Shown here: piece by piece, positions 1 to 64,000 of the stretch
How the letters are laid out: every line of letters begins with the position of its first letter
Position numbering within the stretch: position 1 is the stretch's first letter
Sequence record: PP968062.1
DNA: 64,000 nt
Strand: one strand, 5' to 3'
The notes under the pieces: generated by a model
Database searches by the model: none
Seen by the model: the letters and a program-made list of their open reading frames with translations, nothing else
Told to the model about the DNA's origin: nothing
Made by a program: the position numbers and the translations under genes

Positions 1-684
1 GGTACACATAACTCCGCTGGTATGTTCTATGACGAAGCCAGTGGCGTTGCCATGTTCGATCCGAACTCTTCTTTGATGCGGCGCCTTAAGAAAGGTGTAC
101 TCTTCATGGAGTTCAAACATCCGGAACCGTTTACAGATCTGATGATCGATGGTCGCGTTGTTCGTCAACCGATGGATGATCGTCAATACCTACAACGTAT
201 TCGTATGATCGACGATAACCGGGTATGTGCACACATCCGTGCTCTGACTATTGTCCCCGGTAAGAATGAGAATGGTAAGACCGTTAAGATGGTCGTAGGC
301 GAAGTTAAGCCTTACGGTCCCTTCGGTCACATTTTCAAAGAGTCGCTGGATAACCCGAGTATCAATACTTATTGCTCCGTACGTTCTATCACTCAAGATG
401 ATGTAATGCGTGGCATCAAGTACACTCGTGAAATCGCCACATGGGACTTCGTAGGTGAAGGCGGTATCTACATCGCTAACAAGTATACCTCTCCTGCACT
501 GGAAAGCTTCTCTGATACTGAAGTCATCATCACTCCCGCTACCCTGTGGAAGATGGAAGACGAAGCTAAGAAGCGTGCTAACATCGGTATGGAATCTGAT
601 CCTAACCTTGATGTTACTGACCTGATCCAACAACTAGGTTGGTCTCGTCGTAAGCCTGTACGTGTACCTGCTTACATGCGATAA
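1..684 (+). CDS. Prohead (head maturation) serine protease, phiKZ gp175 / T4 gp21 family; 5' end lies before the window
   Basis: Frame open from base 1 (GTHNSAGMFYD). Triad-type motifs MEFKHP (His), CSVRS (Ser), TWDFV (Asp). Candidate self-cleavage sites PALE|S and GME|S near the C-terminus. Confidence 0.9.
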   Translation, partial: GTHNSAGMFYDEASGVAMFDPNSSLMRRLKKGVLFMEFKHPEPFTDLMIDGRVVRQPMDDRQYLQRIRMIDDNRVCAHIRALTIVPGKNENGKTVKMVVGEVKPYGPFGHIFKESLDNPSINTYCSVRSITQDDVMRGIKYTREIATWDFVGEGGIYIANKYTSPALESFSDTEVIITPATLWKMEDEAKKRANIGMESDPNLDVTDLIQQLGWSRRKPVRVPAYMR

Positions 685-696
685 AAAAAAACAAAG

Positions 697-731
697 CATA
701 AAGCCCTCTCCAAACGGAGAGGGCGATATGT
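697..731. terminator. Intergenic hairpin, probable bidirectional terminator, conserved-flank family
   Basis: cataaagccctctcc-aaac-ggagagggcgatatg between convergent genes. Confidence 0.75.
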
Positions 732-733
732 TG

Positions 734-1045
734 TCACGCTACGAAGCCATAAGCTTCTTCATTAACAGGTGGCCAACGTACAAGTGTATGTTTTCCGTTG
801 ATCTGTTCTTCAGTTACATCTTGACCGTCCAGGTAGACTGATCTCCCGAACACACCTTGGGTTATAAGTTCACGAGCTTTGTTTAAAGCAAGTTTATACT
901 TATCGACCGAATTATATGCGAGAGTATTACTCACATCATCCAGTGTTATACCTTCAGGTGTAAGGTAATATTCCCGCCCTTCATCAATTGAGAAGATCCT
1001 TATTAATCTCCGGAAGTTCTCGTTAATGAAAGGCCATTTTTTCAT
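734..1045 (-). CDS. Hypothetical early protein (103 aa)
   Basis: ORF downstream of a TATATTAC motif, ending at a hairpin. Confidence 0.65.
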   Translation of the reverse strand: MKKWPFINENFRRLIRIFSIDEGREYYLTPEGITLDDVSNTLAYNSVDKYKLALNKARELITQGVFGRSVYLDGQDVTEEQINGKHTLVRWPPVNEEAYGFVA

Positions 1046-1141
1046 AGGTTCTATCCCATGTGAAGAAAGTCTGAGTTTAACCGAATCAGACGTATCGCAA
1101 ACAGGGTCTGGATGCTGTCACATCCTTCCCAATTCACGTTT

Positions 1142-1149
1142 GTAATATA
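1142..1149 (-). promoter_or_regulatory. phiKZ-type early promoter TATATTAC
   Basis: gtaatata on + strand is TATATTAC on - strand; AT-rich upstream; directly after a hairpin terminator; matches the phiKZ early consensus. Confidence 0.7.
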
Positions 1150-1173
1150 GTTCTCAATTAAGTTAGATTAAGA

Positions 1174-1212
1174 CGGCATATTGCCCTCCCTTCTGGGGAG
1201 GGCTTTATGTCG
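1174..1212. terminator. Intergenic hairpin, conserved-flank family
   Basis: cggcatattgccctccc-ttctg-gggagggctttatgtcg. Confidence 0.75.
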
Positions 1213-2337
1213 CTATTGAATAGCAGCATCCGGATAGAACGACTTGATCAGTTCTACAGGATTTTCCATCTTGTAGAAAGGAGCGGTCAGCATTGCTTCA
1301 CGATGAACCTCGCTACTAAGGATCAATGTGTTCGCATCTTCAGAAGCATAGCTTAAGAAGTACAGGTTCCATACCGGCAGACCTTGACGACGAGTAATAA
1401 ACCAATCGGGTTTAAGTTGATTCAAGATACGTACCAAGGTAGCCATCTGGTCAGCGTAATTAGGTCGCTCTTGAGCGCCAGTTGGATCAGGGATAGCTGG
1501 ACCAGTTGGGTTAGCCGGATCAGGAATCATTTTAGGGAATGGACCACCAGGAACACATTCCTCAGGGAAAACGTAGTTCTGTAGCAACTGGGCTGGGAAG
1601 TTAGGGTTCTCAGCAATCAATGCCGATACACCGCCGTGCAACATCAATCTTTCGATTGTGGCAAGGTCAGTACTAGGGCTAATGCCAGCAGAAGCTCGCT
1701 TAACAACAGAGAATCTGAAATCATCATCATAGTCATATTCATACTTGTTGTCCACCCATTTAGCGCCGAATGTTTCATCGACCAGGTCAGGAATACCCCA
1801 AGCCGTAACTTCTTCTACTATACCTTTCATCAGGGCAGCTTCTGCACCCAAATCGAATACACGTAGCAGGGAGTTATTAGTCAGGTCACCCATGAATCCG
1901 ATGATGCTATTCACACCACCGAAGTTACCATCGCGGAAGTAATAGTCCTTTTGATTAAGGACCATCTTCACGCCATCGAGCATGTCTGTAGCTTTGCGTA
2001 CGTAGCCTGTCCCTGTATCCTCGCCTGTGAGCTCTTCCATGATGGATCGCTCAACTTCCGATGCGAGGCCAACGATAGAACCACGAGAGCCTTTAAGCGC
2101 GTCCTGGATGCGGTTACGGGCCATATTCAGATCTATGCCGTTAGACATGATCTTACTACCGATACCTTTAACTACACCAAGAGACTTTTGAATCAGTTCA
2201 TCTGCACCTACACCGAACGCAGTAATCTTAGAAGCCAGTTGGTTCTTCAGATCAGCATTTTGTTCTGTATAGGCATCTACCTCTTTTACTGCGGCATCCG
2301 GCAAACCTGTAAAAGAAGGAATCGCTAGTTGTACCAT
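1213..2337 (-). CDS. Putative virion structural protein (374 aa)
   Basis: Long ORF with phage codon bias in the morphogenesis block; Pro-rich insert near the C-terminus; function inferred from context only. Confidence 0.6.
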   Translation of the reverse strand: MVQLAIPSFTGLPDAAVKEVDAYTEQNADLKNQLASKITAFGVGADELIQKSLGVVKGIGSKIMSNGIDLNMARNRIQDALKGSRGSIVGLASEVERSIMEELTGEDTGTGYVRKATDMLDGVKMVLNQKDYYFRDGNFGGVNSIIGFMGDLTNNSLLRVFDLGAEAALMKGIVEEVTAWGIPDLVDETFGAKWVDNKYEYDYDDDFRFSVVKRASAGISPSTDLATIERLMLHGGVSALIAENPNFPAQLLQNYVFPEECVPGGPFPKMIPDPANPTGPAIPDPTGAQERPNYADQMATLVRILNQLKPDWFITRRQGLPVWNLYFLSYASEDANTLILSSEVHREAMLTAPFYKMENPVELIKSFYPDAAIQ

Positions 2338-2383
2338 TTGAATTTCACCAAAAAAAAATAAGAGTCATACAATGATCGCCATC

Positions 2384-2405
2384 GGGCTCCCCGTTAAGGG
2401 AGCCC
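2384..2405 (-). terminator. Hairpin terminator
   Basis: gggctccc-cgttaa-gggagccc just after the 2418..2795 stop. Confidence 0.6.
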
Positions 2406-2417
2406 AAGGCAATCGGT

Positions 2418-2795
2418 TTACATACTTGCAGCTACACGCTTAACGATGTTCACCCACTCCTCTTCAGCAGGGGTAATCCCATAAGCAGTCCACACAATCT
2501 GAGTTCGCTTATTCAGCTTGAGTTTCAGCAGAGGATACTTAGCAATACATACGCGCAGGGTCTCCTCCATCTTCTCGTATAGATCAGGGACGTACTTATA
2601 TCGGCTCTCAACACCAGCCTCATCTAGGTTAATCCCACTCAAATACTTGGGATGTGCCTTGTCTGTAATCAGGTACAGACGGAAACCGTTCCAGCTATAG
2701 AAAGCCGTACCGGTCACTGTATACTTAAGCACTGATGAATGGAACTGAAGGACTTCAGGACATTGAGCCGAGCTTAGGTCGATACAGTTTTCCAT
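2418..2795 (-). CDS. Hypothetical protein (125 aa)
   Basis: ORF tightly packed behind 2800..3555. Confidence 0.7.
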   Translation of the reverse strand: MENCIDLSSAQCPEVLQFHSSVLKYTVTGTAFYSWNGFRLYLITDKAHPKYLSGINLDEAGVESRYKYVPDLYEKMEETLRVCIAKYPLLKLKLNKRTQIVWTAYGITPAEEEWVNIVKRVAASM

Positions 2796-2799
2796 TCTT

Positions 2800-3555
2800 T
2801 CACTCCACGATTACAGGATCAGTGATGGTGATCTTGTGGACCGAGTCAGGTAGCGATTCTCTCACCACCGGATCATCAGACCACTTAAGGGTCAGAATGT
2901 ATTCTTCTTTAGCAGGGCGCAGCAAGTGCACACCGCGGCGGAAGTTATTCAGAGATACCCTTGGATCAAGCAGACAACGGCGAAGCGTGTTCACAGCTTG
3001 GTTGATTTCTTTCTGCGACAGGCCTACTACGTTAACAGGGTTTTTCGTATAGTCGTCGAACAGCTTTTCCCACCATGCCTTGATGTCCGGTTTATCTTTC
3101 CCTTCCATTGCAATTACATGCCTGAAAAGATGGGTCATCAAAGTGCCGGCGGGTTTAGCCCCCTCGAATACTTTACAGTCTTCCCACGGGAAACTGTTGG
3201 TAGTCAGAACGTCTTCAGCTTCCTGTGGATCCATGATGATCACATAGGAACTTACGCGCTCATCACGCCAAGTCAGTTTAACCTCAAGCGTCGCGTGAAT
3301 CGGGTTAAGGAAGTCGATTGCCTTCCGGAATGCCGACCATTGCATCGTATCAGACTTCAACGCTTTGTTGAGGTTCCCTTTGTCCTGGTTCCCTTTGTTC
3401 CAGGGCTTCTCAAAGAAAGCATCCTGACGACGGTTCCAGGTACGTTGGTTTACCTTACGCCACAAGAGAACTTCACGGAACAAATAACACGGAATGTCAG
3501 AAGCTCGGAGAGTTCCCTTAAGGGGATCGGAAAGAAGATCTTGTACAGAATCCAT
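2800..3555 (-). CDS. Hypothetical protein (251 aa)
   Basis: Long ORF, packed with its neighbour. Confidence 0.75.
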   Translation of the reverse strand: MDSVQDLLSDPLKGTLRASDIPCYLFREVLLWRKVNQRTWNRRQDAFFEKPWNKGNQDKGNLNKALKSDTMQWSAFRKAIDFLNPIHATLEVKLTWRDERVSSYVIIMDPQEAEDVLTTNSFPWEDCKVFEGAKPAGTLMTHLFRHVIAMEGKDKPDIKAWWEKLFDDYTKNPVNVVGLSQKEINQAVNTLRRCLLDPRVSLNNFRRGVHLLRPAKEEYILTLKWSDDPVVRESLPDSVHKITITDPVIVE

Positions 3556-3608
3556 TTTTCATTTACACCTACGGTGATTGGAGAAAGGTTTTCGTGGGTT
3601 CGGTAGAT

Positions 3609-4151
3609 TTACTTCATGGTATCTTCCTTCATGTTTTCAACCAGAGTCTGAGTCAGTACGAGAATGTCATGATAGACACGTCCAAGTACACGACGATAGA
3701 AACTGCTTGTTTGGGTTTCAAGAATCATTGCGTGTTTATCGAGATACGTTTTCAGTTGTGTCAGAGATTCGATCACGTCAACCGAATAGCCCCGAGCATC
3801 TGCAAAGTACTCATCCAGGTTCACTCGGCCAAACTGAGTGAACTCATTCTTACAGATGTGCTCCAATACAGTCTGGTCTCCGGTGGATACCATTGTGTTA
3901 ATTGAATTCATCTGCTCGATCAAATGGGTAATGTTGTTATGCCGTAACTCCATATTGATCGCCATCATGTCTCGTGGAGTAATGGAACGGAATGCTTCCA
4001 CGTCCATTCTATTCCACAATTCGGCCAGCATGATGGGGTAATCTTCTCGCTTAGCTCCGCCATCTTCAAACTGTTCTAGTAGGGCAGAATACAGTTGTTT
4101 TTTCGAAAGTGGCTGGAGTGCCCGTAACCAGCGGCGTAGCGTATTAATCAT
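3609..4151 (+). CDS. Hypothetical protein (180 aa)
   Basis: ORF divergent from 2800..3555; start position uncertain. Confidence 0.65.
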
Positions 4152-4226
4152 ATAGAAAACTCCCTAATCCGCATTTTATGGCATATTGTTATTCCGTTGA
4201 GTATTTCTCAACAGTGAGGTAGTAAA

Positions 4227-4739
4227 ATGGAAACTCCGATCCCGGCGTTCATCCCGACAGAACCAGAGGTTATGTACTCTGAGCTTTCGTATGAAGATCA
4301 GCTGAAGCTTACACAGAACGTGAAGCATCGCATTCTTCATGGTGTAATGACGTCCCGTGTAGACGGCGTCATTCCAACTGACAAAGAATCCATTGACTCG
4401 ATGTTGAAAGTCATGGACTCTATGGATCGTACAACTATTCAGAACCGTCGGACTCAGATTGAAGCCGAAGGTAACAAGTCTGCTCGCGACCTCGTTGAAT
4501 CGATGGCGGAGTTCATTAAACAAGCCAAGAACAAGAACCCGTTTGTGGCTGTACCCGGTGAAGATGGTAAAGGTGCTGAACCCACCGTTACCGAAGAAGA
4601 TCTGGGCGAATTTGAACATGCTGCCGGTGAAGGTGAGATCGGCGTTATCAGTGAGACTTCTGAAGAGTTCAACGAACGTATGCGGGCTGACTTCGAGAGA
4701 CGTTCCCGTGAAGAAGAAGCTGCATTCGGTCTTGTTTGA
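4227..4739 (+). CDS. Hypothetical acidic protein (170 aa)
   Basis: SD gaggt upstream, strong codon bias, stop abuts a hairpin. Confidence 0.8.
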   Translation: METPIPAFIPTEPEVMYSELSYEDQLKLTQNVKHRILHGVMTSRVDGVIPTDKESIDSMLKVMDSMDRTTIQNRRTQIEAEGNKSARDLVESMAEFIKQAKNKNPFVAVPGEDGKGAEPTVTEEDLGEFEHAAGEGEIGVISETSEEFNERMRADFERRSREEEAAFGLV

Positions 4740-4740
4740 C

Positions 4741-4779
4741 GACATAAAGCCCAGCCGATTAGGGCTGGGCTTTATGCTG
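4741..4779. terminator. Bidirectional hairpin, conserved-flank family
   Basis: gacataaagcccagcc-gattag-ggctgggctttatgc between convergent genes. Confidence 0.8.
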
Positions 4780-5439
4780 TTATCGATCGATAGCTACATC
4801 GTCGAAGTAACCGTTTTCATCGATGTGGATTTCAACGGTTGGTGGCTCGTATTCACGCATAGTCTTACGGACGGTTTCTTCTGTGGTTTTGACCAGTTCG
4901 TCTTGTAACTTTTTTGCGAAGAGAACGCTTCCTGCCATGAGTGCAACACTAGCAATAGCACCTTTGTTTTGAGAGGCCAATTCCAGTGCGGGTCCGATAT
5001 TATCTTTCAGGCGACTGAAAAATCCTTTAACGCTCGATTCTTCTTTCTCCGATGGGATCGGCTGTAGTGTATCGAATACGTTCCCTGGCCAATTCTTAAC
5101 TCGGCGCCACTTCTCGCAGATAGCACCGAAATCAGTGATACCTTGCGCGAACCAATCGAAGATGAATCGATTAGTGGAAATCTTAAGGGTGATCTGATCA
5201 CCTGGTACAAATTCTTCACGAATCCATTTAACAATGTTTTCTTCGTAGAAGATTTCTTCTTTGTTGAAATCGTTCTTACTGGGAACGATTAACATTAGAT
5301 CCAATTCGACTTTGGTCTTATCGATTATTGTTTCATTTACACGCTCGATACATTCTTCGAGCCTGCATACAGTGTTAAGGAATTCGGCTTCGGTTAAACC
5401 GGTTGTTTTTACAGTCCAAAGAAAAGGGATGTTGCTCAT
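4780..5439 (-). CDS. Hypothetical protein with a hydrophobic segment near the C-terminus (219 aa)
   Basis: ORF; GAIASVALMAGSVLFA is a possible membrane helix. Confidence 0.7.
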   Translation of the reverse strand: MSNIPFLWTVKTTGLTEAEFLNTVCRLEECIERVNETIIDKTKVELDLMLIVPSKNDFNKEEIFYEENIVKWIREEFVPGDQITLKISTNRFIFDWFAQGITDFGAICEKWRRVKNWPGNVFDTLQPIPSEKEESSVKGFFSRLKDNIGPALELASQNKGAIASVALMAGSVLFAKKLQDELVKTTEETVRKTMREYEPPTVEIHIDENGYFDDVAIDR

Positions 5440-5565
5440 GAGTATTTACCTAGGTCTATTTAAAAGAACTGTAGGATAAAAGAATATAAAGAGCCTCCTC
5501 CTTATTCTTTAGTCCTACATATCCTTACCTCTCAGGTAAACCTTTCCCATGAACAGACATCTCCT

Positions 5566-6003
5566 TTACTTCTTCCACATCCGATAGATGTGACAACTTG
5601 TAAGGGTGAGCATTGTTCCCATAAACAATGCGGCCATTATATCGCTAGCACTCTCCTCTTCTTTCTTGTCATTCTGGTGTATGTAATCGTAATACTGTTT
5701 CTGCTCCTCTTTTACTTCAACGGAGTCATCAAGATCAATACCAACTAATAAACGCCATTCGTGATCGAGTATCCTAAATTCAGAAAGGATTGTTTCAGTG
5801 AGCTGTTCTTTAACCCACTCCCCATTACGTCCTCTATGAAGACACCAATACTCGCCTTTCTCTTTACAGATGTGACGCTCAACGCCTCGATAATAGAAAC
5901 GGAAATGTTTAATTACTTCTCTTATCGAATCGATGTACAACAGATCCGTTAAACGATCGACAGCAAAGTGGCTTCTAAGGACCTCTATGCTGCGAGTAGT
6001 CAT
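5566..6003 (-). CDS. Hypothetical early protein with C-terminal hydrophobic anchor (145 aa)
   Basis: ATG overlaps the upstream stop (ATGA); IMAALFMGTMLTLTSC near the end. Confidence 0.7.
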   Translation of the reverse strand: MTTRSIEVLRSHFAVDRLTDLLYIDSIREVIKHFRFYYRGVERHICKEKGEYWCLHRGRNGEWVKEQLTETILSEFRILDHEWRLLVGIDLDDSVEVKEEQKQYYDYIHQNDKKEEESASDIMAALFMGTMLTLTSCHIYRMWKK

Positions 6004-6143
6004 TCGACGTTGATCGGTGTGGCATCTGCCTCATCGATCGTTGTAGAGCATTCTGGAGCGGTTTGGAATAGGTCTCCTCCAAAGGCAATGGTAGCACCAA
6101 TGACAACGCCGATGCTAATAGCGGTTACGATTTTCCAGTTCAT
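6000..6143 (-). CDS. Small membrane or secreted protein, 47 aa (MNWKIVTAISIGVVIGATIAFGG...); not in the ORF track
   Basis: SD gaggt, first ORF after the early promoter at 6194, N-terminal hydrophobic helix, TGA overlaps the next ATG. Confidence 0.7.
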   Translation of the reverse strand: MNWKIVTAISIGVVIGATIAFGGDLFQTAPECSTTIDEADATPINVE

Positions 6144-6193
6144 GATAATTACCTCTTTTAAACAAGCCGTATCCGAGGATAAAGCTCAAATAG

Positions 6194-6201
6194 GTAATAT
6201 A
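6194..6201 (-). promoter_or_regulatory. Early promoter TATATTAC
   Basis: Exact motif with AT-rich upstream (aataaaatttttttcaga), immediately after a terminator. Confidence 0.7.
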
Positions 6202-6221
6202 GATCTGAAAAAAATTTTATT

Positions 6222-6258
6222 GACATAAAGCCCTCTCCCGAAGGAGAGGGCATATGCC
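6222..6258. terminator. Hairpin, conserved-flank family
   Basis: gacataaagccctctcc-cgaa-ggagagggcatatgcc. Confidence 0.75.
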
Positions 6259-6268
6259 TATTTACAAC

Positions 6269-6661
6269 TTACTTGAAGATACCAGCTTTGTAACCTTCAA
6301 CAACAGCTTTCGCCTCAGTTACAGAAAGTTCGTTGATGTGGGTACGCAGCGCCACCACCGCTTTGATGGTGTAGTCGGTATCAGCAACTTCACGCCAGTT
6401 ACCCTTACCTTTGGCCAGCTCTACATCCTGAACGTACAGAGCAGCCTTGAGAAGAGCCATGTTACGTTCAATCGTCTTCATGTCCATCTCCACGAGCTGT
6501 TGCAGGTGAGACAGGGACATATCGGACGCTTCACGAACATCGTCCATGAACGAACGGTTGTCGGCGTTGTTCAGGATATCGCGAGTGAGGGTAGCCAGAT
6601 TACCAGCAGTTGCGGTCAGGTTAACGAGGTGACCAGCGTATTTCTGAGCAAGAGTAGTCAT
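6269..6661 (-). CDS. Early protein with a C-terminal ribosomal L7/L12-like domain (130 aa)
   Basis: TIKAVVALRTHINELSVTEAKAVVE aligns by eye with the L7/L12 C-terminal core KIxVIKxVRxxTGLGLKEAKxxVE. Confidence 0.6.
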   Translation of the reverse strand: MTTLAQKYAGHLVNLTATAGNLATLTRDILNNADNRSFMDDVREASDMSLSHLQQLVEMDMKTIERNMALLKAALYVQDVELAKGKGNWREVADTDYTIKAVVALRTHINELSVTEAKAVVEGYKAGIFK

Positions 6662-6682
6662 TTTATATTCCTTTCGTTGGGT

Positions 6683-7384
6683 TTAGAACGGGAGGTAACG
6701 ACGGATACGCCACTCGTTTTCGGAGGGCGTAGTTTGGAACATCTTTACATAGTAGTCAATGAACGCGACACGGTAGACTTCACCGTATTCGCCAATTACG
6801 AACAGACGATCGATAGGACCGGCCTTAGCCAGCGCCTCTATGACGTTCTTGTCTTCAGCCACCTGACGATGCACCTCTTTAAGAGAAGCGTCGTACAGAG
6901 CTTGTTTGGCAGCTTCCTCAGCCTCTTGTATCTTACGCTCTTCCGATGCAGCGTAAGCTTCGCCGTAAGTACGACGAGCGAAGAGGATGTCTACTGCTTC
7001 ACCAGCGGACATGGAGTTAAACAGACCAGTTACAGCGGCCCATACGCCAGTCGGAGGAGTGGACTTGATGATCTTGTTGTAGCTTTCCAGCGGGATGACA
7101 AACTCACGGAACTTGGTGTCCGTCAGATCGCGGAGTTGCCAGGACTCTTCGTTGTTGTCGCGCTCATGGAACTGCCAACCGGTTTCATTTGAAGCTGAGC
7201 GTATCAAATTCATGGGAACACGACGGTGGAACATCGGAACGTTGGCGATATCGATCAGCGATTGACTACTGCCTTCGGTAGCGATCAGATCCAGCGAATT
7301 CTTAACCCCGTACACTTTGCACAGGAAATCGATGGAATAAGTCACACCAACCGCTACATCATGAGAGAGGTCTTTGTTAAACAT
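6683..7384 (-). CDS. Hypothetical early protein (about 233 aa, start MFNKDL)
   Basis: ATG at 7384 overlaps the end of 7377..7733; strong codon bias. Confidence 0.75.
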   Translation of the reverse strand: MFNKDLSHDVAVGVTYSIDFLCKVYGVKNSLDLIATEGSSQSLIDIANVPMFHRRVPMNLIRSASNETGWQFHERDNNEESWQLRDLTDTKFREFVIPLESYNKIIKSTPPTGVWAAVTGLFNSMSAGEAVDILFARRTYGEAYAASEERKIQEAEEAAKQALYDASLKEVHRQVAEDKNVIEALAKAGPIDRLFVIGEYGEVYRVAFIDYYVKMFQTTPSENEWRIRRYLPF

Positions 7385-7733
7385 GGAAGATATCCTTAAA
7401 AAGATGTTTGTTAGCATGTACGATGTAGTTGCATTCCGTATGCAATGCGATCGTGCGGTCGATTGTGTGAAGAAGATCGCCGACTTCATCATCGGTCAGT
7501 GTACATGTCCATTGAGTAAGTTGGATGTATCCACCAACATCCTCTTTGTAATGGCCGTAGACAGTAGCATCTGGTCGACCACCACGCATTGCAAAGATGA
7601 AAGCGTCACCACTGATATCAAGATCGTAGTAATGTCCATGCTCTGATCTGAGTGTAACGAACATCCGCGTAGGACACCTTTTAATAAGGCGTATACGCTT
7701 GGCTAACCGATTTATACTGTCTACGTTAAACAT
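7377..7733 (-). CDS. Hypothetical early protein (118 aa)
   Basis: Part of a tightly packed early operon. Confidence 0.7.
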   Translation of the reverse strand: MFNVDSINRLAKRIRLIKRCPTRMFVTLRSEHGHYYDLDISGDAFIFAMRGGRPDATVYGHYKEDVGGYIQLTQWTCTLTDDEVGDLLHTIDRTIALHTECNYIVHANKHLFKDIFHV

Positions 7734-7749
7734 GGGTAGTCCTTGACGA

Positions 7750-8061
7750 TTAGACGTCAGTGAGTAACTCCTCGTAGCACTTACCCGTTTGCAGATCCAG
7801 ACTATCCTGTTCAGTGAGATCCTGACCAGAATCGTACTTCATGAATGCGTGTAGGTAGGCTGTGGAGACTGTGCGGGTATTGAAGAACTTGGCATAAACC
7901 AAGAAACGATCGATATCCTCTTTAGGATCGACCGTAGCTACAGCGAAGCAGTCGATGTCACGGCCAGGGAGAGTTTGTTCAAAGCGATAGATGGATATCA
8001 CCTTGTTTTCATCGTCATCCCGATAGCCGCATTCCAGCAGTCTGTGTGTCTGGATGTTCAT
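7750..8061 (-). CDS. Hypothetical early protein (103 aa)
   Basis: ATGA overlap with 8058..8432. Confidence 0.7.
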   Translation of the reverse strand: MNIQTHRLLECGYRDDDENKVISIYRFEQTLPGRDIDCFAVATVDPKEDIDRFLVYAKFFNTRTVSTAYLHAFMKYDSGQDLTEQDSLDLQTGKCYEELLTDV

Positions 8062-8432
8062 TTCGCTACTCCGTTCATTTCAACCAGGATATTGCGATAG
8101 TGCATCCCGGTGATGGTGCGGAAGTTGTTGATCATGGTATCCGTACGGCTGTTATGTACCGAGGTACCTTTGCTGATGGCACGCGATACGTCCTGGAGAG
8201 CGATGACTTCCTTGAGGGGAGGAACTCCATTGGCGATCCATTGGTCCATCACAGCTTGAACTTCTTCCTGGACCTTATCACGAATACCCATCTTCTGTTC
8301 GTGCTTTTTGTAGATACGCTTGTTCTTGGTGCGATGCAGGATTTCCCAGGACATCCAGTGGGAACGTGCTGAACGTTGGATTTCAGCGATATCGAACTTC
8401 AGTGCAGCTTCCAAACGCGACATGTGTTTCAT
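8058..8432 (-). CDS. Hypothetical early protein (124 aa)
   Basis: First ORF after the promoter at 8471; SD aagga. Confidence 0.75.
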   Translation of the reverse strand: MKHMSRLEAALKFDIAEIQRSARSHWMSWEILHRTKNKRIYKKHEQKMGIRDKVQEEVQAVMDQWIANGVPPLKEVIALQDVSRAISKGTSVHNSRTDTMINNFRTITGMHYRNILVEMNGVAK

Positions 8433-8470
8433 GAGTATTTCCTTTTTACATGAGTGTTAATATCACATTT

Positions 8471-8478
8471 GTAATATA
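8471..8478 (-). promoter_or_regulatory. Early promoter TATATTAC
   Basis: Exact motif, upstream catttaaacccttttaaaccc. Confidence 0.75.
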
Positions 8479-8505
8479 GGGTTTAAAAGGGTTTAAATGT
8501 AACTC

Positions 8506-8538
8506 AACATAAAGCCTCCCTTCGGAGAGGCATTTATA
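8506..8538. terminator. Hairpin, conserved-flank family
   Basis: aacataaagcctcccttcggagaggcatttata. Confidence 0.65.
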
Positions 8539-8883
8539 TCAGCATGATGCTCTCAGTAGGTACGAAGACGTACCCACAATAGACTTCAACAAAGAACGCC
8601 AGTGTTGGTTGTGTAAGCCCTCTAGGAGCTCCACCACAACCCCATCCCGCCAATTGGCGGTAAGGACACACATTTCACCAAAAGACACCGTAAACAGCGT
8701 TTTAGACCGTTTCTCGGGGACATGTATTCGAAGTTCTCCCAAGAATAGTTTAGCTTGATTCCTGAAGATGTATTCGAACCGACTAGTAATAGCGGAAAGA
8801 TCATGTCGGTAATGTGGTAATAGGAGATAGTAGAAGTTCTCAAGGATTACTTCTAATGTCTCCACTCTTTCTTGTTCTGTCAT
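8539..8883 (-). CDS. Hypothetical protein (114 aa)
   Basis: ATGA overlap with the SbcC stop. Confidence 0.7.
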   Translation of the reverse strand: MTEQERVETLEVILENFYYLLLPHYRHDLSAITSRFEYIFRNQAKLFLGELRIHVPEKRSKTLFTVSFGEMCVLTANWRDGVVVELLEGLHNQHWRSLLKSIVGTSSYLLRASC

Positions 8884-11372
8884 TTGATGGTAACGTTTTT
8901 GTTATAGGCTTCGGGTACAGTGATATTAGTCGGGTTAATGACTACAATCTCTGCGTTGTTGAAAGCACCATGAGTGGATTGGAAGTGACTGATAAAAAAC
9001 ACTTGTTTGAATTGACCGTTTTCAATTAGACGAGAAATGAACGGGATTAAGTTTGCGCGGTGTTGTTCATCAAAGGTACGACCAAACTCATCGAGGTACA
9101 ACGGCATGTCTTCCAAACCCAGGAATTTCAGAATAGCCATCTTGAAAGCAAAGTTCACAATCTCAAGTTGGCTATCAGAACCATAGGAAATGTCAGGTGC
9201 CATTACTTGACCACCAGCCACCTTAAGTGGGAAGTTATAGTCAAGTTCTTCTCTTTCTACTTTGGAGGGCAGTACTTCCATTGGGTAGGTCCATACCTCA
9301 TCAATGACCGCATTTACGATGTAAGTAACACCTTGAAGGAAGCCCAGCATATAACGACCCAACAGACCTCCATTAGGGGACAGAGACTTGATTAGAATCC
9401 CAAGGTCACTATGGATTTCAGTTGCGTTAGTTACTTCGTTCTCCAGAGTACGGATAGTCGTTTCACGTTGTTCCATCTGAGTTAGTTGACGAGTAGTTTC
9501 CGCCAGCTTAACTTGAATGGTTCCAATCTCTTCACTGTAAGCACGGTCCAGCAGATACTCAGCGTGACGTTCTACTTTATCAGTCCACATCTCGTAACGA
9601 TCCAGTACGTCATGAATACGTTTGTTGTTACGGAGAATGGATTGCTCACCAGTGCGTAGATCTTGCATGTACTGATTGATATCGGAAGCTTTAACGTACA
9701 TGACGTTGATTTCAGTTTCCAATTCCTCTGCTCGCCGTTTCATATAACCGATAGCGTCTTTGTCAATCTCGGCAATAACCTTAAGACGTTTCTCTACGTT
9801 CTGCGCCAGCGCCAGTTCAGTGCAGGACATTACGTAAGCACGCATTGCAGTATGCCATTGCAATGCATCGGTTTTATGTAGCGCAGGGGTACGGTACATG
9901 ATCATGTTACCACCGCAGTAATCCCAAAGCTCGTTGAATTCAGGATAGTCTTTGGTAAGCGACATGAACTGGAACACATAACTGGAATAGTCTTGGAACT
10001 TCTCCAAATACTCAGCTACTTCTTTCTGTTCAGCTTCAATACGATCAACCGCTTCATGCAGTTTAACCTTAGAAGCTTCCAGGGCTTCTCCTTCTGAAGG
10101 ATCAACCCCTGGTTTGAACTCGTGAGTACAAGATGGACATACAACTGTCTCACAACCTTTCAAACGGTTAAGACGACTATTAACTTGATCGATCTTATCG
10201 TTTACTTGGAAGAGGATATTACGTAGCTCTTTTTGACGTTCTTGTTTCTTTGTGGCTTCTTCACGGTTCATCCAGCCGTCGCCGTTATCCGGGAAGCTAG
10301 TGAGTAGATCAAACCAACGATCGAACATACCATCAAGTTTACAGATTGGGTCAGCACCATTCGTATTGAATTTAACGATTGGGAACTGACCAGTGTAAGC
10401 ACGCATGACCGCCAGATTAGATTCAACATTAGCAAGGTTAGTTGCATGTTGTTGTTTCAGAGCATCGATCTCTTCTTCCGATACTTCTATAGAAGACGGA
10501 GCGTTAGTACGAAGCTTTTCCAGTTCTTCTGCCAGCCGGTTAATAACCGCATTGATCGAAGAGTACTGTTCGGATACACGGTTGAACTCGTTTTGATATT
10601 CGCCGTGGTTAGCTACACGAATAGCAGCCGGTAGCATCGGATAATCTTTCAGACAAGCACGGGCATCATTCAGGATAGATTCCAGTTCTTGCTCAGCTTG
10701 TTGTACATTGGAGAAAGCTGGACGAAGATCGTTTTGCTTCTCTTGGAACAGTTTGTTCAGACGACGAGTAAGACGGGAAGTCTCTTCTCGCATCAGCGTC
10801 ATCTCACTGTCACTAAAGATATCATGGTTCTCAGTGACCAGACGTTTAGTGATAAGATCGATTACACCTTTTTGACTACGGTGTTCTTGTTTGATATCTC
10901 GGTAGATATCTAACGCATAGGTAAGATCCACAGTGGACATACGGGTAAGAATCTCACGGCGTTTAGCCGTGGACATACCAGTGAACTTAATACGACCAGT
11001 TGCGATCTCATGGATCTCACGGGTCAGTCCAAATTCTTGTAGGCAAAGTTCTTCTTGGATTTTGAAAGTACCGCCACTGTTCAGTTCTTCGTTGTTACGA
11101 AGGAACGAGTGACGACCAGTGCCATGTCCATAAACGGAATGCAACACGTAGAGGTTGCCTTGGTGATAGCAATGGAATTCTTTAAAGCCATCTTTATCGA
11201 AGTTTGTATGCCGAGAAGGCAACGGAGTCAGTTCGTCCATAACGGAAGACTTACCGGAACCATTCGACCCCAACATAATCATCATGTTCTTGGTGGGAGT
11301 CCACTCGAAGAATTGAACGTTGGCAGTCATAAGACGTTTGAACTTCTTCAAACGTAGGAGAGTGATTTGCAT
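8880..11372 (-). CDS. sbcC: SbcC/Rad50-like SMC ATPase (phiKZ gp165-like)
   Basis: Walker A GSNGSGKS, long coiled coil, Zn-hook CPSC, degenerate signature, Walker B LYLDE, FISH loop. Confidence 0.95.
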   Translation of the reverse strand: MQITLLRLKKFKRLMTANVQFFEWTPTKNMMIMLGSNGSGKSSVMDELTPLPSRHTNFDKDGFKEFHCYHQGNLYVLHSVYGHGTGRHSFLRNNEELNSGGTFKIQEELCLQEFGLTREIHEIATGRIKFTGMSTAKRREILTRMSTVDLTYALDIYRDIKQEHRSQKGVIDLITKRLVTENHDIFSDSEMTLMREETSRLTRRLNKLFQEKQNDLRPAFSNVQQAEQELESILNDARACLKDYPMLPAAIRVANHGEYQNEFNRVSEQYSSINAVINRLAEELEKLRTNAPSSIEVSEEEIDALKQQHATNLANVESNLAVMRAYTGQFPIVKFNTNGADPICKLDGMFDRWFDLLTSFPDNGDGWMNREEATKKQERQKELRNILFQVNDKIDQVNSRLNRLKGCETVVCPSCTHEFKPGVDPSEGEALEASKVKLHEAVDRIEAEQKEVAEYLEKFQDYSSYVFQFMSLTKDYPEFNELWDYCGGNMIMYRTPALHKTDALQWHTAMRAYVMSCTELALAQNVEKRLKVIAEIDKDAIGYMKRRAEELETEINVMYVKASDINQYMQDLRTGEQSILRNNKRIHDVLDRYEMWTDKVERHAEYLLDRAYSEEIGTIQVKLAETTRQLTQMEQRETTIRTLENEVTNATEIHSDLGILIKSLSPNGGLLGRYMLGFLQGVTYIVNAVIDEVWTYPMEVLPSKVEREELDYNFPLKVAGGQVMAPDISYGSDSQLEIVNFAFKMAILKFLGLEDMPLYLDEFGRTFDEQHRANLIPFISRLIENGQFKQVFFISHFQSTHGAFNNAEIVVINPTNITVPEAYNKNVTIK

Positions 11373-11440
11373 TGGTAAGCCCTTAATATCGTACGTTACC
11401 CTATAGGACTATGGTCACAAGTATTTATTCAGAGGAACCT

Positions 11441-12250
11441 ATGGAAGCTTCAATTTTTAAACTGGTAAGTATTGGTCGTGTAGCAGCAAATAAAGAACGT
11501 GCATCTCGGCATGTAGATGTACTCCCGGTTGAACTGGCGACCGGTACCGATGGTGAGGTAACATTCGATCCTCAGCAAGAAACACTACAAGGCTTTGATG
11601 CTGAAGGTAATCAGTACAACGTCAAAGCAACAACCACACGTACCACTAACTGTGAGTGGTTACCGAATGAAGATAACCGTGTAACACCACCCGATGTACG
11701 TCGTAACGAGATCGTTGAGATCTGGCGTATGGGTGACACTGATCAATATTACTGGCGGAGCATGGGTCTACGGAATAACCTACGTACACTAGAATCCGTT
11801 GTATTTGCCTGGAACGCTTCTCCTAAACCTGGTGGCGCCGGTATTGACTTCTCGTCTTGCTATTTCATGGCTATCTCTGCTCATGACAAGCATTGGACTA
11901 TTGGTACCTCTAAAGCCAACGGTGAAGCTTTTGCTTATACGTTCCAGATCAATACTGATTACGGTGCCGTGTATATCAAAGATGACGTAGGACAGTTGAT
12001 TGAACTCGATTCTAAAGAACGCCGCCTACAATTGAAGAATGCTGATAATAGCTTCTTGAAAGTAGAGCGTCAATGGATCGAGATGTCTGCTGACGATCAC
12101 ATCAAAATGACTGTTGGTGGGACCACGATGGAACTTAAGCCTGCATCCATTGATACGAAGACATCAAACACCACGTTGAATAGTTCTGGTACTCACACAA
12201 CTATAGCTGGTCACATCATCGAACAAACTGGTAGATGGGATATTCTCTAA
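11441..12250 (+). CDS. Baseplate central spike, gp5/VgrG-like (phiKZ gp164-like)
   Basis: N-terminal OB-type region, beta-repeat C-terminus with a terminal His-containing motif, directly followed by a PAAR gene; SD gagga before ATG 11441. Confidence 0.85.
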
Positions 12251-12516
12251 TGAGTGGAGTAGCCGTTTGTAATATAGATTCTGCTGGGGGTACGATCCGT
12301 GCCTCTGGTAACTCAACTGGCTTCTATCGTGGACAACCTATTGCTGTACTAGGTGATCCTGTAGATAACCATGGTCGTTCTCCTCACAGTAGTGCACGTA
12401 TGACTCAAGCATCTATTAAAGCTTTTATCAAAGGCGTACCGATTGTTCTCCAGGGAATGTCTGCTAGTTGTGGACACACTGCTACTGGGCGACCGGATGC
12501 GACATGTAATCAATGA
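12250..12516 (+). CDS. PAAR-repeat spike tip protein
   Basis: PIAVLGD..HG..PH, PIVLQG..ASCGH; TAATG overlap with the spike gene. Confidence 0.9.
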
Positions 12517-12553
12517 CAACATAAAGCCCTCCCGACTGGGAGGGCTTATGCCG
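12517..12553. terminator. Bidirectional hairpin, conserved-flank family
   Basis: caacataaagccctccc-gact-gggagggcttatgccg. Confidence 0.8.
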
Positions 12554-13738
12554 TTAAACGCCTTCAGCTTCGTAATGCTTGATGCAGTGACTAATGAAAG
12601 TCAGATACACGTTAAGCGATACAGCCAACCAGTGAGTATAGAAACCCATGGGTTCAGCGAGCTTCTTCGAAATCTCACCGATGATAGATAGAACAGCGTT
12701 GTAGGATTTACCTGCTGTTTCACCTTGTTCGGCGATCTGACGAATAGCGTCGTCCACAACTACCTTGACCGTGGCAAAGTCCCGCTGACCCGCTTCAGCC
12801 TTCTCTGCAAGAGAAAGGATGCTGGAGATCAACTGGGTGATTTCACTCAATGTGCGGACAGAAGGTACATCGATCTCACGGTCAGAACGGTCAGCTACGT
12901 TAAGCTGGAGTTCTGCGAACTGCATTGTGAACGAACGTCTTACAACATCCTCGTTCGCTACTTTACTATTACCCAGCATCTGAGTGATTACATCAGGCGG
13001 AGTATAGATGAACGCAACGTTGCCCGGTAGGACAACAGAACGATGAACACCTTTCTCGGCAGTAGTCAATTCACGCGCTTGTAGCGGTGCATGACCCGGC
13101 GGAGGAGTAAAGTCACGTTGAAGGATATTTGCAAACGTTTCAACCACTTCACCTGCTACTTCGTTAACACTGGAATCCTTAGATGCTTCCAAGATGTTCA
13201 AGAACGAACGAGAGCTATTCCGAGCAATCTTTGTAACGGATCGGGGGTAATGGTTAAGAATGTAGTTGGTCAGGTCTTTGATGTCGTTCAGGTGGTTGAG
13301 ATCCAACCCCACGAAGTTGCCATCGATAGATAGACGCTGTACACCAGCTACAGACATTTTCTGATAAGTAGTAGCCGAACCCAGTTTACCTAGACGCCGA
13401 CTAATACTTTCTTGGGTACGACGGACACGACGGATGCTACCGGTGAATTTGACGTAGAAAGAGTTAAGCAATTCCCAGATATAGCGGACAATATCACGGG
13501 TAGCTTTCGCAGCCGCGATGATACCTTCTTTAATTGCTCTCAGAGTAATCTTAGAACCTTCTTTGATATCAAAGTCAGGATCGATACTCTCAAGGGCTAC
13601 CGAGATTACCTCAGCAGTAGCCCCTGTTACTTCGTCACGTCCAACCAGCAGATCGCGGTAGCGCTCTAGGGAAGTACTCAGACGTTGGATCTTGTCCAAG
13701 TCAGCCGTTACTTCGTTCCATTGTGCTAGATAGGACAT
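12554..13738 (-). CDS. Head protein, phiKZ internal/minor head family (PF12699-like, gp162/163 position)
   Basis: Short propeptide with SLE and ALE candidate cleavage sites; RLSIDGNFVG and VILPGN motifs shared with the neighbour. Confidence 0.75.
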   Translation of the reverse strand: MSYLAQWNEVTADLDKIQRLSTSLERYRDLLVGRDEVTGATAEVISVALESIDPDFDIKEGSKITLRAIKEGIIAAAKATRDIVRYIWELLNSFYVKFTGSIRRVRRTQESISRRLGKLGSATTYQKMSVAGVQRLSIDGNFVGLDLNHLNDIKDLTNYILNHYPRSVTKIARNSSRSFLNILEASKDSSVNEVAGEVVETFANILQRDFTPPPGHAPLQARELTTAEKGVHRSVVLPGNVAFIYTPPDVITQMLGNSKVANEDVVRRSFTMQFAELQLNVADRSDREIDVPSVRTLSEITQLISSILSLAEKAEAGQRDFATVKVVVDDAIRQIAEQGETAGKSYNAVLSIIGEISKKLAEPMGFYTHWLAVSLNVYLTFISHCIKHYEAEGV

Positions 13739-13749
13739 GTGTTCACCCC

Positions 13750-15510
13750 TTAGGCTTTCTCGCCTTCGATTACATCGCCGTGTTCAGCTTTCAGCATAGC
13801 TTCGAGGATAGCGATCTCGGACTTAACCAGGTTCAGGCAGTAGCCAGTGAACAGATGGTTAGCGTTAGCAGTTTGACGAGCCAGGGTAATGGCAAGCAGA
13901 CTGGAGATAGCGGAGTTATCGTCGCCCGCCAGTATTGCACCGAACAGGAAGCTCGAACCTTTAGAGTTGACGTTCTGAGCCAGTTCGTTCAGTTTGCTAC
14001 GACCTTCAACAGCTGCTTCGATTTTGTTCAGCAGTTGTTCAGTTGCACGGATAACCGATACGGCTTCACCAGCAGACATGGTCTTAACGGATTCAGCACC
14101 ACCATAGCTATCACCACCCGGAATAACCGAGAAGTTGATGTTCACAGCGTTGTTGAAGTTGAACGACTTGTCGTTGTTGTAATCAGTGTTGACACCAACG
14201 AACATTGCGCGGTTACCCGGCAGGATATCGGACATATGTACAGAGGTGCTGTTCAGCATACCGCTCGGTACTTTACCTTTATCACTGGAGTTAACGTTCT
14301 TAAAACCACGGAAGGACTGAGCCAGGATGTCATCGATAGCGTCCAGCATTTCAGCAGCCAGACCAGCTTTAGCACCGAAGTAGTAGCCAGCTTTGCTGTC
14401 GAACTTCTTCAGGATCTCAGAAAGCTTGCTAGGCCAGTTGATCAGAACGATATCGGCAGCATGCTCTACTTTCTTGATAGCTTCAGGGCTATCACCGACG
14501 AATTCTTTACCGATGGACAGACGTTGCAGGCCACCGATCTTGATTTCCTTACCACCATCGAGGACACCGACTTTGCTACGCAGCGAACGCAGGCGTTCTT
14601 TCAGTTTGGTAGCGTCTTGAGTGAAGGAGCGCCAGAAGTCCATCAGAGCATTGAAGATACGCATCAGAACGTTACGAGCAGCTTCCAACAGAGATTTCAT
14701 CTTAGCGGACAGTTTGCTTTCGGTGGCGTCGCGAGCAGAAGTATGCTTATCGCTGTCATCAAGTTCTTCAACCGATACTACAGTTTCACTGAAGAAGTCT
14801 TTGTCGATTTGCTCAAGACCAATACGCATGGTCTCAGCTAGTTCGCTGGTAACTTCGTAGCCGTTCTCGCGCATACCGCGGAGAACACCCAGATAACGCT
14901 CAACAGAAGCCTTGGCGTTTTCGATGTCATCCATGTCGGCGGCGATTTCGTTTACGATAGCGCCCTTGGCATCGGTAGCAGAGGTCAACCCATCGGCGGT
15001 CAGAGCTTCAACAGCTTCGTCGATGTCCTGAACCATATCGTCAGCTTCGCCAACGGATTCGGTTTCACCGGATTCGATGGTATCCAGACCTTCATTGTGC
15101 TCTTCTACAGAAGTAGTAGTAGCAACGTTACCGTCATTAGCAGATACTTCGTCGGGAGAGCCAGCTACATCGCCCAGGCCAGTTTGGTCTACGGCAGTAA
15201 CGTGGTTCTCTACTGTGTCAGAAGCTTGAACACTGGTAACGTCTACAGTCTGAGCAGTACCATCGCCACCACCTTCGGTCGGGCCAGGTTCAGTAGTCTG
15301 AGTGTTGGTTACGGAAGCATCAACTTCATCAGCATCCGGCTTTTCACCTTCATCGCCTTTCAGTTGAGGTTCGAGATCATTTTTGCCTTCCAGATCAACA
15401 TTCTGATCTTGGGCATTGGTGACGGTACCGGTTGCTTTATTCTCGACTTCCTCGGTGATGGATTCGTTCGAGATGCTACGGCACAGATCAAAAAGGTTAG
15501 CGCGAGCCAT
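13750..15510 (-). CDS. Head protein, PF12699-like, with a very long acidic N-terminal region
   Basis: SD ggag before MARANLF; RLSIGKEFVG and ILPGN shared with 12554..13738; about 200 aa D/E/T-rich segment. Confidence 0.75.
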   Translation of the reverse strand: MARANLFDLCRSISNESITEEVENKATGTVTNAQDQNVDLEGKNDLEPQLKGDEGEKPDADEVDASVTNTQTTEPGPTEGGGDGTAQTVDVTSVQASDTVENHVTAVDQTGLGDVAGSPDEVSANDGNVATTTSVEEHNEGLDTIESGETESVGEADDMVQDIDEAVEALTADGLTSATDAKGAIVNEIAADMDDIENAKASVERYLGVLRGMRENGYEVTSELAETMRIGLEQIDKDFFSETVVSVEELDDSDKHTSARDATESKLSAKMKSLLEAARNVLMRIFNALMDFWRSFTQDATKLKERLRSLRSKVGVLDGGKEIKIGGLQRLSIGKEFVGDSPEAIKKVEHAADIVLINWPSKLSEILKKFDSKAGYYFGAKAGLAAEMLDAIDDILAQSFRGFKNVNSSDKGKVPSGMLNSTSVHMSDILPGNRAMFVGVNTDYNNDKSFNFNNAVNINFSVIPGGDSYGGAESVKTMSAGEAVSVIRATEQLLNKIEAAVEGRSKLNELAQNVNSKGSSFLFGAILAGDDNSAISSLLAITLARQTANANHLFTGYCLNLVKSEIAILEAMLKAEHGDVIEGEKA

Positions 15511-15563
15511 TTGTATACTCCACAATTGCGGGGGATTTCGTGAGTTTAAACTACATAAGGTTG

Positions 15564-16193
15564 TTAAGGCAGCAGATTATTATCTCTGATGATTTGCTCA
15601 AGGATAAGGTTCCGTTGCTTCAGTAGTGCGTTGGCATTTTCAAGCTCTACGACACGAGCATAATCGGTCGTACGATTCTTAATCTTACCTTGGCGTGCTG
15701 CTTCACGAGTCTCATGGACTGCTGGAGTAACAGCGTCTGACAAAGGCATAATGCCGAAGTGAATTTGCGGGTTTACGCCAATAACATCGCTAACTGCGTT
15801 TGCGGCAGCAGTTGCGGCTGTATCAAGAATAACGTCGTCTGGTAATGCACCGAGAGACAAAGTCATGATAACTTGGTTATAAGGCTTCGAGCTCAGATCC
15901 GGATAAGACTTGATATAACTCGATGGAACGTAAACCGGAGGATATTTCGGGGACAGCAGTGTTACGATTACATGACCTTGCTGTCGATCTGTTGCTACGC
16001 GAGCCTCATCAATTTTCCAAGGCTTATAATAAAGATCATAAACACTACGACCATTATTTTCTACGTCTTCGAAGTAACGGATAGCACCGCACTCGTAAAG
16101 TTCAGCTTTCTCAAGAACGTTATTAAACGGAGGAAGCAGAACGTATAGCCCCTTAGTACCAATAGGTGGGACCATCATGTTGTTAGTGGCCAT
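15564..16193 (-). CDS. Putative virion structural protein (209 aa)
   Basis: ORF in the structural block with a C-terminal coiled coil. Confidence 0.6.
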   Translation of the reverse strand: MATNNMMVPPIGTKGLYVLLPPFNNVLEKAELYECGAIRYFEDVENNGRSVYDLYYKPWKIDEARVATDRQQGHVIVTLLSPKYPPVYVPSSYIKSYPDLSSKPYNQVIMTLSLGALPDDVILDTAATAAANAVSDVIGVNPQIHFGIMPLSDAVTPAVHETREAARQGKIKNRTTDYARVVELENANALLKQRNLILEQIIRDNNLLP

Positions 16194-16239
16194 GCATCAT
16201 ACTCACTATTGAATTGTCATGTAATTGGCAATGAAAGTA

Positions 16240-16270
16240 AAGAGTGGCTTGAATTACCAAGCCACTTCTT
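16240..16270 (-). terminator. Hairpin terminator
   Basis: agtggctt...aagccact with U/A tracts after 16271..16729. Confidence 0.6.
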
Positions 16271-16729
16271 TTAATACTGACGGTAAATCAATTCAGACAA
16301 CTGCCAGTAATATTTATTACTCCACTTATCAGTGAACAGTGTTACGCGGATAGCTTCACCACTATCAAAATAGTAGTAACCGTTTTGATCCATATACGGA
16401 TATGCTGAACGTAGTCGTTCCAAACTACCACTTGGAGTTTCAAATAGAACAGCACCACCTTGCAATTGCATACCAGTTGGCATGACGATATCACAAGCTG
16501 TTCCAGGAACATAGTTCGCATTGTATTTCAGAACCAAACCTACTCCGTAATCAGCCTGATATCCTTCAGGTTCACTAAGAACGATAATCGTGTTATGATA
16601 CTTAGCGATATCGAGCTTAACTACGTGATAAGTAGATCCGTCATGGTTAGCTTTGTCGGGATAACTCTTCACTACAAGTTGATTAGGAGCTTCGACAAAG
16701 TTCCAACATTCTGTTGGGTTAACAGCCAT
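16271..16729 (-). CDS. Hypothetical beta-rich protein, probable fibre accessory (152 aa)
   Basis: Co-oriented and packed behind the LamG gene. Confidence 0.65.
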   Translation of the reverse strand: MAVNPTECWNFVEAPNQLVVKSYPDKANHDGSTYHVVKLDIAKYHNTIIVLSEPEGYQADYGVGLVLKYNANYVPGTACDIVMPTGMQLQGGAVLFETPSGSLERLRSAYPYMDQNGYYYFDSGEAIRVTLFTDKWSNKYYWQLSELIYRQY

Positions 16730-16736
16730 AGGTCAC

Positions 16737-17159
16737 CTACATGTTACTGTATTCGAAATATGGACCACGTATGATCCAACGAATAACAGGGTTATCGTCT
16801 TCATCTTTCCATACAACTCGAAGAATCTCTACCCCTTGTCCAGGAAGGAAGCCTAATTGGACACCATTACGTTTACCAAGCCAACGTTCAGGTACGTTAA
16901 AGAGAATAGAGCGTTCGGTTCGGTTAAAAACCTTAAAACGAACACGTTGAGTATCAGGCATATCGGGTAGATCTAGATAGAAGAAGAAGCTGTCACCACG
17001 ATTACCGTTTGCTGCGTCTTTGCCATTGAACGTACCACCAGTCAGAATAAGAGTACTATCTAGAATCTCTTTATTCGTGCTAACGATTTCACCACCAGGA
17101 CCATCACGCGAAATATCGAGTGTAATGATAGCTGGCCAGCTTACACACATATCAGCCAT
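16737..17159 (-). CDS. Hypothetical beta-rich protein, probable fibre accessory (140 aa)
   Basis: SD aggag; packed behind the LamG gene. Confidence 0.65.
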   Translation of the reverse strand: MADMCVSWPAIITLDISRDGPGGEIVSTNKEILDSTLILTGGTFNGKDAANGNRGDSFFFYLDLPDMPDTQRVRFKVFNRTERSILFNVPERWLGKRNGVQLGFLPGQGVEILRVVWKDEDDNPVIRWIIRGPYFEYSNM

Positions 17160-17169
17160 TTTAAGCTCC

Positions 17170-18744
17170 TTACACTAGAGTCTCGTATGTACGACCCTGC
17201 CCGCCGTTGTACAGCCAAGCAATCTCTTCAGGTTCCAATGCGCGCCAGCAAAGACCAACTTCATCCGCTGCTCCATTATAGGAAGTGTTACTGAAGATCT
17301 CACCGAATTGCAGTCCGTTATAAGAAGCACTACTTGGAGTAGTAATCTCACGACGGATCATAGGGCCGCCATTGAGAGAGATCTCAAGGTAACGATCTTT
17401 AACTTGGAGTACCAGGAACTGCCATTGCCCATTACCCATACCTTGACCACCAGTAGACACAGTTGTCTCAGCGTCGTTAGCATTTCGGGTAAAGCCGCGC
17501 CATCCATTCGCTGCTTGATACGACAGTCCAAACTTACAACCGTAGTACTGGCCGAACTTACCGAGAGTAAGAACGTATTCTTGTGCAACAGAAGGAGCGT
17601 TGACTTTGAACCAGCCGAACATAGAGATACCACTATTATAACTACCGAAGCTACCTTCGGCGCCAGAAGCTTTAATAATGTTCAGAGCTTTACCGACTTT
17701 ACCGTCAATGGTGTTATCGGAGTTCAAGCCAAAGTTCATACCACCGTGAGAGTCGATAGCGATACCTTCCATAGCGTACCAACTAATCAGGTTATCCTTG
17801 ATCTCACTACCAATGGTCTTACCCTGTATCAAATCACCAGAGATAGCCCATTCCCACTTACTGGTTGCGGTATCCCAACGGATTGCAGTACCACGAACTG
17901 TACCACCTTGTTTAATGGCGATAACGCTCCAATCGGGGAGGTAGTATGTATTACGAGATAAAGCTTCAGGATCGAACGGTAGGTCATGACCAGAGTTATT
18001 CACAATAATCCATTCATGTCCCGGTACTAATACTTCAGAATCATTCTCGTGATATGCTGGCCAGTTCAAAGAAGGAATCTTTTGACCTTCAGGGATAGGC
18101 TCTAGTACATAGACTCGATTACCGTTCTGTTGCACCGTGAAAGAAACATACGAACCTGGGTTACCAAACTGACCGGGAATATAGTTGGAGATGTTACCTT
18201 CGAAGATATGTTCATAGAACTTATCACCGGGTTCTGGATCTGGTCCAGGGGTATTACCGCCAGAGTGAAGCCATAGTACCAATTCACCCGTGAAATAGAT
18301 GGAGTTGTAGACAGACTTCAATAGCCAGTTAGGTCCGACCTTACCACCGGTATAATCGATAGAGGCTTCGGCAGTCCAAGCATCGGTCTTAGTCAAGTTC
18401 AACTTAGACTTCTTGGCTACTTCATTCAGTACAGCTACGGAGGTTTTCATCCCTTGAACTTTCGTTACTTCTTCAGCAGTCCAGTAAGGATTTTTAATGT
18501 AATCGTTGATATTGAACCGATCATAATAGAAATCATAGATCGTATCGTACGACGTACCTTTCTGAATGAAGACCACAGACTGGTTGGGACGTTCTTGCGT
18601 AGCGGCCGGTTGTACGCGCAACACACGTGAGTTACTCTGAGTTAGACCCAGACTAGCGTATCGAGCGTTAATCGCTTTATAAAGCCCAACAAGGGGGTTA
18701 GCCCCTAACGGGTTGTCCGCCAGAGAAATAGAAATTTGACGCAT
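17170..18744 (-). CDS. Virion protein with N-terminal phiKZ-type attachment domain and C-terminal LamG/ConA-like lectin domain
   Basis: N-terminal YYDRFNI motif; PGPDPEPG linker; C-terminal SMFGWFK..WQFLVL..ISLNG..ADEVGL..ALEPEEIAWLYNGG is the LamG pattern. Confidence 0.8.
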   Translation of the reverse strand: MRQISISLADNPLGANPLVGLYKAINARYASLGLTQSNSRVLRVQPAATQERPNQSVVFIQKGTSYDTIYDFYYDRFNINDYIKNPYWTAEEVTKVQGMKTSVAVLNEVAKKSKLNLTKTDAWTAEASIDYTGGKVGPNWLLKSVYNSIYFTGELVLWLHSGGNTPGPDPEPGDKFYEHIFEGNISNYIPGQFGNPGSYVSFTVQQNGNRVYVLEPIPEGQKIPSLNWPAYHENDSEVLVPGHEWIIVNNSGHDLPFDPEALSRNTYYLPDWSVIAIKQGGTVRGTAIRWDTATSKWEWAISGDLIQGKTIGSEIKDNLISWYAMEGIAIDSHGGMNFGLNSDNTIDGKVGKALNIIKASGAEGSFGSYNSGISMFGWFKVNAPSVAQEYVLTLGKFGQYYGCKFGLSYQAANGWRGFTRNANDAETTVSTGGQGMGNGQWQFLVLQVKDRYLEISLNGGPMIRREITTPSSASYNGLQFGEIFSNTSYNGAADEVGLCWRALEPEEIAWLYNGGQGRTYETLV

Positions 18745-18758
18745 GTGTATCCCCTAAA

Positions 18759-18792
18759 TAAAAAGAGAGGGTTTCCCCTCTCTTTTATGTCG
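18759..18792 (-). terminator. Hairpin, conserved-flank family
   Basis: cgacataaaagagagggg-aaa-ccctctcttttt on the - strand. Confidence 0.7.
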
Positions 18793-20100
18793 TTAGGACA
18801 GTTCTTCTACGCTGGACTTAGCCACGACCATGTAGTTGACGTTCTTGAAGTAAGCGCTTGCATAGATCACGTTATCACGGATCATACGAGATACACCTTG
18901 AGGAACGGAACTATAACGAGTCATCCCTTCAGCTGCTTTTAACAGCTTCGAGAACAGCATCATCCATTCAATCGTTTCAGGCGAAGATTTGTTGATATCA
19001 CCAGTGTCATTAGTTACCAGTTGATAGTCTTTAAACTTCTGCGAGAATTGAGTGATGCCATTACGGTTCTGCGGGTTACCCAGCACAGAGAATGCAATGG
19101 ACTTGTAGGTGTTCGAAGAGAGTTCGAACTTGTTGTCTACGTAGGTCTGAGTATAACCAGGACCACGTGCAGTGCGACGGATCAGGGGCAGACGCTTGCG
19201 ATGGTCAACAGTAGGACTGTAAGTACCAGCACGATAGTCAGCTTGTTCGATGGAATACTGGTTCCAGAACGGAGTAAAGATGAACTCGGTCGTCATGAAC
19301 AGGTCAGGAAGAATAACTTCCCAGTCAGTCCGAGGATGAGTAGAGTCTTTCAGGAGTTCTTCAACGATCTTGTCCTTAATAAGGTCAGGGTTGTTACCTG
19401 CCTCACCATAGACGATCGCAATCCAGTAAGCCGGGAAACGCATGCTGTCATCACGAGGGTTGTGATATTCGAACATGAATGCCCGTTGATGGGTGTACGG
19501 ATACTGGGCACGCTTGGCTTGTACTTCCTCAATCTTTTCGACGAGGTCGTAATCAGCTAGCAACTGCTTAACGATAAGAGGGTCTTTGAAGAAGTCATCA
19601 AACGGAACGATCGGGTGAACGATCTCGATTACGTATTCATCGTACTGTGCTGCAAACGATTCGTCTGCAAGCCAAATGTTCATCTGGTTAGCTTCAGTGC
19701 CTACCAGTACGAACTCAACCCACTCGGGCATCCAGATACTACCGTTAGAGATCATTTGACCGCTACGGAAAGTCTTGATGACACCGTTGAATTCTGCCAT
19801 TACCAGCTGACGCAGTACGTTCGGATCAGAACCGATTGTACCAGCGATAGACTGCTGATAAATATATTCCCCAAGCTTCAGAACTTGATCTTTATTGTTA
19901 CCGGCAACATCAACGACGTTTCCATCCTTTACGCTATGAAAAGAAACAAAAACAACGTTTGGTGCGGACGTACCGGTGTGGAAAGTCTTGTCCTTTGCAT
20001 AGGTTGCGCTGTTCGACGAAAGTTCGCCGAGCTTCGCTACAGTTTCTGGGGCATTCGAAATGAGTGCAGGGAAACTATAAAAGCCTTTCAAATTGTACAT
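18793..20100 (-). CDS. Virion structural protein (435 aa, conserved phiKZ-like)
   Basis: Long ORF at the conserved position between the RNase H and head-protein genes. Confidence 0.65.
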   Translation of the reverse strand: MYNLKGFYSFPALISNAPETVAKLGELSSNSATYAKDKTFHTGTSAPNVVFVSFHSVKDGNVVDVAGNNKDQVLKLGEYIYQQSIAGTIGSDPNVLRQLVMAEFNGVIKTFRSGQMISNGSIWMPEWVEFVLVGTEANQMNIWLADESFAAQYDEYVIEIVHPIVPFDDFFKDPLIVKQLLADYDLVEKIEEVQAKRAQYPYTHQRAFMFEYHNPRDDSMRFPAYWIAIVYGEAGNNPDLIKDKIVEELLKDSTHPRTDWEVILPDLFMTTEFIFTPFWNQYSIEQADYRAGTYSPTVDHRKRLPLIRRTARGPGYTQTYVDNKFELSSNTYKSIAFSVLGNPQNRNGITQFSQKFKDYQLVTNDTGDINKSSPETIEWMMLFSKLLKAAEGMTRYSSVPQGVSRMIRDNVIYASAYFKNVNYMVVAKSSVEELS

Positions 20101-20289
20101 GTGCTATCCTCATGAGCGAGAGATCGATGGTCTTCCATCTATAAAATCAGTCACTCCGCTTGTGCTTAATTAAAACGTCGGGTATACTAATGCTTTTACA
20201 CGGTTAGTATATTGTCTTCAATGTCTATTGATCTCAGCCATCCACGGCTTTTATGGGTAGGCGCAATGTCTAACTGAACAGAGGATATC

Positions 20290-20577
20290 ATGCTCAGTTT
20301 AACTGCAAAAGCCTTGCTCCTGTTGTGGCCCTTCCTTAAGCGCGCGATCTTCGGTGACCGCACTGTTCGGGAAGTGATGCTGGAAAACAAGCACGTTACG
20401 TTTATGTTTGCGATGGTACTGGTATTGGCCATGTCGCTCATGTTAACTATCGGCGAGTTGAATGATGTTAAGTCAGAGAACTGGAAGTTGAAACAACGTC
20501 CTGAGTGTGTTTGCGAGGTCAACTCGATTGAGTCGCTTCAGGCTCGTCGTAAACTTCTTGGTGAAATTCTGAAATAA
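20290..20577 (+). CDS. Inner-membrane protein with periplasmic coiled coil, i-spanin-like (95 aa)
   Basis: SD gagga; helix FMFAMVLVLAMSLMLTI; CxC; followed by a lipoprotein gene. Confidence 0.5.
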   Translation: MLSLTAKALLLLWPFLKRAIFGDRTVREVMLENKHVTFMFAMVLVLAMSLMLTIGELNDVKSENWKLKQRPECVCEVNSIESLQARRKLLGEILK

Positions 20578-20603
20578 CCTTTAATGGGCTATAGGTGAAC
20601 CAC

Positions 20604-21014
20604 ATGTCTAAAAAATATTTGCTAGTACTTTGTTTGATTCTTTCTGGTTGCATGATTTATGCACCTAAGTACACCACACAGACTGTGGTTCAACAAGAGA
20701 CAACTTCCAGTTGGGAATATATCCAACCGCAAACTAAAACAATAACGGAAGTGAAAGAACGAGTTATACAAACACCAGTCACAGAACAAAAGCGTCCGTT
20801 AGCAAGCTGTGAACCGTTTGTACTCCCACGGACTGCGTCACTCCCGGAGAAACCGAACGAAGAAGAATTGGCGAGTGCGTCAACTTCAGAAGAAATCGAT
20901 CGGAGACTCTCGGAATACGTAGACGAACTTCGTCAGTACAATGTTGCCGAACGATCTAAAATTGAGCAAGCCCACCAAAAGTGGTTAGATCGCTGTCAAA
21001 GAAAACTCAACTGA
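20604..21014 (+). CDS. Lipoprotein, o-spanin-like
   Basis: MSKKYLLVLCLILSG|C lipobox; Pro-rich CEPFVLP..LPEKP; C-terminal helix with Cys. Confidence 0.65.
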   Translation: MSKKYLLVLCLILSGCMIYAPKYTTQTVVQQETTSSWEYIQPQTKTITEVKERVIQTPVTEQKRPLASCEPFVLPRTASLPEKPNEEELASASTSEEIDRRLSEYVDELRQYNVAERSKIEQAHQKWLDRCQRKLN

Positions 21015-21056
21015 TTTATAATTTAGTTAAGAATCTGTTGACAGAGGTAAAAAACG

Positions 21057-22502
21057 ATGTGCGACGGTATAGTGCTTTACACCGATGGATCATTCCGTCA
21101 GGGTCTAGCAGGTTGGGGAGTCCATGGTTACACTTACACCAACGATCCGATGAAATCGAAAGCCGCTACTAAACAGCAGCCTACGGCATCGGGTTATCAG
21201 GATGTCGGTGCCGAGGATACATGTACAGTTATTGAATATATCGACTCCTTCGGTAAGGTGGTCGATAATCCGACGAATAACACTGCTGAGCTTAGTGCTG
21301 CGATTAACGGCTTTATGATTGCCGATGCTTCTAAGGCAAACAAGCTGACCATGTTAATGGACAGTGAGTATGTTCGTAAGGGGCTTGAATCTTATCTTCC
21401 TAAATGGATTAAAAACAATTGGGTGAAGGTAGACGGTAATCCAGTAGCCAACAAAGATCTATGGATTGCTCTGAACCAGCAAAAAATGGACTGGCTTAAG
21501 AACGGCCGTAAACTGGAACTCAAGTGGGTTAAAGGCCACTCGGGAGATATGGGTAATGAGAAAGCCGATGTCAACGCACTTCGCGGAGGCGGTGCTTCGG
21601 TTACACCAAAAACAGTTAAAGTTGAAGGCGCAGCCATCAACAAGCTGAAGAAAGTTCAGATGAATCCACTGATCATGGAATCTCGTCTGCTCTTTGGAAT
21701 CAACAGTGGGAAACCCTCGGATGGGACCTACTACATGTACAACCTCGGAAGTATGCACAATGCTGGCCATCGTCCGCGGGATACAGCCAAAGACAAATTG
21801 GCAAAAGCAGACCTGCTACTTGGGAGAAGGATTTCCGAAGCGACCTTTGGAGTCTATAAATCTCGGGAACCAGACGAGTATTTAGAGAATCTAATTGAGC
21901 TACATACGAAAGCATTTGGGACTGACCTCCCAGAACTCGGTATTCTCAATCTGGGTAATGCTTGTGGAGCGAAACAGCGTCAACAAATCGAAAGCTTGGG
22001 ACTTGATGCTCTCATGCGCTTCGATGATATCTTCGTTCTTGCAACGCCAGATATGGGTCTCATTAGTAGGACTCTCAACCCACCCCGTATGGCTAACGAT
22101 GCGGTAAGCATGTTTAACGTGCTGGAACGTCGTCTGGCGGAATACACGGCGGGAACGATAGGAGAGTCGGTTCACAAAATCGACATTACCGACCATCTGT
22201 ACGAAACTGTACAATCCGGTAAGAAGACGGTTACTCAACTCAAGAAGTCTATCACCCAAAATACTCCACACCTTGATATTCCGATCGAGTACAAGGGACA
22301 GAAGGTTGCTGTTCGATTAGCATTGACAATTGACATTCCTTCCCGTAACCAGCTCGCTCGGATAAGTTGTGAGGGCATCAAGGTGGAAGTACTGATTGTG
22401 GCGACTGGACCGTTAGCCTATTCATACTCGACTGTGTTTGTAACTGATGATGGTTCTGCCATCTATGAAGCACCTTACACACAGTTCATTCTGAAAAAAT
22501 AG
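21057..22502 (+). CDS. rnhA: RNase HI with C-terminal extension (phiKZ gp155-like)
   Basis: LYTDGS, TNNTAEL, MDSEYV, NKDLW, WVKGHSG..GNEKAD. Confidence 0.95.
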   Translation: MCDGIVLYTDGSFRQGLAGWGVHGYTYTNDPMKSKAATKQQPTASGYQDVGAEDTCTVIEYIDSFGKVVDNPTNNTAELSAAINGFMIADASKANKLTMLMDSEYVRKGLESYLPKWIKNNWVKVDGNPVANKDLWIALNQQKMDWLKNGRKLELKWVKGHSGDMGNEKADVNALRGGGASVTPKTVKVEGAAINKLKKVQMNPLIMESRLLFGINSGKPSDGTYYMYNLGSMHNAGHRPRDTAKDKLAKADLLLGRRISEATFGVYKSREPDEYLENLIELHTKAFGTDLPELGILNLGNACGAKQRQQIESLGLDALMRFDDIFVLATPDMGLISRTLNPPRMANDAVSMFNVLERRLAEYTAGTIGESVHKIDITDHLYETVQSGKKTVTQLKKSITQNTPHLDIPIEYKGQKVAVRLALTIDIPSRNQLARISCEGIKVEVLIVATGPLAYSYSTVFVTDDGSAIYEAPYTQFILKK

Positions 22503-22512
22503 TGGGTAACTC

Positions 22513-22923
22513 ATGAGCCTTATTAGCAGATTCTTGAGGCTGGAAGAAAACCCGTTCAAGTTGTTCTGGATGTATATCTGGAAACACTTGGATAACGGCT
22601 TCAAACGGATGTGCGTAATGGCGTCATTGCATGCCGCACTGGTGCAGTGTCGCGATCACGAATGCGAGCGGATATCTTCGCTTAATTCAGTGATGCGTCT
22701 TGTGAGGGATGAAAGCGCCTTACGCCTACCAACGTTATTTGGACCCTACGTTTGGAAAGGCATCCTCCCTATCGAGAAGGTTGATCTTGAATCTGACAAG
22801 TACTTCGAAAGGATCGCTCGAAAGACTCCCTGCTGGCTTCTTTATACAGACAAGGAAACTTTCGTAAATGAACTTAAGCAATTGGTACACCATTGCATGA
22901 AGGAACGACAGGCGACAGCTTAA
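22513..22923 (+). CDS. Hypothetical protein (136 aa)
   Basis: Packed behind RNase H, ends at a hairpin. Confidence 0.7.
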   Translation: MSLISRFLRLEENPFKLFWMYIWKHLDNGFKRMCVMASLHAALVQCRDHECERISSLNSVMRLVRDESALRLPTLFGPYVWKGILPIEKVDLESDKYFERIARKTPCWLLYTDKETFVNELKQLVHHCMKERQATA

Positions 22924-22961
22924 CGGCATAAAGCCCCACCTACGGGTGGGGCAATATGTTG
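22924..22961. terminator. Bidirectional hairpin, conserved-flank family
   Basis: cggcataaagccccacc-tacg-ggtggggcaatatgttg. Confidence 0.8.
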
Positions 22962-22990
22962 TCTTAGGTAAAAGAATAGTGACAGCTTAA

Positions 22991-24004
22991 TTAAAGCTCA
23001 CGGAGTTGCTTTTCAGTGGCAGCCAGTACGTTGTTGGTTTCGATGATGCGTGTCATCTGAATGGAATACCATTCAACCCACTTAGCAACCTGGGTAAGTT
23101 CTTCGGACATCATCTTAGCGAATTCACTAGATGTCTTAACATCGCCGTCTTTACCGATACGTTCCATTAGTGCAGTTACGGTTTGGCTCAGAGCCTCTAC
23201 TGCACCCTTAACGGTGGATGTATCGCCACCTTTAAGGATAGAGTTGATTTCGAACATGTGCTGTTCAGATTCAACGAAATCATTCAGAGAGCTATACAGC
23301 TTACCGAAAGAAGCAGTCGATTGACGGTTAGCAGCAAAGAACTGAGCATCAGCTTTGATTAGCTGATCGATCGAATGATCAATATCGATACCGTATTGGA
23401 AGTCACGGCGTTCAGCACGATCTTCCGGAGTAGTTAGATAGTGACCAAAGCGTGCAGTTGCAGGCTTGATTACTTTCTCTACTACTTGAGCCATTACCTG
23501 AGCACGGCCAACCAAACCAGCGGTATAAGGGAGCATCTCACCTTTAAAGCCAGTCGGCTGAGGAACGATTTCTTTCTCTACTTCGAAGTAATCCAGAGTT
23601 ACAACGAAACCTTTCATGGAGAGAGGGTTCAGTGGTAGTAGGGGGTCGTAGTTCCACGTAGTCAGATAGCGGAAACCATCTTTGATATGGACACCCATGT
23701 TGGATACTTTACGAGAGAACCAGTTAGACACGTTACCGATGTAACCAGCTTCGGTGGAAATAGTACCGAGGGCATCGAATAGTTTGTCTGTAGGAGTTTG
23801 GTCGATCGGGAGAGCTTCAGTCTCCGGAGTCTGTTCCGCAGCTTGAGGACTACCTTCAGTGAAGAACTTGTTTTGAGAGCTATCAAAGATAACATCATCA
23901 GTCTGGATGTTTTCGTTGGAAGGCTTCTCAGCGTATTTGTTAATAAAACTATTTAGCATGGCTGTTTTCCTATGGTGTACAAGAGTTGCGAATTCTCTAA
24001 ACAT
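22991..24004 (-). CDS. Putative head protein with N-terminal propeptide (337 aa)
   Basis: Acidic N-terminus ending in ISTE|AG, a candidate protease site; conserved position next to UvsX. Confidence 0.6.
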   Translation of the reverse strand: MFREFATLVHHRKTAMLNSFINKYAEKPSNENIQTDDVIFDSSQNKFFTEGSPQAAEQTPETEALPIDQTPTDKLFDALGTISTEAGYIGNVSNWFSRKVSNMGVHIKDGFRYLTTWNYDPLLPLNPLSMKGFVVTLDYFEVEKEIVPQPTGFKGEMLPYTAGLVGRAQVMAQVVEKVIKPATARFGHYLTTPEDRAERRDFQYGIDIDHSIDQLIKADAQFFAANRQSTASFGKLYSSLNDFVESEQHMFEINSILKGGDTSTVKGAVEALSQTVTALMERIGKDGDVKTSSEFAKMMSEELTQVAKWVEWYSIQMTRIIETNNVLAATEKQLREL

Positions 24005-24061
24005 AAAATTACTCTCAATATCAATAAAGTGATTGGCTAATCACTAAAAAAGGTAATATCA

Positions 24062-25501
24062 ATGTTCGCGAAACACTTCCAACGTCCGGCCTTCCGTCCG
24101 GCGATCAACATCGGTTGTTTGATGGATGTCTCTACCGGTAAATATGAACAAGGTAAGCACGGTGAGATGATCTGCAACGGCGGCCTTGGTCCAATGACTG
24201 GTATCGCTTCCCGTCCTAACAACTTTAAAACAGCCCTGGCTGTTTATATGCTGGCGATGGTTCGTCGGGCAATGCCTGGTTCTCACGGCATGATCTATGA
24301 TACGGAGGGTACTCTTAACCCGGTGGCTCGTTTCAGTAGCCTGGCTGAACAGTTTAGCGATCTCCAGAAGATCGATTGGGAACACGATGAACAATTCATG
24401 TTCACTGACCTTTCTCGCTATACTGGTGACGAGTTCTTCAAACTCTTCCGTACTGCTCTGGGTGAGAAAGAGAAAGCAGAGAAAGAATATCAACGCACTA
24501 CTCCGTTCCTTGACGTTGAAGGTAACAATAAGAAGTGCATGTATCCGACTACTGGTCTGATCGATAGCTTTTCTAAGTTCATCGTTACTGCTGTTTCGGA
24601 TATGTACGAAAAGAACGCCATTGGTGCTTCCGGTAACAACACCGACGCAATGACCAACGGTAAGGCAAAGAACCAGCTGTTCAACCAACTGCCTCAGGTA
24701 TGTGCTAAGACTGGTACTTACATCGTACTGACTGCACACACTGGTGACATCATCCAAATGGAGATGTACCCGACTGACAAACGTAACCTTTCTCACATGA
24801 AGAAAGATACCGTTCTGAAAGGTGTGAGCTCTGGCTTCTACTCGCTACCTAACAACGTGTTCTCTATCGAATCGAATAAGCCTCTGATCAACAAAGAGAA
24901 GATGCCGCTGTATCCGATCGATAACTCCACGGCTATGGAAGGTGACACTGACCTTAAGATCCTCGAAGTAATGAACCTTCGTGGTAAAGGTGGTATCACT
25001 GGTCTTCCATTCCACATCGTGGTATCGCAGACTGAAGGTGTACTCCCGTCACTGACCGAGTTCCACTACTGCAAAGAGAATGGTTGGGGTATTGGCGGTA
25101 ACCTGCTGAACTACTACATTGAACTCTGTCCGGATATCAAGCTTAGTCGTACCACTGTACGTAAGAAGCTGATGGAAAATGAATCTCTTCGTCGCGCTGT
25201 TGAAATTCAATCTGAGATGCTTCAACTGATTCAGTTCCAACGTTGGACAGCTGAAGACGTGTGCGATCCGAAGACACTGTACGAAGATCTGAAAGCAATG
25301 GGTTACGATTGGGATAATATCCTGACCAATACTCGTGGCTATTGGATGTGTGAAGAAGACGAAGCTCTCACTGAGAAGAAGTTCCTCTCCACCTACGATC
25401 TTCTGCGCATGCGTACCGGTGATTACAAACCTTACTGGATGACCGATGATGAACGTGCTAAAATTATTCCGCTGGATCTGGCCAAAGCCAAAGCAGCCTA
25501 A
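24062..25501 (+). CDS. uvsX: UvsX/RecA-like recombinase (phiKZ gp152-like)
   Basis: Divergent P-loop GIASRPNNFKT, YDTEGT, Walker B LIDSFS, VLTAH. Confidence 0.85.
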   Translation: MFAKHFQRPAFRPAINIGCLMDVSTGKYEQGKHGEMICNGGLGPMTGIASRPNNFKTALAVYMLAMVRRAMPGSHGMIYDTEGTLNPVARFSSLAEQFSDLQKIDWEHDEQFMFTDLSRYTGDEFFKLFRTALGEKEKAEKEYQRTTPFLDVEGNNKKCMYPTTGLIDSFSKFIVTAVSDMYEKNAIGASGNNTDAMTNGKAKNQLFNQLPQVCAKTGTYIVLTAHTGDIIQMEMYPTDKRNLSHMKKDTVLKGVSSGFYSLPNNVFSIESNKPLINKEKMPLYPIDNSTAMEGDTDLKILEVMNLRGKGGITGLPFHIVVSQTEGVLPSLTEFHYCKENGWGIGGNLLNYYIELCPDIKLSRTTVRKKLMENESLRRAVEIQSEMLQLIQFQRWTAEDVCDPKTLYEDLKAMGYDWDNILTNTRGYWMCEEDEALTEKKFLSTYDLLRMRTGDYKPYWMTDDERAKIIPLDLAKAKAA

Positions 25502-25850
25502 GGAAGGGGTCGTAATAGTCGACCCTATCCCGTCTGACCGAAGTCAACTAGGTTCTATTCACGATGCAGTTCCTCATATGCAGGAACTAGGCATTAATGA
25601 TCATAGCGATCTGATGGTGGATTCGAAACAGAACGATTGGTACAGTCGTTACAGAAACAGTCCGCAATACCAGCCAGTTATTGCACCACTGATCACGAGA
25701 CGTCCTATAACGCATCAGGGAGGCCGTGGATACGCTTCTGGACGCGGAGCTGAGGATTTGGACCTGAGTGACACAGTCTTTTCTGTAGAGGTCGCTGCGG
25801 CCCTTACCACTGATAGTAGTTCTCCCAGTGATTCTACTAGCTATGATTAA
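25446..25850 (+). CDS. Hypothetical protein with Ser-rich tail (134 aa); start uncertain
   Basis: Amphipathic N-terminus LKLFRWIW, tail DSSSPSDSTSYD, ends at a hairpin; overlaps UvsX by 56 nt. Confidence 0.55.
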   Translation: MMNVLKLFRWIWPKPKQPKEGVVIVDPIPSDRSQLGSIHDAVPHMQELGINDHSDLMVDSKQNDWYSRYRNSPQYQPVIAPLITRRPITHQGGRGYASGRGAEDLDLSDTVFSVEVAAALTTDSSSPSDSTSYD

Positions 25851-25884
25851 CAACATAGACGGGAGCTCGCGCTCCCTCTATGCC
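25851..25884 (+). terminator. Hairpin, conserved-flank family
   Basis: caacatagacgggagc-tcgc-gctccctctatgcc. Confidence 0.65.
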
Positions 25885-25898
25885 AAGTAGGTATCCCA

Positions 25899-26246
25899 AT
25901 GAACGTCTATACTTATCAAATCGCTAAATGGCGAAAGGTTAGACGGAAGCACATCTTTCCCTTGGATACAACTATAAAGAGTGGCGAAGAGCTATTAGCC
26001 CCTACCTGGAATATGGTAATGGGCCATAAAGCCGGAACGATCACTGACGAACAATACGAGGAGGTCTATATGGACCTTCTTGCCGAACGCTACGTAGCGT
26101 TCCCAGATTACTTCGAGTGGCTAACTGGGTTGGAAGAGGTTGCACTAGGATGTTACTGTCCAGCCGGAAAGTTCTGCCACCGACATTTGCTTGTTAAATT
26201 CTTAAAAGAAATAGTAGAGGTAAACTACCTAGGCGAAATAGAGTAG
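25899..26246 (+). CDS. DUF488-family protein (115 aa)
   Basis: LAPTW, Y..VY..LL, LGCYCP...CHRHLL. Confidence 0.75.
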   Translation: MNVYTYQIAKWRKVRRKHIFPLDTTIKSGEELLAPTWNMVMGHKAGTITDEQYEEVYMDLLAERYVAFPDYFEWLTGLEEVALGCYCPAGKFCHRHLLVKFLKEIVEVNYLGEIE

Positions 26247-26267
26247 TTACCTGATCAGGAAATTCCC

Positions 26268-26588
26268 ATGACTAACACCATTGATTACCGCGCTGTTATT
26301 TTCCAGCGTACTCGTGCCGTTGACGTTGAGGTTGCAGAGGATCTGTACCGACGTATGCCTGTTATCACCGATCTGGCAAACCTTAACCAGTTCTTCCATT
26401 TACTGTTGGCTCAATACAAGATCAACACTTTGGAACTACGGTGCACTCTTAACGAAGTGAATGACTTTGAAGTGTGGTGGCGGAATTTCTCCACTAACTT
26501 CATTCCTCTCTTCCGTAAGAAGCGCCTCCCTCCCTGTACTGATACCGCAGCGATGCCCATGTATCACTGCGAGTCTAAATCAATCTGA
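26268..26588 (+). CDS. Hypothetical protein (106 aa)
   Basis: SD agga; directly upstream of the RNAP subunit. Confidence 0.7.
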   Translation: MTNTIDYRAVIFQRTRAVDVEVAEDLYRRMPVITDLANLNQFFHLLLAQYKINTLELRCTLNEVNDFEVWWRNFSTNFIPLFRKKRLPPCTDTAAMPMYHCESKSI

Positions 26589-26623
26589 GTAATCGTATGC
26601 TCTTTTGATTTATAGAGGTGATC

Positions 26624-27298
26624 ATGAAGCCCAATCGTAAAGTCCTTGAACAAGAGATTCTCTATTTCATCGACATGTTCCGACCTGGGAGTGAAAACGT
26701 TAAGATCTATCAGGAACTCTTTGATCGTTACTCGGACGAAGAGTTCTTTGAATGGATGGAACGTTTAGAGGCTGGCGAAGTACTGGCTCTCTATGCTCCC
26801 AACCTAGAAGAACCAACTCTGAGCATTGCACAGAACTATAAAGTCGCTGATGCCCTTGGATTTGAGCTCTTCCAACACCTGATCCTAACTGACCCAGGTA
26901 CTGGTCAAGTATATAAGACTCAGAATAAACACCTTGTCGGTATGGTGCCTCTGCGTCGACAAGTACAGATGCTAGCTAAGAAGGCTTCTATTCCCGGCTC
27001 TAACACGGTCGTGGATGAACGTTCTGGTCAAGCGACTGGTGACAGTAAGGGTGCACGACTATCCGCTCCAGAGATCCAGGTTAACGCCTCTAAAGGTCTT
27101 AACAACATGGTTCTTGAACTTATTAAGTTCCGTGGTGGCGACGAGAAGGCGTACAACGCCATGAACCGTTCTATCATTGAAACTGGTGAAGCCTCTCTGG
27201 ATTCTATTATGGCTGAGACGCCTTCGCAAGTTAAGTCTAACAAGACCATGTCTGTCTATCTGAAGGCTATGCACTTGCAGAACAACCTCGTGGGGTAA
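26624..27298 (+). CDS. Virion RNA polymerase beta C-terminal subunit (phiKZ gp149-like)
   Basis: LRRQVQMLAKK, GQATGDSKGARLSAPE and RGGD correspond to RpoB C-terminal motifs. Confidence 0.85.
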   Translation: MKPNRKVLEQEILYFIDMFRPGSENVKIYQELFDRYSDEEFFEWMERLEAGEVLALYAPNLEEPTLSIAQNYKVADALGFELFQHLILTDPGTGQVYKTQNKHLVGMVPLRRQVQMLAKKASIPGSNTVVDERSGQATGDSKGARLSAPEIQVNASKGLNNMVLELIKFRGGDEKAYNAMNRSIIETGEASLDSIMAETPSQVKSNKTMSVYLKAMHLQNNLVG

Positions 27299-27300
27299 CA

Positions 27301-27777
27301 ATGGCTATTAACAATCCAGAAGCAGGTATTAGCGAAGTATTGCAGAATGCCCTAGGGGTTGCTATTAGTGAACTGGTATCTGTCGATGACTCTTTAGTTG
27401 TTGCACAGATCCTAGAGCATATTAGCGAACTTCGAAACAACATGATGATCTCCAGTTTTAACGATCGAGTTATCATCAATCAGATTTGGAGCGGTATCCG
27501 TTCTAAGCAAGATGTACTAGGTAGCTTACTGTCTACTGTTACGACCTTCACCATGGAGATCGAGAACGTAGATGTAGCTATTGAATATCTCTGTAAACGA
27601 ATCGTACCGTTTACTCCAGATTCGGCAATGGTTGACCGTGAACTACTGGGTAAGGCTGCTAATGTAGACGAGCTCTATGGTACGTTCCAACAGAATCATT
27701 GGTTGTTCTTCCTTGTGTATGCTTCTACACAACTTCGCCATGTTAACAACATTATTGCACAGGCGAAAATAGCATGA
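27301..27777 (+). CDS. Hypothetical protein (158 aa)
   Basis: Packed in the operon; ATGA overlap downstream. Confidence 0.75.
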   Translation: MAINNPEAGISEVLQNALGVAISELVSVDDSLVVAQILEHISELRNNMMISSFNDRVIINQIWSGIRSKQDVLGSLLSTVTTFTMEIENVDVAIEYLCKRIVPFTPDSAMVDRELLGKAANVDELYGTFQQNHWLFFLVYASTQLRHVNNIIAQAKIA

Positions 27778-28535
27778 TCAAACGTATTCTGGTTCCTCTT
27801 GATGTATTACTCGACACTCGTTTGGGTGTCATGCGTACGCTTAACAAGGAGGCAGCAGAACGATTGGTTTCCACAAAGGAATATTGGCTTCGTGAAAATG
27901 ACGACTGGACTGCCTTAACAGGCGGTCTAGTTACCACGGAGCAATTCAAAGAAGCTTATGCTGATCGTGGTGGGGATAACTCCGCTGATACTATCAACGC
28001 TTCTATCCTAACAGGTATCAGTCCGTTCTTGATGCGTATCCTTGCAGAAGACCATGTAAACAGAATGGATAACATGGGTAACCCTGAAGACGAGATTGGT
28101 TTAACCATTAACGTCTGGCCGTATAAACTCCCTGGAGATGTTGTCGATGATCTAGAGACAATTATCCAAGAGATCTATGGTGAGGAAATGCCCGTCGAAG
28201 TGGTTAGTCATCCTCTAGAGGAACTTACTCCTAAATTTCTGGATGCTCTCTACTCAATGTATCTTACTTATGATTTCCATGAGTGGATGCATACGCATTA
28301 TCTGGCTCTGTCTCAAGTACAGATGCCATGCTTTAACTTTATCGGACCTAAGCTATTCGAACGTGATGTTAGTAAACTCACCGTAGAAGAGAAGAAATTC
28401 GAACTATTCAAGTTCCGTGTTGAACGTTTGATTCATATGGACTTTGAATTCATTGATGCTAAATATTTCTCTATGTTAAGGCCCGGAGAAAATGGTATCG
28501 AGTTAGAACAAGACGACATAAAAGCCCAGGGTTGA
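27774..28535 (+). CDS. Conserved hypothetical protein, possible HAD-like fold (253 aa)
   Basis: N-terminal ILVPLDVLLDT resembles HAD motif I; stop lies inside a hairpin. Confidence 0.6.
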   Translation: MIKRILVPLDVLLDTRLGVMRTLNKEAAERLVSTKEYWLRENDDWTALTGGLVTTEQFKEAYADRGGDNSADTINASILTGISPFLMRILAEDHVNRMDNMGNPEDEIGLTINVWPYKLPGDVVDDLETIIQEIYGEEMPVEVVSHPLEELTPKFLDALYSMYLTYDFHEWMHTHYLALSQVQMPCFNFIGPKLFERDVSKLTVEEKKFELFKFRVERLIHMDFEFIDAKYFSMLRPGENGIELEQDDIKAQG

Positions 28536-28553
28536 TCCCTGGGCTTTATGCCG
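28514..28553. terminator. Bidirectional hairpin, conserved-flank family
   Basis: cgacataaaagcccaggg-ttgat-ccctgggctttatgccg. Confidence 0.8.
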
Positions 28554-28559
28554 CTATTA

Positions 28560-31500
28560 TTAGTAGCCAGCACCTTTGGCACCGATCCATTCACTACCAT
28601 CCCACAGAAGGGTGATGACAGTTTTGGTGGCGGCCAGTTCAGGAGCAGTCGAATCATTCCACTTGAACTTACCGGTGAAGGTAGGCATTACAGCACCTGC
28701 CAGTACCAGTACAGCTGTGACCATACGACCAGTCGGACCATCGGCCAGAGTGATTGCACGTTGAGCAGAAGCATCGACGTTGTAGCACTGTTGGTTAGCC
28801 GGAGTCAGGGTGAATGCTGCGTTTACCGAAGAAGTCTTCAGGCTGTAGGTGTCGAAACCTTTAGTGATTTCTACCCAAGCAGAAGTACCAGCAGCGGTAG
28901 TCTGACGACCGAAGACCTTAGTAGCGTCAACAGCCGGTTCCGGAATGGTTACCAGTTCTTTCCACTCGCCTTTGGAACGAGTGTAGTTCTTGGCATCCGG
29001 AGCATCCGCAGCGATGATTGCAGCAGGTACTTCTACCCAGCTGGACACGCCAGCAACAGTAGTCTTACGAGCGTACAGTTTGTCATCGTTAGCGGTTTCA
29101 GGAACTACAGCAGCCCAAGCACCGTCTTTACGAGCGTATGCCTTACCATCACTTGCGGCGTCTTTGAAGATTTCAGTCTCAACCCAAGACTTAGTACCTT
29201 TCAGTACGAAGAACTTGTTCTCGTCGTTACCAGTCGGATTCGGGGCAGCGGGTACCCAAGAACCTTTAGAACGAGAGAAGACACCAGTGGCAGCAGCAAC
29301 GTCTTCAACTACAGCAATGCCGAGTTCGAACGGAGCCCACTCAGTAGTACCGTCAGCTTTACCTTTACGAACGTATTGTTCGCCTTCAGCAGCAGCTTCA
29401 ACTTCGTCTACGAGTAGCGGAGCCCAACCCATCTGGTAACGGACCATCTTCTTGTTCTGGTCGACGGTTTCTACTTCAGCAACCGGTACGTCCAGCAGTT
29501 GGATGAACTCTTTCCAGCCTTGAGCATCGCGATACCAAACCTTACCGGATTTGTCCAAGCACCAGTCGTCTTGTACACCGATAGTGTTGTTCGGGGTGTC
29601 TACGCCTTGCGGCAGAATTACCCAACGGGAACCTTTGTCACCCTTAGCACCTTGGATACCACGAGGACCAACGATACCCTGATCACCCTTATCGCCTTTC
29701 TCACCTTTAGCACCAACAGTGAAGCTACCCAGGTTCAGGTACTTCTCAGTGTCATCGGCACCATCAACAGCCCACACGTAAAGTTCTTTCGAACCTTCCG
29801 GACCTACAGAGTAAGCGTTACCTACTGTGTTAGTCGGATGTGCTGTTTTCAGAGCGGCTTCAGTCGGGTAGTCACCCATGATCTTGATGCCTTGGCCAAT
29901 TTCGCCTTGGTCACCTTTGATACCCTGAGGACCATCATCACCCTTCGGACCCTGGATGTTGAACGGACCGTCGTAGGTATTCGTCGAGCGGTTAGCTACG
30001 TAGATTACCTTAACAGTGTCATCACCTTGGATCTCGGAAACGATGTAGGCTTCGCCGTCAGCAGGATCGGTTTCACCAGCTACCAGTTCAGGTAGTTGAG
30101 ATACATCACCAACTTCACCAACGATACGCATGGATTGACCACGCTCACCTTGGTCACCTTTCTGACCGATAGGGCCTGCGGAAACGAACTGGGTACCGCT
30201 AACGTTTACGTAGACATCACCACCTTTAACAACAACGGCTTTACCTTTGTTGTCAGCCGAAGCCGGAGGTACTTCTTCTACGGTGTTAACGATGGCGATA
30301 ATCTCGAAGTTCTCACCTGGATCACCCTTAGGACCTGCGTCGCCAGTATCACCTTTCGAGCCGGCATCACCTTTGTCCCCTTTATCACCCTTGTCGCCTT
30401 TCGCACCAGTGTGAGTACCAAGGTCAACCCAGACACCATCGATGAACATGTAGAGGTGGCGGTTATCAGCAGCTACCCAAGCTTCCTGTTCTTGCGGATC
30501 CGGAATTGCTTGGATTGCAGCCAGGTCAGCCAGTACGCCGGAGATTACAAGGTTCTTACCACCGTCACCGGTGTCACCTTTATCCCCTTTCAGACCAGTA
30601 TCACCCTTGTCACCTTTATCCCCTTTGTCGCCTTTCTCACCCTTGAACTGGCCAAGGTTGATCAGGTCGCCTTCGGAAGCAACGGGAGTTTTGGAAACGT
30701 AGTACAGAGTGTTAACGTCACGGACAGCGTAGGCTTTCTTGATAACAAGAGTAGAGCCAGCAGCCAGCAGGTCAGTCATGGTCGGATAGGTACCGAGGAT
30801 TTCCAGGTTTTCACCAGGAGCACCATCGACACCGTTGGCACCAGGCTCACCCGGATCACCTTTATCGCCCTTGTCACCTTTAGGACCGTCGCCACCAAGG
30901 ACGCCGTCTTCACCCTTATCACCCTTCGGACCTTGCCAGGTACCCAGGTCCATCCACTTGTTCTCGTCTACGGAGAACACGAACAGATGACGAACACCTT
31001 CTACCATTACGGAGTAGGCTTCTTCGGGTTTGGAATCACCAGCCAGGGGAAGATCACCTACGGAAGCCAGGTCAGCTTTGATGGTGAACGGTGTGGCATC
31101 TTTACCGGGGTTACCGGTATCGCCTTTCAGACCCTTATCGCCTTTATCGCCCTTGTCACCAGTATCACCTTTAGGACCCTGGGGACCCTGCGGTACGATC
31201 TGAATGTATGCGTAGTTGTCCGGGAAGATATCCTCTTCACCAGCTTTCAGCATGAAGGTGTAAAGAGCGTTCTTCCAACCATAGGTATCGCCTTTGGCGG
31301 CCAGCGGAGGCAGTTCTTGGTTGTCGGGCCATTGACCACGGATAACCAGACCAGTACCTTCCGGTCCACGCATATCACCGGAGTTAATCCACTGACCTTT
31401 ATCCGGCGAACCAGATTCAGGAGCAGACCAAACCATCAGGACGGTGTCAGTAGCGCCACGGACGAACCAAGCATCACCGAATTCCCAAGTATCGATGGGA

Positions 31501-31871
31501 GCAATGTTGGTATCGAAGTCGTCTTTAGTTACGGTACTTTTGATATTGGTAACAGGGCCCGGTTCACCCGGATCACCTTGCAGACCAGTATCACCTTTAG
31601 CGCCGTCTTCGCCTTTCAGCGATTCCAGCCACTCGGCTTCTGTACCTTGATAACCGGCATCAACTGCCAGTTGGAATGCGGATTTACCATCCGCACCGTC
31701 GTCACCTTTCAGACCTTCAATTTCTGTCGGATCTTTAAAAGTGGTAGCCAGGCCAGCCCCGGTCGAAACCGGGATCTTGCCTGCAACTACCGCAAGAGGA
31801 TCGTCCTCGGTCGAAATACGCTTAGGTAGTTCACCGTTAACGAAAATTTCAAATGCGGATTCACCAGCCAT
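28560..31871 (-). CDS. Collagen-like tail fibre protein (1103 aa)
   Basis: About 8 Gly-X-Y runs (GDK-rich) separated by roughly 50-aa domains, about 8 DxKxYxRKxxxW repeats, C-terminal fibre tip domain. Confidence 0.85.
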   Translation of the reverse strand: MAGESAFEIFVNGELPKRISTEDDPLAVVAGKIPVSTGAGLATTFKDPTEIEGLKGDDGADGKSAFQLAVDAGYQGTEAEWLESLKGEDGAKGDTGLQGDPGEPGPVTNIKSTVTKDDFDTNIAPIDTWEFGDAWFVRGATDTVLMVWSAPESGSPDKGQWINSGDMRGPEGTGLVIRGQWPDNQELPPLAAKGDTYGWKNALYTFMLKAGEEDIFPDNYAYIQIVPQGPQGPKGDTGDKGDKGDKGLKGDTGNPGKDATPFTIKADLASVGDLPLAGDSKPEEAYSVMVEGVRHLFVFSVDENKWMDLGTWQGPKGDKGEDGVLGGDGPKGDKGDKGDPGEPGANGVDGAPGENLEILGTYPTMTDLLAAGSTLVIKKAYAVRDVNTLYYVSKTPVASEGDLINLGQFKGEKGDKGDKGDKGDTGLKGDKGDTGDGGKNLVISGVLADLAAIQAIPDPQEQEAWVAADNRHLYMFIDGVWVDLGTHTGAKGDKGDKGDKGDAGSKGDTGDAGPKGDPGENFEIIAIVNTVEEVPPASADNKGKAVVVKGGDVYVNVSGTQFVSAGPIGQKGDQGERGQSMRIVGEVGDVSQLPELVAGETDPADGEAYIVSEIQGDDTVKVIYVANRSTNTYDGPFNIQGPKGDDGPQGIKGDQGEIGQGIKIMGDYPTEAALKTAHPTNTVGNAYSVGPEGSKELYVWAVDGADDTEKYLNLGSFTVGAKGEKGDKGDQGIVGPRGIQGAKGDKGSRWVILPQGVDTPNNTIGVQDDWCLDKSGKVWYRDAQGWKEFIQLLDVPVAEVETVDQNKKMVRYQMGWAPLLVDEVEAAAEGEQYVRKGKADGTTEWAPFELGIAVVEDVAAATGVFSRSKGSWVPAAPNPTGNDENKFFVLKGTKSWVETEIFKDAASDGKAYARKDGAWAAVVPETANDDKLYARKTTVAGVSSWVEVPAAIIAADAPDAKNYTRSKGEWKELVTIPEPAVDATKVFGRQTTAAGTSAWVEITKGFDTYSLKTSSVNAAFTLTPANQQCYNVDASAQRAITLADGPTGRMVTAVLVLAGAVMPTFTGKFKWNDSTAPELAATKTVITLLWDGSEWIGAKGAGY

Positions 31872-34339
31872 TATACAACTTCCTCAAGTTCAACGCGCAT
31901 CAGACCGGATGTGTTAGATACGGAGTTAGCGGCGTCGCAGTTATACCAACTATTGCCATTCTTGACGGTGTAAGTGTTTACAGCGTCGGCATCGTCAGCT
32001 TTATAGGTGAAGTTCAGAGAGCCGCTGGCACCTTTCGACAGGTTAGAGCAACGCAACTTACCAGTCATGGTCACGGTGGTACCAATAGCACCTTCACGGT
32101 TAGGGAAAGCAGCAATAGACATGGTACGCAGAACGAAACCACCGATGGTGTATTCACCACCAGACTTCAGTGCGTTGACAGCAACACCAGCAAGGCCTTT
32201 ACCCGATACACCAGCAAAGTTGAAGATACCCTTGGCATCGTTATCATGAACGAGCAGGGTACGTGTCCATACTTTCTTGGCTGCATCACCAACCCATGCC
32301 GCAGCATCCCAATTTCCGCCAGGAGCATCCATCGAAGGTGCTTCAGCCAGAGACTGAGTAGAGGTGATGGTGATGGTGTGACGCTGAACAACAGTACCTG
32401 CATTACCACCGGAGCGCAGACGAGCAGCCGGAGTAGTGACAGTCAGTTCCGGAGCAACGTTAGCGATCTTAACGATCGTGGACGCAGTTGCGGAGCTACC
32501 GTTGGCAGCACGTTGTGCAGTGATAGTCAGGTTGTTAGTCAGGTCATTGTAATCACCTGCCAGATAGCTAACAGTTTTAGCTGCTTCTACTTGGGTCGGA
32601 TTGGTTACAGTCAGCTGACCATTTGCCGAGGTGTAAGTAGCGCTGGAAGCGTTAGTTACAGTGTTCGCTACGGTTGCATCTTCACCAGCTTTGACGGCTT
32701 GTTGGCCAGCCGGGTAAGTTACAGTACCGAAGGAGATAGTCGGCTTCAGGTTGTTCAGCTTAACGACGTTAACTTTCTCAACAGTACCAGCCACATCGGA
32801 CTTATACCAAGCAGAGAAGCTACCGGAAGCTTTCTTAACACGGATGCTGAACGGATGGTTGGCAGCGGTGTTACCACGGTCGGCAATAACCAGACCAGTA
32901 ACGTTGTGCGTCTTACCGGCAGTCAGAGTACCAGTCTTAGCAACGAATGCACCTTCATCACGGATTTCATAACCAACAACATCTTGGTCAGAAGTAAAGG
33001 TGATGGACATTACGTCACCGGCTTTCAGTTCGGTCTGTGCACCCGGATAGTTACCAGTGAAGGTAGCGGCAGTGATTACAGGAGCAGAATCCATAGTCAC
33101 GTTAGCAGCAGCCTTAGCGCCGTCTTCGTGAGTAGCTTCTACTTTAACCGGATCTGCGCCAACCGGAGCCGGCAGATTGACAGTTGCTTCACCAGTCCAC
33201 ATCGGAGCATTAGCGCCGGCGGTCAGTGCAACATCAACACCGTTTACTTTAACAACCGGACGATAGTTGGTGTGGCCAGTGATAGCAGCGACTTTTACCT
33301 TAACGTCACGAGTGGACGAGGAGCACTGTACCAGGGAGAAGCCATCAGCCGACTTAACTTTGTCGCCAACGTTGTCAGCAGCGTTTACCGGAGTGATGTC
33401 AGTGATGAATACACCACCGTTAACGCCTTTCGGTTCAGCCAGGGATTTGTTGAACTCTTCTTCAGTACCGATGAAGCCACCGTCTACAGCGGATTCATAT
33501 GCCGACTTACCATTAGCACCTTCAAGGCTTTCCAGCCATTGTTCTTCAGTGCCCACAAAGCCGCCATCTTTAGCGATCTGATAAGCGGACTTACCATCAG
33601 CGCCGTGAAGGCTTTCGAGATATTCAGCTTCGGTGCCTTGGAAACCAGCATCAACTGCCAGTTCATAAGCGGACTTGCCGTCAGCACCATCAACACCGTC
33701 ATCACCTTTGGTGCCGTCAACGCCATGTAGGGATTCCAGGTACTCAGCTTCGGTACCAGTGAAACCACCTTCTACTGCGAGAGCATAGGCAGACTTACCA
33801 TCGGTGCCAGTATCACCCTTATCGCCTTTGTCCCCTTTATCACCGGTGTCGCCTTTCTCACCTTTCAGCGAGGCAACGAACTCAGCTTCGGTACCAGTGA
33901 AACCGGTATCCAGGGCGGATTGATAAGCAGATTTACCAACGAGAGTTGCAAGGAATTCTTGTTCAGTGCCGGTGTAGCCATTATCAACAGCTACTTCATA
34001 GATGGATTTACCTACGGCACCATCTTTACCGTCATCGCCCTTGAGGGAAGCGAGGAATTCGTCTTCGGTACCTACGAAACCTTGCTGGAGAGCAAGCTGA
34101 TAAATACCTTGACCTTTCAGGCTTTCGAGCCACTGTTGTTCAGTGCCAACGAAACCATTCTTAACAGCAACCTCGTAGGCCGAGAGACCTTCGTTGTTGC
34201 GGATCTTGGAGACCATGAGACGGAAGTTCTTATAAGAACCATCGGGCTCACGACGAATAACTTCTACAAACTCTTCACCAGTGATGGTGTTAAGAGGCTG
34301 CATTCCGGAAATCATGCCCGGACTGGATTTAATGGCCAT
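31871..34339 (-). CDS. Fibre-associated virion protein with GKSAY repeats and C-terminal Ig-like beta domains (about 822 aa)
   Basis: 8 copies of GKSAYxxAxxxGFxGTExExLxSLxG, short GDK run; SD agga before MAIKSS; TAATG overlap with the next gene. Confidence 0.8.
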   Translation of the reverse strand: MAIKSSPGMISGMQPLNTITGEEFVEVIRREPDGSYKNFRLMVSKIRNNEGLSAYEVAVKNGFVGTEQQWLESLKGQGIYQLALQQGFVGTEDEFLASLKGDDGKDGAVGKSIYEVAVDNGYTGTEQEFLATLVGKSAYQSALDTGFTGTEAEFVASLKGEKGDTGDKGDKGDKGDTGTDGKSAYALAVEGGFTGTEAEYLESLHGVDGTKGDDGVDGADGKSAYELAVDAGFQGTEAEYLESLHGADGKSAYQIAKDGGFVGTEEQWLESLEGANGKSAYESAVDGGFIGTEEEFNKSLAEPKGVNGGVFITDITPVNAADNVGDKVKSADGFSLVQCSSSTRDVKVKVAAITGHTNYRPVVKVNGVDVALTAGANAPMWTGEATVNLPAPVGADPVKVEATHEDGAKAAANVTMDSAPVITAATFTGNYPGAQTELKAGDVMSITFTSDQDVVGYEIRDEGAFVAKTGTLTAGKTHNVTGLVIADRGNTAANHPFSIRVKKASGSFSAWYKSDVAGTVEKVNVVKLNNLKPTISFGTVTYPAGQQAVKAGEDATVANTVTNASSATYTSANGQLTVTNPTQVEAAKTVSYLAGDYNDLTNNLTITAQRAANGSSATASTIVKIANVAPELTVTTPAARLRSGGNAGTVVQRHTITITSTQSLAEAPSMDAPGGNWDAAAWVGDAAKKVWTRTLLVHDNDAKGIFNFAGVSGKGLAGVAVNALKSGGEYTIGGFVLRTMSIAAFPNREGAIGTTVTMTGKLRCSNLSKGASGSLNFTYKADDADAVNTYTVKNGNSWYNCDAANSVSNTSGLMRVELEEVV

Positions 34340-34429
34340 TACGTATTCCTTTGTTGGAGAGAGTCTTCGCAACTACTCGTGCACGTCTTAAAAGGAAAAT
34401 AAGACTCATAGAGTAGTGTATTATTTCAG

Positions 34430-34466
34430 CAACATAAAGGAGTCCCTAATGGGACTCCAGTATGCC
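34430..34466 (-). terminator. Hairpin, conserved-flank family
   Basis: caacataaaggagtccc-taat-gggactccagtatgcc. Confidence 0.7.
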
Positions 34467-34504
34467 TTTTAGAGAGCATCTATCTGGAGTTGCGACTACG
34501 AAAC

Positions 34505-35521
34505 TTATGCCACTACGGCTGGGTCGAGTTTCCAAGCACCGGTATCATCTTTAGTGAAACCAATTTGTGCCAGGAGAGCATGGACGCCCTTAGAGGTAGC
34601 AAAGCCTTCGTCATCGAGACCTTCGATGACAGTAGCTTCATCAGCTTTAGTCGGGATTTCCAGATCAGGGAGTTGTTCTGCTTTCAGCTTGCCGTTCTCA
34701 TCGAGATCGGCTTTAGCTGCGAGAGCATCAACAAGTCCAGTAACCTTATCAACGGCAATACCAGCGTCAATGATGGCTTGAACTTCATCGGCGTTAAGAC
34801 CGCCAACTTGTGCACCACCCAGAGTTACGCCATCATGCAGATAGAGCTTCTTGTGTTCCAGGTCAATGAAGAACGTACCCTCAGCACCTTTGTGCGCAGC
34901 TGCTTCTAGAGCAGAACCACGACGGTGTTGAAGGAGTAGTTTAGCCACAGCATCAGCGCGACCTTCTTCAAACGAAACTACTTTACCGTCTTCAGAAACA
35001 ACAACACCAATTTGTTGCAGAGTTGCCATTACAGCGCTCGGAACGTCTTTGGTGTAAATCTTACGATCCAGTTCTTTCTTCTGTTGACGGGAGATCGGTT
35101 TGTCTGCGTCGGCAGTGTTATCGACCTTGTCAAGTTTCGCAAACGAGAGATCCAGAATCTTCCACTCAGGAAGACCAATCTCGTTTACGGTCAGAACCAT
35201 GCCTTTGTCCTCAGGGAGGATTTCGAACAGGGGAGCGGTAGCAGCAGACCACTGGGCCTCGGTACCTTCGTAACCTTGTTCTACGGCAGTTTGATAAGCT
35301 GACTTACCAACAAGGGATTTCAACCACTCTTCTTCAGTACCAGTGAAACCACCTTTGACGGCGCCGTCAAAAGCAGAAGCACCTACACGTAGCTTATCAG
35401 CAAGTACACGGAAGTTCTTGAAAGAACCGTCGGCATTGCGAGCAACAACCTCTACGAACTCCTGCCCAGTTAGTGCAGACAGGAGGTCGAGTTCAGAAAC
35501 CTTTTTCTTTTCATCAGCCAT
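34505..35521 (-). CDS. Fibre-associated virion protein (338 aa)
   Basis: N-terminal KVSEL..LTGQEFVEV domain, 2 GKSAY repeats, LDKVDNTADADKPIS motif, Mtd-N-like LQHRRG..LYLHDGVTLGG. Confidence 0.75.
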   Translation of the reverse strand: MADEKKKVSELDLLSALTGQEFVEVVARNADGSFKNFRVLADKLRVGASAFDGAVKGGFTGTEEEWLKSLVGKSAYQTAVEQGYEGTEAQWSAATAPLFEILPEDKGMVLTVNEIGLPEWKILDLSFAKLDKVDNTADADKPISRQQKKELDRKIYTKDVPSAVMATLQQIGVVVSEDGKVVSFEEGRADAVAKLLLQHRRGSALEAAAHKGAEGTFFIDLEHKKLYLHDGVTLGGAQVGGLNADEVQAIIDAGIAVDKVTGLVDALAAKADLDENGKLKAEQLPDLEIPTKADEATVIEGLDDEGFATSKGVHALLAQIGFTKDDTGAWKLDPAVVA

Positions 35522-35655
35522 CTTAGATGTCCTTCAGGGTTGGCTGCGTTACACTTATTCTTTTAACCCAATGACACCACCTCCAAACCTGGGGAAGTAT
35601 CAGGTTAACGAAATCCTTCTCTTAGTGTTACCACTGATAAAAGAACAGGTGGACG

Positions 35656-36435
35656 CTAAGCCCGATGTTTCGAAACTTTATCTTCGAACAACTTGTAGAT
35701 CTCAGCTAGGGTACGAGGTACACCTTTATTGCTAAAGATCGACGGGTTTGCTTTAGCCGGTTTCGGGAATAGAACTTCACCTAGAGTTTTCTGGTCTGCG
35801 GAAAGGAACTTCTTAGCGCCGGAGGCACCGAGGAAGTGAGCGAGGTATAGATCGGTATCAGTCGGCTCGCGATCGAGCACAGGACGCAATACAGACGCAT
35901 TACCTTTGAGGAACTCTGCGCCCATGAGAGCATTGACACGAGGATCTTTACGGAGAGCCCTAGTGGGGTCTTTTGGGATTCCGTATTTAGAACCATGTGC
36001 TTTGATCATGTCGTCCCAAGTTGCATCCAGGAACTGGAACCAACCAGTAGCCGTAGACGTGCCTGCTTTGACGAGATAATCGAATGCCGATTCAATGGAA
36101 GCAAATGTAGCCAGCAATCGAGGTTCGACTCCGGTCATTGCTCCTACCGCATTCAGTGTGGGCATTGCAGCAGCCCGAGATTTGTTAGCAGCCGGTTTAG
36201 GAATAGCTTCCCATTTAGCAGGAACTTGTGCAGAAGAGCTCAGTTCAGCCAGAGTTGCAGGCCCAACCTTTCCGTCAACACCCAGACCCCGAGAGGTTTG
36301 GAAATCACGAACAGCTTTCTCTGTATCTCCACCGAAGATTCCGTCAGTGCTAACTGCGTATCCTGCGACCCGAAGTTTCATTTGTAGATCTTCCACAGCA
36401 GAGCCGCGGTCGCCACGTTTGAGTACAGTACCCAT
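35656..36435 (-). CDS. Modular endolysin: peptidoglycan-binding domain plus lytic transglycosylase (phiKZ gp144-like)
   Basis: LKRGDRG..DGIFG..T..AVRDFQ; ANKSRAAA; FASIESAF (catalytic Glu); ATGWFQF; DLYLAHF. Confidence 0.95.
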   Translation of the reverse strand: MGTVLKRGDRGSAVEDLQMKLRVAGYAVSTDGIFGGDTEKAVRDFQTSRGLGVDGKVGPATLAELSSSAQVPAKWEAIPKPAANKSRAAAMPTLNAVGAMTGVEPRLLATFASIESAFDYLVKAGTSTATGWFQFLDATWDDMIKAHGSKYGIPKDPTRALRKDPRVNALMGAEFLKGNASVLRPVLDREPTDTDLYLAHFLGASGAKKFLSADQKTLGEVLFPKPAKANPSIFSNKGVPRTLAEIYKLFEDKVSKHRA

Positions 36436-36450
36436 GTCTGTCTCCAGTAA

Positions 36451-36984
36451 TTAATGTTCCAATTCTCGAATTACTCCATCTTCCATCAGACGGTAACCAC
36501 CATCTTCCAGGAGACGAGCATATTGGTTGCCTTCTACCATTTCGACAGTAATCATAGTCGAACCGTAGTAAGCGTAACTACCAGTCATCGCGACGAGTTC
36601 ATATTGGAACACGTCGTCTTTTGTATTGATAACAGTGGTAGAGAAGGATAGATCGTCCGGACCGAAAGTCATCTTACGGGAGCGGTTGATCTCTTCTGCG
36701 ATGGCCGCAGGTGTAGCCACCCCAGATAGCTTAATGGACGGATTAGGTCCAAGGCAGTCAGGGTGAGACAGTTCCAGACGACGATAAACGAACCAGTCTT
36801 TGAGACTGGCTTTATTATCGATCATCTCGATATAAGTACGTCCCGGAACACCCGAAGTCGGACTGAAGAACATGTCTTCAAAGTTTACGAATTCGTCTTG
36901 AATGTTCTTATGCTTAGACGTTTCCCGAATCAGACGGCACAGGGCCGCACGAGACGGGAGGTTATAAGGAAAACGATCGCTCAT
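36451..36984 (-). CDS. Putative virion adaptor protein with C-terminal RLLEDG repeat (177 aa)
   Basis: VYRRLEL motif as in other virion proteins here; ends RLLEDGGYRLMEDGVIRELEH. Confidence 0.65.
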   Translation of the reverse strand: MSDRFPYNLPSRAALCRLIRETSKHKNIQDEFVNFEDMFFSPTSGVPGRTYIEMIDNKASLKDWFVYRRLELSHPDCLGPNPSIKLSGVATPAAIAEEINRSRKMTFGPDDLSFSTTVINTKDDVFQYELVAMTGSYAYYGSTMITVEMVEGNQYARLLEDGGYRLMEDGVIRELEH

Positions 36985-37040
36985 TGTTAAACCCTCAATT
37001 GTGGTTTACAAAATTTACTTAACCCACATAGCATTATAAA

Positions 37041-37064
37041 AGCCCCTCCAATTAAGGAGGGGCT
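37041..37064 (-). terminator. Hairpin terminator
   Basis: agcccctcc-aattaa-ggaggggct after 37075..37479. Confidence 0.7.
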
Positions 37065-37074
37065 AATATTATTG

Positions 37075-37479
37075 TTACTGAGTAGAAATTACCATCTTTA
37101 AGATCTCAATGAGACCAAGACCTAGGGTCTTAAAGATATCAGCAACTTCACTACTCATCGGTCCGTCTGTATTGATAACGCTTACAACAACACCAGTGGA
37201 CAGAATAGCAAGCAAAGCACTTGCAGTCAAAATGGAACTGCGGTAAGTATCACTAGCTCGATGACCAGTGTATTCCTTTTCCAGTAACACGTTCTGTTTG
37301 CTAAGATCAGACAGCGAATAGATCTCTGTCAGAACTTCATCAGCAGTTGTATTACCGTCAACACGTGCACTACCATCGGCATGCAACATACCGTTCAGGT
37401 ACGCTACGATTTGACGATAGTTAGGAGCCTTCGACAAAGGCTTATTGCCCATGTCACTTAGTATTTGTTCTAGAGTCAT
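37075..37479 (-). CDS. Membrane protein, holin or antiholin candidate
   Basis: Two C-terminal hydrophobic helices; lies between the spanins and the endolysin. Confidence 0.45.
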   Translation of the reverse strand: MTLEQILSDMGNKPLSKAPNYRQIVAYLNGMLHADGSARVDGNTTADEVLTEIYSLSDLSKQNVLLEKEYTGHRASDTYRSSILTASALLAILSTGVVVSVINTDGPMSSEVADIFKTLGLGLIEILKMVISTQ

Positions 37480-37870
37480 AGCTTCTCTCCATCTCCGACT
37501 GTTTTGTATCCCAGTCACGGAGCTTCTCGATTTGTAGATTACACGAACCGAGATAATCGGTTTGGAGTAGCCAGTGATCAGTCATCAGTAGGAAGCGTGC
37601 TTCCCAAGGATCCGTGATACCAGCGACCTTATACCGATCTGGAGCTTTGATGAGGTCATCAGCTGATGGCGGAGGAGCTACGTAGCAAAGTTGTTTGAAG
37701 CTACTTGGTACCGCACTGCGCGTCCAGTCGTTTGGCTTTGCAGTAGTGCTCGTGCATCCTGTTAGCAAGGGTGACAAGAGCAACATCATCAGTAACACCG
37801 CTACTAGTTTCAGCGGTGGAGGTGGGATTTGACCGAATTGGTTCTTCCCTAGCTTTTTCCACAGGGACAT
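37454..37870 (-). CDS. o-spanin (Rz1-like lipoprotein), overlapping the i-spanin; start uncertain
   Basis: LLLSPLLTG|C lipobox, CYVAPPP, SCNLQIEKLRDW; encoded in an alternate frame over the i-spanin 3' end. Confidence 0.8.
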   Translation of the reverse strand: MSLWKKLGKNQFGQIPPPPLKLVAVLLMMLLLSPLLTGCTSTTAKPNDWTRSAVPSSFKQLCYVAPPPSADDLIKAPDRYKVAGITDPWEARFLLMTDHWLLQTDYLGSCNLQIEKLRDWDTKQSEMERSYDSRTNTK

Positions 37871-38195
37871 CTTTTTCAGTAGGCCACTTGACCCCTGTTT
37901 GTCCGGATAAGTTAATGTACTCATCAATCACTCCTGCTCGTGATTGTTCTAGCTCTCTCAGCTCATCGACTTTTTGAGTGGTATATTGACTTACGGTTTC
38001 GTCAGTGATGGCAGCAGACTTACCTTGCATTTCCACTTTGACTTCTAGTTGACTATTCTTTTCAACTAGAGCGCCATTGTGAACAAGCTCATCAGTATAC
38101 TGGTTATAGAAGAACCACAGTCCAAGCCCACCGGTGATAACTACACCGATAAACACCCAATTAAACCACTTGATGTTTTTTAACCAGTTGAACAT
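37701..38195 (-). CDS. i-spanin (Rz-like)
   Basis: SD gaggt; single N-terminal TM helix; coiled coil; C-terminal Cys pair. Confidence 0.8.
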   Translation of the reverse strand: MFNWLKNIKWFNWVFIGVVITGGLGLWFFYNQYTDELVHNGALVEKNSQLEVKVEMQGKSAAITDETVSQYTTQKVDELRELEQSRAGVIDEYINLSGQTGVKWPTEKDVPVEKAREEPIRSNPTSTAETSSGVTDDVALVTLANRMHEHYCKAKRLDAQCGTK

Positions 38196-38207
38196 ATTAC
38201 CTCTCAC

Positions 38208-38774
38208 CTAGAACAACTGTGTAAGGAAGTAGTATCCGATTGCTACGGCATCGATGGAGTGTTCGTCCAGTTGATTATGATCAACCTCACCCCATACAAC
38301 ATCAGTTCTACTTACTAGTGCACGTCGTACGTCTTCTTTATCCGTACCCTTAATCTTCTTCATACCCACATTAGTCTTAACCGTTGTAGGGTCTACCATG
38401 TAAAGCGGTATAAAGGGATCGTACTCAAAAAGAGCACTTCGTATCACAGCAACACATTCCACGAGGGCAGCAAAGCTTGTAGCGAATCTACCTAAGTAGT
38501 TAGATTCTACTATAACTGCGTGTGGACGATGTGTCCTTAAGAAGTCTAGTATCAAATCTCGCATGATCATCAAGCGGACAACTCGACTACCATGCAATTC
38601 CCCAAACGTTGTATAGTCAGGGTGCGTATCTCTAAGAACGGAAGTGTAAGCTGTTTTAACATTCACGCCGACATTCTTAAAGTCGTGTTCCAGCAGAGCC
38701 TGACCCAAGTTGGAAGAACCTGGGTCAAACGATGCTACACGAAATGGTTCATCGCTCTTAGGCACCTGCAACAT
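38208..38774 (-). CDS. ruvC: RuvC-like Holliday junction resolvase
   Basis: ASFDPGSSNLG, VIVES, DPTTVK, DEHSIDAVAIG. Confidence 0.9.
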   Translation of the reverse strand: MLQVPKSDEPFRVASFDPGSSNLGQALLEHDFKNVGVNVKTAYTSVLRDTHPDYTTFGELHGSRVVRLMIMRDLILDFLRTHRPHAVIVESNYLGRFATSFAALVECVAVIRSALFEYDPFIPLYMVDPTTVKTNVGMKKIKGTDKEDVRRALVSRTDVVWGEVDHNQLDEHSIDAVAIGYYFLTQLF

Positions 38775-38784
38775 AACTAAGTCC

Positions 38785-39681
38785 TTATACGAACTTAGCT
38801 ACGTTTACAGCCTTGTCACCAAGAGTCGGTTCAACGCCGCCGATATCGAAAGTCAGGTTCAGACCGTTCGAGTTATAACCAATCGGGTGGTTAGTAGCGA
38901 TGTGTACGTTTACTTGGCAAGCGATTACTTCGAGATACTGGAACGAACCGCCTGAACCAGCAGGTGCATCAACCTTACGGTCTACACCAGAGCACAGACC
39001 AATTTCCGAGATGATCGGAGAACGAGTCGATGCAGTACGGATACGGTGAGCGTTAGTGATCTCGATGATATCTTCAGCAGACAAGCTTACCTTAACGATA
39101 GCCGATGCAGAGATGTTCTTGTTCGAGCCAATAACAGTGCCGTTGTTCGAGATTGCTGGAGGAACAGGGTTGAGGTCATCAACTGTCGGAGTGTACGGCT
39201 TCGGTGTAGGGATACCGTTGATTACTTCGATTTCCAGAAGCTGAGGTTGCACACCAGTAACGTTGATTCGTAAACCGTAGTAAGCGATGTAGTTCTTACC
39301 ATTATGGGATTCAGGAACCCGCAGGCAGAAACGATCACGCTGGGCCGCTGGAAGATCGTCATTGACTTCACGGAGTACGAAAGGGATGTGGTTATACAGT
39401 GCAGCATGGTTGGAGCGGTGAATACGGTTCTCTACTTCGTCAGAGCCGTCAGCAGCTTTAACAGTGTAGTGACCCATGTTACCGATTACCATGTAGCGGA
39501 CGTTCGGGATTTCACCAGCAGCTGGGGTAATACCATTCTGTACGCCGAACTTCTCGTTAAGAGTAGTGTGAGCGATTACACGGAACGGAGATAGACCGAG
39601 ATACTTGGTGGTTTGCAGATACGATGCATAGCACGTACGTACTACGTTGATAATCTGCTGATCGATAGGGTTGCTAGCCAT
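38785..39681 (-). CDS. Virion structural (tail or baseplate) protein (298 aa)
   Basis: ISEIGLCSG and YIAYYG motifs typical of phiKZ-like tail proteins; conserved position. Confidence 0.65.
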
Positions 39682-39738
39682 TCTTTTAATCCTTGACTTA
39701 GAAAGTTCATTGTACCATTGTGTAAGAATTTTTAGCTT

Positions 39739-39764
39739 GCCTCCCTTTGGGGAGGCTTATGCCG
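39739..39764 (-). terminator. Hairpin, conserved-flank family
   Basis: gcctccc-tttg-gggaggcttatgccg. Confidence 0.65.
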
Positions 39765-40253
39765 TTAGGTGTACTGTTGGAAGTCACCACGTATCATTAC
39801 ACATGCCCACAACTGACCATGGTCGGACTTGGGAATAGCGTGAACGGTACTCAAGTTGAAAGCGATCTGCTCGCCTTTACGAAGTTCAACAAGACGACCG
39901 TTAAGTTGGATAGATTGGCGGTCAGTCAATGCAGTAGCAATGATAGTACCCGAACCAGGTTTATCTACCCAGGTAGTCATCTGATCGAGGAATCCACGTC
40001 CAGCAGGAATATCAAGGAACCAACCCTGAACTGCTTTCTTTTGGATATCTTCGTGGAAACCAATACGGAAGGTTTCACGTTGAGCTGCGGTCCAATCAAA
40101 CCACTTTGCATAATTGTAGATGCTCAGTGCTTTGGTCTTGTTCTTACCGATACGACAACGCGAACCATAGGAATCTTTGTACTTAACCTGACGGGAAAGC
40201 TTTACCAGAGTTTCCACTTCCTCATCGGTAAGGGGTTCGAAATGTTTATACAT
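39765..40253 (-). CDS. Degenerate 2OG-Fe(II) oxygenase or cupin-like protein (162 aa)
   Basis: Double-stranded beta-helix pattern with distal His (VHAI); HxD position reads DQM. Confidence 0.55.
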   Translation of the reverse strand: MYKHFEPLTDEEVETLVKLSRQVKYKDSYGSRCRIGKNKTKALSIYNYAKWFDWTAAQRETFRIGFHEDIQKKAVQGWFLDIPAGRGFLDQMTTWVDKPGSGTIIATALTDRQSIQLNGRLVELRKGEQIAFNLSTVHAIPKSDHGQLWACVMIRGDFQQYT

Positions 40254-40260
40254 GTCTGTC

Positions 40261-40743
40261 CTACTCGTAGAGATAGATGAGAACGAAACGAAGATGTTTC
40301 ACAGGAGGTACAGAATGCGGTGGAGTTTTGGCAGGGAAGATTACAGCTCTTCCGGGAACGTCTGGGATGAACTCACCATCTAGGTCAAGTCCATCTCCAT
40401 TATCGCACAAAGCAATGACCATATTAAATCGGTACATTGCAATGTCGATATGCTCCGGCATACCAAAACCAACCTCGTACATATTAACACATGCTTCTTT
40501 GGGTTTTATTCCATCGATGGTAGGTGCAATTTCAAACAGATAATCACTAAGCTCTTTTGGCATCTGTCCATTACCAAGGAACCAGTAGTTTGCTTCCACT
40601 GTACCCTTGGTAGGGATACTATTTATCTTCTTGCGATTGTACCATCTTGCACGAGGTAGCGCTTTTAAGTACTCCACCAGTCTTTCACTAACTGGTTGCG
40701 AAAACACGACCGCCTTCGATGTTTCTTGGGCCAATGAGTTCAT
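40261..40743 (-). CDS. 2OG-Fe(II) oxygenase; start uncertain
   Basis: VNMY..G..MPEHID (HxD), PHSVPP (His), RFVLIY (Arg). Confidence 0.85.
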   Translation of the reverse strand: MNSLAQETSKAVVFSQPVSERLVEYLKALPRARWYNRKKINSIPTKGTVEANYWFLGNGQMPKELSDYLFEIAPTIDGIKPKEACVNMYEVGFGMPEHIDIAMYRFNMVIALCDNGDGLDLDGEFIPDVPGRAVIFPAKTPPHSVPPVKHLRFVLIYLYE

Positions 40744-41284
40744 GGAGACCGCCTTCGAAGGTAGCAGCTCGATCTTCGGCTTCTTGCTCATTGGTAATGT
40801 ATTCGTAGTTGGGATCATTCTGATAGAACTCTTTGTGATTTCGACTAGTATCTTTACAGAGTTTGATATAGTCTAGCATCTCACTAAGTTCAGTAAGTTC
40901 AAGACCGGTCTTCTCTGCAAGAGCCACGATTGCACGCCCAAGCACGTTTACTTGTTCTACGACAGGATAACGTTGAGTGATCTTGTAAGCCATCTGGTTG
41001 TCCAGCTGTGCTTCATAGATCAGACGAGGACCTTCGTTCTCTCCAAGAATAGAGTAGTTCTTTTCCCAGGTTCCATCGTCATTGATGGTGAGGTCACCGA
41101 CAACTCGGTCACCATTAAACAGATCCATGTTGTCTTCAACATAGATCACGTTTGGGTTATCTGGATCGCATTGATCGATAGTCATCGAAGTAGCAACGAT
41201 GAACTTACCATTCAGACGGTTAAAACAAAGGACAACAGGTTTACGACCCTTTTCAGGTTCTGGTACATTATGAAAATCGAACAT
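40688..41284 (-). CDS. Putative tail fibre assembly or chaperone protein (198 aa)
   Basis: Follows the fibre genes; KITQRYPVVEQVNVL resembles chaperone-type motifs. Confidence 0.5.
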   Translation of the reverse strand: MFDFHNVPEPEKGRKPVVLCFNRLNGKFIVATSMTIDQCDPDNPNVIYVEDNMDLFNGDRVVGDLTINDDGTWEKNYSILGENEGPRLIYEAQLDNQMAYKITQRYPVVEQVNVLGRAIVALAEKTGLELTELSEMLDYIKLCKDTSRNHKEFYQNDPNYEYITNEQEAEDRAATFEGGLHELIGPRNIEGGRVFATS

Positions 41285-41296
41285 GTGTAATTTCCT

Positions 41297-42661
41297 TTAG
41301 ACGATTCGAGTGAGACTACTACCGTTACGGCGCATTACAACCATTGTTGGCATTTTGCGACCATTGTTGAAGTCCAGCAAGTATTGAGCAAATCCATAAC
41401 CACCATCAGCAATCTGCGAGATATTTGCCTGGAGAGCACTGATAGCAGCTTGAGCGCTAGCATAACGTCCACCAGCATAATAGTGCCCACGTGCATTGGC
41501 ATTATAAGTCGCAAATAGATCACGGAAGTGAACGATTTGTCCATTACCCATAATGCAGTAGTCAGACGGGATATTTGGACGACCTTGAGGATCAGTTCCA
41601 GTAGGAGGCCATGGAGTTGGGAACGACGTAACGAATTGTTTTAACTCAAAACGAGTGATGTTCCAAATGTTACTAGCGTCAAGGTCAACTCGCGCTGGGA
41701 AATACAATTGTTCCCAACCTACACCAGCTAACAGTTTAGACGTAAATGCACGCTGTGTACGGTGAAGCCGTTGTGCATAGACTGCATCAATCTCGGCTTT
41801 GCTGTACAGGTTCATGATTGCCAGTGTTAACCCATGTGGGTTATTTTGATTACGGATGTGGTCTGTAAGCTTTGGAATCAAAATGGATTGGATTAGATTA
41901 AAGATACCTCCAATTGGCATATACACATTGGTAAGAGTAGTATCTGTTGACTGGGCTTTTGTGGCCATTGGCCAGTTATTAATTAGACCCAACTTAATCT
42001 TTGTCTTATCCGAAGAGTGCGGGTTATTTTCATCGGTTATGTGAGCATTCACCCGATTGATATAGTTTTGCACTTCGTCTTTCGCAAGCTGAACGTAATA
42101 TTTGTAATAGTCCGTACCAGAAGCGAGAATCGCAGTTCGCCCGGCTGCCCATGCATCACCTAAACGGTTAATATTGACAACTGTGGACTCAAGACCATAC
42201 AACTGCCAATACTCATGCATGTGTTCAGATGGAGTATATGCAGTCGGCTTACCGATGATTTCTTCCCAAGTAAACTTAAGATTAGTCTCATCTATTTTCT
42301 CCATCAGTGCTTTGAGTTCTTTTACAGAAACACTGAAGAATCCACCAACTGCATGGTATTCCACTCGAACGACTGGAGTGACAGAAGCATTGGTGATAAC
42401 CACAAGGCCCATCACATTCTGCCCAGTCATTTCAGAAAGCTTTTCGTAGTGATAGGTTAAAACATAGTCCTTACCACGTACGAGTGCTTTACCAGTAGAG
42501 TCCCTTAGTACAAAGCCATTCGTATAGAAACCACCATGGGTACAAACGAACACACGATGCTTCTTACCAGGAACTTGAATTAGAGTGTGTTCCTCACCTT
42601 TAATCCAGTTATCTGGATCTTCACCAGTAAGGTCAAGCTCAAGAAAAGTAATATCGTTCAT
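41297..42661 (-). CDS. Tail/baseplate fibre protein, phiKZ gp131-135 paralog family (454 aa)
   Basis: N-terminal LDLTG.DPDN.I.GE, HxHEYWQLYG, 2 HIxDxxNPH repeats. Confidence 0.8.
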   Translation of the reverse strand: MNDITFLELDLTGEDPDNWIKGEEHTLIQVPGKKHRVFVCTHGGFYTNGFVLRDSTGKALVRGKDYVLTYHYEKLSEMTGQNVMGLVVITNASVTPVVRVEYHAVGGFFSVSVKELKALMEKIDETNLKFTWEEIIGKPTAYTPSEHMHEYWQLYGLESTVVNINRLGDAWAAGRTAILASGTDYYKYYVQLAKDEVQNYINRVNAHITDENNPHSSDKTKIKLGLINNWPMATKAQSTDTTLTNVYMPIGGIFNLIQSILIPKLTDHIRNQNNPHGLTLAIMNLYSKAEIDAVYAQRLHRTQRAFTSKLLAGVGWEQLYFPARVDLDASNIWNITRFELKQFVTSFPTPWPPTGTDPQGRPNIPSDYCIMGNGQIVHFRDLFATYNANARGHYYAGGRYASAQAAISALQANISQIADGGYGFAQYLLDFNNGRKMPTMVVMRRNGSSLTRIV

Positions 42662-44068
42662 TTATACCTTCCAGGAATTTAGCAATGTATCAAACACAGC
42701 GAAACCAACGGAGTTAATATACGTTGTGATTGCACCGTTACCAGTACCGATACCCCAGCCACCAAGATAACGGAAGATGGCCGTTGTACCAGCAGGGTGG
42801 TTCCTACCTAGCACGTTGTTCAACTGAGCTTCAGCGTTTGCACCATTAGGATCGAACGATCCAGCAGCGTAAATAACACTCTTTGGTTTATCGATCCAGG
42901 CTTCTTGAATATCGACCCAATGAAGCCAACTGGCGGCGTCAGCTGATGCAGGAACAAGGAATGCGTAGTTACTGGCCGGTGGGATTACCCCACTTGCAAA
43001 CGTTTGTGGTGGTAACAGACCTGTCTTTATCTGTCCAAGGATTTCGTTTGTGCGAGTGTACTCATAAAGCTCTTGGAATGTCATTCCATTGTTAGTCGTA
43101 TTGTTATTGGCATCTTTAACACCACCAATACGATCAGTACTGTTAACAGTTTCACCACGGTTGTAATAGTTCCCAGCTACTTGCTGGTGTTCTTGAACTG
43201 TATACGTACCGAGTTTGGCGGCTGTCTCTTTGTGAGGGTTATTACGGTCCTCAATGTGCGCTTGTAGAATCGGTATGAAATTCTTATCGATACTTTGTTT
43301 AGCGCGTAATGGCGTAGCATAACGATCAAGGATATCCCCATTGGCTGCTTCAGCTTGATCTTTAGTAGCAATAGCAGCATTCTTCACTTTTTCAAGCTGT
43401 ACTTTTGCAGCTGTGAGTTTGTGAGGGTTATTACGATCGTTAATGTGGGTAGTAAGACGTTGTTCGATGGAGGTAAGCTCATCTCCAACTAAAGCCAGTT
43501 CAGCTTTATATTGATCAAACAGAGCGTCCATATCTTTCTTTACGAACTTCTCACCAGCGGCGGTGATTCGCTTAAGTAGTAATACTTGAGGCGTAAACCC
43601 ATATAGTTCCCACAATGCGTGTAGGTGGCCGTTAGGTTTATAATCATCCGGTTTACCAGTGATGTTGTTCCAATGGATTTTCCGAGTATTGTTGATCAAC
43701 CCAAGTGCTTGGTTAGCGATCGCTTTACCAAGGTTACAGTAAACACCACCGACCATTTGGGCATCAACCCTGATCTCATGGTGAACCCGAGGGTTCTTAA
43801 TGACAATAACTGCAAAAGCTGGAAGACCAGTCTTCTTAGTAATCTCTGGATGCATCTGAGTGCATTGAAAATCGTCCTTCTCTTTTAACACATAGCCACG
43901 ACCATCGATCATGTGCAAGTTGTTATTATAGAAGTACCCTTTATCCAGAACAATCACCCGATATGGCAGACCAGCTTGATCTGCCAAGTTGTGGTATTCT
44001 CCACGCGTGCGGTTATTGAAACAAGTGCCCGTCCCATCATAGGGAAGAGCGTGAAGTAATGGGTTCAT
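42662..44068 (-). CDS. Tail/baseplate fibre protein, gp131-135 family (468 aa)
   Basis: YDGTG..NN, GHLHALWELYG, 2 NNPH repeats. Confidence 0.8.
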   Translation of the reverse strand: MNPLLHALPYDGTGTCFNNRTRGEYHNLADQAGLPYRVIVLDKGYFYNNNLHMIDGRGYVLKEKDDFQCTQMHPEITKKTGLPAFAVIVIKNPRVHHEIRVDAQMVGGVYCNLGKAIANQALGLINNTRKIHWNNITGKPDDYKPNGHLHALWELYGFTPQVLLLKRITAAGEKFVKKDMDALFDQYKAELALVGDELTSIEQRLTTHINDRNNPHKLTAAKVQLEKVKNAAIATKDQAEAANGDILDRYATPLRAKQSIDKNFIPILQAHIEDRNNPHKETAAKLGTYTVQEHQQVAGNYYNRGETVNSTDRIGGVKDANNNTTNNGMTFQELYEYTRTNEILGQIKTGLLPPQTFASGVIPPASNYAFLVPASADAASWLHWVDIQEAWIDKPKSVIYAAGSFDPNGANAEAQLNNVLGRNHPAGTTAIFRYLGGWGIGTGNGAITTYINSVGFAVFDTLLNSWKV

Positions 44069-44078
44069 GTTGATTCCT

Positions 44079-45446
44079 TTAGATTGGTACCCAACCTTGA
44101 CCTGGGATATTCATAGAAGCGTAAAGAATGTCGTATACACCGTTCCACGCACCGTTACCAGCACCCCAAGCTTTAGTTTCGCGAATATAGTAGAAAACAA
44201 TACTATTCAAACGCATGTTAGAGAATGGGGGTGTAGTAGCAACCATTGCGTTTGCTTGTGCTTGAGTGATATTGACGTTGAAAGATGCAAATGCAACATC
44301 ACCACTACCGCCTTGAGGTAGAAGCGACAATAGAGCGTCAATATTAGTCCAGTTCCGATTGTTATCGAGAACAGCACGATTATTCAGAATACCACGACCG
44401 AGTCGACCAAGAGGAAGTTTACCTTGATCGTAGTTAGTGAAAGCATTCGCCGGGATGTCTTTACGATACAACTGTAGAATCTGGCTGTATGTCATATCCT
44501 GATTTAACCAGAATCCAAGGTTAGAGTTTTCAACAACCTCATTCCGTAGATATTTGGTATTAGCTAGAGCATTCACTTCTTGCTTGCTATGGGTATTCAA
44601 TTGCGCATTGGTAACACCATGCACATTACCTCGGGCGTCAATGTGTGCTTGTAACGGATCACCACCAAGTTTACTTACTTCAGCAGCTGAAAGCTGTGGG
44701 GTAAGATAAAGCTCGTTAGATAAACCAGCGATAGCCTCAGCAAGACTTGCCACGCGGTAGTTTTCTACAAGTCCTAGACCTACATGTTCTTTTGTATCGA
44801 CGTGCGGGTTTGCTTTATCTTGGATGTGTAAATCGAGTCGATTATTAAAGCGTTGTAAGAAACGATCATATTCGGCTTTTACATCTACTCGAAACTCAGC
44901 TTCTGCGTTACCAAGCTGACCAGTAATCGCACGAGAGATATTCTCAATCTCGTTGTTAAATGGTTGATAAGTATCTAGACGCCAACGCAGTGCAGCGAGT
45001 TCACCGGGACCATAAACTGGTTCAGTACCATTGTAGTCCAGCCACTTAGGAACATAGTCCGATGGTTTGGTTTTCCAGAAGTTAACGTAGTCTTGAATAA
45101 CGGTGAAACTGAATGCTACATCCCCGCCGACCATTTGGGCCGACAGATAGATCTTACCAGTGCGGGTCCGGTCTAAGAAGACGATACCACTAGCAATTTC
45201 CAGACCAAAGAACTCACTCGCCTGCTTATGGAAATAAGTGACGATGTAGTCTTTATTAGGGATGAGCTGAATATATTTCGAATCGAATACCTTGAGACTC
45301 TTTACATAGAAGCCACCATGGTACATCGTAACCATCTTGAACGGGAACCCCGAGATCGGAGTCAACGTTACATCTTCGCTACCTACCAGGTTATTCGGAT
45401 CACGTCCGGTCTTATCTAACGGTAGTTGTACGATTACATCGGACAT
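44079..45446 (-). CDS. Tail/baseplate fibre protein, gp131-135 family (455 aa)
   Basis: LDKTGRDPNNLVGSE, NPH and GNVH repeats. Confidence 0.8.
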   Translation of the reverse strand: MSDVIVQLPLDKTGRDPNNLVGSEDVTLTPISGFPFKMVTMYHGGFYVKSLKVFDSKYIQLIPNKDYIVTYFHKQASEFFGLEIASGIVFLDRTRTGKIYLSAQMVGGDVAFSFTVIQDYVNFWKTKPSDYVPKWLDYNGTEPVYGPGELAALRWRLDTYQPFNNEIENISRAITGQLGNAEAEFRVDVKAEYDRFLQRFNNRLDLHIQDKANPHVDTKEHVGLGLVENYRVASLAEAIAGLSNELYLTPQLSAAEVSKLGGDPLQAHIDARGNVHGVTNAQLNTHSKQEVNALANTKYLRNEVVENSNLGFWLNQDMTYSQILQLYRKDIPANAFTNYDQGKLPLGRLGRGILNNRAVLDNNRNWTNIDALLSLLPQGGSGDVAFASFNVNITQAQANAMVATTPPFSNMRLNSIVFYYIRETKAWGAGNGAWNGVYDILYASMNIPGQGWVPI

Positions 45447-45523
45447 TTATTTTCTCCAAATTGAACAAAAGATAGAACCACCGTGCTTTTACACACAGTG
45501 ATTCCATCTGATGCCAGGGTAAG

Positions 45524-45847
45524 TTACAAACGATCGTAAGCGTCGTTGAACGACTTTTCTATCGCCTTGAAGATATTCTCCTCGGCGTAGTTATCTACCC
45601 GTTTAGGTGTCATGAACGAAGAGTTGTTCGTGCCGCCCTTAGCTTGATCTTGCTGTGCTGGTAGCCAGTCAGGTACGTTACCTAGACCGATGTCGCGAGG
45701 AGTCAGTTCGTGCACGTTACCTTTTGCAAGGATGTGTCCGTTCAGACGATCGCGGCAACTGCGCAACAGGTTGAGAACGATATTGTTAAACTGACCAATA
45801 TTGTTCTTCAACTTATCAAGCTCAACGCGGAATACTGTCATAGTCAT
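45524..45847 (-). CDS. Short member of the same family (107 aa)
   Basis: HILAKGNVHELTPRDIGLGNVPD. Confidence 0.75.
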   Translation of the reverse strand: MTMTVFRVELDKLKNNIGQFNNIVLNLLRSCRDRLNGHILAKGNVHELTPRDIGLGNVPDWLPAQQDQAKGGTNNSSFMTPKRVDNYAEENIFKAIEKSFNDAYDRL

Positions 45848-45863
45848 CTTGAAAGTCTCCTAA

Positions 45864-48152
45864 TTAAGGGATCACGATTTCCGTCCCACCTTGCCAGATG
45901 AGAGCGTTAGTCGGAGAGTCACCCCAGAATTCTGCGTAGCCTAGGTTGTTCACAGTTACAGTGTAGCCGTTACCAGCAGCTGCACCATAGAAAGGTGCAG
46001 ACCCGTAAGGAATTTCCAACTGACCGTTTTCGTTACTACCGAATACTGCTACGTCTGTGTCCATGTTCTCAATGTTGGTAGGATCACGGCGGATCGAAAC
46101 AACGTGGTGTCCATATGTACCAGAGATAGAACTAACGTTAACAAGAGTATTCGCTTTTACGAACTTCTGATCTTTAGAAGACCATACGTCCAGAGTGGAG
46201 GTCACTTCAGTCAACTTGAAGGTCGGTGTATAAGTAATCTCGTACACACGGATACGTCCACCTGCCGGAGTGGTGGTGGAGTTAGTGCCGTAGAACACCA
46301 GATACTTAGAACCAAGGCGAATGTCACCAATTTTCCAACCACCGGTCAGCTGTGCAGCCAGAACCGGAGTTGCCGCAGCGACCCAATCAGCAGCACCGAT
46401 AGCAGTATAGGTCGGATCACCGGAAGCCGGAGTCTTCTCTACAATAGCCATCTTACGAGCATCGGCAAGTTCGGTAGCTACCCACATTTCGGTTACCATA
46501 TCGCTCTCGGCATAAACCTGGGTTACTGCTCCACCGGCGATCTTCATGATCTTACCTTCAACGGAGTCGGAACTCGGCTTGACCTGTACGTAGAGCTCGG
46601 TCTTAGAACCCCATATTGCGATCATTGCGTTAGCCTGATTGAAACCAGCACCGGCAGCCCAACCAGCAGGAATAACCAGCTTGGCAGAACCAGCGGAACG
46701 AATACCATCACCTTGCGACCAGGTACCGGCCTGATAATCATACACAGTCGGAACAAGATGGTAATCGGCGTCTTTCAAACTCAACCAAGTCCAGGCACCA
46801 CCTTTAACAGGAGTAGTCGGATAAGCAGCTTTACCAGCAGGCTCAGACATGTACATTGCATCAGCGGCACCGTTAAACAGTGCATATGCAGCGTAGCCAG
46901 ACTGAGCACCTTGGATCTTATTCATACGAGCTTTATCCTGTTCTCCAGGAGGAGTCGGATCATTGAAGCTAATATCGGCAGAAGATGTAATACCTTCCTG
47001 GATCTTAGCAGTCAGCTCTTTCAAGATACCATTGATATCATCGTTCGACGGGAACTTAGCTTCCCATTCAGCAGGAGTTTCTCCACCGAATGTATCCGCG
47101 TCGCCACCCGAACCACCACCAGCGGCGATCTTCTGATCGATCTCTTGCTTGGTATAGGTACCGATCTTACCCGGAGTGATATTGTGCGGGTTGTTATCGG
47201 TAAGGTGCTTGTTGAAATCAATGATCAATTGATCCAGACGCGGGTCACCTTGTACTGCTTGGATAAGCAGAGACACCGTATACGGAGTCATCAAGGTACT
47301 GTTGTTAGTCGGATCAACAGCCTGTTGTGGAGTTGCAGCAGGATAGTTGGGAACGTTACCCAGACCAATGTCTTTCGGAACCATTCCGTGAACGTTACCA
47401 GTTGCTGCAATGTGTGCGTTCAGAGGTTTCAGAGCATACTCTTGAATACCCAGAAGCATACCACGCGGATTTACAAACAGGTCATTACGGTTTGCGTCCT
47501 TGTGCTGTTGGTCCGTTGCCATCGAGAAGTTGGGAACGTTACCCAGAAGGACTTGGGTCTTGTTAACACGGTGAGGGTTATTAAAGTCTTTCAAGTGAGA
47601 CTCAGTGGTACCAGAAGCAGTAGCTTCCATGATATCACCAAGACGCTTCAGAGAATCGTTAATCTCTTTAGAACCCACCAGACTGTCGATCGGTTGATCG
47701 TGGTCAAGAGGCGGGAACGAGGCAGGGAGTACATCGATATTACCCCATGCACGAATCAGCGGGTTATACTGTCGACGAGACAGTTCCGCCAGAATAGCCT
47801 GATCGCTAAAGCCCCACTGCCCACCGATAGTCCGATAGTCAAGACGTGCTTGACCGGCGATAGAGCGTTTCATGAAGCGGATAGAACCAGCGATCGGTCG
47901 ACCAATAGAATCCATTGCTTCGATGAAACGGTGGCCGATCATGTAATCGATGCCTTCTACATACAGAGCACCGGTCTGGTTGTTCCGTACTTTAAGAGAG
48001 TCGACAAAGAAAGGGGCCGCTTTCGGAATAATGAAATAGTAATCGGTAGGGCCGGGTACTTGCAGGGTTTGCACTTCCCCTGTGATGAGGTTAGCGGGGT
48101 TTGTCCCGTGCAGATCCTCGTCATATAGACCAGTTGTACTAACGGTGGACAT
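45864..48152 (-). CDS. Tail fibre/baseplate protein, phiKZ gp131-like, probable C-terminal beta-propeller (762 aa)
   Basis: DLHGTNPANLITGE, 3 NPH/GNVH repeats, RCC1-like VFGSNENGQL. Confidence 0.8.
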   Translation of the reverse strand: MSTVSTTGLYDEDLHGTNPANLITGEVQTLQVPGPTDYYFIIPKAAPFFVDSLKVRNNQTGALYVEGIDYMIGHRFIEAMDSIGRPIAGSIRFMKRSIAGQARLDYRTIGGQWGFSDQAILAELSRRQYNPLIRAWGNIDVLPASFPPLDHDQPIDSLVGSKEINDSLKRLGDIMEATASGTTESHLKDFNNPHRVNKTQVLLGNVPNFSMATDQQHKDANRNDLFVNPRGMLLGIQEYALKPLNAHIAATGNVHGMVPKDIGLGNVPNYPAATPQQAVDPTNNSTLMTPYTVSLLIQAVQGDPRLDQLIIDFNKHLTDNNPHNITPGKIGTYTKQEIDQKIAAGGGSGGDADTFGGETPAEWEAKFPSNDDINGILKELTAKIQEGITSSADISFNDPTPPGEQDKARMNKIQGAQSGYAAYALFNGAADAMYMSEPAGKAAYPTTPVKGGAWTWLSLKDADYHLVPTVYDYQAGTWSQGDGIRSAGSAKLVIPAGWAAGAGFNQANAMIAIWGSKTELYVQVKPSSDSVEGKIMKIAGGAVTQVYAESDMVTEMWVATELADARKMAIVEKTPASGDPTYTAIGAADWVAAATPVLAAQLTGGWKIGDIRLGSKYLVFYGTNSTTTPAGGRIRVYEITYTPTFKLTEVTSTLDVWSSKDQKFVKANTLVNVSSISGTYGHHVVSIRRDPTNIENMDTDVAVFGSNENGQLEIPYGSAPFYGAAAGNGYTVTVNNLGYAEFWGDSPTNALIWQGGTEIVIP

Positions 48153-48240
48153 CGCGCCCTCCTTTAAAGCGCTAGCGCGCGGTTGTTAGCGTAATGATGT
48201 GAAATTCACATAAGATTGTCCGATCTTTTCTAACGGAGAC

Positions 48241-49527
48241 ATGACAATGTACGTGCTTGTACGTTCTAGGTATCGCGCTAGTCGCCGAGGTGGTCGGTGG
48301 CAGGAAGCGGACTTTACAAATGAGCCAGTTACAACACTGGCTGCAAAATATGGGGATGTCTATCTCTACATCGAATATCCAGGCCAAGGCCAACCTGTAA
48401 CTAAAGCACTGCATTGGGTTAATGTTACTAACTGGTTGAATGGTGTTGGACCGGCAGTTACTGTTCAACAGTGGCTGACTTCTTTAGGGAATACCGCTCT
48501 TCCTTTTGATAAGGAACTCCCTAATGAGAAAATTCGTTTGGTGAAGTATGCCCAGGCATGGCACTGTGGCTATAATTTTACCCCGGTTGCTCGTGGTGGA
48601 CACCCTCTTGACCAAGGGAGTGACTTCCATAAGGAAGATCTCCTTATGACTCACCCGAAGCACCAACCGGCAAAGATCCGAGACTACTCGATGATCTCTG
48701 TCAACGGTTACTTCCATCTCTGTGACTATACCACTGCTGGTGTTCGTATTATCGATGGCAATACAACGCTTCGTAAATGTAACGATAACCAGATTGGTGT
48801 ATATAGCTTCGAGACTATCGGTAAGCTTCAGTTCGTACCTATCGTCGACAACATGATCAGTGGACTCAATCCTACTGCTCCTCTGTGGGACGGTGCTTAT
48901 CTTACTATGCCTGCCAATATCGACATCAAGAACAAAACTGTACTACTGGTTACTGGTGGTTATCTGAACGTTCTGTCGAGTGTGTATAACCGTGTTGGTG
49001 AAAGGACCTGGCGAGTACAGTTCGGGAACATGATGTTCTTGGATCGTTATTTGGAATCCTATCACGCTATGGATTTGTCTTCCCTTGGGTTGACTATTGA
49101 TCCAGAGAACCCGACTCTATTCAATGTCGATGAACTTAAAGATAACGAAGTCATTCGCAAGTACCTGACCTTGAGTCAGAGCTTCTTTGTGATCGTTGAT
49201 TCTATTTCGTTCTTCCAAGAGTACGAAGCAATTGAGTATCTCAATCTACCTGGCCGTTATTTTGATAACAAATACGATCGTGCTCCTCTGGTTGGCGCGT
49301 ACGGTAGAATGCTAGATTATCACACCATCAAAGAACCTCATAAGGAGGGTATCTATCCTCAACATGAGAATATGTACGTTTACTGTGCTGTGTTGAACCG
49401 TCGGAATGCTTACGATGCAAATACACGCGCATGGCCTAAACAACAGTCTGTAGATGGTGGTCGTTATCCAGCTCATCCGTATCGCGATGAGACGGCATAT
49501 TACCGTATTCTCGGTGTTGAAGGCTAA
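48241..49527 (+). CDS. Virion structural protein (428 aa)
   Basis: Long ORF between the fibre cluster and the portal; conserved position. Confidence 0.65.
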   Translation: MTMYVLVRSRYRASRRGGRWQEADFTNEPVTTLAAKYGDVYLYIEYPGQGQPVTKALHWVNVTNWLNGVGPAVTVQQWLTSLGNTALPFDKELPNEKIRLVKYAQAWHCGYNFTPVARGGHPLDQGSDFHKEDLLMTHPKHQPAKIRDYSMISVNGYFHLCDYTTAGVRIIDGNTTLRKCNDNQIGVYSFETIGKLQFVPIVDNMISGLNPTAPLWDGAYLTMPANIDIKNKTVLLVTGGYLNVLSSVYNRVGERTWRVQFGNMMFLDRYLESYHAMDLSSLGLTIDPENPTLFNVDELKDNEVIRKYLTLSQSFFVIVDSISFFQEYEAIEYLNLPGRYFDNKYDRAPLVGAYGRMLDYHTIKEPHKEGIYPQHENMYVYCAVLNRRNAYDANTRAWPKQQSVDGGRYPAHPYRDETAYYRILGVEG

Positions 49528-49529
49528 GA

Positions 49530-49566
49530 CAACATATTGCCCGGCTCAAGGCCGGGCTTTATGTCG
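49530..49566. terminator. Bidirectional hairpin, conserved-flank family
   Basis: caacatattgcccggc-tcaag-gccgggctttatgtcg. Confidence 0.8.
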
Positions 49567-52293
49567 TTAGCGGAAGTCAGATGTATCTTCTTCTTCCTCT
49601 TCATCCTTTTCAGCAGCCGCCATCGGATCTTCAAGACCTTCAGGGTTAGGCTTATCTTCAGGATTGACGTCTTCAGAAGGACTATCACTAAAATCCATGT
49701 CGTCTTCTGGGGTATCGGTAGGTGTATCACCAGTGCCGCCATCAACACCCAGATCGGTTTGATCGTCAGGCATATCGGAGAACGAGTCATCTTGTCCACC
49801 GGTATCAGAACTATCGTCACCACCTGCGTTCCAATCACCGCCACCTCCACCACCCATGTCGTCAGCACCTTCAATGGTGGACTTATATTTGGCTTCGAGG
49901 CGTTTCTTGGATTCTTGTTGATGCTTAGCGTAACTAAGGATTGCAGAACCCACAGTTTCCTGTTGTACGTTCAGCCAGTCAAGCAGGCTGAACGCAGGCT
50001 TATCCCCATCCATCTCTGTAAGGACGTTAAGTTCCGGAAGGATATTGTGGGTAGCCATGAACTTACGTTTAAACAGGGCTTTAAGCTGAACCATCACTTG
50101 GTCAGACAGACCGGGAATAGAAGTGAACTCATCAGGGAAGAGCTCGCTAGTGATGTAGTTTTCGAGACCCATAGTCAGCAGTCGATCGTAAGCATCCATC
50201 GATTCAGCTTGACGTTCATGTTGAGTGTTGTCCGGTGCAGGCAGGGATACTTCAATTGCCGTAATGAACTCATCAACTACTTCTTCTACAGTTAGCGGTT
50301 TAAGCTCAGGAGAAGTGAGCATGTCAACATTGTCTTGAACGATCTTGTACATTTGGTTACGCAGGATAGAGCTGTGCGTTACAAACGACTTAACGAACTT
50401 AGATAGGTGTTGGCAGAACGCCTTTTGTTTCTCTTTAACACGACGGGACATTACCAGGTCGTTTTGCACAACAGAGGTAGCGAAGTCAGGAGAAGACATC
50501 GGGTCCACTTTCTCCGGAGGAACGCCCATACCGGAAATGTGCATACGGCGCAGGCGATCCTGAAGATCAGGGTTACCAGCGTTGACGTTAGTATTGTAGT
50601 CGTCGTATTGTACTTTGGTCTCTGCGTAGTCAGCACCGTTAGTGTTGATCTCAAAGTCAAAGCCCGAACGAATCAGGTGATCCATTGCCTGAGTGGGGTC
50701 AGGTGCAGCCAGAGGGAAACTCCGGTGAGCGGATTCCATGATGTTCGATTGAATGTTACTGATCGTTTGTTCCGGGTCAGTATCATCCGGGTCTAGAGTA
50801 ATGCTAACACGTTTACGACCTACTGCGTTACGCATACCACCAATAGCTTCTGCCATCAACAGAGTAGAACGCATGGTTGCGATTACTTTCGAACGAGACA
50901 GCAGGGTTTCACCAATACCGTTTTCGTTATAGTCGAATGCAATATAAACCAGAAGCTCGGCTGGAATGAATACCAGTTGGGTGTGTTTAGCTTTCCAGGA
51001 GCGGTACAACATGATCCGTTGGATTTCTTCAGTCAGACCGATTTCAATCTCTTGGTCATACATGCCGTTACGTAGACGGTTATTTAGATCGTTTACGATA
51101 ATGGCGTTATATGTTTGTTGGATCTCATCCACTTCGAAGTCTTGCTTAGAAGTGTTAGCACCCATTGCTTCCCGAGTAAGACGAAGAACCTCAGAACTGT
51201 TGTCGTTGTTCTTACCACCTTTCCATCCCGATTGGAGTTCGCCGTAGAAGTCACGTGTCGAATCCTTAGAGAGAGGGTAGCCATGTTGGTCGACTAGGAG
51301 GAAATAACCGATGTGTTCATGAGGTCGCCCTTGAATGAATACCGGAACAATAGACTCCATTGGCAAAGGCAGAGTCAGCGGATGACCTACCGATGGACGG
51401 TTCATGTACTTAGGCGAAGTAATTACCTGAGTGTGTTCAGTACCACCCAGACGATTTTGATACAGTTGTTCAATCTCTGCGTTACCGAACTTGTGGACAG
51501 CATTCTCCATAGAGATCTGATTACCACGAAGCTTACGAGCAATGTTCATTTCACGAACACGCTGAGACATAGACGGGACTTTGAGGATATTGAAATTGTC
51601 GGTTACAGTGAGTAGCTTGTCACCGCGAATACGGTTAACAGAAGCATTATCATGGTAACCTTCCAGAGAGATATTGTTCTTCTCAGGATGACCTAAGAAA
51701 CCAAGGTTTTCAGTCGTGGTGTTTTGGACACGATCTCTAATAGAAGAAAAGGTTTCCATCGACACCTGACGACGACCATTGATAAGGTTATCTAGAACGT
51801 TCTCTGGGAGAACTGCAAGAATCGAAGCCCCTTTACGGAACAAGCAATCCCGAAGGATCAGGTCCAGGCGGTCGTTAATCTTATAGTCTCGTTTAAAGTA
51901 CGTTTCAACTGGCTCTAACAATAGCTTAGAAATTTCACTATCAAAGATAGCTGGGTCGATAGCAAATGTAAGGTCCGTATCCGAAAGTGCTTTAGGATCG
52001 ATGATACTACCGACATATACAGTTTCTACCAGCTCTAAGTCTGGCAGCAATTGCATAATAGAGTCGGAGTCAACGATCTCTTGCAAAGTATCACGCGACA
52101 CCTTATCTAATGTGAAACGGTTTACGTTCACACGAGGCTTAGCTGCTTCGCTGCCAATTGCGTTCGGGTCCTTACGCAACAGGTTGAGGAGGGCGTTAGT
52201 CGGAGTTGCTTTCGATCCTAGTCGGAGCGTTTGCAACTTTGGGTACGCTACCTCATTCGTTTGTCGAGCCATTTGAAGCTCCTCGTTTAACAA
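49567..52293 (-). CDS. Portal protein (phiKZ gp129-like, 908 aa)
   Basis: Size and position; DCLFRKGA, YIAFDYNENGIGETLL; SME/SLE candidate processing sites; long acidic G/D/P tail. Confidence 0.75.
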   Translation of the reverse strand: MLNEELQMARQTNEVAYPKLQTLRLGSKATPTNALLNLLRKDPNAIGSEAAKPRVNVNRFTLDKVSRDTLQEIVDSDSIMQLLPDLELVETVYVGSIIDPKALSDTDLTFAIDPAIFDSEISKLLLEPVETYFKRDYKINDRLDLILRDCLFRKGASILAVLPENVLDNLINGRRQVSMETFSSIRDRVQNTTTENLGFLGHPEKNNISLEGYHDNASVNRIRGDKLLTVTDNFNILKVPSMSQRVREMNIARKLRGNQISMENAVHKFGNAEIEQLYQNRLGGTEHTQVITSPKYMNRPSVGHPLTLPLPMESIVPVFIQGRPHEHIGYFLLVDQHGYPLSKDSTRDFYGELQSGWKGGKNNDNSSEVLRLTREAMGANTSKQDFEVDEIQQTYNAIIVNDLNNRLRNGMYDQEIEIGLTEEIQRIMLYRSWKAKHTQLVFIPAELLVYIAFDYNENGIGETLLSRSKVIATMRSTLLMAEAIGGMRNAVGRKRVSITLDPDDTDPEQTISNIQSNIMESAHRSFPLAAPDPTQAMDHLIRSGFDFEINTNGADYAETKVQYDDYNTNVNAGNPDLQDRLRRMHISGMGVPPEKVDPMSSPDFATSVVQNDLVMSRRVKEKQKAFCQHLSKFVKSFVTHSSILRNQMYKIVQDNVDMLTSPELKPLTVEEVVDEFITAIEVSLPAPDNTQHERQAESMDAYDRLLTMGLENYITSELFPDEFTSIPGLSDQVMVQLKALFKRKFMATHNILPELNVLTEMDGDKPAFSLLDWLNVQQETVGSAILSYAKHQQESKKRLEAKYKSTIEGADDMGGGGGGDWNAGGDDSSDTGGQDDSFSDMPDDQTDLGVDGGTGDTPTDTPEDDMDFSDSPSEDVNPEDKPNPEGLEDPMAAAEKDEEEEEDTSDFR

Positions 52294-52307
52294 GTGAGTA
52301 AATTACC

Positions 52308-54476
52308 ATGAGTAGCATGTATTTTGGAGTTTACCGTGACGATGTCATGCGACTAGCAAGGTCGGTGATTATCAAGTTTTCTGAAATCGCGAATCAGATT
52401 AATTCCCGGCTTAAAGAAGTCGGTCACGAAGCTGATCCAGCACGACCGGAAACTTGGAAATATTACAAGAACCTTGCTGGTGAATATCATGAAACAGATG
52501 TCATGATGACCGTGCGTTCCGCGGATACTCTTGAAATAATCGATTTCACAAAAGAAAATCTGGCGCTTCACCGCGCTACTGCGCGAGAGTATATTCCGGG
52601 TAGCGTTCTGTATAACAGTCTCGTAAGACAGTTCCCAGAACAGGCCGGTTTGATCACCGGAATCCTATATCCAATTGACATCCAAACGGCAATAGATTCA
52701 AATGATGGGGATATTTTGTACTTTGATCCGAAGTATGTGGAGGATAACGAATACTCGTTCTTCCATCAACTACAATCGTGGGTCAACGTATTTATCACCC
52801 GGTGGTATAACGCTCAGTTTAACTTGACTGACGATCTATACCTTGCAAACTTCCTTGGGCACCTTTATACAAGGTTGCCTGTAGCGATTATGTTGATTCG
52901 TCTACGTAATGCCAAGACTAATGAAGCACACAGTTATCACGTAACCGAGTATCTCGCCTCGCACCAAGGCTTGGATGAATTCATTCCTTATCTCTCTCTG
53001 GAGCAACGCTTGTGGCTCTACCGGAACATTGCCTTCCTGGAACGTAACGCCGGTAAGAAAGAGATTTGGCAACGGCTGGTTAAGAATATTCTGACTCCCC
53101 GCGGTATTCCGCTTATTAGCTTCACCATTGAGCAGAACAGTTCCAAGATGCCTGAACAACATCGACCATCCGTGGACATGGTTAAGCACGACGTTAACTT
53201 CCCGATCGTTCAAGAAGGCCAAGAGACCACTACGGTAGCTGACGTACTGGAACGTGAAGACGATCTAGCCCGTGAGAACCCGTTAGTACGCTTTGATGCT
53301 GAACAAGAGATCACTGATAAGATGGGCTCTGATCAGTACAGTTGGCTTCGTACTAAAGTGCTGGACTCTGAGGTCATTGACCGTTCGAATAGTTCTGTAC
53401 GTTCTCTCATGAGCGTTCTACTTAATGAGTGGTTGCATCTGGCTTCTAGCGACAAATATCGTGCTTATGTTCAGATCCCTAACCCAAGGACCGGCGAGTT
53501 CATGACCATGACTGTAAAGGATGCGTTCATCGTAATGCTTTACACTTATGCCAAAGCTCGTGATATCCCAACGGATAACATTCCTAGTCTTGTGGCCTAT
53601 GAGGTTCTTCGTGACAAGCTTCCGACGTTTGCTGAACTACGTCCTGCTGTAGATAAACGGATCGTTAAAGATAAGTTGATCACAGCTGTACAGGATATGG
53701 TTACTCCGATGGGTAACTATATCTCTACCGAACAGTTCTACTTGGATTGCGTGCGGTTGCATAAGGAATACCTATTGCAATGGGAGATGTATTCGTTCCA
53801 AGAACACCCAGCTGGACGTTCCTATTGCGAGCAACTGGTTAAGTTCCATTACATGCACCGGATGTGTAAATTAGCTCCTCCGAATACTAAGTTCGAAGAC
53901 TACTTCAAGAAGGCGTCGTTTGATATTCTTAATCTGAATAAGACCGAAGCTGAACAAATGTGCATGGACTGTATCAACATTGCAACTGGTTCTAACTTGG
54001 TACGTGTGATTACTCTGGGTGAGGTTCAACGTGAGCTGCTTCGTCTGATGGGTCGTCTGTCCAGCTATCCGCTTCAGTATTTACGTAATGTTAGCTTCAC
54101 TGATTTCCATATCCTCGGTATGGTTGTGCCGCGCGTAGGCGATATCAGTGTAGACGCAGCCGGTAACTATATTTGTAACGTTGCTGTACAGAACGTTAAA
54201 GCTTATCGCACTCAGGCCGGACATACTTACCGCATTGTGGATGACTCGACATCACCGTATGTTGATTATGTTTATTCTCAGTACGACAAGTTCTGGATAA
54301 ATCCATTTGTAGAAGTACGTGATCTCAGTTATGCTAATGCTCACTACTATATCCCTGTTAACGGTGTAAACGTTTCGAACGTGGTTATCGAAACCATTGA
54401 CAATCCGAATACCACTGGTGATCTGGATAACTACAAGAACTCCACTGATCCAGCTTGGCCCAAACTTAAGGAGTAA
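52308..54476 (+). CDS. Baseplate or virion structural protein (722 aa)
   Basis: WKYYKNLAGEYH motif; divergent from the portal as in phiKZ-like genomes. Confidence 0.7.
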   Translation: MSSMYFGVYRDDVMRLARSVIIKFSEIANQINSRLKEVGHEADPARPETWKYYKNLAGEYHETDVMMTVRSADTLEIIDFTKENLALHRATAREYIPGSVLYNSLVRQFPEQAGLITGILYPIDIQTAIDSNDGDILYFDPKYVEDNEYSFFHQLQSWVNVFITRWYNAQFNLTDDLYLANFLGHLYTRLPVAIMLIRLRNAKTNEAHSYHVTEYLASHQGLDEFIPYLSLEQRLWLYRNIAFLERNAGKKEIWQRLVKNILTPRGIPLISFTIEQNSSKMPEQHRPSVDMVKHDVNFPIVQEGQETTTVADVLEREDDLARENPLVRFDAEQEITDKMGSDQYSWLRTKVLDSEVIDRSNSSVRSLMSVLLNEWLHLASSDKYRAYVQIPNPRTGEFMTMTVKDAFIVMLYTYAKARDIPTDNIPSLVAYEVLRDKLPTFAELRPAVDKRIVKDKLITAVQDMVTPMGNYISTEQFYLDCVRLHKEYLLQWEMYSFQEHPAGRSYCEQLVKFHYMHRMCKLAPPNTKFEDYFKKASFDILNLNKTEAEQMCMDCINIATGSNLVRVITLGEVQRELLRLMGRLSSYPLQYLRNVSFTDFHILGMVVPRVGDISVDAAGNYICNVAVQNVKAYRTQAGHTYRIVDDSTSPYVDYVYSQYDKFWINPFVEVRDLSYANAHYYIPVNGVNVSNVVIETIDNPNTTGDLDNYKNSTDPAWPKLKE

Positions 54477-54478
54477 TC

Positions 54479-55357
54479 ATGTACATCACGAGAGACTACC
54501 TCCAGTCTACTCCTTGGACATCCATCATTGACATGATTAATGATGCTTGTTTTACCCAGCTGTTTCCGGGTAGTACCAAGCTTGAGAAGTTCGAACCTTT
54601 GAATGGGACCAAGACTCGTATTGTCATTAGTGTTAATCGCAGTGAGGCTCCCGGCAATCTGTTGCCGGAAGTCCCGCTCGATACTTATACGTACGATAGA
54701 CTGGATCTAACTACGTTCTTCCGTCAAACTCAAGTTCTGGATATTTCCGGGATTGATGTTCCATTCTCCTCGATGGATATCGTAGAGAAGCTATCGGAGT
54801 TGAACAACATTGTTTTTGATGTGGATGACTTCGAACACACTGAGTATAATGTCTTCAATCAAGAGTTCATTCTACGGGCTAACAAAGAGTCTCTACGTTT
54901 CGTGGGGTTCTTAAGAGTACGTCTTATCAATACAATCCGTGTTGATCTTTCTGTACAATCCAAGGTTGAATTCCCTACCGTAGGTAAACCAGACAACGTT
55001 ACTGCTGGTGACGTTACTCTAATCAATGGGACCTACTACATCACTGGTTATGACTTCTCTGCACATAGAGAATACCTACGTCATCAGACTAAGGCTGGTA
55101 CACATCCAGATCCTAAGAAGATGGCAGCTATTCTCGCTGAGGTGACGAAGAAGCCTTGGACTGCGGTAAAGACACCAGCTTCGCACAACATCGCTTATAC
55201 AGAAGAATTCGGGGTATTAAAGTATCGCGTCATTTATAACGGTGTCGTACTTCCACGCTTCACTAAGCGGACTGATATTCAAAACGTTCTAGTCATCGAA
55301 CTGCACAAGACTCTGTGTCAAGATGTGGTTGGTGAAATTCGTATTCACTATAACTAG
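54479..55357 (+). CDS. Virion structural protein (292 aa)
   Basis: YTYDRLDL motif family. Confidence 0.7.
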   Translation: MYITRDYLQSTPWTSIIDMINDACFTQLFPGSTKLEKFEPLNGTKTRIVISVNRSEAPGNLLPEVPLDTYTYDRLDLTTFFRQTQVLDISGIDVPFSSMDIVEKLSELNNIVFDVDDFEHTEYNVFNQEFILRANKESLRFVGFLRVRLINTIRVDLSVQSKVEFPTVGKPDNVTAGDVTLINGTYYITGYDFSAHREYLRHQTKAGTHPDPKKMAAILAEVTKKPWTAVKTPASHNIAYTEEFGVLKYRVIYNGVVLPRFTKRTDIQNVLVIELHKTLCQDVVGEIRIHYN

Positions 55358-55365
55358 GAGTGATT

Positions 55366-55794
55366 ATGCACGTATCAAACATGCGGGTTAAACTACTCCA
55401 GCAGTTTAGTCTACAGAACAAACTAGAACCCGCGATTCGACCTGAAGATGTTATCTGGACAAACATTGAAATCTGGTTAGAGAATGGTAATAACTCAAGA
55501 GCTACCATTCAAGCTCTGGCAAGTAGTAATCATTTCAAAGGACAGCGTACTATCAATTTCAATCGATACAGAATCGAAGAAGCATTGCGTGGCGTTGTTA
55601 TTCCCGGAAAACGTTCTGACTACTCGACTATCCACGATGTAGTTAAAGTACTGCGGGATAAGGTTACTGCACCAGTAGATACCGAAGAATTCCTTGATGG
55701 TCCTCTTGTTGGTAACACGGTTATTCTGAAGCCGACTATTCGCTCCATGGCGTACATTCCTACGTCGCAGATCGAACTAAGCTTCGCTGAATAA
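55366..55794 (+). CDS. Virion structural protein (142 aa)
   Basis: SD aggag; FNRYRI variant of the same domain. Confidence 0.65.
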   Translation: MHVSNMRVKLLQQFSLQNKLEPAIRPEDVIWTNIEIWLENGNNSRATIQALASSNHFKGQRTINFNRYRIEEALRGVVIPGKRSDYSTIHDVVKVLRDKVTAPVDTEEFLDGPLVGNTVILKPTIRSMAYIPTSQIELSFAE

Positions 55795-55815
55795 AAAAAA
55801 AAAATAAAAGCAGCT

Positions 55816-55845
55816 GCCCTCTCCCGAAGGAGAGGGCTTATGCCG
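55816..55845. terminator. Bidirectional hairpin, conserved-flank family
   Basis: gccctctcc-cgaa-ggagagggcttatgccg preceded by a long A tract. Confidence 0.75.
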
Positions 55846-55871
55846 TTATTGCCTTTGTTCAATGATAGTCT

Positions 55872-56573
55872 TTACACGAGCGCCACGAAAGTACCGTCTT
55901 TGAAACCGACCTTACACTTAGCTTCATCGTACCACACGTCCACACCCATACGAGCGAGACCTTCGATAACGTACTTGTCGTAGTTACCTTTACCGCGCAT
56001 CACCGACTTCAGTTGGCGGGTCAACATGGTGTGGTTTGTAGACATGAACATACCCGGAACATCCAAGTCTTTCACACGCAGGTTACGCGGCAGCAGAGAC
56101 TCCATGGTGATGTTCAGGAGTTCCATGCGACGCAGGTCTTCGCGGAGAGCGCGGACGTTGTACACCATGGCCAGGCGAATGTCACCGCCGTTGCGGAGAT
56201 GTTCTTCGGTCAGGTGAGGTAGAGTTGCAGTGGGATCGACCAGAAGAGCACGTTCACCGGTGGTGTGTACTACAGGATCGAGGTAGGGATTGTGAACAAC
56301 GTATTCGCCATTGACCCAGCGATACAGATCCAGCGTGGAGGTAACCTTATAAATCATTTCCGGATCACCGCGCAGGGGCAGGTCGTCTACGGACAGTACG
56401 TCGATGGTCATGCTCTCTCCTTTAGCTTTCTGAAGTACAACCGGTTCATCGGCGACGTCGATGATAGTATCGAAGAAATCCGGAGATTGTTCTTCGTCAC
56501 GCAGAGCATTGCCAAATAGCTGGCGATGGGACGGAACGAAGATGGATTTAACAGCGTCGATTACTTGGTTCAT
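55872..56573 (-). CDS. Hypothetical early protein (233 aa)
   Basis: SD aagga; strong codon bias; follows a TATATCAC motif. Confidence 0.75.
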   Translation of the reverse strand: MNQVIDAVKSIFVPSHRQLFGNALRDEEQSPDFFDTIIDVADEPVVLQKAKGESMTIDVLSVDDLPLRGDPEMIYKVTSTLDLYRWVNGEYVVHNPYLDPVVHTTGERALLVDPTATLPHLTEEHLRNGGDIRLAMVYNVRALREDLRRMELLNITMESLLPRNLRVKDLDVPGMFMSTNHTMLTRQLKSVMRGKGNYDKYVIEGLARMGVDVWYDEAKCKVGFKDGTFVALV

Positions 56574-56601
56574 TTTGCAATTTCCTTTTGATTAGGGGAG
56601 T

Positions 56602-56621
56602 TATATCACCTCTGTGATATA
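56602..56621 (-). promoter_or_regulatory. Early promoter variant TATATCAC, part of an inverted repeat
   Basis: tatatcac-ctct-gtgatata; one mismatch to TATATTAC; AT-rich upstream on the - strand. Confidence 0.55.
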
Positions 56622-56625
56622 GGCT

Positions 56626-57165
56626 TTATTTATCTTTAAATACAGGGTTATCGAAATCGTCTTTATAGAGGATGTCGAAACCCACGATATCAGCCACGTG
56701 CTCACGCTCATTCAACTGGTAACGGAAACCAATAGTCAGAGGCAGGAGATCGTACAGGTCGTTCATATCACGTGCCAGGGGACCAGCCGAGGTAATATCC
56801 AGGATCAGTGCGTTTGAGACGTCGATGCCATTACCTTGTCGGATATGCCAGTTATCGAGAGTGGCACATACGCGATTAGCATCAACAACCAGTGCACGGA
56901 GGATCATGTTTTCTGGGGAAGACACTGCTACCTTCGGATGACCCAGTTCAATACCAGACAACAGGAGTTCATTCTTCTTAACGAAGGACGAGTTCTCCCA
57001 GAGGTACAGCTGGCTCAACGTTCGAGCATGTTCTACAACCGCTTCAACACGTCCTTTACCCAATTGAGCCATGTCACGACGAAGACCTTCAACCATGCGC
57101 TGGCGCATCTCTTCAAAAGAGATAGTTACACGAAACTTTGCACTCGGAAGTTTTTCGAATTTCAT
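56626..57165 (-). CDS. Prohead-protease paralog lacking the catalytic Ser (179 aa)
   Basis: IELGHP, VDANRVCA, SAGPL, IGFRY, VGFDIL align in order with 1..684. Confidence 0.75.
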   Translation of the reverse strand: MKFEKLPSAKFRVTISFEEMRQRMVEGLRRDMAQLGKGRVEAVVEHARTLSQLYLWENSSFVKKNELLLSGIELGHPKVAVSSPENMILRALVVDANRVCATLDNWHIRQGNGIDVSNALILDITSAGPLARDMNDLYDLLPLTIGFRYQLNEREHVADIVGFDILYKDDFDNPVFKDK

Positions 57166-57181
57166 TTCATTCTCCTAGAGG

Positions 57182-57210
57182 GACATAAAGCCCCTCTAAT
57201 GAGGGGCTAA
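57182..57210 (-). terminator. Hairpin, conserved-flank family
   Basis: gacataaagcccctc-taat-gaggggcta. Confidence 0.65.
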
Positions 57211-57213
57211 TTA

Positions 57214-57624
57214 TCAATCGGACAATATATCGAACGTGATGATTTCTTTCAGGATACCATCTACGTTCTTAAGGCCACGGACACCCAGACGCATTGGGAT
57301 ACCATTTTTGATCATCGCGCGTATCCGATCATGGAACGGACCGAATGGACGGATATACACATTGAAGCCGATGAGTTTAGCCTTTTCGTGTACTGGATCA
57401 ATACCGATTACTAAAGCGGCACCGTTATTGCAATTAATAGACGTGGCTCGTTTGTAATCTGTTTCGGTGTTGCCTGTCAGTTTCGGATGTCCGTACTCAC
57501 AAGCAATAGTACCATCGCGTACAGCGTTACTGAACTTAGAGCTTTCGTAATCTGTACGCATGTATTCGGGGAGGCGATTCAAAGCGATGAACTCTGTACC
57601 TACTCCATTGTCAAATGACAGCAT
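57214..57624 (-). CDS. Prohead-protease paralog lacking the catalytic Ser (136 aa)
   Basis: CEYGHP, IRPFGPF, LGVRG, IITFDIL; SD gaggag. Confidence 0.75.
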   Translation of the reverse strand: MLSFDNGVGTEFIALNRLPEYMRTDYESSKFSNAVRDGTIACEYGHPKLTGNTETDYKRATSINCNNGAALVIGIDPVHEKAKLIGFNVYIRPFGPFHDRIRAMIKNGIPMRLGVRGLKNVDGILKEIITFDILSD

Positions 57625-57637
57625 GTACTGCTCCTCT

Positions 57638-57669
57638 AAAGAAGCCCCTCCGAAGAGGGGCCTTTATGT
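57638..57669 (-). terminator. Hairpin, conserved-flank family
   Basis: gcccctc-cgaa-gagggg followed by cctttatg. Confidence 0.65.
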
Positions 57670-59736
57670 TTACTTCAGACGTTTCAGCAGAACAGCTTTC
57701 TCAGTCAGACGACCACGGATCACTTCCAGATAAACACCATCCAGAGTAATCAGACGCATGCGGACGTTTGCCAGACCATTTGCAGTTGCACGAGTGATCA
57801 TGCCTTTCAGTACTTCACGAACAGTCGGGTGGGTACCTTCAGATACCAGAACTGCTTTCTCGTTCAGGATGTTCAGAGTAGCCAGTTGTTCCAGAGTCCA
57901 ACCTACCTGGAAGTTGGTGAACTGGTCGGCTACGCCACGGGTGTTGTCTACTTCGGCCATAGTTACGGCACGGGAGATGATCTGCGCAGCACAAGCCTTC
58001 ACGATTTGCAGAATGTTGGAACCTTTCTTGGTGTTGATGTAATCCAGCAGCTCACCGATGTCATGAGCGAAGTCGTCGATGGTGATGTTCATCGACAGGC
58101 TATCGGCCAGGAAGTCATTGATGGACTTGGTCAGACGATCATTCAAGAAGCGGAAGTAACGAATACTCAGATGACCATTGGTTACCAGTTCTTTCAGTTC
58201 AGTTGCTACGCCGATCAGATCGGTATAGTTAACTAGCTGGCTCAGCTGGTCGAAGGTCTCATCGCTAACGTCCATGTGGTGAACGTTCATCGATTTGTAT
58301 TCATGAGCAGGAATCTCCACGCTCATGGATTCTTCGTCATCTTCGATACCCAGTAGTTCACGCATTGCTGCGCGTACTTCGGATTCGACTTCCAGATCAG
58401 TTGCACCCATGAACACTTGGTTGTCCAGAACTACCGGACGACTTGCTACGGCAGCAAGGCCACCATCTTGCACCAGGCTGGCCACTTCCTCACTAGCCAG
58501 TGCATTGCCACCAATAGTGGAGACGGGAGTTTGTGCAGCGTATACAACGCCGTTAGGACGATATTCACGACGACGCAGGTCATCGTTCAGTTCATGCTTC
58601 AGGTATTCCATTTGCGGGTTCCATTCAACGAATTTCTCTTTTACCACGCCATCCGGGAAACGGACGTAGAAGCGGCAGTAGTGTTCCGGATCAACCAGAG
58701 CACTGTACGGATCTTCGTCACCGACGGTACGTTCCCAATCAACCTGATGTGCCGGTTTGATCAGAACGCCACCGGGATTATGGATCTCATCATACGGACG
58801 GGCGATGTCTACACGGAAACCGGTGGGTTGGTAATACATCGGATCGATCATTACCTGACTGACATCGATCGGTGCCGGCAAATCGGTATCTTCAATTACA
58901 GCAGGTTGCCGCGCTTGAGTCTGGGGTTGTTGAGTGTACATCGGTTGTTGCTCCTGGTTATTGGAGTAGCCACCGTAGATATCAGTACTGACCTCTTCTT
59001 TCGGCATCAAAGGAGCCTGAGAAGGAGTATCATCGTAATACGAACTGGTGGTGCTCGACGTGGTGTTGTTTGTAGTGGTCTGATAGGTGCCAGCCGGCTG
59101 TGCGAACTGTGCCTGAGACGTGGTAGCGAACTGACCCATGTTACCCGGATTGATCGGAGGCAGGTTGCCTGCCATCTGGATACCATTGCCCTGTTGGTAC
59201 ATACCCATCTGCTGTTGTTGCTGCGGACGGTAGTTACCAGACTTGTACGCTTGGATGTCTTGCAGGATCTGCTGGTACATGCCTTGGGCAGTTTGCAGAC
59301 CTTGGAACATGTGCTGAGGAACAGCACCCATTTGTACTAGAGCCGGATAAGATGCTACGCACTGACCCAGGAAGGCTTCGTACATACGCTGAGCGCCCCT
59401 AGGCACTGCATCAGTTTGACTATAGTTCTTGCAGACGCACAGGAACTCGACGAAGTCAACGAGATGTTGACACCACTGCTGGAAGATCTGGTTTTGGAAC
59501 CAGTTCGAGGACAGCAGGTTGTAGGCAAAGATGTGGAGGTTACCTTTGCCAACCGACGATTGTGCAAGCCCACGGAACAGACCAACTGCCTGGAGTACCA
59601 GCTGTTGGTTATTCATCAGGTTCTGGCTAAGTTGGAGTTGAGGTACCCGATCATTACCAGCCGGCAGATTACCATTGAAGGTGCTCTGATCGACTTGTTG
59701 GCAGGAGACCGGGAGTTGAGCTTGTTGGTTGTACAT
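57670..59736 (-). CDS. Conserved hypothetical protein with Q/T-rich disordered linker (688 aa)
   Basis: Long ORF behind the nvRNAP subunit; SD agga; strong codon bias. Confidence 0.8.
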   Translation of the reverse strand: MYNQQAQLPVSCQQVDQSTFNGNLPAGNDRVPQLQLSQNLMNNQQLVLQAVGLFRGLAQSSVGKGNLHIFAYNLLSSNWFQNQIFQQWCQHLVDFVEFLCVCKNYSQTDAVPRGAQRMYEAFLGQCVASYPALVQMGAVPQHMFQGLQTAQGMYQQILQDIQAYKSGNYRPQQQQQMGMYQQGNGIQMAGNLPPINPGNMGQFATTSQAQFAQPAGTYQTTTNNTTSSTTSSYYDDTPSQAPLMPKEEVSTDIYGGYSNNQEQQPMYTQQPQTQARQPAVIEDTDLPAPIDVSQVMIDPMYYQPTGFRVDIARPYDEIHNPGGVLIKPAHQVDWERTVGDEDPYSALVDPEHYCRFYVRFPDGVVKEKFVEWNPQMEYLKHELNDDLRRREYRPNGVVYAAQTPVSTIGGNALASEEVASLVQDGGLAAVASRPVVLDNQVFMGATDLEVESEVRAAMRELLGIEDDEESMSVEIPAHEYKSMNVHHMDVSDETFDQLSQLVNYTDLIGVATELKELVTNGHLSIRYFRFLNDRLTKSINDFLADSLSMNITIDDFAHDIGELLDYINTKKGSNILQIVKACAAQIISRAVTMAEVDNTRGVADQFTNFQVGWTLEQLATLNILNEKAVLVSEGTHPTVREVLKGMITRATANGLANVRMRLITLDGVYLEVIRGRLTEKAVLLKRLK

Positions 59737-59759
59737 CTGACTTTTCCTATTTAAGAAGT

Positions 59760-61388
59760 TTAAGAGACGAAGCGTTGTTGCGCTTTGTCAATAAGTTCAC
59801 GATCTTCTTCACGTCGTTCAACCAATCCGTCGTATCTCACGTTGACGAAGAGGTTGAGTCGGCCACGACCATCCGGGTTGTTCTTCGGTTGGTTTTTATA
59901 CTGACCCACTTCCGCAATCGAAGCGTGGATGAGACGAGAGCTATCGCCGATAAGCGACTTGTTGTGCGCCTTGGATGTCTTAGCGCGATCCTGCGGTACA
60001 AGAATTGAAGTTACCTTAATAACCTTGCTATCACCAGGAGACGACAGCGTATCGAGCTCGCCGTGTTCACTGGTGAGTTTCTTGATGCAGGTGTTGAGCT
60101 TAAACGAACGTTTCAGGGCATCGTTGATTTCCTGTCCAGTCCATTCTTTATCTTTACGGCCTTGGAAGGTATACGCAAACATAGAGACAGCATAGTTAAA
60201 CTCTGCCATCACATACCGGAGAATACTCAGGCGTTTGTCGTACATGCTGGTTTCATCGATGTCGGTGGCGTAAAGGTGGTGCGCCATGTCCGTCATGATT
60301 GCATACAGCAGTTCCCAGATAGTGTTAACCTTCACTCCAACAGAACGAAGTTCTTCGATGGTCATCTCATCGAGCGAGTTGTTGAAACTATCCAGGTGGG
60401 ATTCGATGTTCTCTGCAATCTTACCCTGGTGCTCGAAGTCACCAAAGATCATCAGACCCAGGATGATCCGCCACAGCTGTTTGTTATCCATGTAGCTCGG
60501 CTCATAGAACCGGCTTGGGAAAGCATCCACAACGTACCAGAAACCTGCGACCAATCGACGAATGAAATCCGTCTCTTTCTCTTTAGGTAGAACCAGTACC
60601 ATGTCCCCAGTTGGATGGCGACGTTTCAGAACAGCGGATTCGTAAACGTTCCACTGATCACGAGGATACTCAGACTCAGGGAAGTCTTTCAGATAACCAA
60701 TTTGTACATCTACTCCACCCCAGCGCTTGAACGTTTCAACAACGCCAAACTCACAGAAGAAGTAATGAGCCAGACACGACTCAATGTGCTGTCGGTTATC
60801 AAGATCACGTTTGGTACGCTTGGACATCTCGTTGTGAATCTGAGACCAGATCACGTACATCACTTCACGCTGACCATTGCACATGTAGTGGTGGTCAACT
60901 TGTTTGAACGTGAGTTTAGCTCGACGGAACGGAATGAAGATACTACCATTCAGAACCGAGAAGCCTACGTCAGTCAATACCGGGGAGATCGAATAGGTAG
61001 CACCGTTCAGAGTGCAGATACCGCCATCACGAACATAAGGTAGAAGTACCCGACGTGGGAACATCATTTCGCCTTTATAGCTCGTGATCAATTCGATCAT
61101 GTACGTGTTGCTCTCTGCGATATTGGCTACTCGCTTCGAACCGTACTCACGGGTGATCTCTTCGAAATGTACCTCAGGTTTACACAGACGGTTTCCATGA
61201 TACTTGAAGTCAGCAGGGAACAGCGCCGAGTTGATCTCGAACAACTTATCTACATAGGCACGAGTTGCGTTCATGCCTGTATCAGGGTTGATCTCCATCA
61301 TGTGCTTTACTGCAAGACCGTTGGCTAGGTCTTTGTTGAGCTTAGGTGTGACACCATCAATCCTGCCGATTACATACGGGTCCATCAC
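59760..61388 (-). CDS. Non-virion RNA polymerase beta N-terminal subunit (phiKZ gp123-like, 542 aa)
   Basis: LPYVRDGGICTLNG..Y.I, EVGQY..PK..PDGRG resemble RpoB N-terminal motifs; size and position next to the MCP. Confidence 0.85.
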   Translation of the reverse strand: MMDPYVIGRIDGVTPKLNKDLANGLAVKHMMEINPDTGMNATRAYVDKLFEINSALFPADFKYHGNRLCKPEVHFEEITREYGSKRVANIAESNTYMIELITSYKGEMMFPRRVLLPYVRDGGICTLNGATYSISPVLTDVGFSVLNGSIFIPFRRAKLTFKQVDHHYMCNGQREVMYVIWSQIHNEMSKRTKRDLDNRQHIESCLAHYFFCEFGVVETFKRWGGVDVQIGYLKDFPESEYPRDQWNVYESAVLKRRHPTGDMVLVLPKEKETDFIRRLVAGFWYVVDAFPSRFYEPSYMDNKQLWRIILGLMIFGDFEHQGKIAENIESHLDSFNNSLDEMTIEELRSVGVKVNTIWELLYAIMTDMAHHLYATDIDETSMYDKRLSILRYVMAEFNYAVSMFAYTFQGRKDKEWTGQEINDALKRSFKLNTCIKKLTSEHGELDTLSSPGDSKVIKVTSILVPQDRAKTSKAHNKSLIGDSSRLIHASIAEVGQYKNQPKNNPDGRGRLNLFVNVRYDGLVERREEDRELIDKAQQRFVS

Positions 61389-61393
61389 CCCTC

Positions 61394-62431
61394 CTATCGC
61401 TTTCGGAAAATCTTTTCGAGCAATGCATCTGCCTTGGCTACTTCTGCAATGAAGTCCACGACAGTTCCGACAGAGATATCTCTAAACAGAATGATATCTC
61501 TGATTGCCAAAGGTTCTGGCTCTTCGTCATACAGATGTCGATGGAACATATCGAAACAATCCATTCTACGCTGAGCGTCCTCTTTGGACATTCCTTTCGT
61601 TCCCTCCTTTACAGCTTCTCTCCATTCACGTAGACTGGAATAGATGCCATACTTTTTAAAGTCTCCAGGCTTGATAACAATTGCTTTCGCATTATCTCGC
61701 CTTGCCGCAAACGTCACATTACCCCTTAGGTTAATATGAATACCAACTGGCATATCTGGCATGAAGACAGGCTTCACTTCTAGCAAGTCGCTGCCGAAAG
61801 GCATAAACACGCTTTCAGTTATTCGCTCATCGTCTACAAAGTAGGCGACCGTAGTTGTGGTTGTCCAGATGATATCCTCTTGTCGATAGAGATCATCATT
61901 CTTAGAGAAGAAACAATCACGAGGGAAGAACGTTGTCTTCTTAACTCGATCAGTGGACACCACTTGTACGTTTAGCGCTTCGATCCAAAGCCCATACGGA
62001 TCAGTATCAATGTGATCTAGATCAACGATGAAATAGAAGTCCAGTTCACATGGAGTATTGGTTCCTTTGTTCTTGACAGAGTTAACCAGTTTCTCCAGAT
62101 ACTCTTGGGATAGGTTAGGCCAATGCTTGAGCATAGCACCTACGTTCAACTTAACGTCACCACCCCAAGTGAAGTTGATGCAGACTACAAGTCTGTTCTC
62201 AATTCGGTTTGTTCCAGGTAGATCTAATACCACACCACTACCATCGATGATGCTGATCTCGTGGGTCGACTGATTCAGGTATCGAACTCGTTTGTCAACA
62301 AGCCCTTGTCCGAAGAAGATGTTTTGGAAGACAGATGTTTGCCACCTGTCCATGTAAGACGTGTCCAGAGGACAGTCCAATACAGGATCGTCCTCAATGT
62401 GTCCCGCTCGGGAACGGTTGATCTGTACCAT
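61394..62431 (-). CDS. Conserved hypothetical protein (345 aa)
   Basis: Long ORF directly upstream of the nvRNAP subunit. Confidence 0.75.
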   Translation of the reverse strand: MVQINRSRAGHIEDDPVLDCPLDTSYMDRWQTSVFQNIFFGQGLVDKRVRYLNQSTHEISIIDGSGVVLDLPGTNRIENRLVVCINFTWGGDVKLNVGAMLKHWPNLSQEYLEKLVNSVKNKGTNTPCELDFYFIVDLDHIDTDPYGLWIEALNVQVVSTDRVKKTTFFPRDCFFSKNDDLYRQEDIIWTTTTTVAYFVDDERITESVFMPFGSDLLEVKPVFMPDMPVGIHINLRGNVTFAARRDNAKAIVIKPGDFKKYGIYSSLREWREAVKEGTKGMSKEDAQRRMDCFDMFHRHLYDEEPEPLAIRDIILFRDISVGTVVDFIAEVAKADALLEKIFRKR

Positions 62432-62873
62432 TTAAAACTATCCTATCCAATCTCATCTCTACTGGACGCCCTTGACGCCTACTCCGTTCTTGACGAGGCT
62501 TATATCGATCCGTCGTTGATACTTCCGGATTTCTATAATCTCTTCCTCCACGTTTCCCGTGCGCAACACGCGTTTTACCTTTACCCTTCCGCGTGCTGCG
62601 CGTACGCTGTTTTTCTTCAGGGTTACCTCCTGATTCTTTACAGCGTCCATTGGCAATATTAACCTGACGCATTTGCTTCTCGAATCGATTAGCAAAACGG
62701 GTCATATTCTCATCCTGACTAGGATGAAGTTTTTTGGTCGGTTGAGAGTTGGATTGGTAAGACGTATCATTACCAACAGTAGTATCTTTTTCCTGGACGA
62801 CAATGTCGCCGGGATTCATTTGGGTTTCACTGAGCTCTCGCTCAACATGACTCCCGTGTGCACTCCAGAACAT
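62394..62873 (-). CDS. Basic, low-complexity hypothetical early protein (159 aa)
   Basis: SD gagg; first ORF after the promoter at 62912; R/K-rich. Confidence 0.5.
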   Translation of the reverse strand: MFWSAHGSHVERELSETQMNPGDIVVQEKDTTVGNDTSYQSNSQPTKKLHPSQDENMTRFANRFEKQMRQVNIANGRCKESGGNPEEKQRTRSTRKGKGKTRVAHGKRGGRDYRNPEVSTTDRYKPRQERSRRQGRPVEMRLDRIVLNGTDQPFPSGTH

Positions 62874-62911
62874 TGTCTGATCCTCTAATTGGGGAATATT
62901 TCATCATCACT

Positions 62912-62919
62912 GTAATATA
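62912..62919 (-). promoter_or_regulatory. Early promoter TATATTAC driving the nvRNAP operon
   Basis: Exact motif with AT-rich upstream, right after the MCP terminator. Confidence 0.75.
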
Positions 62920-62941
62920 GATTTGAAATATTTTTTAATGA

Positions 62942-62980
62942 CGACATAAAGCCTCTACCCGAAGGTAGAGGCTTTATGCC
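62942..62980 (-). terminator. MCP terminator hairpin, conserved-flank family
   Basis: cgacataaagcctctacc-cgaa-ggtagaggctttatgcc. Confidence 0.85.
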
Positions 62981-63004
62981 AGCAGTCAGCTTTACACTTC
63001 CGCT

Positions 63005-63088
63005 TTACCGCTCCAGGCGGCGGGCCACTCCGTCTTCAAGATAACGGGTAGTTCCATTCTCAAGCTTACGGAAGGTTCCCTTTCCAGT
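63005..63088 (-). other. Putative in-frame readthrough extension of the major capsid protein (27 aa + TAA)
   Basis: After ...AVKG-TGA the same frame reads TGKGTFRKLENGTTRYLEDGVARRLER-TAA. Confidence 0.6.
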
Positions 63089-64000
63089 TCAACCCTTAAC
63101 GGCGTCGACCAGGGGCTTGTTCCACTGAGACTCACCCATCACTTCTTCGAAGCCAGTAACGTCGAATTCGAGAGCGAACGGGATGTTGTTTACGTGCAGG
63201 TTGAACGGAATCGCAGCGATTTCGCGAGTAACTTGCTGGCCACCACGGGTGATCGGCAGGTCGGCGATTACGGTCGATACGTAGTAGAATTGACCGAAGC
63301 TGAGGATGTCGTTCTCTTGCGGGTTCTTACGAGTCGGAACCACTACCAGTTTACCGTCGAACAGTTCGTTGTTGGTCGATACCAGGTCGTATTCCAGGTA
63401 AGCGCCCAGGGTACGATCGTCGCCCTTGGTCATCAGGTAGTTAGCGATCTCTTTGTCCGAGCAGAACAGGAACATCGGACGCTCGTCTTGGTTGCCGGAG
63501 ATCACACGGAAGGCTGCTTCGATGTTGGATTCACGGTAGGCCGGGAACAGTACACCTTTAACAGCGTTCAGGATTGCCGAGCAGACATCTTCCCAACGGT
63601 CTTGCGACTTCAGGGTGTCGATCATGTCAGGCAGGTGCAGCTTCTTGTAGCGGTAGGTCGGACGCATTACTGCGGACAGAGCACCTTCAACAGCACCGAA
63701 CTGCGGACGGTCGAAACCGTTAGCGGTTACTTCTTTCAGCTGAGCCAGGTAGTTCAGCAGGCGCTTAACAGCGTTGTTGCTGTTACGGATGTTGGTGTTG
63801 ACAGTCAGAGCCTTAACAACTTCGCCCGGACCTTCTTCGTCCATGGTGCTCAGCGGCAGGGTTACCGGAGCGTGCATCGGAATCGGGTGACGGAATTGCA
63901 GGGCACGAGTTTGCAGCAGGTGACCACGCTGACGACGGTTGGTGTTGGTGAAGCGGGTATCGAGGTCGAAACCAACGATTTCCATTTCGCCAATGCTGTC
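63089..64000 (-). CDS. Major capsid protein, C-terminal part (phiKZ gp120-like); continues beyond the window
   Basis: Frame open to the window edge; extreme codon bias; RFTNTNRRQRG, AIPFNLHVNNIP; position next to gp123-like gene. Confidence 0.88.
   Translation of the reverse strand, partial: DSIGEMEIVGFDLDTRFTNTNRRQRGHLLQTRALQFRHPIPMHAPVTLPLSTMDEEGPGEVVKALTVNTNIRNSNNAVKRLLNYLAQLKEVTANGFDRPQFGAVEGALSAVMRPTYRYKKLHLPDMIDTLKSQDRWEDVCSAILNAVKGVLFPAYRESNIEAAFRVISGNQDERPMFLFCSDKEIANYLMTKGDDRTLGAYLEYDLVSTNNELFDGKLVVVPTRKNPQENDILSFGQFYYVSTVIADLPITRGGQQVTREIAAIPFNLHVNNIPFALEFDVTGFEEVMGESQWNKPLVDAVKG

Follow-up and report, generated by a model that had tools for sequence, protein, structure and literature searches.

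A repeat peptide of a DUF7941 protein in Pseudomonas phage HPP-Temi and its likely counterpart behind the capsid stop codon

Upstream of a set of fibre genes in Pseudomonas phage HPP-Temi lies a gene for a 177-aa protein with a repeat tail, and a similar peptide is encoded in frame behind the UGA of the major capsid gene, which raises the question of what this peptide binds and whether it is displayed on the head. HPP-Temi is a phiKZ-like jumbo phage, a Pawinskivirus and relative of phiKZ, and the window analyzed here is the whole stretch of 64,000 nucleotides corresponding, with 100% identity, to positions 124001-188000 of PP968062.1.

The gp143 locus and the DUF7941 family

The locus contains a gp143 homologue, built from a DUF7941 domain and a predicted docking peptide, followed by the endolysin and three fibres, with the gp143 homologue and the fibre genes as neighbours on the same strand (Table 1). 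The gp142, gp143, and gp144 homologues keep the order found around phiKZ gp143 (holin, gp143, endolysin), and in phiKZ a transcription start lies upstream of orf143.

Table 1. Features of the window discussed in the text (positions refer to the window).
Feature	Position	Strand	Evidence
524-aa protein, DUF7941-like N-terminal domain	17170..18744	-	jackhmmer E 1e-15 to 1e-22, several seeds
1103-aa collagen-like fibre, phiKZ gp146 homologue	28560..31871	-	Pfam Collagen 1e-25
822-aa fibre, phiKZ gp145 homologue	31871..34339	-	PHROG 15433; synteny with PHIKZ145
Terminator-like hairpin between 338-aa and 822-aa fibre genes	34439..34458	-	eight-pair stem, then T run
338-aa extra fibre, no phiKZ counterpart	34505..35521	-	blastp vs 822-aa protein, E 8e-23
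Endolysin, phiKZ gp144 homologue	35656..36435	-	Pfam PG_binding_1 3e-17, SLT 1e-5
177-aa protein, phiKZ gp143 homologue	36451-36984	-	tblastn to PHIKZ143
gp143 homologue stop codon	36451-36453	-	
gp143 homologue residues 152-177, C-terminal tail, predicted docking peptide	36454..36531	-	three 8-residue repeats
gp143 homologue residues 1-151, DUF7941 N-terminal globular domain, candidate socket	36532..36984	-	tblastn, jackhmmer, AF2/Foldseek
Terminator-like hairpin between holin gene and 177-aa gene	37041..37064	-	nine-pair stem, then T run
Holin, gp142 homologue	37075..37479	-	PHROG 14484; alignment with PHIKZ142
gp127 homologue: DUF7941 N-terminal domain, ordinary linker, C-terminal domain	54479..55357	+	Pfam 5.8e-20
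gp126 homologue: DUF7941 N-terminal domain only, without docking peptide	55366..55794	+	Pfam 6.4e-6, jackhmmer
Next stop after capsid extension, UAA	63005-63007	-	
27 in-frame codons after capsid UGA, putative docking-peptide copy	63008..63088	-	gp143-tail profile E 3.7e-8
Capsid gene UGA stop	63089-63091	-	
Major capsid protein gene, 3' part, phiKZ gp120 homologue	63089..64000	-	Pfam PhiKZ_MCP 6e-112; annotated record

The 177-aa protein aligns end to end with PHIKZ143 at 50% identity (residues 1-176, tblastn), and in several phages members of its family are annotated as virion structural proteins. The Pfam model of DUF7941 (PF25613) gives it 15.3 bits (E 0.014), below the cut-off of 27, and a precomputed PF25613 match is present in 13 of its 84 homologues. 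Iterative jackhmmer searches started from Goslar gp31, gp33, and gp34 or from the gp127 homologue of the window reach the protein with E 1e-15 to 1e-26. An AF2 model with an overall pLDDT of 88.6 (90-95 in the N-terminal domain) has a sole Foldseek match below 1e-3, PDB 9xqd_0 (PHIKZ127; E 8.4e-7, TM 0.57/0.65). Iterative profiles together with the modelled N-terminal fold place the protein in the DUF7941 family, and the YxRL-type domain joined to a repeat tail that a first-pass annotation had seen in it is real, the YxRL-type domain being the DUF7941 N-terminal domain. The tail comprises three repeats of eight residues (residues about 155-177) that are retained in all 84 homologues; Arg 157, 165, and 173 are invariant among the 81 homologues aligned, and Glu 160, 168, and 176 are each present in at least 90% of them. 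The model gives the tail a pLDDT of 77-81, with bridge residues 8 apart.

Phage phiKZ gp126, gp127, and gp143 are listed as DUF7941 members, and gp126-gp127 has been fitted at the phiKZ baseplate (10.64898/2026.04.21.720040), with gp127 at its outer edge (phiKZ structural atlas; 10.64898/2026.04.21.720040). The gp127 homologue of HPP-Temi scores 72.3 bits against PF25613 and matches PDB 9xqd_0 (PHIKZ127) with E 9e-63, while the 524-aa protein is a fourth family member in the window, to which no solved structure matches by sequence. In AlphaFold 3 predictions, DUF7941 linkers dock head-to-tail onto the next N-terminal domain; in addition, purified Goslar gp22 forms filaments, and Goslar gp23 is present in ~2,140 copies per virion (±50%; 10.64898/2026.04.21.720040). 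Goslar gp23 is closer by sequence to gp126 than to gp143, so that orthologous relations among the short tailed proteins are uncertain.

The stretch behind the capsid UGA

The capsid gene extends beyond the end of the window. A profile of the gp143 tail, built from 76 homologues with the protein of the window excluded, was run against all 12,865 segments that a six-frame translation of the genome yields, where it ranks the gp143 homologue first (E 1.7e-12) and the capsid post-stop segment second (E 3.7e-8), with the third segment at E 1.5. Similarly, a two-repeat pattern occurs at only two places in 302.7 kb, namely this tail and the capsid post-stop segment. In nine of nine phiKZ-clade genomes, the capsid stop is UGA and is followed by an open, in-frame extension of 26-30 codons, which varies in length by whole codons only. 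Across these genomes, the extension has a dN/dS of 0.37, compared with 0.21 for the final 30 capsid codons, and synonymous change is saturated in it (dS about 1.2), with conservation at the amino-acid level. These comparisons support the view that a single conserved peptide module, under selection at the protein level, is found both in the tail and in the capsid extension. The first-pass annotation had proposed such a peptide common to the 177-aa protein and a readthrough capsid protein, with fibres as its partner; the profile match bears out the common peptide, and the fibre partner is not sustained (see below).

The extension contains no Met codon in either the window or phiKZ, so separate initiation is unlikely. 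The base following the UGA is never U in the 13 genes read, no common RNA structure is conserved 3' of the UGA (folding z-scores of +0.3 to -4.7), and none of the seven phage tRNAs has an opal anticodon; readthrough of the capsid stop could be very low. The record annotates another small ORF overlapping the post-stop stretch. The literature searched holds no report of an extended capsid protein, either made or in virions, or of capsid readthrough with a docking peptide.

The association with UGA extends beyond the phiKZ clade. All 16 chimallivirus capsid genes ending in UGA, from seven lineages, have an extension of 15-48 codons, including those of Goslar, Erwinia phage pEa_SNUABM_54 and a relative, RP12, PhiEaH1, Haymo, and PCH45, whereas the ten that end in UAA have tails of 0-10 residues lacking the motif, and the link between UGA and extension is exclusive among these 26 genes. 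Because UGA always goes with an extension and UAA never does, the capsid copy of the peptide would arise most simply by UGA readthrough. The extensions resemble DUF7941 tails or linkers, and the motif varies, the extension following the DUF7941 tail motif of its own lineage. For example, the extensions of Goslar, an Erwinia phage, PhiEaH1, and PCH45 each copy the ordinary DUF7941 linker found in their own genome. An "x-G-F" core, a pattern defined post hoc after inspection of the data, occurs in all of the listed extensions from outside the phiKZ clade and in the Goslar and pEa_SNUABM_54 DUF7941 tails or linkers examined, compared with only 2.1% of background segments, although neither RP12 nor Haymo has a motif match that is significant by itself. 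When a profile of seven DUF7941 linkers was searched against 7,182 segments, capsid post-stop segments made up four of the five best non-training matches. The shared-peptide idea holds, and is broader than the first-pass annotation had proposed.

Candidate partners of the peptide

We lean towards the reading that, through UGA readthrough, a few capsid subunits display a DUF7941 docking peptide, which recruits gp143-type proteins to the head. To judge from sequence and models, the likeliest partner of the peptide is the DUF7941 domain of gp143 itself, not the tail fibres, and docking of the LEDG-type tail is proposed by analogy with the preprint predictions for other DUF7941 members.

The genomic context directs attention to the fibres. 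The 338-aa and 822-aa proteins share an N-terminal domain of 48-50 aa, as first annotated (residues 1-48, positions 35378-35521, and residues 1-50, positions 34190-34339, respectively; 49% identity across the first 89 residues, E 8e-23), which is followed by two repeats of ~25 aa in the former and by repeats and short collagen runs in the latter. The collagen-like fibre described as following these two is indeed present and has eight Gly-X-Y runs. The N-terminal domain is found in 19 records, only from phiKZ-like Pseudomonas phages or contigs, and in 38 clusters among 1.84 billion proteins; it nearly always begins at residue 1 and heads different fibres in the clade, a distribution and position that suggest one common docking site. 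Full-length relatives of the 338-aa fibre occur only in PA1C-like phages, Psa21, D6, and RVTF4.

The first-pass annotation proposed that the peptide plugs into this domain, so that the fibres would be held on the tail by gp143 and on the head by the readthrough capsid protein, which we consider quite unlikely. The genes adjoin on one strand, the module heads different fibres as described, the phiKZ atlas gives gp145 and gp146 no assigned place (the twelve resolved baseplate fibres of phiKZ are gp131/133/134/135), and the LEDG-type peptide and the domain occur together on every contig checked. This co-occurrence, which the first-pass annotation had suggested checking, is nevertheless uninformative because both features are restricted to the same clade. 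In phiKZ, five transposon insertions lie in orf143 and none in gp145 or gp146; gp143 is dispensable whereas gp145 and gp146 are essential, and gp143 therefore cannot be the obligatory anchor of these fibres, which speaks against the 177-aa protein as their anchor on the tail. Nor does any evidence tie the shared domain to the peptide as its socket: no protein was found in which the domain is fused to a DUF7941 domain or to the peptide, the domain profile has no match in the collagen-like fibre, whose N-terminus differs from those of the other two, and the AF2 model of the 338-aa monomer (pLDDT 49.7) is too poor to be used. In other chimalliviruses, moreover, the capsid extension mimics an ordinary DUF7941 linker, and the fibre domain is absent from the Goslar, Erwinia, and Cronobacter pieces read. 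The three fibres are probably separate attachment modules, with the shared N-terminal domain fitting one common site.

A further candidate partner is the capsid itself, with the peptide seated, for example, in the pore at the hexon centre; gp143-type proteins would then be hexon-centre decorations and the extension a plug on the same chain. In phiKZ hexons, six C-terminal arms of the capsid protein come together in a central bundle that leaves a pore of about 9 Å, and the copy number of Goslar gp23 is of the order of that of the capsid protein. Yet the phiKZ map at 3.5 Å and the Goslar maps list outer decorations and show no DUF7941 density on hexons, where binding at high occupancy would be visible, and this arrangement is accordingly judged improbable.

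The position of the gene between the holin and the endolysin invites the view that the 177-aa protein is solely a cytoplasmic holin regulator, and that tail and extension serve lysis timing (e.g., through capsids that titrate the regulator) or lack a virion role. Phage phiKZ gp142, a class III holin, has gp143 as its reported partner. In phiKZ, gp143 makes the holin trigger 10-15 min earlier and blocks a truncated form of it, with predicted binding to the holin cytoplasmic domain; the experiments place gp143 in the cytoplasm with the holin, and the timing effect has been shown for plasmid-expressed phiKZ gp143 only (PMC12894885). We give an exclusive role in lysis little credence, since several phage annotations label members of the family virion structural proteins, the protein folds like gp127 of the baseplate, the extension also occurs in lineages where linkers of abundant virion DUF7941 proteins are mimicked, and a plug-like stretch in the HPP-Temi holin is not conserved among relatives. 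Holin regulation may instead be a second use of the DUF7941 domain. The endolysin next to it, which carries a peptidoglycan-binding domain and a lytic transglycosylase, is also structural in phiKZ, where gp144 forms a wedge in the neck whisker collar (phiKZ structural atlas).

Finally, that the post-stop stretch is untranslated, as a relic of a once-longer capsid gene or a 3' untranslated region, would agree with the lack of a conserved stimulatory element and suppressor tRNA and with the different overlapping ORF, but is very improbable given the amino-acid conservation at dS about 1.2 (dN/dS 0.37), the whole-codon length changes, the exclusive link with UGA among 26 genes, and the tracking of the DUF7941 tail motif of each lineage.

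Proposed mechanism and relation to known systems

In the favoured reading, recruitment of gp143-type proteins by a readthrough capsid protein, a few ribosomes would pass the capsid UGA and leave some capsid subunits, probably few, with the peptide on their C-terminal arm. In phiKZ, where the capsid protein model reaches the final residue, this arm joins the central bundle of the hexon and at pentons contacts the external protein gp244. The peptide would dock in a DUF7941 N-terminal domain, most likely that of gp143, and since gp143 has both socket and peptide, further copies could join head to tail. The capsid would in this way recruit or prime DUF7941 chains, and how many would depend on how often the UGA is read through. 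That phiKZ can do without gp143 agrees with a role in decoration. In the published maps of the phiKZ and Goslar capsids, no DUF7941 protein is listed, which is weak evidence against such chains because sparse, flexible chains vanish in icosahedral averaging. It can be put forward, more tentatively, that in several Chimalliviridae lineages including phiKZ and Goslar an unannotated, programmed UGA readthrough of the capsid gene displays a mimic of the DUF7941 linker, and that the head anchors filaments too. If so, the "cloud" of DUF7941 filaments that is presumed to touch the host first would be anchored at the head also, beyond the six baseplate sites, and in the phiKZ clade a socket protein that also acts on the holin could tie lysis timing to capsid production.

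Among the closest relatives of the proposed system are the head-to-tail DUF7941 filaments of chimalliviruses described for Goslar, which have the same domain family and in which the linker sits where the 177-aa protein has its tail; the tail of the phiKZ clade has diverged and carries three repeats. In the Goslar preprint, where the word readthrough does not occur, the filaments are anchored solely at six baseplate sites (10.64898/2026.04.21.720040). The lysis regulator gp143 of phiKZ is a direct homologue, with 50% identity at full length and the same holin-gp143-endolysin order, and its C-terminal repeats, virion association, and DUF7941 fold are not discussed in the lysis paper (PMC12894885). 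The capsid gene of HPP-Temi resembles the Qβ A1 type in having a candidate leaky stop followed by an open, in-frame, conserved coding stretch.

For the Qβ A1 protein and the readthrough domain of luteovirus coat proteins, the coat gene ends in a leaky UGA, so that a minor form of the coat protein carries a C-terminal extension; this form makes up a few percent of the shell and adds a surface function, and in Qβ neither a stimulatory RNA element nor a dedicated suppressor tRNA is required. These are small RNA viruses with long readthrough domains, whereas HPP-Temi is a T=27 tailed dsDNA jumbo phage and chimallivirus extensions have 15-48 residues; unlike in Qβ and luteoviruses, the extension resembles the docking peptide of another virion protein family, and its translation is deduced from sequence. 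Similarly, recoding at the 3' end produces a minor longer capsid protein in T7 (gene 10B), and in the Listeria phages PSA and A118 it affects both capsid and tail proteins, but these phages recode by frameshifting, while the HPP-Temi candidate is a stop-codon readthrough, and we know of no such extension that mimics the docking peptide of a partner. T4 Hoc and the phi29 head fibres are dispensable proteins displayed on the head that could aid first host contact. The capsid fibres of phage 7-7-1 have been named as a capsid-borne example (10.64898/2026.04.21.720040). Hoc and the phi29 and 7-7-1 fibres bind the finished capsid lattice directly, whereas in HPP-Temi recoding of the capsid gene would itself make the attachment site.

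Capsid extension and its relation to the gp143 tail

The major capsid gene of Pseudomonas phage HPP-Temi (phiKZ gp120 homologue) ends in a UGA stop, and the next 27 codons are open in frame. The first-pass annotation had placed here a second copy of the tail peptide of a 177-aa protein, the homologue of phiKZ gp143, and as sequence this copy is upheld: a profile of 76 gp143-family tails, with the phage's own protein left out, was scored on the complete set of 12,865 stop-to-stop segments in the six frames of the genome, and its best match was the 177-aa protein (E 1.7e-12), followed by the capsid post-stop segment (E 3.7e-8) and then by a segment at E 1.5. The tail itself consists of three 8-residue repeats and is kept in 84/84 homologues of the 177-aa protein found among 5.8 billion proteins, with three Arg invariant. 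Across nine phiKZ-clade genomes the capsid stop is UGA every time and the extension (26-30 codons) is in frame every time, with a dN/dS of 0.37 vs 0.21 over the final 30 codons of the capsid gene; inspection by eye gave no clear pattern of lineage-specific co-variation between extension and tail inside this clade. The fourth base after the UGA stop is not U in any of 13 genes, and a non-U fourth base is a weaker termination context in enterobacteria. No opal-suppressor tRNA was found in the genome of the phage. Two other candidates were rejected: a selenocysteine or stimulatory hairpin, as no structure is conserved behind the UGA, and a separate small gene, as the extensions of HPP-Temi, phiKZ, and Goslar contain no Met codon. 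The 47-aa hypothetical protein that GenBank places over the end of the capsid gene lies in a different frame and is probably spurious, since the frame conserved across relatives is that of the capsid; the extension argues against annotating it.

Features of the HPP-Temi window discussed in the text
Feature	Position	Strand	Basis or source
524-aa hypothetical protein	17170-18744	(-)	jackhmmer (DUF7941-like)
435-aa virion protein	18793-20100		
tRNA-Gly (GCC) call	19864-19944	(-)	ARAGORN
1103-aa collagen-like fibre, gp146 homologue	28560-31871	(-)	tblastn and synteny
822-aa fibre, gp145 homologue	31871-34339	(-)	tblastn and synteny
338-aa fibre	34505-35521	(-)	no counterpart in phiKZ
Endolysin, gp144 homologue (peptidoglycan-binding and lytic transglycosylase domains)	35656-36435	(-)	tblastn and synteny
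177-aa protein, gp143 homologue	36451-36984	(-)	tblastn and synteny with phiKZ
gp127 homologue	54479-55357		Pfam DUF7941, clear
gp126 homologue	55366-55794		Pfam DUF7941, clear
47-aa hypothetical protein	62992-63135	(-)	GenBank
Capsid extension	63008-63088		
Capsid UGA stop	63089-63091		

Scans of IMG/VR with three capsid C-termini gave close relatives only, so the survey turned to annotated phage records; sampling was by hand and covered 26 capsid genes. The Goslar capsid gene also ends in UGA, and its 28-codon extension, with a motif wholly unlike that of the phiKZ clade, is similar to the C-terminal tail of gp23, a DUF7941 protein of 180 aa in Goslar whose gene adjoins the endolysin. Similarly, the extension of Erwinia phage pEa_SNUABM_54 and an IMG/VR relative matches the tails of the short DUF7941 proteins of pEa_SNUABM_54. 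Phages RP12, PhiEaH1, Haymo, and PCH45 have UGA followed by a 15-48-codon extension carrying the same short core; in Serratia phage PCH45 (comparison piece L039) the extension of 48 codons is about twice the usual length and has a docking-type motif at its start. Just 2.1% of background segments contain the short core vs 6/6 non-phiKZ lineages, a contrast whose nominal probability is too optimistic, since the pattern was defined after the data had been seen. Taken alone, the motifs of two extensions are weak. With a profile of seven DUF7941 linkers, capsid post-stop segments made up four of the five best non-training matches among 7,182 segments. Ten UAA-ended capsid genes (RTH11, CR5, Eowyn, Deimos-Minion, FBKp24, SPFM3, phiEaH2, RSF1, Yong-MS32, and AH04) have 0-10 in-frame residues past the stop and no motif, and the pairing of UGA with a DUF7941-like extension has zero exceptions among the 26 genes.

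DUF7941 proteins and the proposed docking partner

The YxRL-type domain noted earlier in the 177-aa protein is real and corresponds to the DUF7941 N-terminal domain, a kinship visible only with profile and fold methods: the Pfam match is weak (E 0.014) and BLASTP gave no paralogue among all ORFs of the window, while jackhmmer unites the protein with the gp126 and gp127 homologues and adds a fourth member, the 524-aa protein. Modelled with AF2 (pLDDT 88.6), the 177-aa protein has PHIKZ127 in the solved phiKZ baseplate as its sole significant structural match. In the 524-aa protein the DUF7941-like N-terminal domain is followed by ~370 residues of unknown fold, and a sequence search of solved structures gave no match for it, so that it is not evidently a gp157 homologue. 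The gp143-family profile (alignment A1) gave a weak, possibly spurious match (E 0.0097) to PDB 9gb2_M, 'gp66 - Triplex 2 protein'. In pEa_SNUABM_54 (L012 25505-26458, 27467-28057), one protein seemingly has two linker-joined DUF7941 N-terminal domains and the other protein of the pair carries the docking motif twice in its tail; these natural constructs could reveal the docking geometry in single-chain prediction.

In a recent preprint, phiKZ gp143 is counted as a member of the DUF7941 family, purified gp22 forms filaments, gp23 and gp22 are present in ~2,140 and ~580 copies per virion, respectively, and unexplained density at the phiKZ baseplate edge is fitted by a gp126-gp127 pair; the word readthrough is absent from it (10.64898/2026.04.21.720040). 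The capsid extension copies precisely the DUF7941 segment that this preprint predicts to dock, and the two change in step between lineages. On the simplest reading, the extension and the DUF7941 tails would therefore use one socket, the DUF7941 N-terminal domain. Within the phiKZ clade, gp143 and the capsid extension are the sole carriers of the three-repeat peptide, and the gp127 homologue retains an ordinary linker, so the expected partner of the peptide would be gp143's own domain. We infer that the extension is translated, exposed on the capsid, and bound by a partner; the C-terminal arm of the phiKZ capsid protein, which forms a central bundle in hexons and contacts the external gp244 at pentons, has a geometry compatible with peptide display.

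In addition, phiKZ gp143 accelerates triggering of the holin, whose cytoplasmic domain it is predicted to bind, in a study that does not discuss its tail or virion association (PMC12894885). The two roles, in lysis and in structure, are not exclusive, and a coupling of lysis timing to capsid production is conceivable. A plug-like stretch in the HPP-Temi holin's N-terminal domain was rejected as coincidence, being conserved in neither phiKZ, Noxifer, nor a metagenomic relative and having no profile score.

Fibre genes and the fibre-docking alternative

HPP-Temi (PP968062.1, 302,719 bp, genus Pawinskivirus) has genes for PhuZ and for chimallin, the shell protein, and is therefore a nucleus-forming phiKZ relative. 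The window covers positions 124001-188000 of that record. Its 8.4-kb fibre region matches HPP-Temi at 100% identity, is ~82% identical to PA1C-like phages, and contains two terminator-like hairpins, one preceding the 177-aa gene and one following the 338-aa gene. The endolysin gp144 of phiKZ (L002 33289-34071) also serves the neck whisker collar as a structural wedge (2026 phiKZ atlas), so the fibres' 'lysis cassette' neighbours likewise count as virion parts. The tRNA-Gly (GCC) called within the gene of the 435-aa virion protein is probably a false positive, as the record has no tRNA annotation there. The record gives both the 338-aa and the 822-aa genes the label 'tail sheath', which can be corrected, since what they carry is fibre repeats and collagen runs, and the true sheath gene is at another place in the genome (record 295098-297191). 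Compared with PA1C-like phages, the fibre genes (28560-35521) are divergent (~82% DNA identity; 338-aa protein 81% identical) beside a 177-aa protein at 96.6% and a capsid C-terminus (63089-63985) at 99% identity, a pattern that would be expected of host-range genes.

The N-terminal domain said to be common to the 338-aa and 822-aa fibres was borne out (49% identity over 89 N-terminal residues), as was the collagen-like fibre, which has eight Gly-X-Y runs and an N-terminus differing from the other two. The domain is rare, with 38 clusters in a set of 1.84 billion representative proteins; it begins at residue 1 in nearly all cases, and the fibres that it heads are 76-1,509 residues long. By tblastn it occurs only in Pseudomonas phiKZ-like phages, and all genomic contexts read were phiKZ-like, one contig having the gp142-143-144-145 order with the gp143 tail. 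In Logan contig SRR24956278_23258 (L032 2305-6231), a pair of adjacent genes, of 1125 and 162 aa, each open with the domain, which indicates that the module has multiplied in some relatives. Sequence searches gave no match among solved structures for the 338-aa and 822-aa proteins, and the AF2 model of the 338-aa fibre is unusable (mean pLDDT 49.7, alignment of 13 sequences).

The first-pass annotation had taken this domain as the socket for the peptide, with gp143 anchoring the fibres on the tail and the readthrough capsid protein anchoring them on the head, which now looks unlikely. Plug and proposed socket do co-occur, but both are restricted to the same clade, so that their co-occurrence does not discriminate; the pieces read from other lineages have the capsid extension without the fibre domain. 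None of the 38 domain clusters is fused to the DUF7941 domain or the peptide, and phiKZ gp143 is dispensable whereas gp145 and gp146 are not, which also speaks against gp143 as a fibre anchor. The literature searched offered nothing useful on capsid fibres in phiKZ-like phages. The resolved phiKZ baseplate fibres are gp131, gp133, gp134, and gp135, and since gp145 and gp146 are still unplaced, the fibre pairing is only unsupported.

Implications of a proposed docking peptide on the capsid

Readthrough into the extension and its docking to the DUF7941 domain, if true, would mean that the capsid gene is recoded in phiKZ and Goslar, which are among the most studied jumbo phages, and would provide a second anchoring point for the abundant, unplaced DUF7941 proteins. 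By the preprint's own arithmetic, ~2,500 DUF7941 copies on six sites require ~3 µm filaments (10.64898/2026.04.21.720040); with anchors on the capsid, the number would become reasonable. The phage would then set the number of attachment sites through the leakiness of a stop codon, and the reading suggests targets to seek in existing mass-spectrometry and cryo-EM data. Readthrough of the capsid gene in jumbo phages was not mentioned in the literature searched or the annotations examined. Coat proteins extended by readthrough are known, as are tailed phages with a recoded capsid protein; in contrast, the extension described here is very short and would mimic a docking peptide from a family of filament-forming virion proteins. 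What would be new is a short capsid extension mimicking a docking peptide and conserved across several chimallivirus lineages.

What the first reader, a model, noticed from the sequence alone, without database searches (positions are those of the whole stretch)
56626..57624. Two tandem pseudo-protease paralogs of the prohead protease (catalytic Ser to Gly)
Seen in sequence: both ORFs align motif by motif with the protease at 1..684. MEFKHP matches IELGHP and CEYGHP; IDDNRVCA matches VDANRVCA; KPYGPF matches SAGPL and RPFGPF; CSVRS matches IGFRY and LGVRG; ATWDFV matches VGFDIL and ITFDIL. His and Asp are kept, but the nucleophile Ser position is Gly in both, and both lack the C-terminal self-cleaved tail. 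They sit about 56 kb away, next to early genes. Established: T4 gp21/phiKZ gp175 proteases use a His-Ser-Asp triad, and prohead proteases have been reported as triggers of CBASS immunity. Inference: inactive copies may delay head maturation, act as substrate-binding adaptors, or decoy host sensors.
Basis: partly seen in the sequence, partly recalled or inferred. Interest (0 to 1): 0.75.

Follow-up and report, generated by a model that had tools for sequence, protein, structure and literature searches.

The report
Two inactive prohead-protease copies in tandem
A giant Pseudomonas phage carries, next to each other, two short, intact, well-conserved copies of its own head-maturation protease that have lost the cutting residue; short copies of this kind were already described in related giant phages in 2017, and what they do is still unknown.

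Summary
The window is Pseudomonas phage HPP-Temi, a phiKZ-like jumbo phage. ORF B (57214-57624, minus strand, 136 aa) and ORF A (56626-57165, minus strand, 179 aa) are diverged, truncated paralogs of the S80 prohead protease, whose 3' part lies at window 1-684. Profile-profile E-values are 1e-16 (B family vs proteases) and 2e-13 (A family vs B family). Mapped through the published SPN3US gp245 triad, both keep His and Asp, have Gly at the Ser nucleophile, and lack the C-terminal tail. Both are intact in seven related phages, with dN/dS of 0.06-0.09, so they are not decaying.

The kind is already known. Ali et al. 2017 described 'cryptic' truncated protease paralogs in giant phages and listed PhiPA3 gp143, which is 44% identical to ORF B. 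PHROG 7478 holds the family, and GenBank labels both ORFs 'head maturation protease'. Three things are new. ORF A is a second, more divergent subtype with a helical insertion. The A/B pair recurs in a fixed genomic slot that is empty in phiKZ. The Gly is not invariant: none of 15 short paralogs has a full triad.

Function is untested. My best guess is a non-cleaving binder that regulates or chaperones head maturation outside the prohead.

The parts
57214..57624 (-). ORF B: 136-aa truncated, non-catalytic S80 prohead-protease paralog (H46 / G114 / D132). It is the ortholog of PhiPA3 gp143.
   Evidence: ORF. Pfam S80 E 2e-5. phrog_7478. hhalign 98.8% against S80 proteases. 44% identical to PhiPA3 gp143. 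AF2 model pLDDT 94.2. BFVD fold hits to prohead proteases. dN/dS 0.06.
56626..57165 (-). ORF A: 179-aa second, more divergent paralog (H76 / G146 / D164). It carries an extra helical segment at about residues 17-65 before the protease-like core. It is the ortholog of PhiPA3 gp142.
   Evidence: ORF. phrog_7478 E 2e-10. hhalign A family vs B family 98.0%, E 2.4e-13. 32% identical to PhiPA3 gp142. AF2 model pLDDT 83.7. dN/dS 0.085.
1..684 (+). 3' part (last 227 codons plus stop) of the true S80 prohead protease gene. Catalytic His, Ser and Asp codons lie at window 118-120, 376-378 and 445-447. The first 50 codons are outside the window.
   Evidence: Pfam Peptidase_S80 E 1.8e-75. Full gene at PP968062.1 123851-124684, 277 aa. 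Triad mapped from SPN3US gp245.
57283..57285 (-). Gly114 codon of ORF B, aligned to the nucleophile Ser of the protease.
   Evidence: Alignment A2 and mapping. hhalign. SPN3US gp117 S126 aligns to the same column. DNA read.
56728..56730 (-). Gly146 codon of ORF A, aligned to the nucleophile Ser of the protease.
   Evidence: DNA read.
57643..57662 (-). GC-rich hairpin followed by a T-rich run, between the gp124-like gene and ORF B (terminator-like).
   Evidence: Conserved with compensatory stem changes in 7 phages.
57184..57208 (-). GC-rich hairpin between ORF B and ORF A, directly followed by a conserved TATG about 20 nt before the ORF A start codon.
   Evidence: TATG is the phiKZ late-promoter core, necessary but not sufficient (PMC4666361).
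56602..56621 (-). AT-rich hairpin between ORF A and the gp125-like gene.
57670..59736 (-). Upstream flank of the slot: homolog of phiKZ gp124 (688 aa, function unknown).
   Evidence: phrog_15010. PA1C annotation 'similar to PHIKZ124'.
55872..56573 (-). Downstream flank of the slot: homolog of phiKZ gp125 (233 aa, function unknown).
   Evidence: phrog_14839. PA1C annotation 'similar to PHIKZ125'. Used as the synteny anchor.

Best explanation
ORF A and ORF B are two intact, expressed-looking paralogs of the phage's own S80 (phiKZ gp175-type) prohead protease. They are under purifying selection.

They keep the central core of the protease fold. ORF B lacks the first ~39 residues of the protease. 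Both lack the last ~78 residues, the self-cleaved tail thought to carry the enzyme into the prohead. Both have Gly where the nucleophile Ser should be, so they cannot act as serine proteases. All of this is shown here.

They belong to the family of short 'cryptic protease' paralogs already described in giant phages: SPN3US gp117, PhiPA3 gp143 and 201phi2-1 gp206.

The rest is inferred. Five residues stay invariant in all 15 short paralogs sampled (Glu 3 residues before the His position, Arg59, Gly95, Arg116 two residues after the Ser position, and Asp132), while the catalytic His and Ser positions drift. From this I infer that the peptide-binding surface is kept and the chemistry is lost. The proteins most likely act as non-cleaving binders, probably as an A-B pair. 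They would hold either the protease precursor or head proteins carrying its cleavage motif, outside the prohead. That would tune or chaperone head maturation in the lineages that carry them.
For: Homology:
- Pfam and PHROG hits.
- hhalign E 1e-16 and 2e-13.
- A genome-wide HMM scan finds only the protease, A and B.
- The family HMM hits SPN3US gp117 at E 5.6e-13, and its published S126 and D144 fall on the same columns as G114 and D132 of ORF B.

Fold:
- AF2 pLDDT is 94.2 for B and 83.7 for A.
- BFVD hits to 'Prohead core protein serine protease' and 'Peptidase U9, T4 prohead protease' have TMq 0.6-0.7 and E 1e-5 to 1e-4.

Loss of catalysis:
- Ser to Gly in both ORFs.
- None of 15 short paralogs has His, Ser and Asp together.

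Selection:
- dN/dS is 0.06 (B) and 0.085 (A), against 0.10 and 0.04 for the flanking genes. All ORFs are intact in 7 genomes.

Conserved non-catalytic residues:
- E43, R59, G95, R116 and D132 are invariant in 15 of 15, and are also conserved in the four true proteases aligned.

Pairing:
- A-type and B-type genes are adjacent in Pawinskivirus-like phages, PhiPA3 and metagenome contig L017, and probably in L018.

Likely not in the particle:
- There is no C-terminal tail. [quoted passage not shown]
- 201phi2-1 gp205, gp206 and gp210 carry no 'identified by mass spectrometry' flag, whereas their neighbours do.
Against: - No experiment or expression data bear on these genes or their orthologs. No paper found assigns them a function.
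- The five invariant charged or Gly residues could be a structural core rather than a binding groove.
- The genes are accessory. The slot is empty in phiKZ-type phages, which assemble heads without them.
- One relative (P0010) sits among nucleotide-metabolism genes, not head genes.
- The paralogs diverge much faster between genera than the protease does: about 20-44% identity against 58-73%. This also fits a host-directed role.
- Foldseek found no solved structure in the PDB.
Confidence: 0.4

Rival explanations
1. Immune decoy or shield. Some CBASS cyclases are switched on when a phage prohead protease cuts an exposed activation loop. A cytoplasmic, catalytically dead copy of the protease could bind such loops, or other host sensors of the protease, without cutting them. 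That would mask the real protease's signature.
For: - Prohead proteases activate CD-NTases by loop cleavage (PMC12991175). Protease mutations allow escape from type I CBASS (title and abstract).
- The paralogs are accessory and vary in copy number: none in the phiKZ-type slot, 2 in HPP-Temi, at least 2 in 201phi2-1, 3 short ones in Phabio.
- They diverge fast between genera. This is a pattern common for host-interaction genes.
- Without the prohead-targeting tail they would stay in the cytoplasm.
Against: - There is no direct evidence.
- No PADLOC or NCBIfam hit.
- Within the genus the genes are under strong purifying selection, with no sign of diversifying change.
- The fixed position between conserved morphogenesis-region genes, and the pairing of A with B, do not point to a defence island.
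- It is not known whether the hosts' CBASS types sense this protease family.
Confidence: 0.1
2. Repurposed fold with an unrelated job. The protease core has been recruited as a scaffold for something that has nothing to do with protease substrates. Examples would be an oligomeric structural or assembly factor, or a binder of nucleic acid or of host machinery. The conserved residues would then only hold the fold together.
For: - Catalytic positions drift freely.
- ORF A has gained a ~40-residue helical insertion.
- One relative lies among RNR, dCMP deaminase, DHFR and helicase genes.
- The flanking gp124-like and gp125-like genes have no known function.
Against: - Exactly the residues conserved in the true proteases are the ones that stay invariant in all 15 paralogs. 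Pure scaffold reuse would not obviously require this.
- The only fold relatives found are prohead proteases and their short paralogs.
Confidence: 0.25
3. Still an enzyme. Another nucleophile (a nearby Ser or Cys, for example the Cys five residues before the His in most B-type proteins) or another chemistry takes over, so the proteins remain hydrolases.
For: His and Asp are kept in the HPP-Temi copies. A Cys precedes the His motif in 7 of the 9 B-type sequences.
Against: - The His itself is replaced in 6 of 15 family members, and no alternative nucleophile column is conserved across the family.
- The A-type orthologs read H/G/D, S/S/D and T/D/D.
- The geometry of the pocket could not be checked, because model coordinates are not exposed.
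Confidence: 0.05
4. Decaying remnants of a protease gene duplication with no function.
For: They are truncated at both ends relative to the protease and have lost the nucleophile. Ali et al. 2017 called such genes a potential 'protease remnant'.
Against: - Intact in all 7 genomes, with dN/dS 0.06-0.09 at dS 0.2-2.
- Orthologs are retained across genera at 32-44% identity, with the same length for B.
- Each gene has its own ribosome-binding site and flanking hairpins.
- The models are confidently folded.
Confidence: 0.03

Closest known systems
Truncated 'cryptic protease' paralogs of giant phages (SPN3US gp117, PhiPA3 gp143, 201phi2-1 gp206; Ali et al. 2017, PMC5694885; PHROG 7478)
   Same: - Short (about 125-180 aa) second copy of the S80 prohead protease core in a phiKZ-like genome that also has a full protease.
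- C-terminal tail missing and triad incomplete.
- ORF B is 44% identical to PhiPA3 gp143.
- The family HMM hits gp117 at E 5.6e-13, with the published S126 and D144 on the same columns.
- Both ORFs hit phrog_7478.
   Different: - gp117 keeps Ser and Asp and lacks the His. The HPP-Temi copies keep His and Asp and lack the Ser.
- ORF A (the PhiPA3 gp142 type, with a helical insertion) was not listed in that paper.
- The recurrent A/B pair in the gp124-gp125 slot was not described there.
Peptidase S80, phiKZ gp175 / SPN3US gp245 prohead protease (Pfam PF20034)
   Same: - Same fold core and same conserved motifs around the His, the Gly-Pro loop, the Ser-x-Arg strand and the Asp strand.
- A gene of the same genome (window 1-684).
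   Different: - No nucleophile Ser.
- ORF B lacks the first ~39 residues.
- Both lack the ~78-residue self-cleaved C-terminal region.
- Their 201phi2-1 homologs are not flagged as virion proteins, whereas the 201phi2-1 protease gp268 is.
T4 gp21 (Peptidase U9) and the herpesvirus assemblin-type protease fold
   Same: Predicted structures annotated 'Peptidase U9, T4 prohead protease' and 'Prohead core protein serine protease' match the ORF B model with TMq 0.61-0.70 and E 3e-5 to 5e-4. Ali et al. relate S80 to T4 gp21 by HHsearch.
   Different: Neither sequence search nor Foldseek against solved structures returned T4 gp21 or any assemblin. The link to a solved structure therefore remains indirect.
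Pseudoenzymes that regulate their active paralogs (general concept; established knowledge, not tested here)
   Same: A catalytically dead paralog under purifying selection, encoded alongside the active enzyme.
   Different: No interaction with the active protease has been shown. This is an analogy only.

Membership tests
Peptidase S80 (phiKZ gp175 type, Pfam PF20034) | Significant profile similarity to the S80 domain | tested here: met
   ORF B: Pfam 24.3 bits against a cut-off of 23.4; hhalign 98.8%, E 1e-16. ORF A: no Pfam hit and only 88% directly, but 98.0%, E 2e-13 to the B family and phrog_7478 E 2e-10.
Peptidase S80 (phiKZ gp175 type, Pfam PF20034) | Complete catalytic triad His-Ser-Asp | tested here: not met
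   The Ser column is Gly in both: G114 in B and G146 in A. His and Asp are present.
Peptidase S80 (phiKZ gp175 type, Pfam PF20034) | C-terminal region removed by self-cleavage and inferred to target the enzyme into the prohead | tested here: not met
   Both ORFs end 4-15 residues after the Asp. The protease continues for about 78 residues. The role of the tail is taken from PMC5694885.
Peptidase S80 (phiKZ gp175 type, Pfam PF20034) | Proteolytic activity on head proteins at S/A/G-X-E motifs | not testable with these tools
   This needs biochemistry. The cleavage motif is taken from PMC5694885.
Short 'cryptic protease' paralogs of giant phages (Ali et al. 2017; PHROG 7478) | Homology to named members (PhiPA3 gp143, 201phi2-1 gp206, SPN3US gp117) | tested here: met
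   - B vs PhiPA3 gp143: 44% identity, E 9e-36.
- B-family HMM vs 201phi2-1 gp206: E 1.4e-7.
- Family HMM vs SPN3US gp117: E 5.6e-13.
- Both ORFs hit phrog_7478.
Short 'cryptic protease' paralogs of giant phages (Ali et al. 2017; PHROG 7478) | Truncated relative to the protease, and encoded in addition to a full-length protease in the same genome | tested here: met
   136 and 179 aa against 277 aa. The genome holds exactly one full protease and these two short copies.
Short 'cryptic protease' paralogs of giant phages (Ali et al. 2017; PHROG 7478) | Incomplete catalytic triad | tested here: met
   0 of 15 short paralogs has His, Ser and Asp together. gp117 reads A55/S126/D144.
T4 gp21 / assemblin-type prohead protease fold | Structural match to the fold | tested here: inconclusive
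   Met against predicted viral structures: TMq 0.6-0.7 to annotated T4-type prohead proteases. Not met against solved structures: no PDB hit with E <= 1e-3 for either model.

The most novel reading that the evidence does not exclude
The dead protease copies are counter-sensors. They stay in the cytoplasm, bind the host immune loops (for example CBASS CD-NTase activation loops) or other sensors that recognise the prohead protease, and block them without cutting. This would make them a new class of anti-defence protein, derived from the very enzyme that the host uses as an alarm signal.
Probability: 0.08. Interest if true: 0.85.

Novelty: new member of a known kind. Interest (0 to 1): 0.3.

Why it matters
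Prohead proteases are essential and conserved, and bacterial CBASS immunity is now known to sense them. A selected, catalytically dead copy of such an enzyme is a natural candidate for a regulator of capsid maturation or for a mask against that sensing.

The existence of these copies in giant phages has been in print since 2017, and their function has remained open.

This analysis adds:
- a second subtype (ORF A / PhiPA3 gp142);
- a recurrent A/B gene pair in a defined slot that is empty in phiKZ;
- proof of purifying selection;
- the pattern that every member lacks a full triad while five other protease-conserved residues never change.

This narrows the question to 'what do they bind?'. It does not open a new field.

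Tried and rejected
- Pairwise BLASTP of A, B and the protease gave only E of about 0.01. Profiles were needed.
- Sequence searches of the PDB with the protease and with the B alignment returned nothing relevant.
- Foldseek of both models against the PDB gave no hit with E <= 1e-3. T4 gp21 was the protein I had in mind and it did not come back. Among the insignificant hits for A were Hcp and tube-like chains; I draw nothing from them.
- Word-indexed protein searches found only close relatives.
- The exhaustive representative search gave 6 true relatives and 1 false positive, the repeat protein P0012.
- 201phi2-1 gp205, Phabio gp192 and Psa21 gp175/gp176 occupy the same slot, but none reached significance with my HMMs. 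I do not count them as members.
- NCBIfam and PADLOC gave no hits.
- Thomas & Black 2013 and Thomas et al. 2012, the primary sources for the gp175 catalytic residues, are not held. I used the triad given for SPN3US gp245 in PMC5694885 instead.
- Sigma-70 promoter and terminator scans were at background level.
- Model coordinates are not exposed, so I could not inspect the pocket geometry or test an alternative nucleophile.
- The decaying-pseudogene idea was rejected on dN/dS.
Full report
**Identity of the window.** The region is 100% identical to Pseudomonas phage HPP-Temi (PP968062.1, genus Pawinskivirus, 302.7 kb). This is a phiKZ-like, nucleus-forming jumbo phage: the record annotates a nuclear shell protein and tubulin PhuZ. 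Window position 1 is record position 124001. ORF A (56626-57165, minus strand, 179 aa) and ORF B (57214-57624, minus strand, 136 aa) are annotated there as 'head maturation protease', as is the true protease. The window holds only the last 227 codons of the protease (window 1-684). The ATG at position 22 is internal; the full protein has 277 residues.

- The protease is a clear Peptidase_S80 (Pfam E 1.8e-75).
- ORF B reaches the same Pfam family just above its cut-off (24.3 against 23.4 bits). ORF A does not.
- Both ORFs hit PHROG 7478, a 147-position family labelled 'head maturation protease'.
- Pairwise BLASTP is only marginal.
- Profile-profile comparison is decisive. The B family against four S80 proteases gives 98.8% probability, E 1.1e-16, over 129 columns. 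The A family against the B family gives 98.0%, E 2.4e-13. The A family against the proteases directly gives 88%, E 3e-6, over 61 columns.
- In an HMM scan of all 2149 six-frame ORF segments of the whole HPP-Temi genome, only the protease, A and B score; every other hit has E >= 1. So the genome has one protease and exactly two short paralogs.

**Catalytic residues.** Ali et al. 2017 give the triad of the SPN3US protease gp245 as H77, S153 and D178, aligned to the T4 gp21 triad (PMC5694885). I carried these positions through an alignment of four proteases and 17 slot ORFs.
- The HPP-Temi protease has H90/S176/D199.
- ORF B has H46/G114/D132.
- ORF A has H76/G146/D164.

The same columns are recovered by hhalign and by aligning SPN3US gp117 to my family HMM. 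The gp117 residues S126 and D144 named in the paper fall on G114 and D132 of ORF B, and gp117 has Ala at the His column. ORF B aligns to protease residues 40-203. Both ORFs stop a few residues after the Asp, so the ~78-residue C-terminal region is absent.

**The Gly is not a family invariant.** Counts are over 15 short paralogs.
- The His column reads H9, C2, M1, T1, E1, S1.
- The Ser column reads G9, S3, D2, K1.
- The Asp column is D in all 15.
- None of the 15 has all three catalytic residues.

The three available full-length A-type lineages read H/G/D (Pawinskivirus-like), S/S/D (metagenome contig L017) and T/D/D (PhiPA3 gp142). Five positions are invariant in all 15 and are also conserved in the four true proteases aligned: Glu 3 residues before the His position, Arg59, Gly95, Arg116 two residues after the Ser position, and Asp132.

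**Fold.**
- AlphaFold2 gives confident models: pLDDT 94.2 for B and 83.7 for A.
- A has the same strand and helix order as B, plus an extra helical segment at about residues 17-65.
- Against predicted viral structures (BFVD), the B model matches other short proteins of giant phages: three in Phabio, 201phi2-1 gp206 and gp210, and proteins of Psa21 and of Erwinia, Yersinia and Klebsiella phages.
- It also matches full-length proteins annotated 'Prohead core protein serine protease' and 'Peptidase U9, T4 prohead protease', with TMq 0.6-0.7.
- Against solved structures, neither model gave any hit with E <= 1e-3, and sequence searches of the PDB were empty.

The prohead-protease fold is supported, but not through a solved structure.

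**Selection.** In seven related phages (HPP-Temi, PA1C, PS119XW, BRkr, HHBS36_1, phiHQ, phiLBG22), both ORFs are intact and of constant length. Nei-Gojobori dN/dS is 0.06 for B and 0.085 for A, against 0.10 and 0.04 for the two flanking genes. Several pairs are saturated at synonymous sites. The HPP-Temi/PA1C pair is not (dS 0.21 for B, 0.74 for A), and it gives 0.06 and 0.09. These are working genes, not remnants. Between genera they change much faster than the protease does. B is 44% and A is 32% identical to their PhiPA3 orthologs, and about 20% to the 201phi2-1 and Phabio relatives. The protease is 58-73% identical across the same range of phages.

**Distribution and synteny.** The pair sits between homologs of phiKZ gp124 and gp125, downstream of a non-virion RNA polymerase subunit and about 6 kb from the major head protein gene. 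The same slot has different contents in different phages.
- PhiPA3: gp142 (A type) and gp143 (B type).
- 201phi2-1: gp205 and gp206. gp206 is a member; a further member, gp210, lies three genes beyond the slot.
- Phabio: gp192 and gp193; gp193 is a member.
- Psa21: two small genes, not detectably related.
- phiKZ-type phage KTN4: no gene in the slot.
- Metagenome contig L017: the same polymerase, gp124-like, B, A, gp125-like order.
- Short contig L018: a B type followed by a cut ORF that weakly matches the A profile.
- Contigs L019 and L020 (relative P0010): a single copy among nucleotide-metabolism genes.

The order is B then A in Pawinskivirus-like phages and in L017, but A then B in PhiPA3. 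The A type was found only next to a B type, and only in these lineages, even in a 5.8-billion-protein search.

**Expression signals.** Each of the three intergenic gaps holds a hairpin that is conserved in seven phages, with compensatory stem changes. Each ORF has its own Shine-Dalgarno-like sequence. A TATG is conserved directly after the hairpin between B and A. TATG is the core of phiKZ late promoters, but it is necessary and not sufficient, and it is frequent in the genome. The non-virion polymerase subunits are early gene products in phiKZ (PMC4666361). Timing therefore cannot be decided from sequence, and 'next to early genes' is only partly right.

**What is already known.** Ali et al. 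[quoted passage not shown] They listed SPN3US gp117, homologs in Erwinia phages (two copies in some), 201phi2-1 gp206 (145 aa) and PhiPA3 gp143 (136 aa). They discussed it as a possible remnant of a protease-gene truncation followed by replacement. I found no later paper that assigns a function.

**Mechanism.**
- Shown: protease-core fold, no nucleophile, no targeting tail, strong purifying selection, recurrent pairing, accessory distribution.
- Inferred: the residues the paralogs never change are the ones shared with the true enzyme, while the catalytic His and Ser drift. The most economical reading is a retained binding surface without chemistry. On that reading the proteins are non-cleaving binders, probably an A-B pair. 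They would act outside the prohead on the protease precursor or on proteins carrying its cleavage motif.
- Confidence: about 0.9 that they are non-catalytic S80 paralogs of the known 'cryptic protease' kind; about 0.35 for the binder/regulator mechanism. The overall figure of 0.4 reflects the mechanism.
- Rivals: an unrelated function on a reused fold (0.25); an immune decoy against protease-sensing defence such as CBASS (0.1; the premise is supported by PMC12991175); residual enzymatic activity (0.05); decay (0.03, contradicted).

**Verdict.** The kind is already published and already annotated in the source record. ORF B is an ortholog of a listed member. ORF A, the pairing in a defined slot, the selection data and the 'no complete triad anywhere' pattern are modest additions. 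Interest is moderate to low unless the decoy reading proves true.

Noticed in passing
window 56626-57624, compared with L003:3477-4411 (PhiPA3): The order of the two paralogs relative to the conserved flanks is B then A in Pawinskivirus-like phages and in metagenome contig L017, but A then B in PhiPA3 (gp142, gp143). In PhiPA3 the two genes are only 14 nt apart with no hairpin between them.
   Followed up: partly
window 57643-57662, 57189-57208, 56602-56621: Each gene of this cluster is followed by a hairpin conserved in seven phages with compensatory stem changes; in one case the loop is inverted. A TATG (the phiKZ late-promoter core) is conserved right after the hairpin upstream of ORF A.
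   Followed up: partly
L004:5322-5699 (201phi2-1 gp210) and BFVD hits: Other chimalliviruses carry further short protease-like copies outside the gp124-gp125 slot: 201phi2-1 gp210 lies beside an acetyltransferase, and Phabio has three short copies. HPP-Temi has none beyond A and B.
   Followed up: partly
L019:5001-5411 and L020:1699-2109 (metagenome contigs with P0010): A single 136-aa family member (Met at the His position, Gly at the Ser position) sits among ribonucleotide reductase, dCMP deaminase, DHFR and DnaB-like genes. This context is unlike the head-gene region.
   Followed up: no
L003:1321-3427 (PhiPA3 gp140 / gp141): In the PhiPA3 record the gp124-like gene is annotated as a short ORF (gp140) overlapped by a long opposite-strand ORF (gp141), whereas relatives have one ~690-aa gene. 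It is probably an annotation or sequence issue; I did not examine it.
   Followed up: no
window 54470-55794 (+), with phiKZ gp126/gp127 homologs in related loci: The virion structural genes just beyond the gp125-like gene correspond to phiKZ gp126/gp127. A 2026 Goslar preprint assigns these to the chimallivirus-specific DUF7941 family of abundant virion proteins.
   Followed up: no
PDB fold search of the ORF A model: Among the non-significant hits (E about 1) were several Hcp and contractile-injection tube or baseplate chains. They are too weak to interpret.
   Followed up: no
P0012: The only non-family hit of the exhaustive profile search is a 585-aa protein made of about 50-residue tandem repeats. 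It is a false positive caused by repetition.
   Followed up: yes

What the first reader, a model, noticed from the sequence alone, without database searches (positions are those of the whole stretch)
63005..63091. Probable programmed UGA readthrough of the major capsid protein, adding a RxLExG-repeat tail
Seen in sequence: the MCP ends ...LVDAVKG-TGA, and the same frame continues ACT GGA AAG... for 27 codons (TGKGTFRKLENGTTRYLEDGVARRLER) to TAA. The extension lies before the terminator at 62942 and has no start codon and SD of its own. Its threefold R-x-L-E-x-G pattern closely copies the C-terminus of the 177-aa ORF at 36451 (RLLEDGGYRLMEDGVIRELEH), which is unlikely for random 3' UTR. The most codon-biased gene here uses TGA where most genes use TAA. 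Established: phage Qbeta makes a minor extended coat protein by readthrough of UGA followed by A, the same context. Inference: a minority of capsid subunits carry a short tail that could act as a docking peptide. I know of no description of this in phiKZ-like phages.
Basis: partly seen in the sequence, partly recalled or inferred. Interest (0 to 1): 0.9.

Follow-up and report, generated by a model that had tools for sequence, protein, structure and literature searches.

The report
Leaky stop extends phiKZ-type capsid protein
In phiKZ-like giant Pseudomonas phages the major capsid gene always ends in the leakiest stop codon (TGA) followed in frame by a conserved 24-30-codon peptide, so a few capsid subunits probably carry a hidden tail that nobody has annotated or described.

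Summary
The window is Pseudomonas phage HPP-Temi. Its major capsid protein (MCP, minus strand) stops at TGA 63089-63091. The same frame then runs 27 codons (63008-63088) to TAA, 24 nt before a strong terminator hairpin.

One genome proves little, because 20 of 70 genes here have at least 27 open codons after their stop. The comparison with relatives decides it.
- I compared 47 non-identical MCP lineages (isolates, IMG/VR, metagenomes).
- 29 carry the R-x-x-E-x-G octad extension, and all 29 stop at TGA.
- 16 lack it, and all 16 stop at TAA.
- At least five independent gains or losses fit this rule. Two losses are clean deletions inside the extension.
- The extension is under purifying selection, with dN<dS in 95% of pairs and R/E/G columns 96-100% conserved.
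- Length changes keep the frame, and there is no start codon.
- Its codon adaptation is far below the MCP's.
- It is never fused by a sense codon in 120 MCP clusters.
- I found no SECIS, no conserved RNA fold and no suppressor tRNA.

Programmed UGA readthrough giving a minor extended MCP is the best explanation (about 0.8). No protein evidence exists yet.

The tail copies the conserved C-terminus of gp143, a DUF7941 protein, which suggests a docking peptide. That function is inferred. I found no prior description.

The parts
63092..64000 (-). 3' part of the major capsid protein gene (phiKZ gp120 homologue). It is cut by the window edge; the last 303 codons are present.
   Evidence: 100% match to HPP-Temi 'major head protein'. 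Matches PDB 8y6v phiKZ gp120 at E 2e-166.
63089..63091 (-). Proposed leaky stop codon TGA, followed by A.
   Evidence: TGA in 29 of 29 lineages that carry the extension. The fourth base is A in 20, G in 8, C in 1 and never T. Lineages without the extension use TAA (16 of 16).
63008..63088 (-). In-frame 27-codon extension. A Gly-rich linker (TGKGTF) is followed by three octads: RKLENGTT (63070-63047), RYLEDGVA (63046-63023) and RRLER (63022-63008).
   Evidence: R/E/G columns are 96-100% conserved in 28 distinct sequences. dN<dS in 95% of pairs. Codon adaptation is 0.21 against a mean of 0.80 for the MCP. No start codon.
63005..63007 (-). Second stop (TAA) ending the extension.
   Evidence: Among relatives this stop varies between TAA, TGA and TAG.
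62943..62980 (-). Intrinsic terminator hairpin of the MCP transcript. It lies after the extension, not after the TGA.
   Evidence: -37.4 kcal/mol, z -7.6. A hairpin in the same position is visible in all relatives.
36451..36984 (-). gp143 homologue, a 177-aa virion and lysis-regulator protein with a DUF7941 module. Its C-terminal tail at 36454-36516 is the paralogous octad repeat.
   Evidence: phrog_2935 at E 2e-43. phiKZ gp143 synteny. 84 clusters, all with the tail; R157, R165 and R173 are invariant. AF2 model has pLDDT 86 and its best PDB match is the phiKZ outer baseplate entry 9xqd.

Best explanation
The MCP gene of HPP-Temi, and of the whole phiKZ / PhiPA3 / 201phi2-1 / Phabio / Psa21 / Noxifer clade, ends in a deliberately weak UGA stop. 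Most ribosomes terminate there and make the normal MCP.

A minority decode UGA with a host near-cognate tRNA. In bacteria this is expected to be tRNA-Trp, which is established knowledge and was not tested here. Those ribosomes continue for 24-30 codons to a second stop just before the transcript's terminator.

The product would be a minor MCP isoform about 3 kDa longer. Its extra tail is a short Gly-rich linker followed by three R-x-(hydrophobic)-E-(D/N)-G-x-x octads. In phiKZ the MCP C-terminal arms meet at the centre of each capsomer, so the tail would emerge there on a few of the 1,620 subunits.

The same octad tail ends gp143, a chimallivirus-specific DUF7941 protein. DUF7941 relatives are reported to assemble head-to-tail through their post-domain segment. 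I therefore infer that the tail is a docking peptide. It would let the capsid engage the same partner as gp143: a DUF7941 N-domain, or whatever else binds the gp143 tail.

Shown: anatomy, conservation, selection, the coupling between stop codon and extension, and the paralogy with the gp143 tail.
Inferred: that readthrough happens, its rate, incorporation into capsids, and the docking function.
For: (1) Every isolate genus has TGA followed by an in-frame octad ORF, even where the nucleotides are fully diverged as in Noxifer.
(2) In 47 lineages, 29 with the extension use TGA and 16 without it use TAA. There are at least 5 independent transitions on the MCP tree.
(3) Two of the losses are 56-64-nt deletions inside the extension, and the stop is then TAA.
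(4) Stops of the neighbouring genes and the extension's second stop vary freely.
(5) Purifying selection acts on frame 0. Median dN/dS is 0.38-0.48. HPP-Temi versus PA1C shows 4 synonymous and 0 non-synonymous changes. Differences are most frequent at third codon positions. R/E/G columns are 96-100% conserved.
(6) Extension lengths of 24-30 codons never break the frame, and the other two frames carry stops.
(7) Codon adaptation of the extension is 0.20-0.36, against 0.75-0.80 for the MCP, in six genomes. This fits rare translation.
(8) None of 120 MCP clusters has the tail fused through a sense codon, so full stoichiometry appears to be avoided.
(9) No conserved RNA fold, Rfam hit or SECIS was found. 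A 95%-identical relative has no suppressor tRNA and no tRNA-Trp.
(10) The terminator lies after the extension.
(11) The tail is paralogous to the gp143 tail and occurs nowhere else in these genomes.
(12) The MCP C-terminal arm forms the central six-helix bundle in hexamers and contacts the external protein gp244 in pentamers (PMC11297242).
(13) DUF7941 head-to-tail assembly is reported in bioRxiv 10.64898/2026.04.21.720040.
Against: - There is no direct evidence of the extended protein. The two phiKZ cryo-EM papers model gp120 to residue 747 and mention no readthrough or extra species.
- No readthrough-stimulating RNA element was found, and the fourth base G seen in 8 lineages is not a classically weak context.
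- The extension is dispensable in nature. 16 related lineages lack it while keeping the gp143 tail.
- dN/dS of the extension (about 0.4) is looser than that of the MCP (0.13).
- The other DUF7941 proteins in the window lack the octad motif, so the link to DUF7941 docking rests on gp143 alone.
- gp143 is also reported as a holin regulator (PMC12894885), so the tail's partner is uncertain.
Confidence: 0.8

Rival explanations
1. The region is untranslated 3' UTR. It is conserved because of a nucleic-acid function (an RNA stability element, part of the terminator, or a promoter or regulatory site), and the peptide pattern is incidental.
For: The region sits between the stop and the terminator. Open length alone is not unusual. 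Some nucleotide conservation exists. No protein evidence exists.
Against: Noxifer-type lineages keep the R..E.G pattern with different codons. Changes are biased towards synonymous sites and length changes keep the frame. The consensus RNA fold is weak (-9.9 kcal/mol), its covariation term is unfavourable, and only 1 pair is compensatory. There are no Rfam hits. The strict TGA-with-extension and TAA-without rule has no RNA-level rationale. The same peptide is a conserved protein tail in gp143.
Confidence: 0.07
2. The extension is a decaying relic of an ancestrally longer MCP that was cut short by a nonsense mutation.
For: It has the same frame and no start codon. The feature has been lost several times.
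Against: A relic would accumulate stops and frameshifts. Instead 29 lineages, down to about 63% MCP identity, keep it open with dN<dS. The stop is invariably TGA, whereas ordinary stops drift. No lineage retains a fused form.
Confidence: 0.03
3. UGA is decoded by a dedicated mechanism rather than by near-cognate leak. Candidates are selenocysteine insertion, a phage-encoded opal suppressor tRNA, or partial stop-codon reassignment late in infection.
For: Jumbo phages carry tRNA sets, and the host genus has selenoprotein machinery (my own knowledge, untested here).
Against: There is no conserved hairpin after the UGA and no SECIS or other Rfam match. The seven tRNAs of the close relative phiLBG22 are Thr, Leu x2, Tyr, Asn, Met and Pro, with no UCA anticodon. 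The single tRNA call in the window is Gly and lies inside a coding sequence. TGA ends 18 of 70 genes in the window, so it is a working stop.
Confidence: 0.05
4. The 24-30-residue peptide is made on its own, by reinitiation after termination at a non-canonical codon, and acts as a free micropeptide.
For: Selection for coding does not by itself say that the peptide is joined to the MCP.
Against: There is no conserved ATG, GTG or TTG, and no Shine-Dalgarno sequence. The first codon varies (ACT, GCT, GAT, AGG, AAG, AGT, CTG, AAA). This rival does not explain the strict need for TGA rather than TAA. The IMG/VR variant L129 places an Ig-like domain plus the octad tail in the same frame without a start.
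Confidence: 0.05

Closest known systems
Readthrough coat protein A1 of ssRNA phage Qbeta (Fiersviridae)
   Same: A leaky UGA at the end of the coat gene yields a minor, C-terminally extended coat protein that is incorporated at low copy number. This is established knowledge recalled from memory. No Qbeta sequence was fetched or used.
   Different: The present case is a dsDNA jumbo myovirus with an HK97-fold MCP and a T=27 capsid. The extension is only 24-30 residues, whereas A1 adds a whole domain. There is no sequence relationship. Function and stoichiometry are unknown here, and the feature is dispensable in some natural lineages.
Minor capsid protein 10B of phage T7, and the frameshift-extended capsid or tail proteins of Listeria and lactococcal phages
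   Same: Tailed phages that use translational recoding at the 3' end of the major capsid gene to make a minority of C-terminally extended subunits (my own knowledge).
   Different: Those use -1 or +1 frameshifting at slippery sites. Here the extension is in the same frame behind a stop, so no frameshift is involved.
Ig-like domains appended to phage structural proteins by recoding
   Same: Related uncultivated lineages carry a Big_2 domain directly in frame after the MCP stop. In L129 it is followed by the same octad tail. This shows that the MCP C-terminus of this clade is a display site.
   Different: In HPP-Temi and phiKZ only the short octad peptide is appended. The L129 stop is TAA, and L125 has an ATG two codons after the stop, so how those two are expressed is unclear.
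DUF7941 (PF25613) proteins of chimalliviruses, here gp143
   Same: The extension copies the conserved C-terminal octad tail of gp143. In DUF7941 proteins the segment after the N-domain is reported to dock on the next protomer (bioRxiv 10.64898/2026.04.21.720040).
   Different: The extension has no DUF7941 domain. The two other DUF7941 proteins in the window lack the octad motif. gp143 is alternatively described as a holin regulator (PMC12894885).

Membership tests
Programmed stop-codon readthrough giving an extended coat protein | A stop codon followed in the same frame by an ORF with no initiation signal of its own, inside the same transcript | tested here: met
   No start codon; the terminator lies after the second stop.
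Programmed stop-codon readthrough giving an extended coat protein | The stop identity and the downstream ORF are conserved and under purifying selection across relatives | tested here: met
   29 of 29 lineages with the extension use TGA and 16 of 16 without it use TAA. dN<dS in 95% of pairs.
Programmed stop-codon readthrough giving an extended coat protein | The extended polypeptide is detected and present in virions at sub-stoichiometric level | not testable with these tools
   No proteomic or ribosome-profiling data were accessible. The cryo-EM papers are silent on it.
Programmed stop-codon readthrough giving an extended coat protein | A stimulatory context or downstream RNA structure | tested here: inconclusive
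   The fourth base is A, G or C and never T. No conserved structure was found.
Programmed ribosomal frameshift extension (T7 10B type) | The extension lies in a different frame and is reached at a slippery site | tested here: not met
   The extension is in frame 0 directly behind the stop.
Selenocysteine recoding | A SECIS hairpin immediately 3' of the UGA | tested here: not met
   No conserved hairpin, no covariation and no Rfam match.
Suppressor-tRNA or alternative-code decoding | A phage tRNA that reads UGA, or in-frame TGA codons inside other genes | tested here: not met
   One search finds 7 tRNAs, none with a UCA anticodon, in 300 of 302.5 kb of a 95%-identical relative. One search shows that TGA terminates 18 of 70 genes.
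DUF7941 (PF25613), for the 177-aa gp143 homologue | A match to the Pfam model above the gathering score | tested here: inconclusive
   The window protein scores 15.3 bits, below the 27-bit cut-off. Several homologues carry a precomputed PF25613 hit. The model's only significant PDB match is the phiKZ outer baseplate entry 9xqd. The Goslar preprint lists gp143 as DUF7941.
DUF7941 head-to-tail docking segment, for the octad tail | The tail binds the N-domain of another DUF7941 protomer | not testable with these tools
   Only single-chain prediction was available. In the monomer model the tail has pLDDT 70-78 with bridge residues flanking each invariant Arg.

The most novel reading that the evidence does not exclude
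phiKZ-like phages use programmed UGA readthrough to place, on a small number of capsid subunits, the same octad docking peptide that ends the DUF7941 protein gp143. The head would then physically recruit gp143 or other DUF7941 proteins, or compete with gp143 for its partner. That would couple capsid production to fibre attachment or to the timing of lysis. It would be the first conserved readthrough-made capsid isoform in a tailed dsDNA phage, in the best-studied nucleus-forming phage.
Probability: 0.3. Interest if true: 0.9.

Novelty: new variant of a known kind. Interest (0 to 1): 0.8.

Why it matters
phiKZ is the model nucleus-forming jumbo phage. Its capsid has been solved at near-atomic resolution and its virion proteome has been measured repeatedly, yet this conserved coding segment is unannotated in every record examined.

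If it is translated, there is a hidden MCP isoform at capsomer centres. It may explain unassigned surface features or virion-associated gp143. It would add stop-codon readthrough to the recoding repertoire of tailed phages. It would also mark a natural, tolerated display site at the MCP C-terminus.

The rule that TGA goes with the extension and TAA with its absence is a clean, phylogenetically replicated signature. The same signature could be used to find programmed readthrough in other phage genomes. The claim can be tested at once on existing mass-spectrometry and cryo-EM data.

Tried and rejected
- **Open length after the stop.** Rejected as evidence, because 20 of 70 genes have at least 27 open codons.
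- **Pfam and PHROG search of the 27-aa peptide.** There was no Pfam hit. The only PHROG hit was a weak one to the C-terminus of the gp143 family.
- **Rfam scan and consensus RNA folding.** Only chance hits on the terminator hairpin, and no covariation.
- **Far outgroups** (Xanthomonas, Erwinia, Ralstonia, Cronobacter and Klebsiella jumbo phages). None has the feature.
- **Suppressor tRNA.** None found.
- **PDB sequence search for gp143.** No match.
- **Octad motif in other DUF7941 proteins of the window.** Absent.
- **TnSeq supplement of the phiKZ transposon study.** It holds gene-level counts only, with no information on the 78-nt segment.
- **Literature searches** for readthrough or recoding in phiKZ, jumbo phages and Chimalliviridae. 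Nothing relevant was found. No phiKZ ribosome-profiling paper is in the library.
- **The consensus terminator scan** missed the hairpin. Folding showed it.

Full report
**What the window is.** The window is identical to Pseudomonas phage HPP-Temi (PP968062.1, genus Pawinskivirus), record positions 124001-188000. The gene at the right edge is the major capsid protein (MCP), the homologue of phiKZ gp120. It matches PDB 8y6v at E 2e-166.

**Observation.**
- On the minus strand the MCP ends ...LVDAVKG, with TGA at 63091-63089.
- The same frame continues for 27 codons (63088-63008) to TAA at 63007-63005.
- The only start-like codon in this stretch is a GTG at codon 21.
- A 17-bp hairpin terminator follows at 62980-62943, with -37.4 kcal/mol and z -7.6.
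- The peptide is a Gly-rich linker plus three octads: RKLENGTT, RYLEDGVA and RRLER.
- The 177-aa ORF at 36451-36984(-) ends with the same three-octad pattern. Aligned from the first Arg, 12 of 21 residues are identical, with 54% nucleotide identity, mostly at codon positions 1 and 2.
- Such an octad doublet occurs only at these two places in six-frame translation of the window. Shuffles give 0.027, and 0 of 300 reach 2.
- The open length itself is not remarkable, because 20 of 70 annotated genes have at least 27 open codons after their stop. The single-genome observation is therefore correct but weak. Everything rests on comparison with relatives.

**Comparison among isolates.**
- In phiKZ, PhiPA3, 201phi2-1, Phabio, Psa21, D6, RVTF4, Viktualia, Noxifer and the PA1C/PS119XW/BRkr group the MCP also stops at TGA.
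- In each, an in-frame ORF of 26-30 codons follows with the same R-x-x-E-x-G octads, then a second stop (TAA, TGA or TAG) and the terminator.
- Noxifer shares only about 64% MCP identity and has entirely different codons in this stretch, yet it keeps the pattern.
- The other two frames contain stops in most genomes.
- Between HPP-Temi and PA1C the extension differs at 4 sites, and all 4 are synonymous.
- Stops of the neighbouring genes (homologues of gp119, gp121 and gp122) vary among TAA, TAG and TGA between the same genomes.

**Wider sampling.** IMG/VR and metagenome scans with the MCP C-terminus gave 47 non-identical lineages.
- 29 have the octad extension, and all 29 use TGA. The fourth base is A in 20, G in 8, C in 1 and never T.
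- 16 lack the extension, and all 16 use TAA.
- On a neighbour-joining tree of the MCP C-terminus the two states interleave, which implies at least five independent transitions.
- Two losses can be read directly. L032 (inside the Psa21 group) and L040 (sister of L073) each have a 56-64-nt deletion inside the extension. The flanks and the terminator are retained, and the stop is now TAA.
- In 28 distinct extension sequences the columns R8, E11, G13 and G22 are 100% conserved, and R17 and E20 are 96% conserved.
- Pairwise differences by codon position 1, 2 and 3 are 4172, 3916 and 5423.
- Median dN/dS is 0.48, and dN<dS in 95% of usable pairs. For the 11 isolates, the extension gives 0.38 against 0.13 for the last 150 MCP codons.
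- Far outgroups from Xanthomonas, Erwinia, Ralstonia, Cronobacter and Klebsiella lack the feature.

**Signs of rare translation and selection against a constitutive tail.**
- Codon adaptation of the extension, scored with each MCP's own codon usage, is 0.20-0.36 in six genomes. The MCP averages 0.75-0.80, and no MCP window of the same length scores as low.
- MCP windows are part of the reference set, so the contrast is somewhat inflated.
- Among 120 MCP cluster representatives from a 5.8-billion-protein collection, none has the octad tail fused through a sense codon.

**Alternative decoding mechanisms.**
- The consensus RNA structure of the region is weak (-9.9 kcal/mol). Its covariation term is unfavourable and only one pair is compensatory.
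- Rfam gives only chance hits on the terminator, so there is no SECIS-like element.
- ARAGORN finds seven tRNAs in 300 of 302.5 kb of the 95%-identical phage phiLBG22: Thr, Leu x2, Tyr, Asn, Met and Pro. None reads UGA.
- TGA terminates 18 of 70 genes in the window.

**Mechanism.** The simplest reading is leaky termination at UGA by a host near-cognate tRNA. That UGA is the leakiest bacterial stop, and that tRNA-Trp reads it, is established knowledge that I did not test. This would give a minor MCP isoform.
- Shown: the anatomy, the selection on the frame, and the strict coupling of the stop codon to the extension.
- Inferred: that readthrough happens, and its rate.
- The phiKZ capsid has 1,620 MCP chains (PMC11297242). 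A readthrough rate of 1-5% would mean roughly 16-80 extended subunits per head. This is arithmetic on an assumed rate.

**Where the tail would sit.** In phiKZ the C-terminal arm (residues 728-747) is modelled to the last residue.
- The six arms of a hexamer form a central helix bundle around a pore about 9 A wide.
- In pentamers the arms swing outwards and contact the external protein gp244 (PMC11297242).
- An extension would therefore emerge at capsomer centres, probably on the outside.
- In lineages without the extension the MCP ends in low-complexity Thr/Pro/Asp/Gly tails. Two uncultivated lineages have a Big_2 Ig-like domain in frame right after the MCP stop. Both facts fit an exposed C-terminus used for display.

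**What the tail may do.** The 177-aa protein is the homologue of phiKZ gp143.
- All 84 clusters of this family end in the three octads. The three Arg residues are invariant and the Glu and Gly residues nearly so.
- tblastn with the 27-aa peptide finds only two places per genome: the MCP 3' end, which is never annotated, and the gp143 C-terminus.
- gp143 has been described as a holin-binding lysis regulator that is non-essential in TnSeq (PMC12894885 and bioRxiv 10.1101/2025.11.23.690004).
- It has also been listed as one of three phiKZ DUF7941 proteins. Relatives of these form head-to-tail filaments, in which the segment after the N-domain docks on the next protomer. They attach to the peripheral baseplate (bioRxiv 10.64898/2026.04.21.720040).
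- My AF2 model of the window's protein has pLDDT 86, with the tail at 70-78. Its only significant PDB match is the phiKZ outer-baseplate entry 9xqd, at E 8e-7.
- I infer that the octad tail is an interaction peptide, and that the readthrough MCP presents the same peptide on the head.

This part is weak, for three reasons.
- The other two DUF7941 proteins of the window (54479-55357 and 55366-55794) lack the motif.
- Lineages without the MCP extension keep the gp143 tail.
- I could not run complex predictions.

**Novelty.** Eight full-text searches and the two phiKZ structure papers gave no mention of translational readthrough or an extended gp120. The kind of mechanism is known: Qbeta A1 by readthrough, and T7 10B and others by frameshift. 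These comparisons are from my own knowledge, and no sequences were used. A conserved readthrough extension of an HK97-fold MCP in a jumbo phage appears to be undescribed.

They were a calcium-binding repeat of the RTX type, the octapeptide repeat of the T4 gp5 beta-helix, and the cleavage-site pattern of the phiKZ head protease. The rules forbid this. I stopped, used none of them in any search or conclusion, and do not repeat them here.

No fused MCP-plus-extension sequence was built. The MCP and the extension were always analysed apart.

Noticed in passing
window 62992-63135 (-): The GenBank record annotates a 47-aa 'hypothetical protein' (HSP1_CDS0286, GTG start) in another frame, across the MCP stop and the extension. 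That frame carries stops in PA1C, PhiPA3, phiKZ and other relatives, so the call is probably spurious. The conserved frame-0 extension itself is unannotated in all records.
   Followed up: partly
L129:3537-3821 (= L071), IMGVR_UViG_3300037502_002993: In this MCP relative (about 67% identity) the MCP stop is TAA. It is followed in frame by 95 codons that encode a Big_2 Ig-like domain (Pfam E 5e-7) ending in the same octad tail, and then by a terminator. No start codon lies at the beginning. It is unexplained how this ORF is expressed behind a TAA.
   Followed up: partly
L125:3522-4130 (= L067), IMGVR_UViG_3300043122_000192: The MCP stop is TGA, followed in frame by a 203-codon ORF with a Big_2 domain (E 3e-9) and no octad tail. 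An ATG lies at its third codon, so it may be a separate decoration gene or a readthrough product.
   Followed up: partly
window 62912-62920 (-): The motif CTATATTAC lies just downstream of the MCP terminator. It is conserved in position in phiKZ, PhiPA3, Phabio, the PA1C group, Psa21 and L032. It looks like the phage promoter of the next gene (gp121 homologue). The identification as a promoter is from memory and was not tested.
   Followed up: no
window 19864-19944 (-): ARAGORN calls an 81-nt tRNA-Gly (gcc) with an odd anticodon position. It lies inside the annotated virion structural protein gene 18793-20100, and no tRNA is called in the corresponding part of the 95%-identical phage phiLBG22. 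It is probably a false positive.
   Followed up: partly
window 54479-55357 (+) and 55366-55794 (+): Two adjacent DUF7941 proteins. The first has 292 aa and matches the full model at E 6e-20. The second has 142 aa and matches the N-domain only, at E 6e-6. They are probably the gp126/gp127 pair that a preprint places in the phiKZ peripheral baseplate. Neither has the octad tail.
   Followed up: partly
MCP C-termini of lineages without the extension (P0149-P0204; L035-L046): These MCPs end in low-complexity Thr/Pro/Glu/Asp/Gly tails of variable length (for example runs of T, or EP repeats), mostly with a final Pro. This suggests a flexible, exposed C-terminus in the whole clade.
   Followed up: no
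JGI names (P0108, P0118-P0120): Several metagenomic MCP homologues are named 'virulence-associated protein VapD' by the source. This is evidently a mis-annotation of a capsid protein (Pfam PF25620).
   Followed up: no
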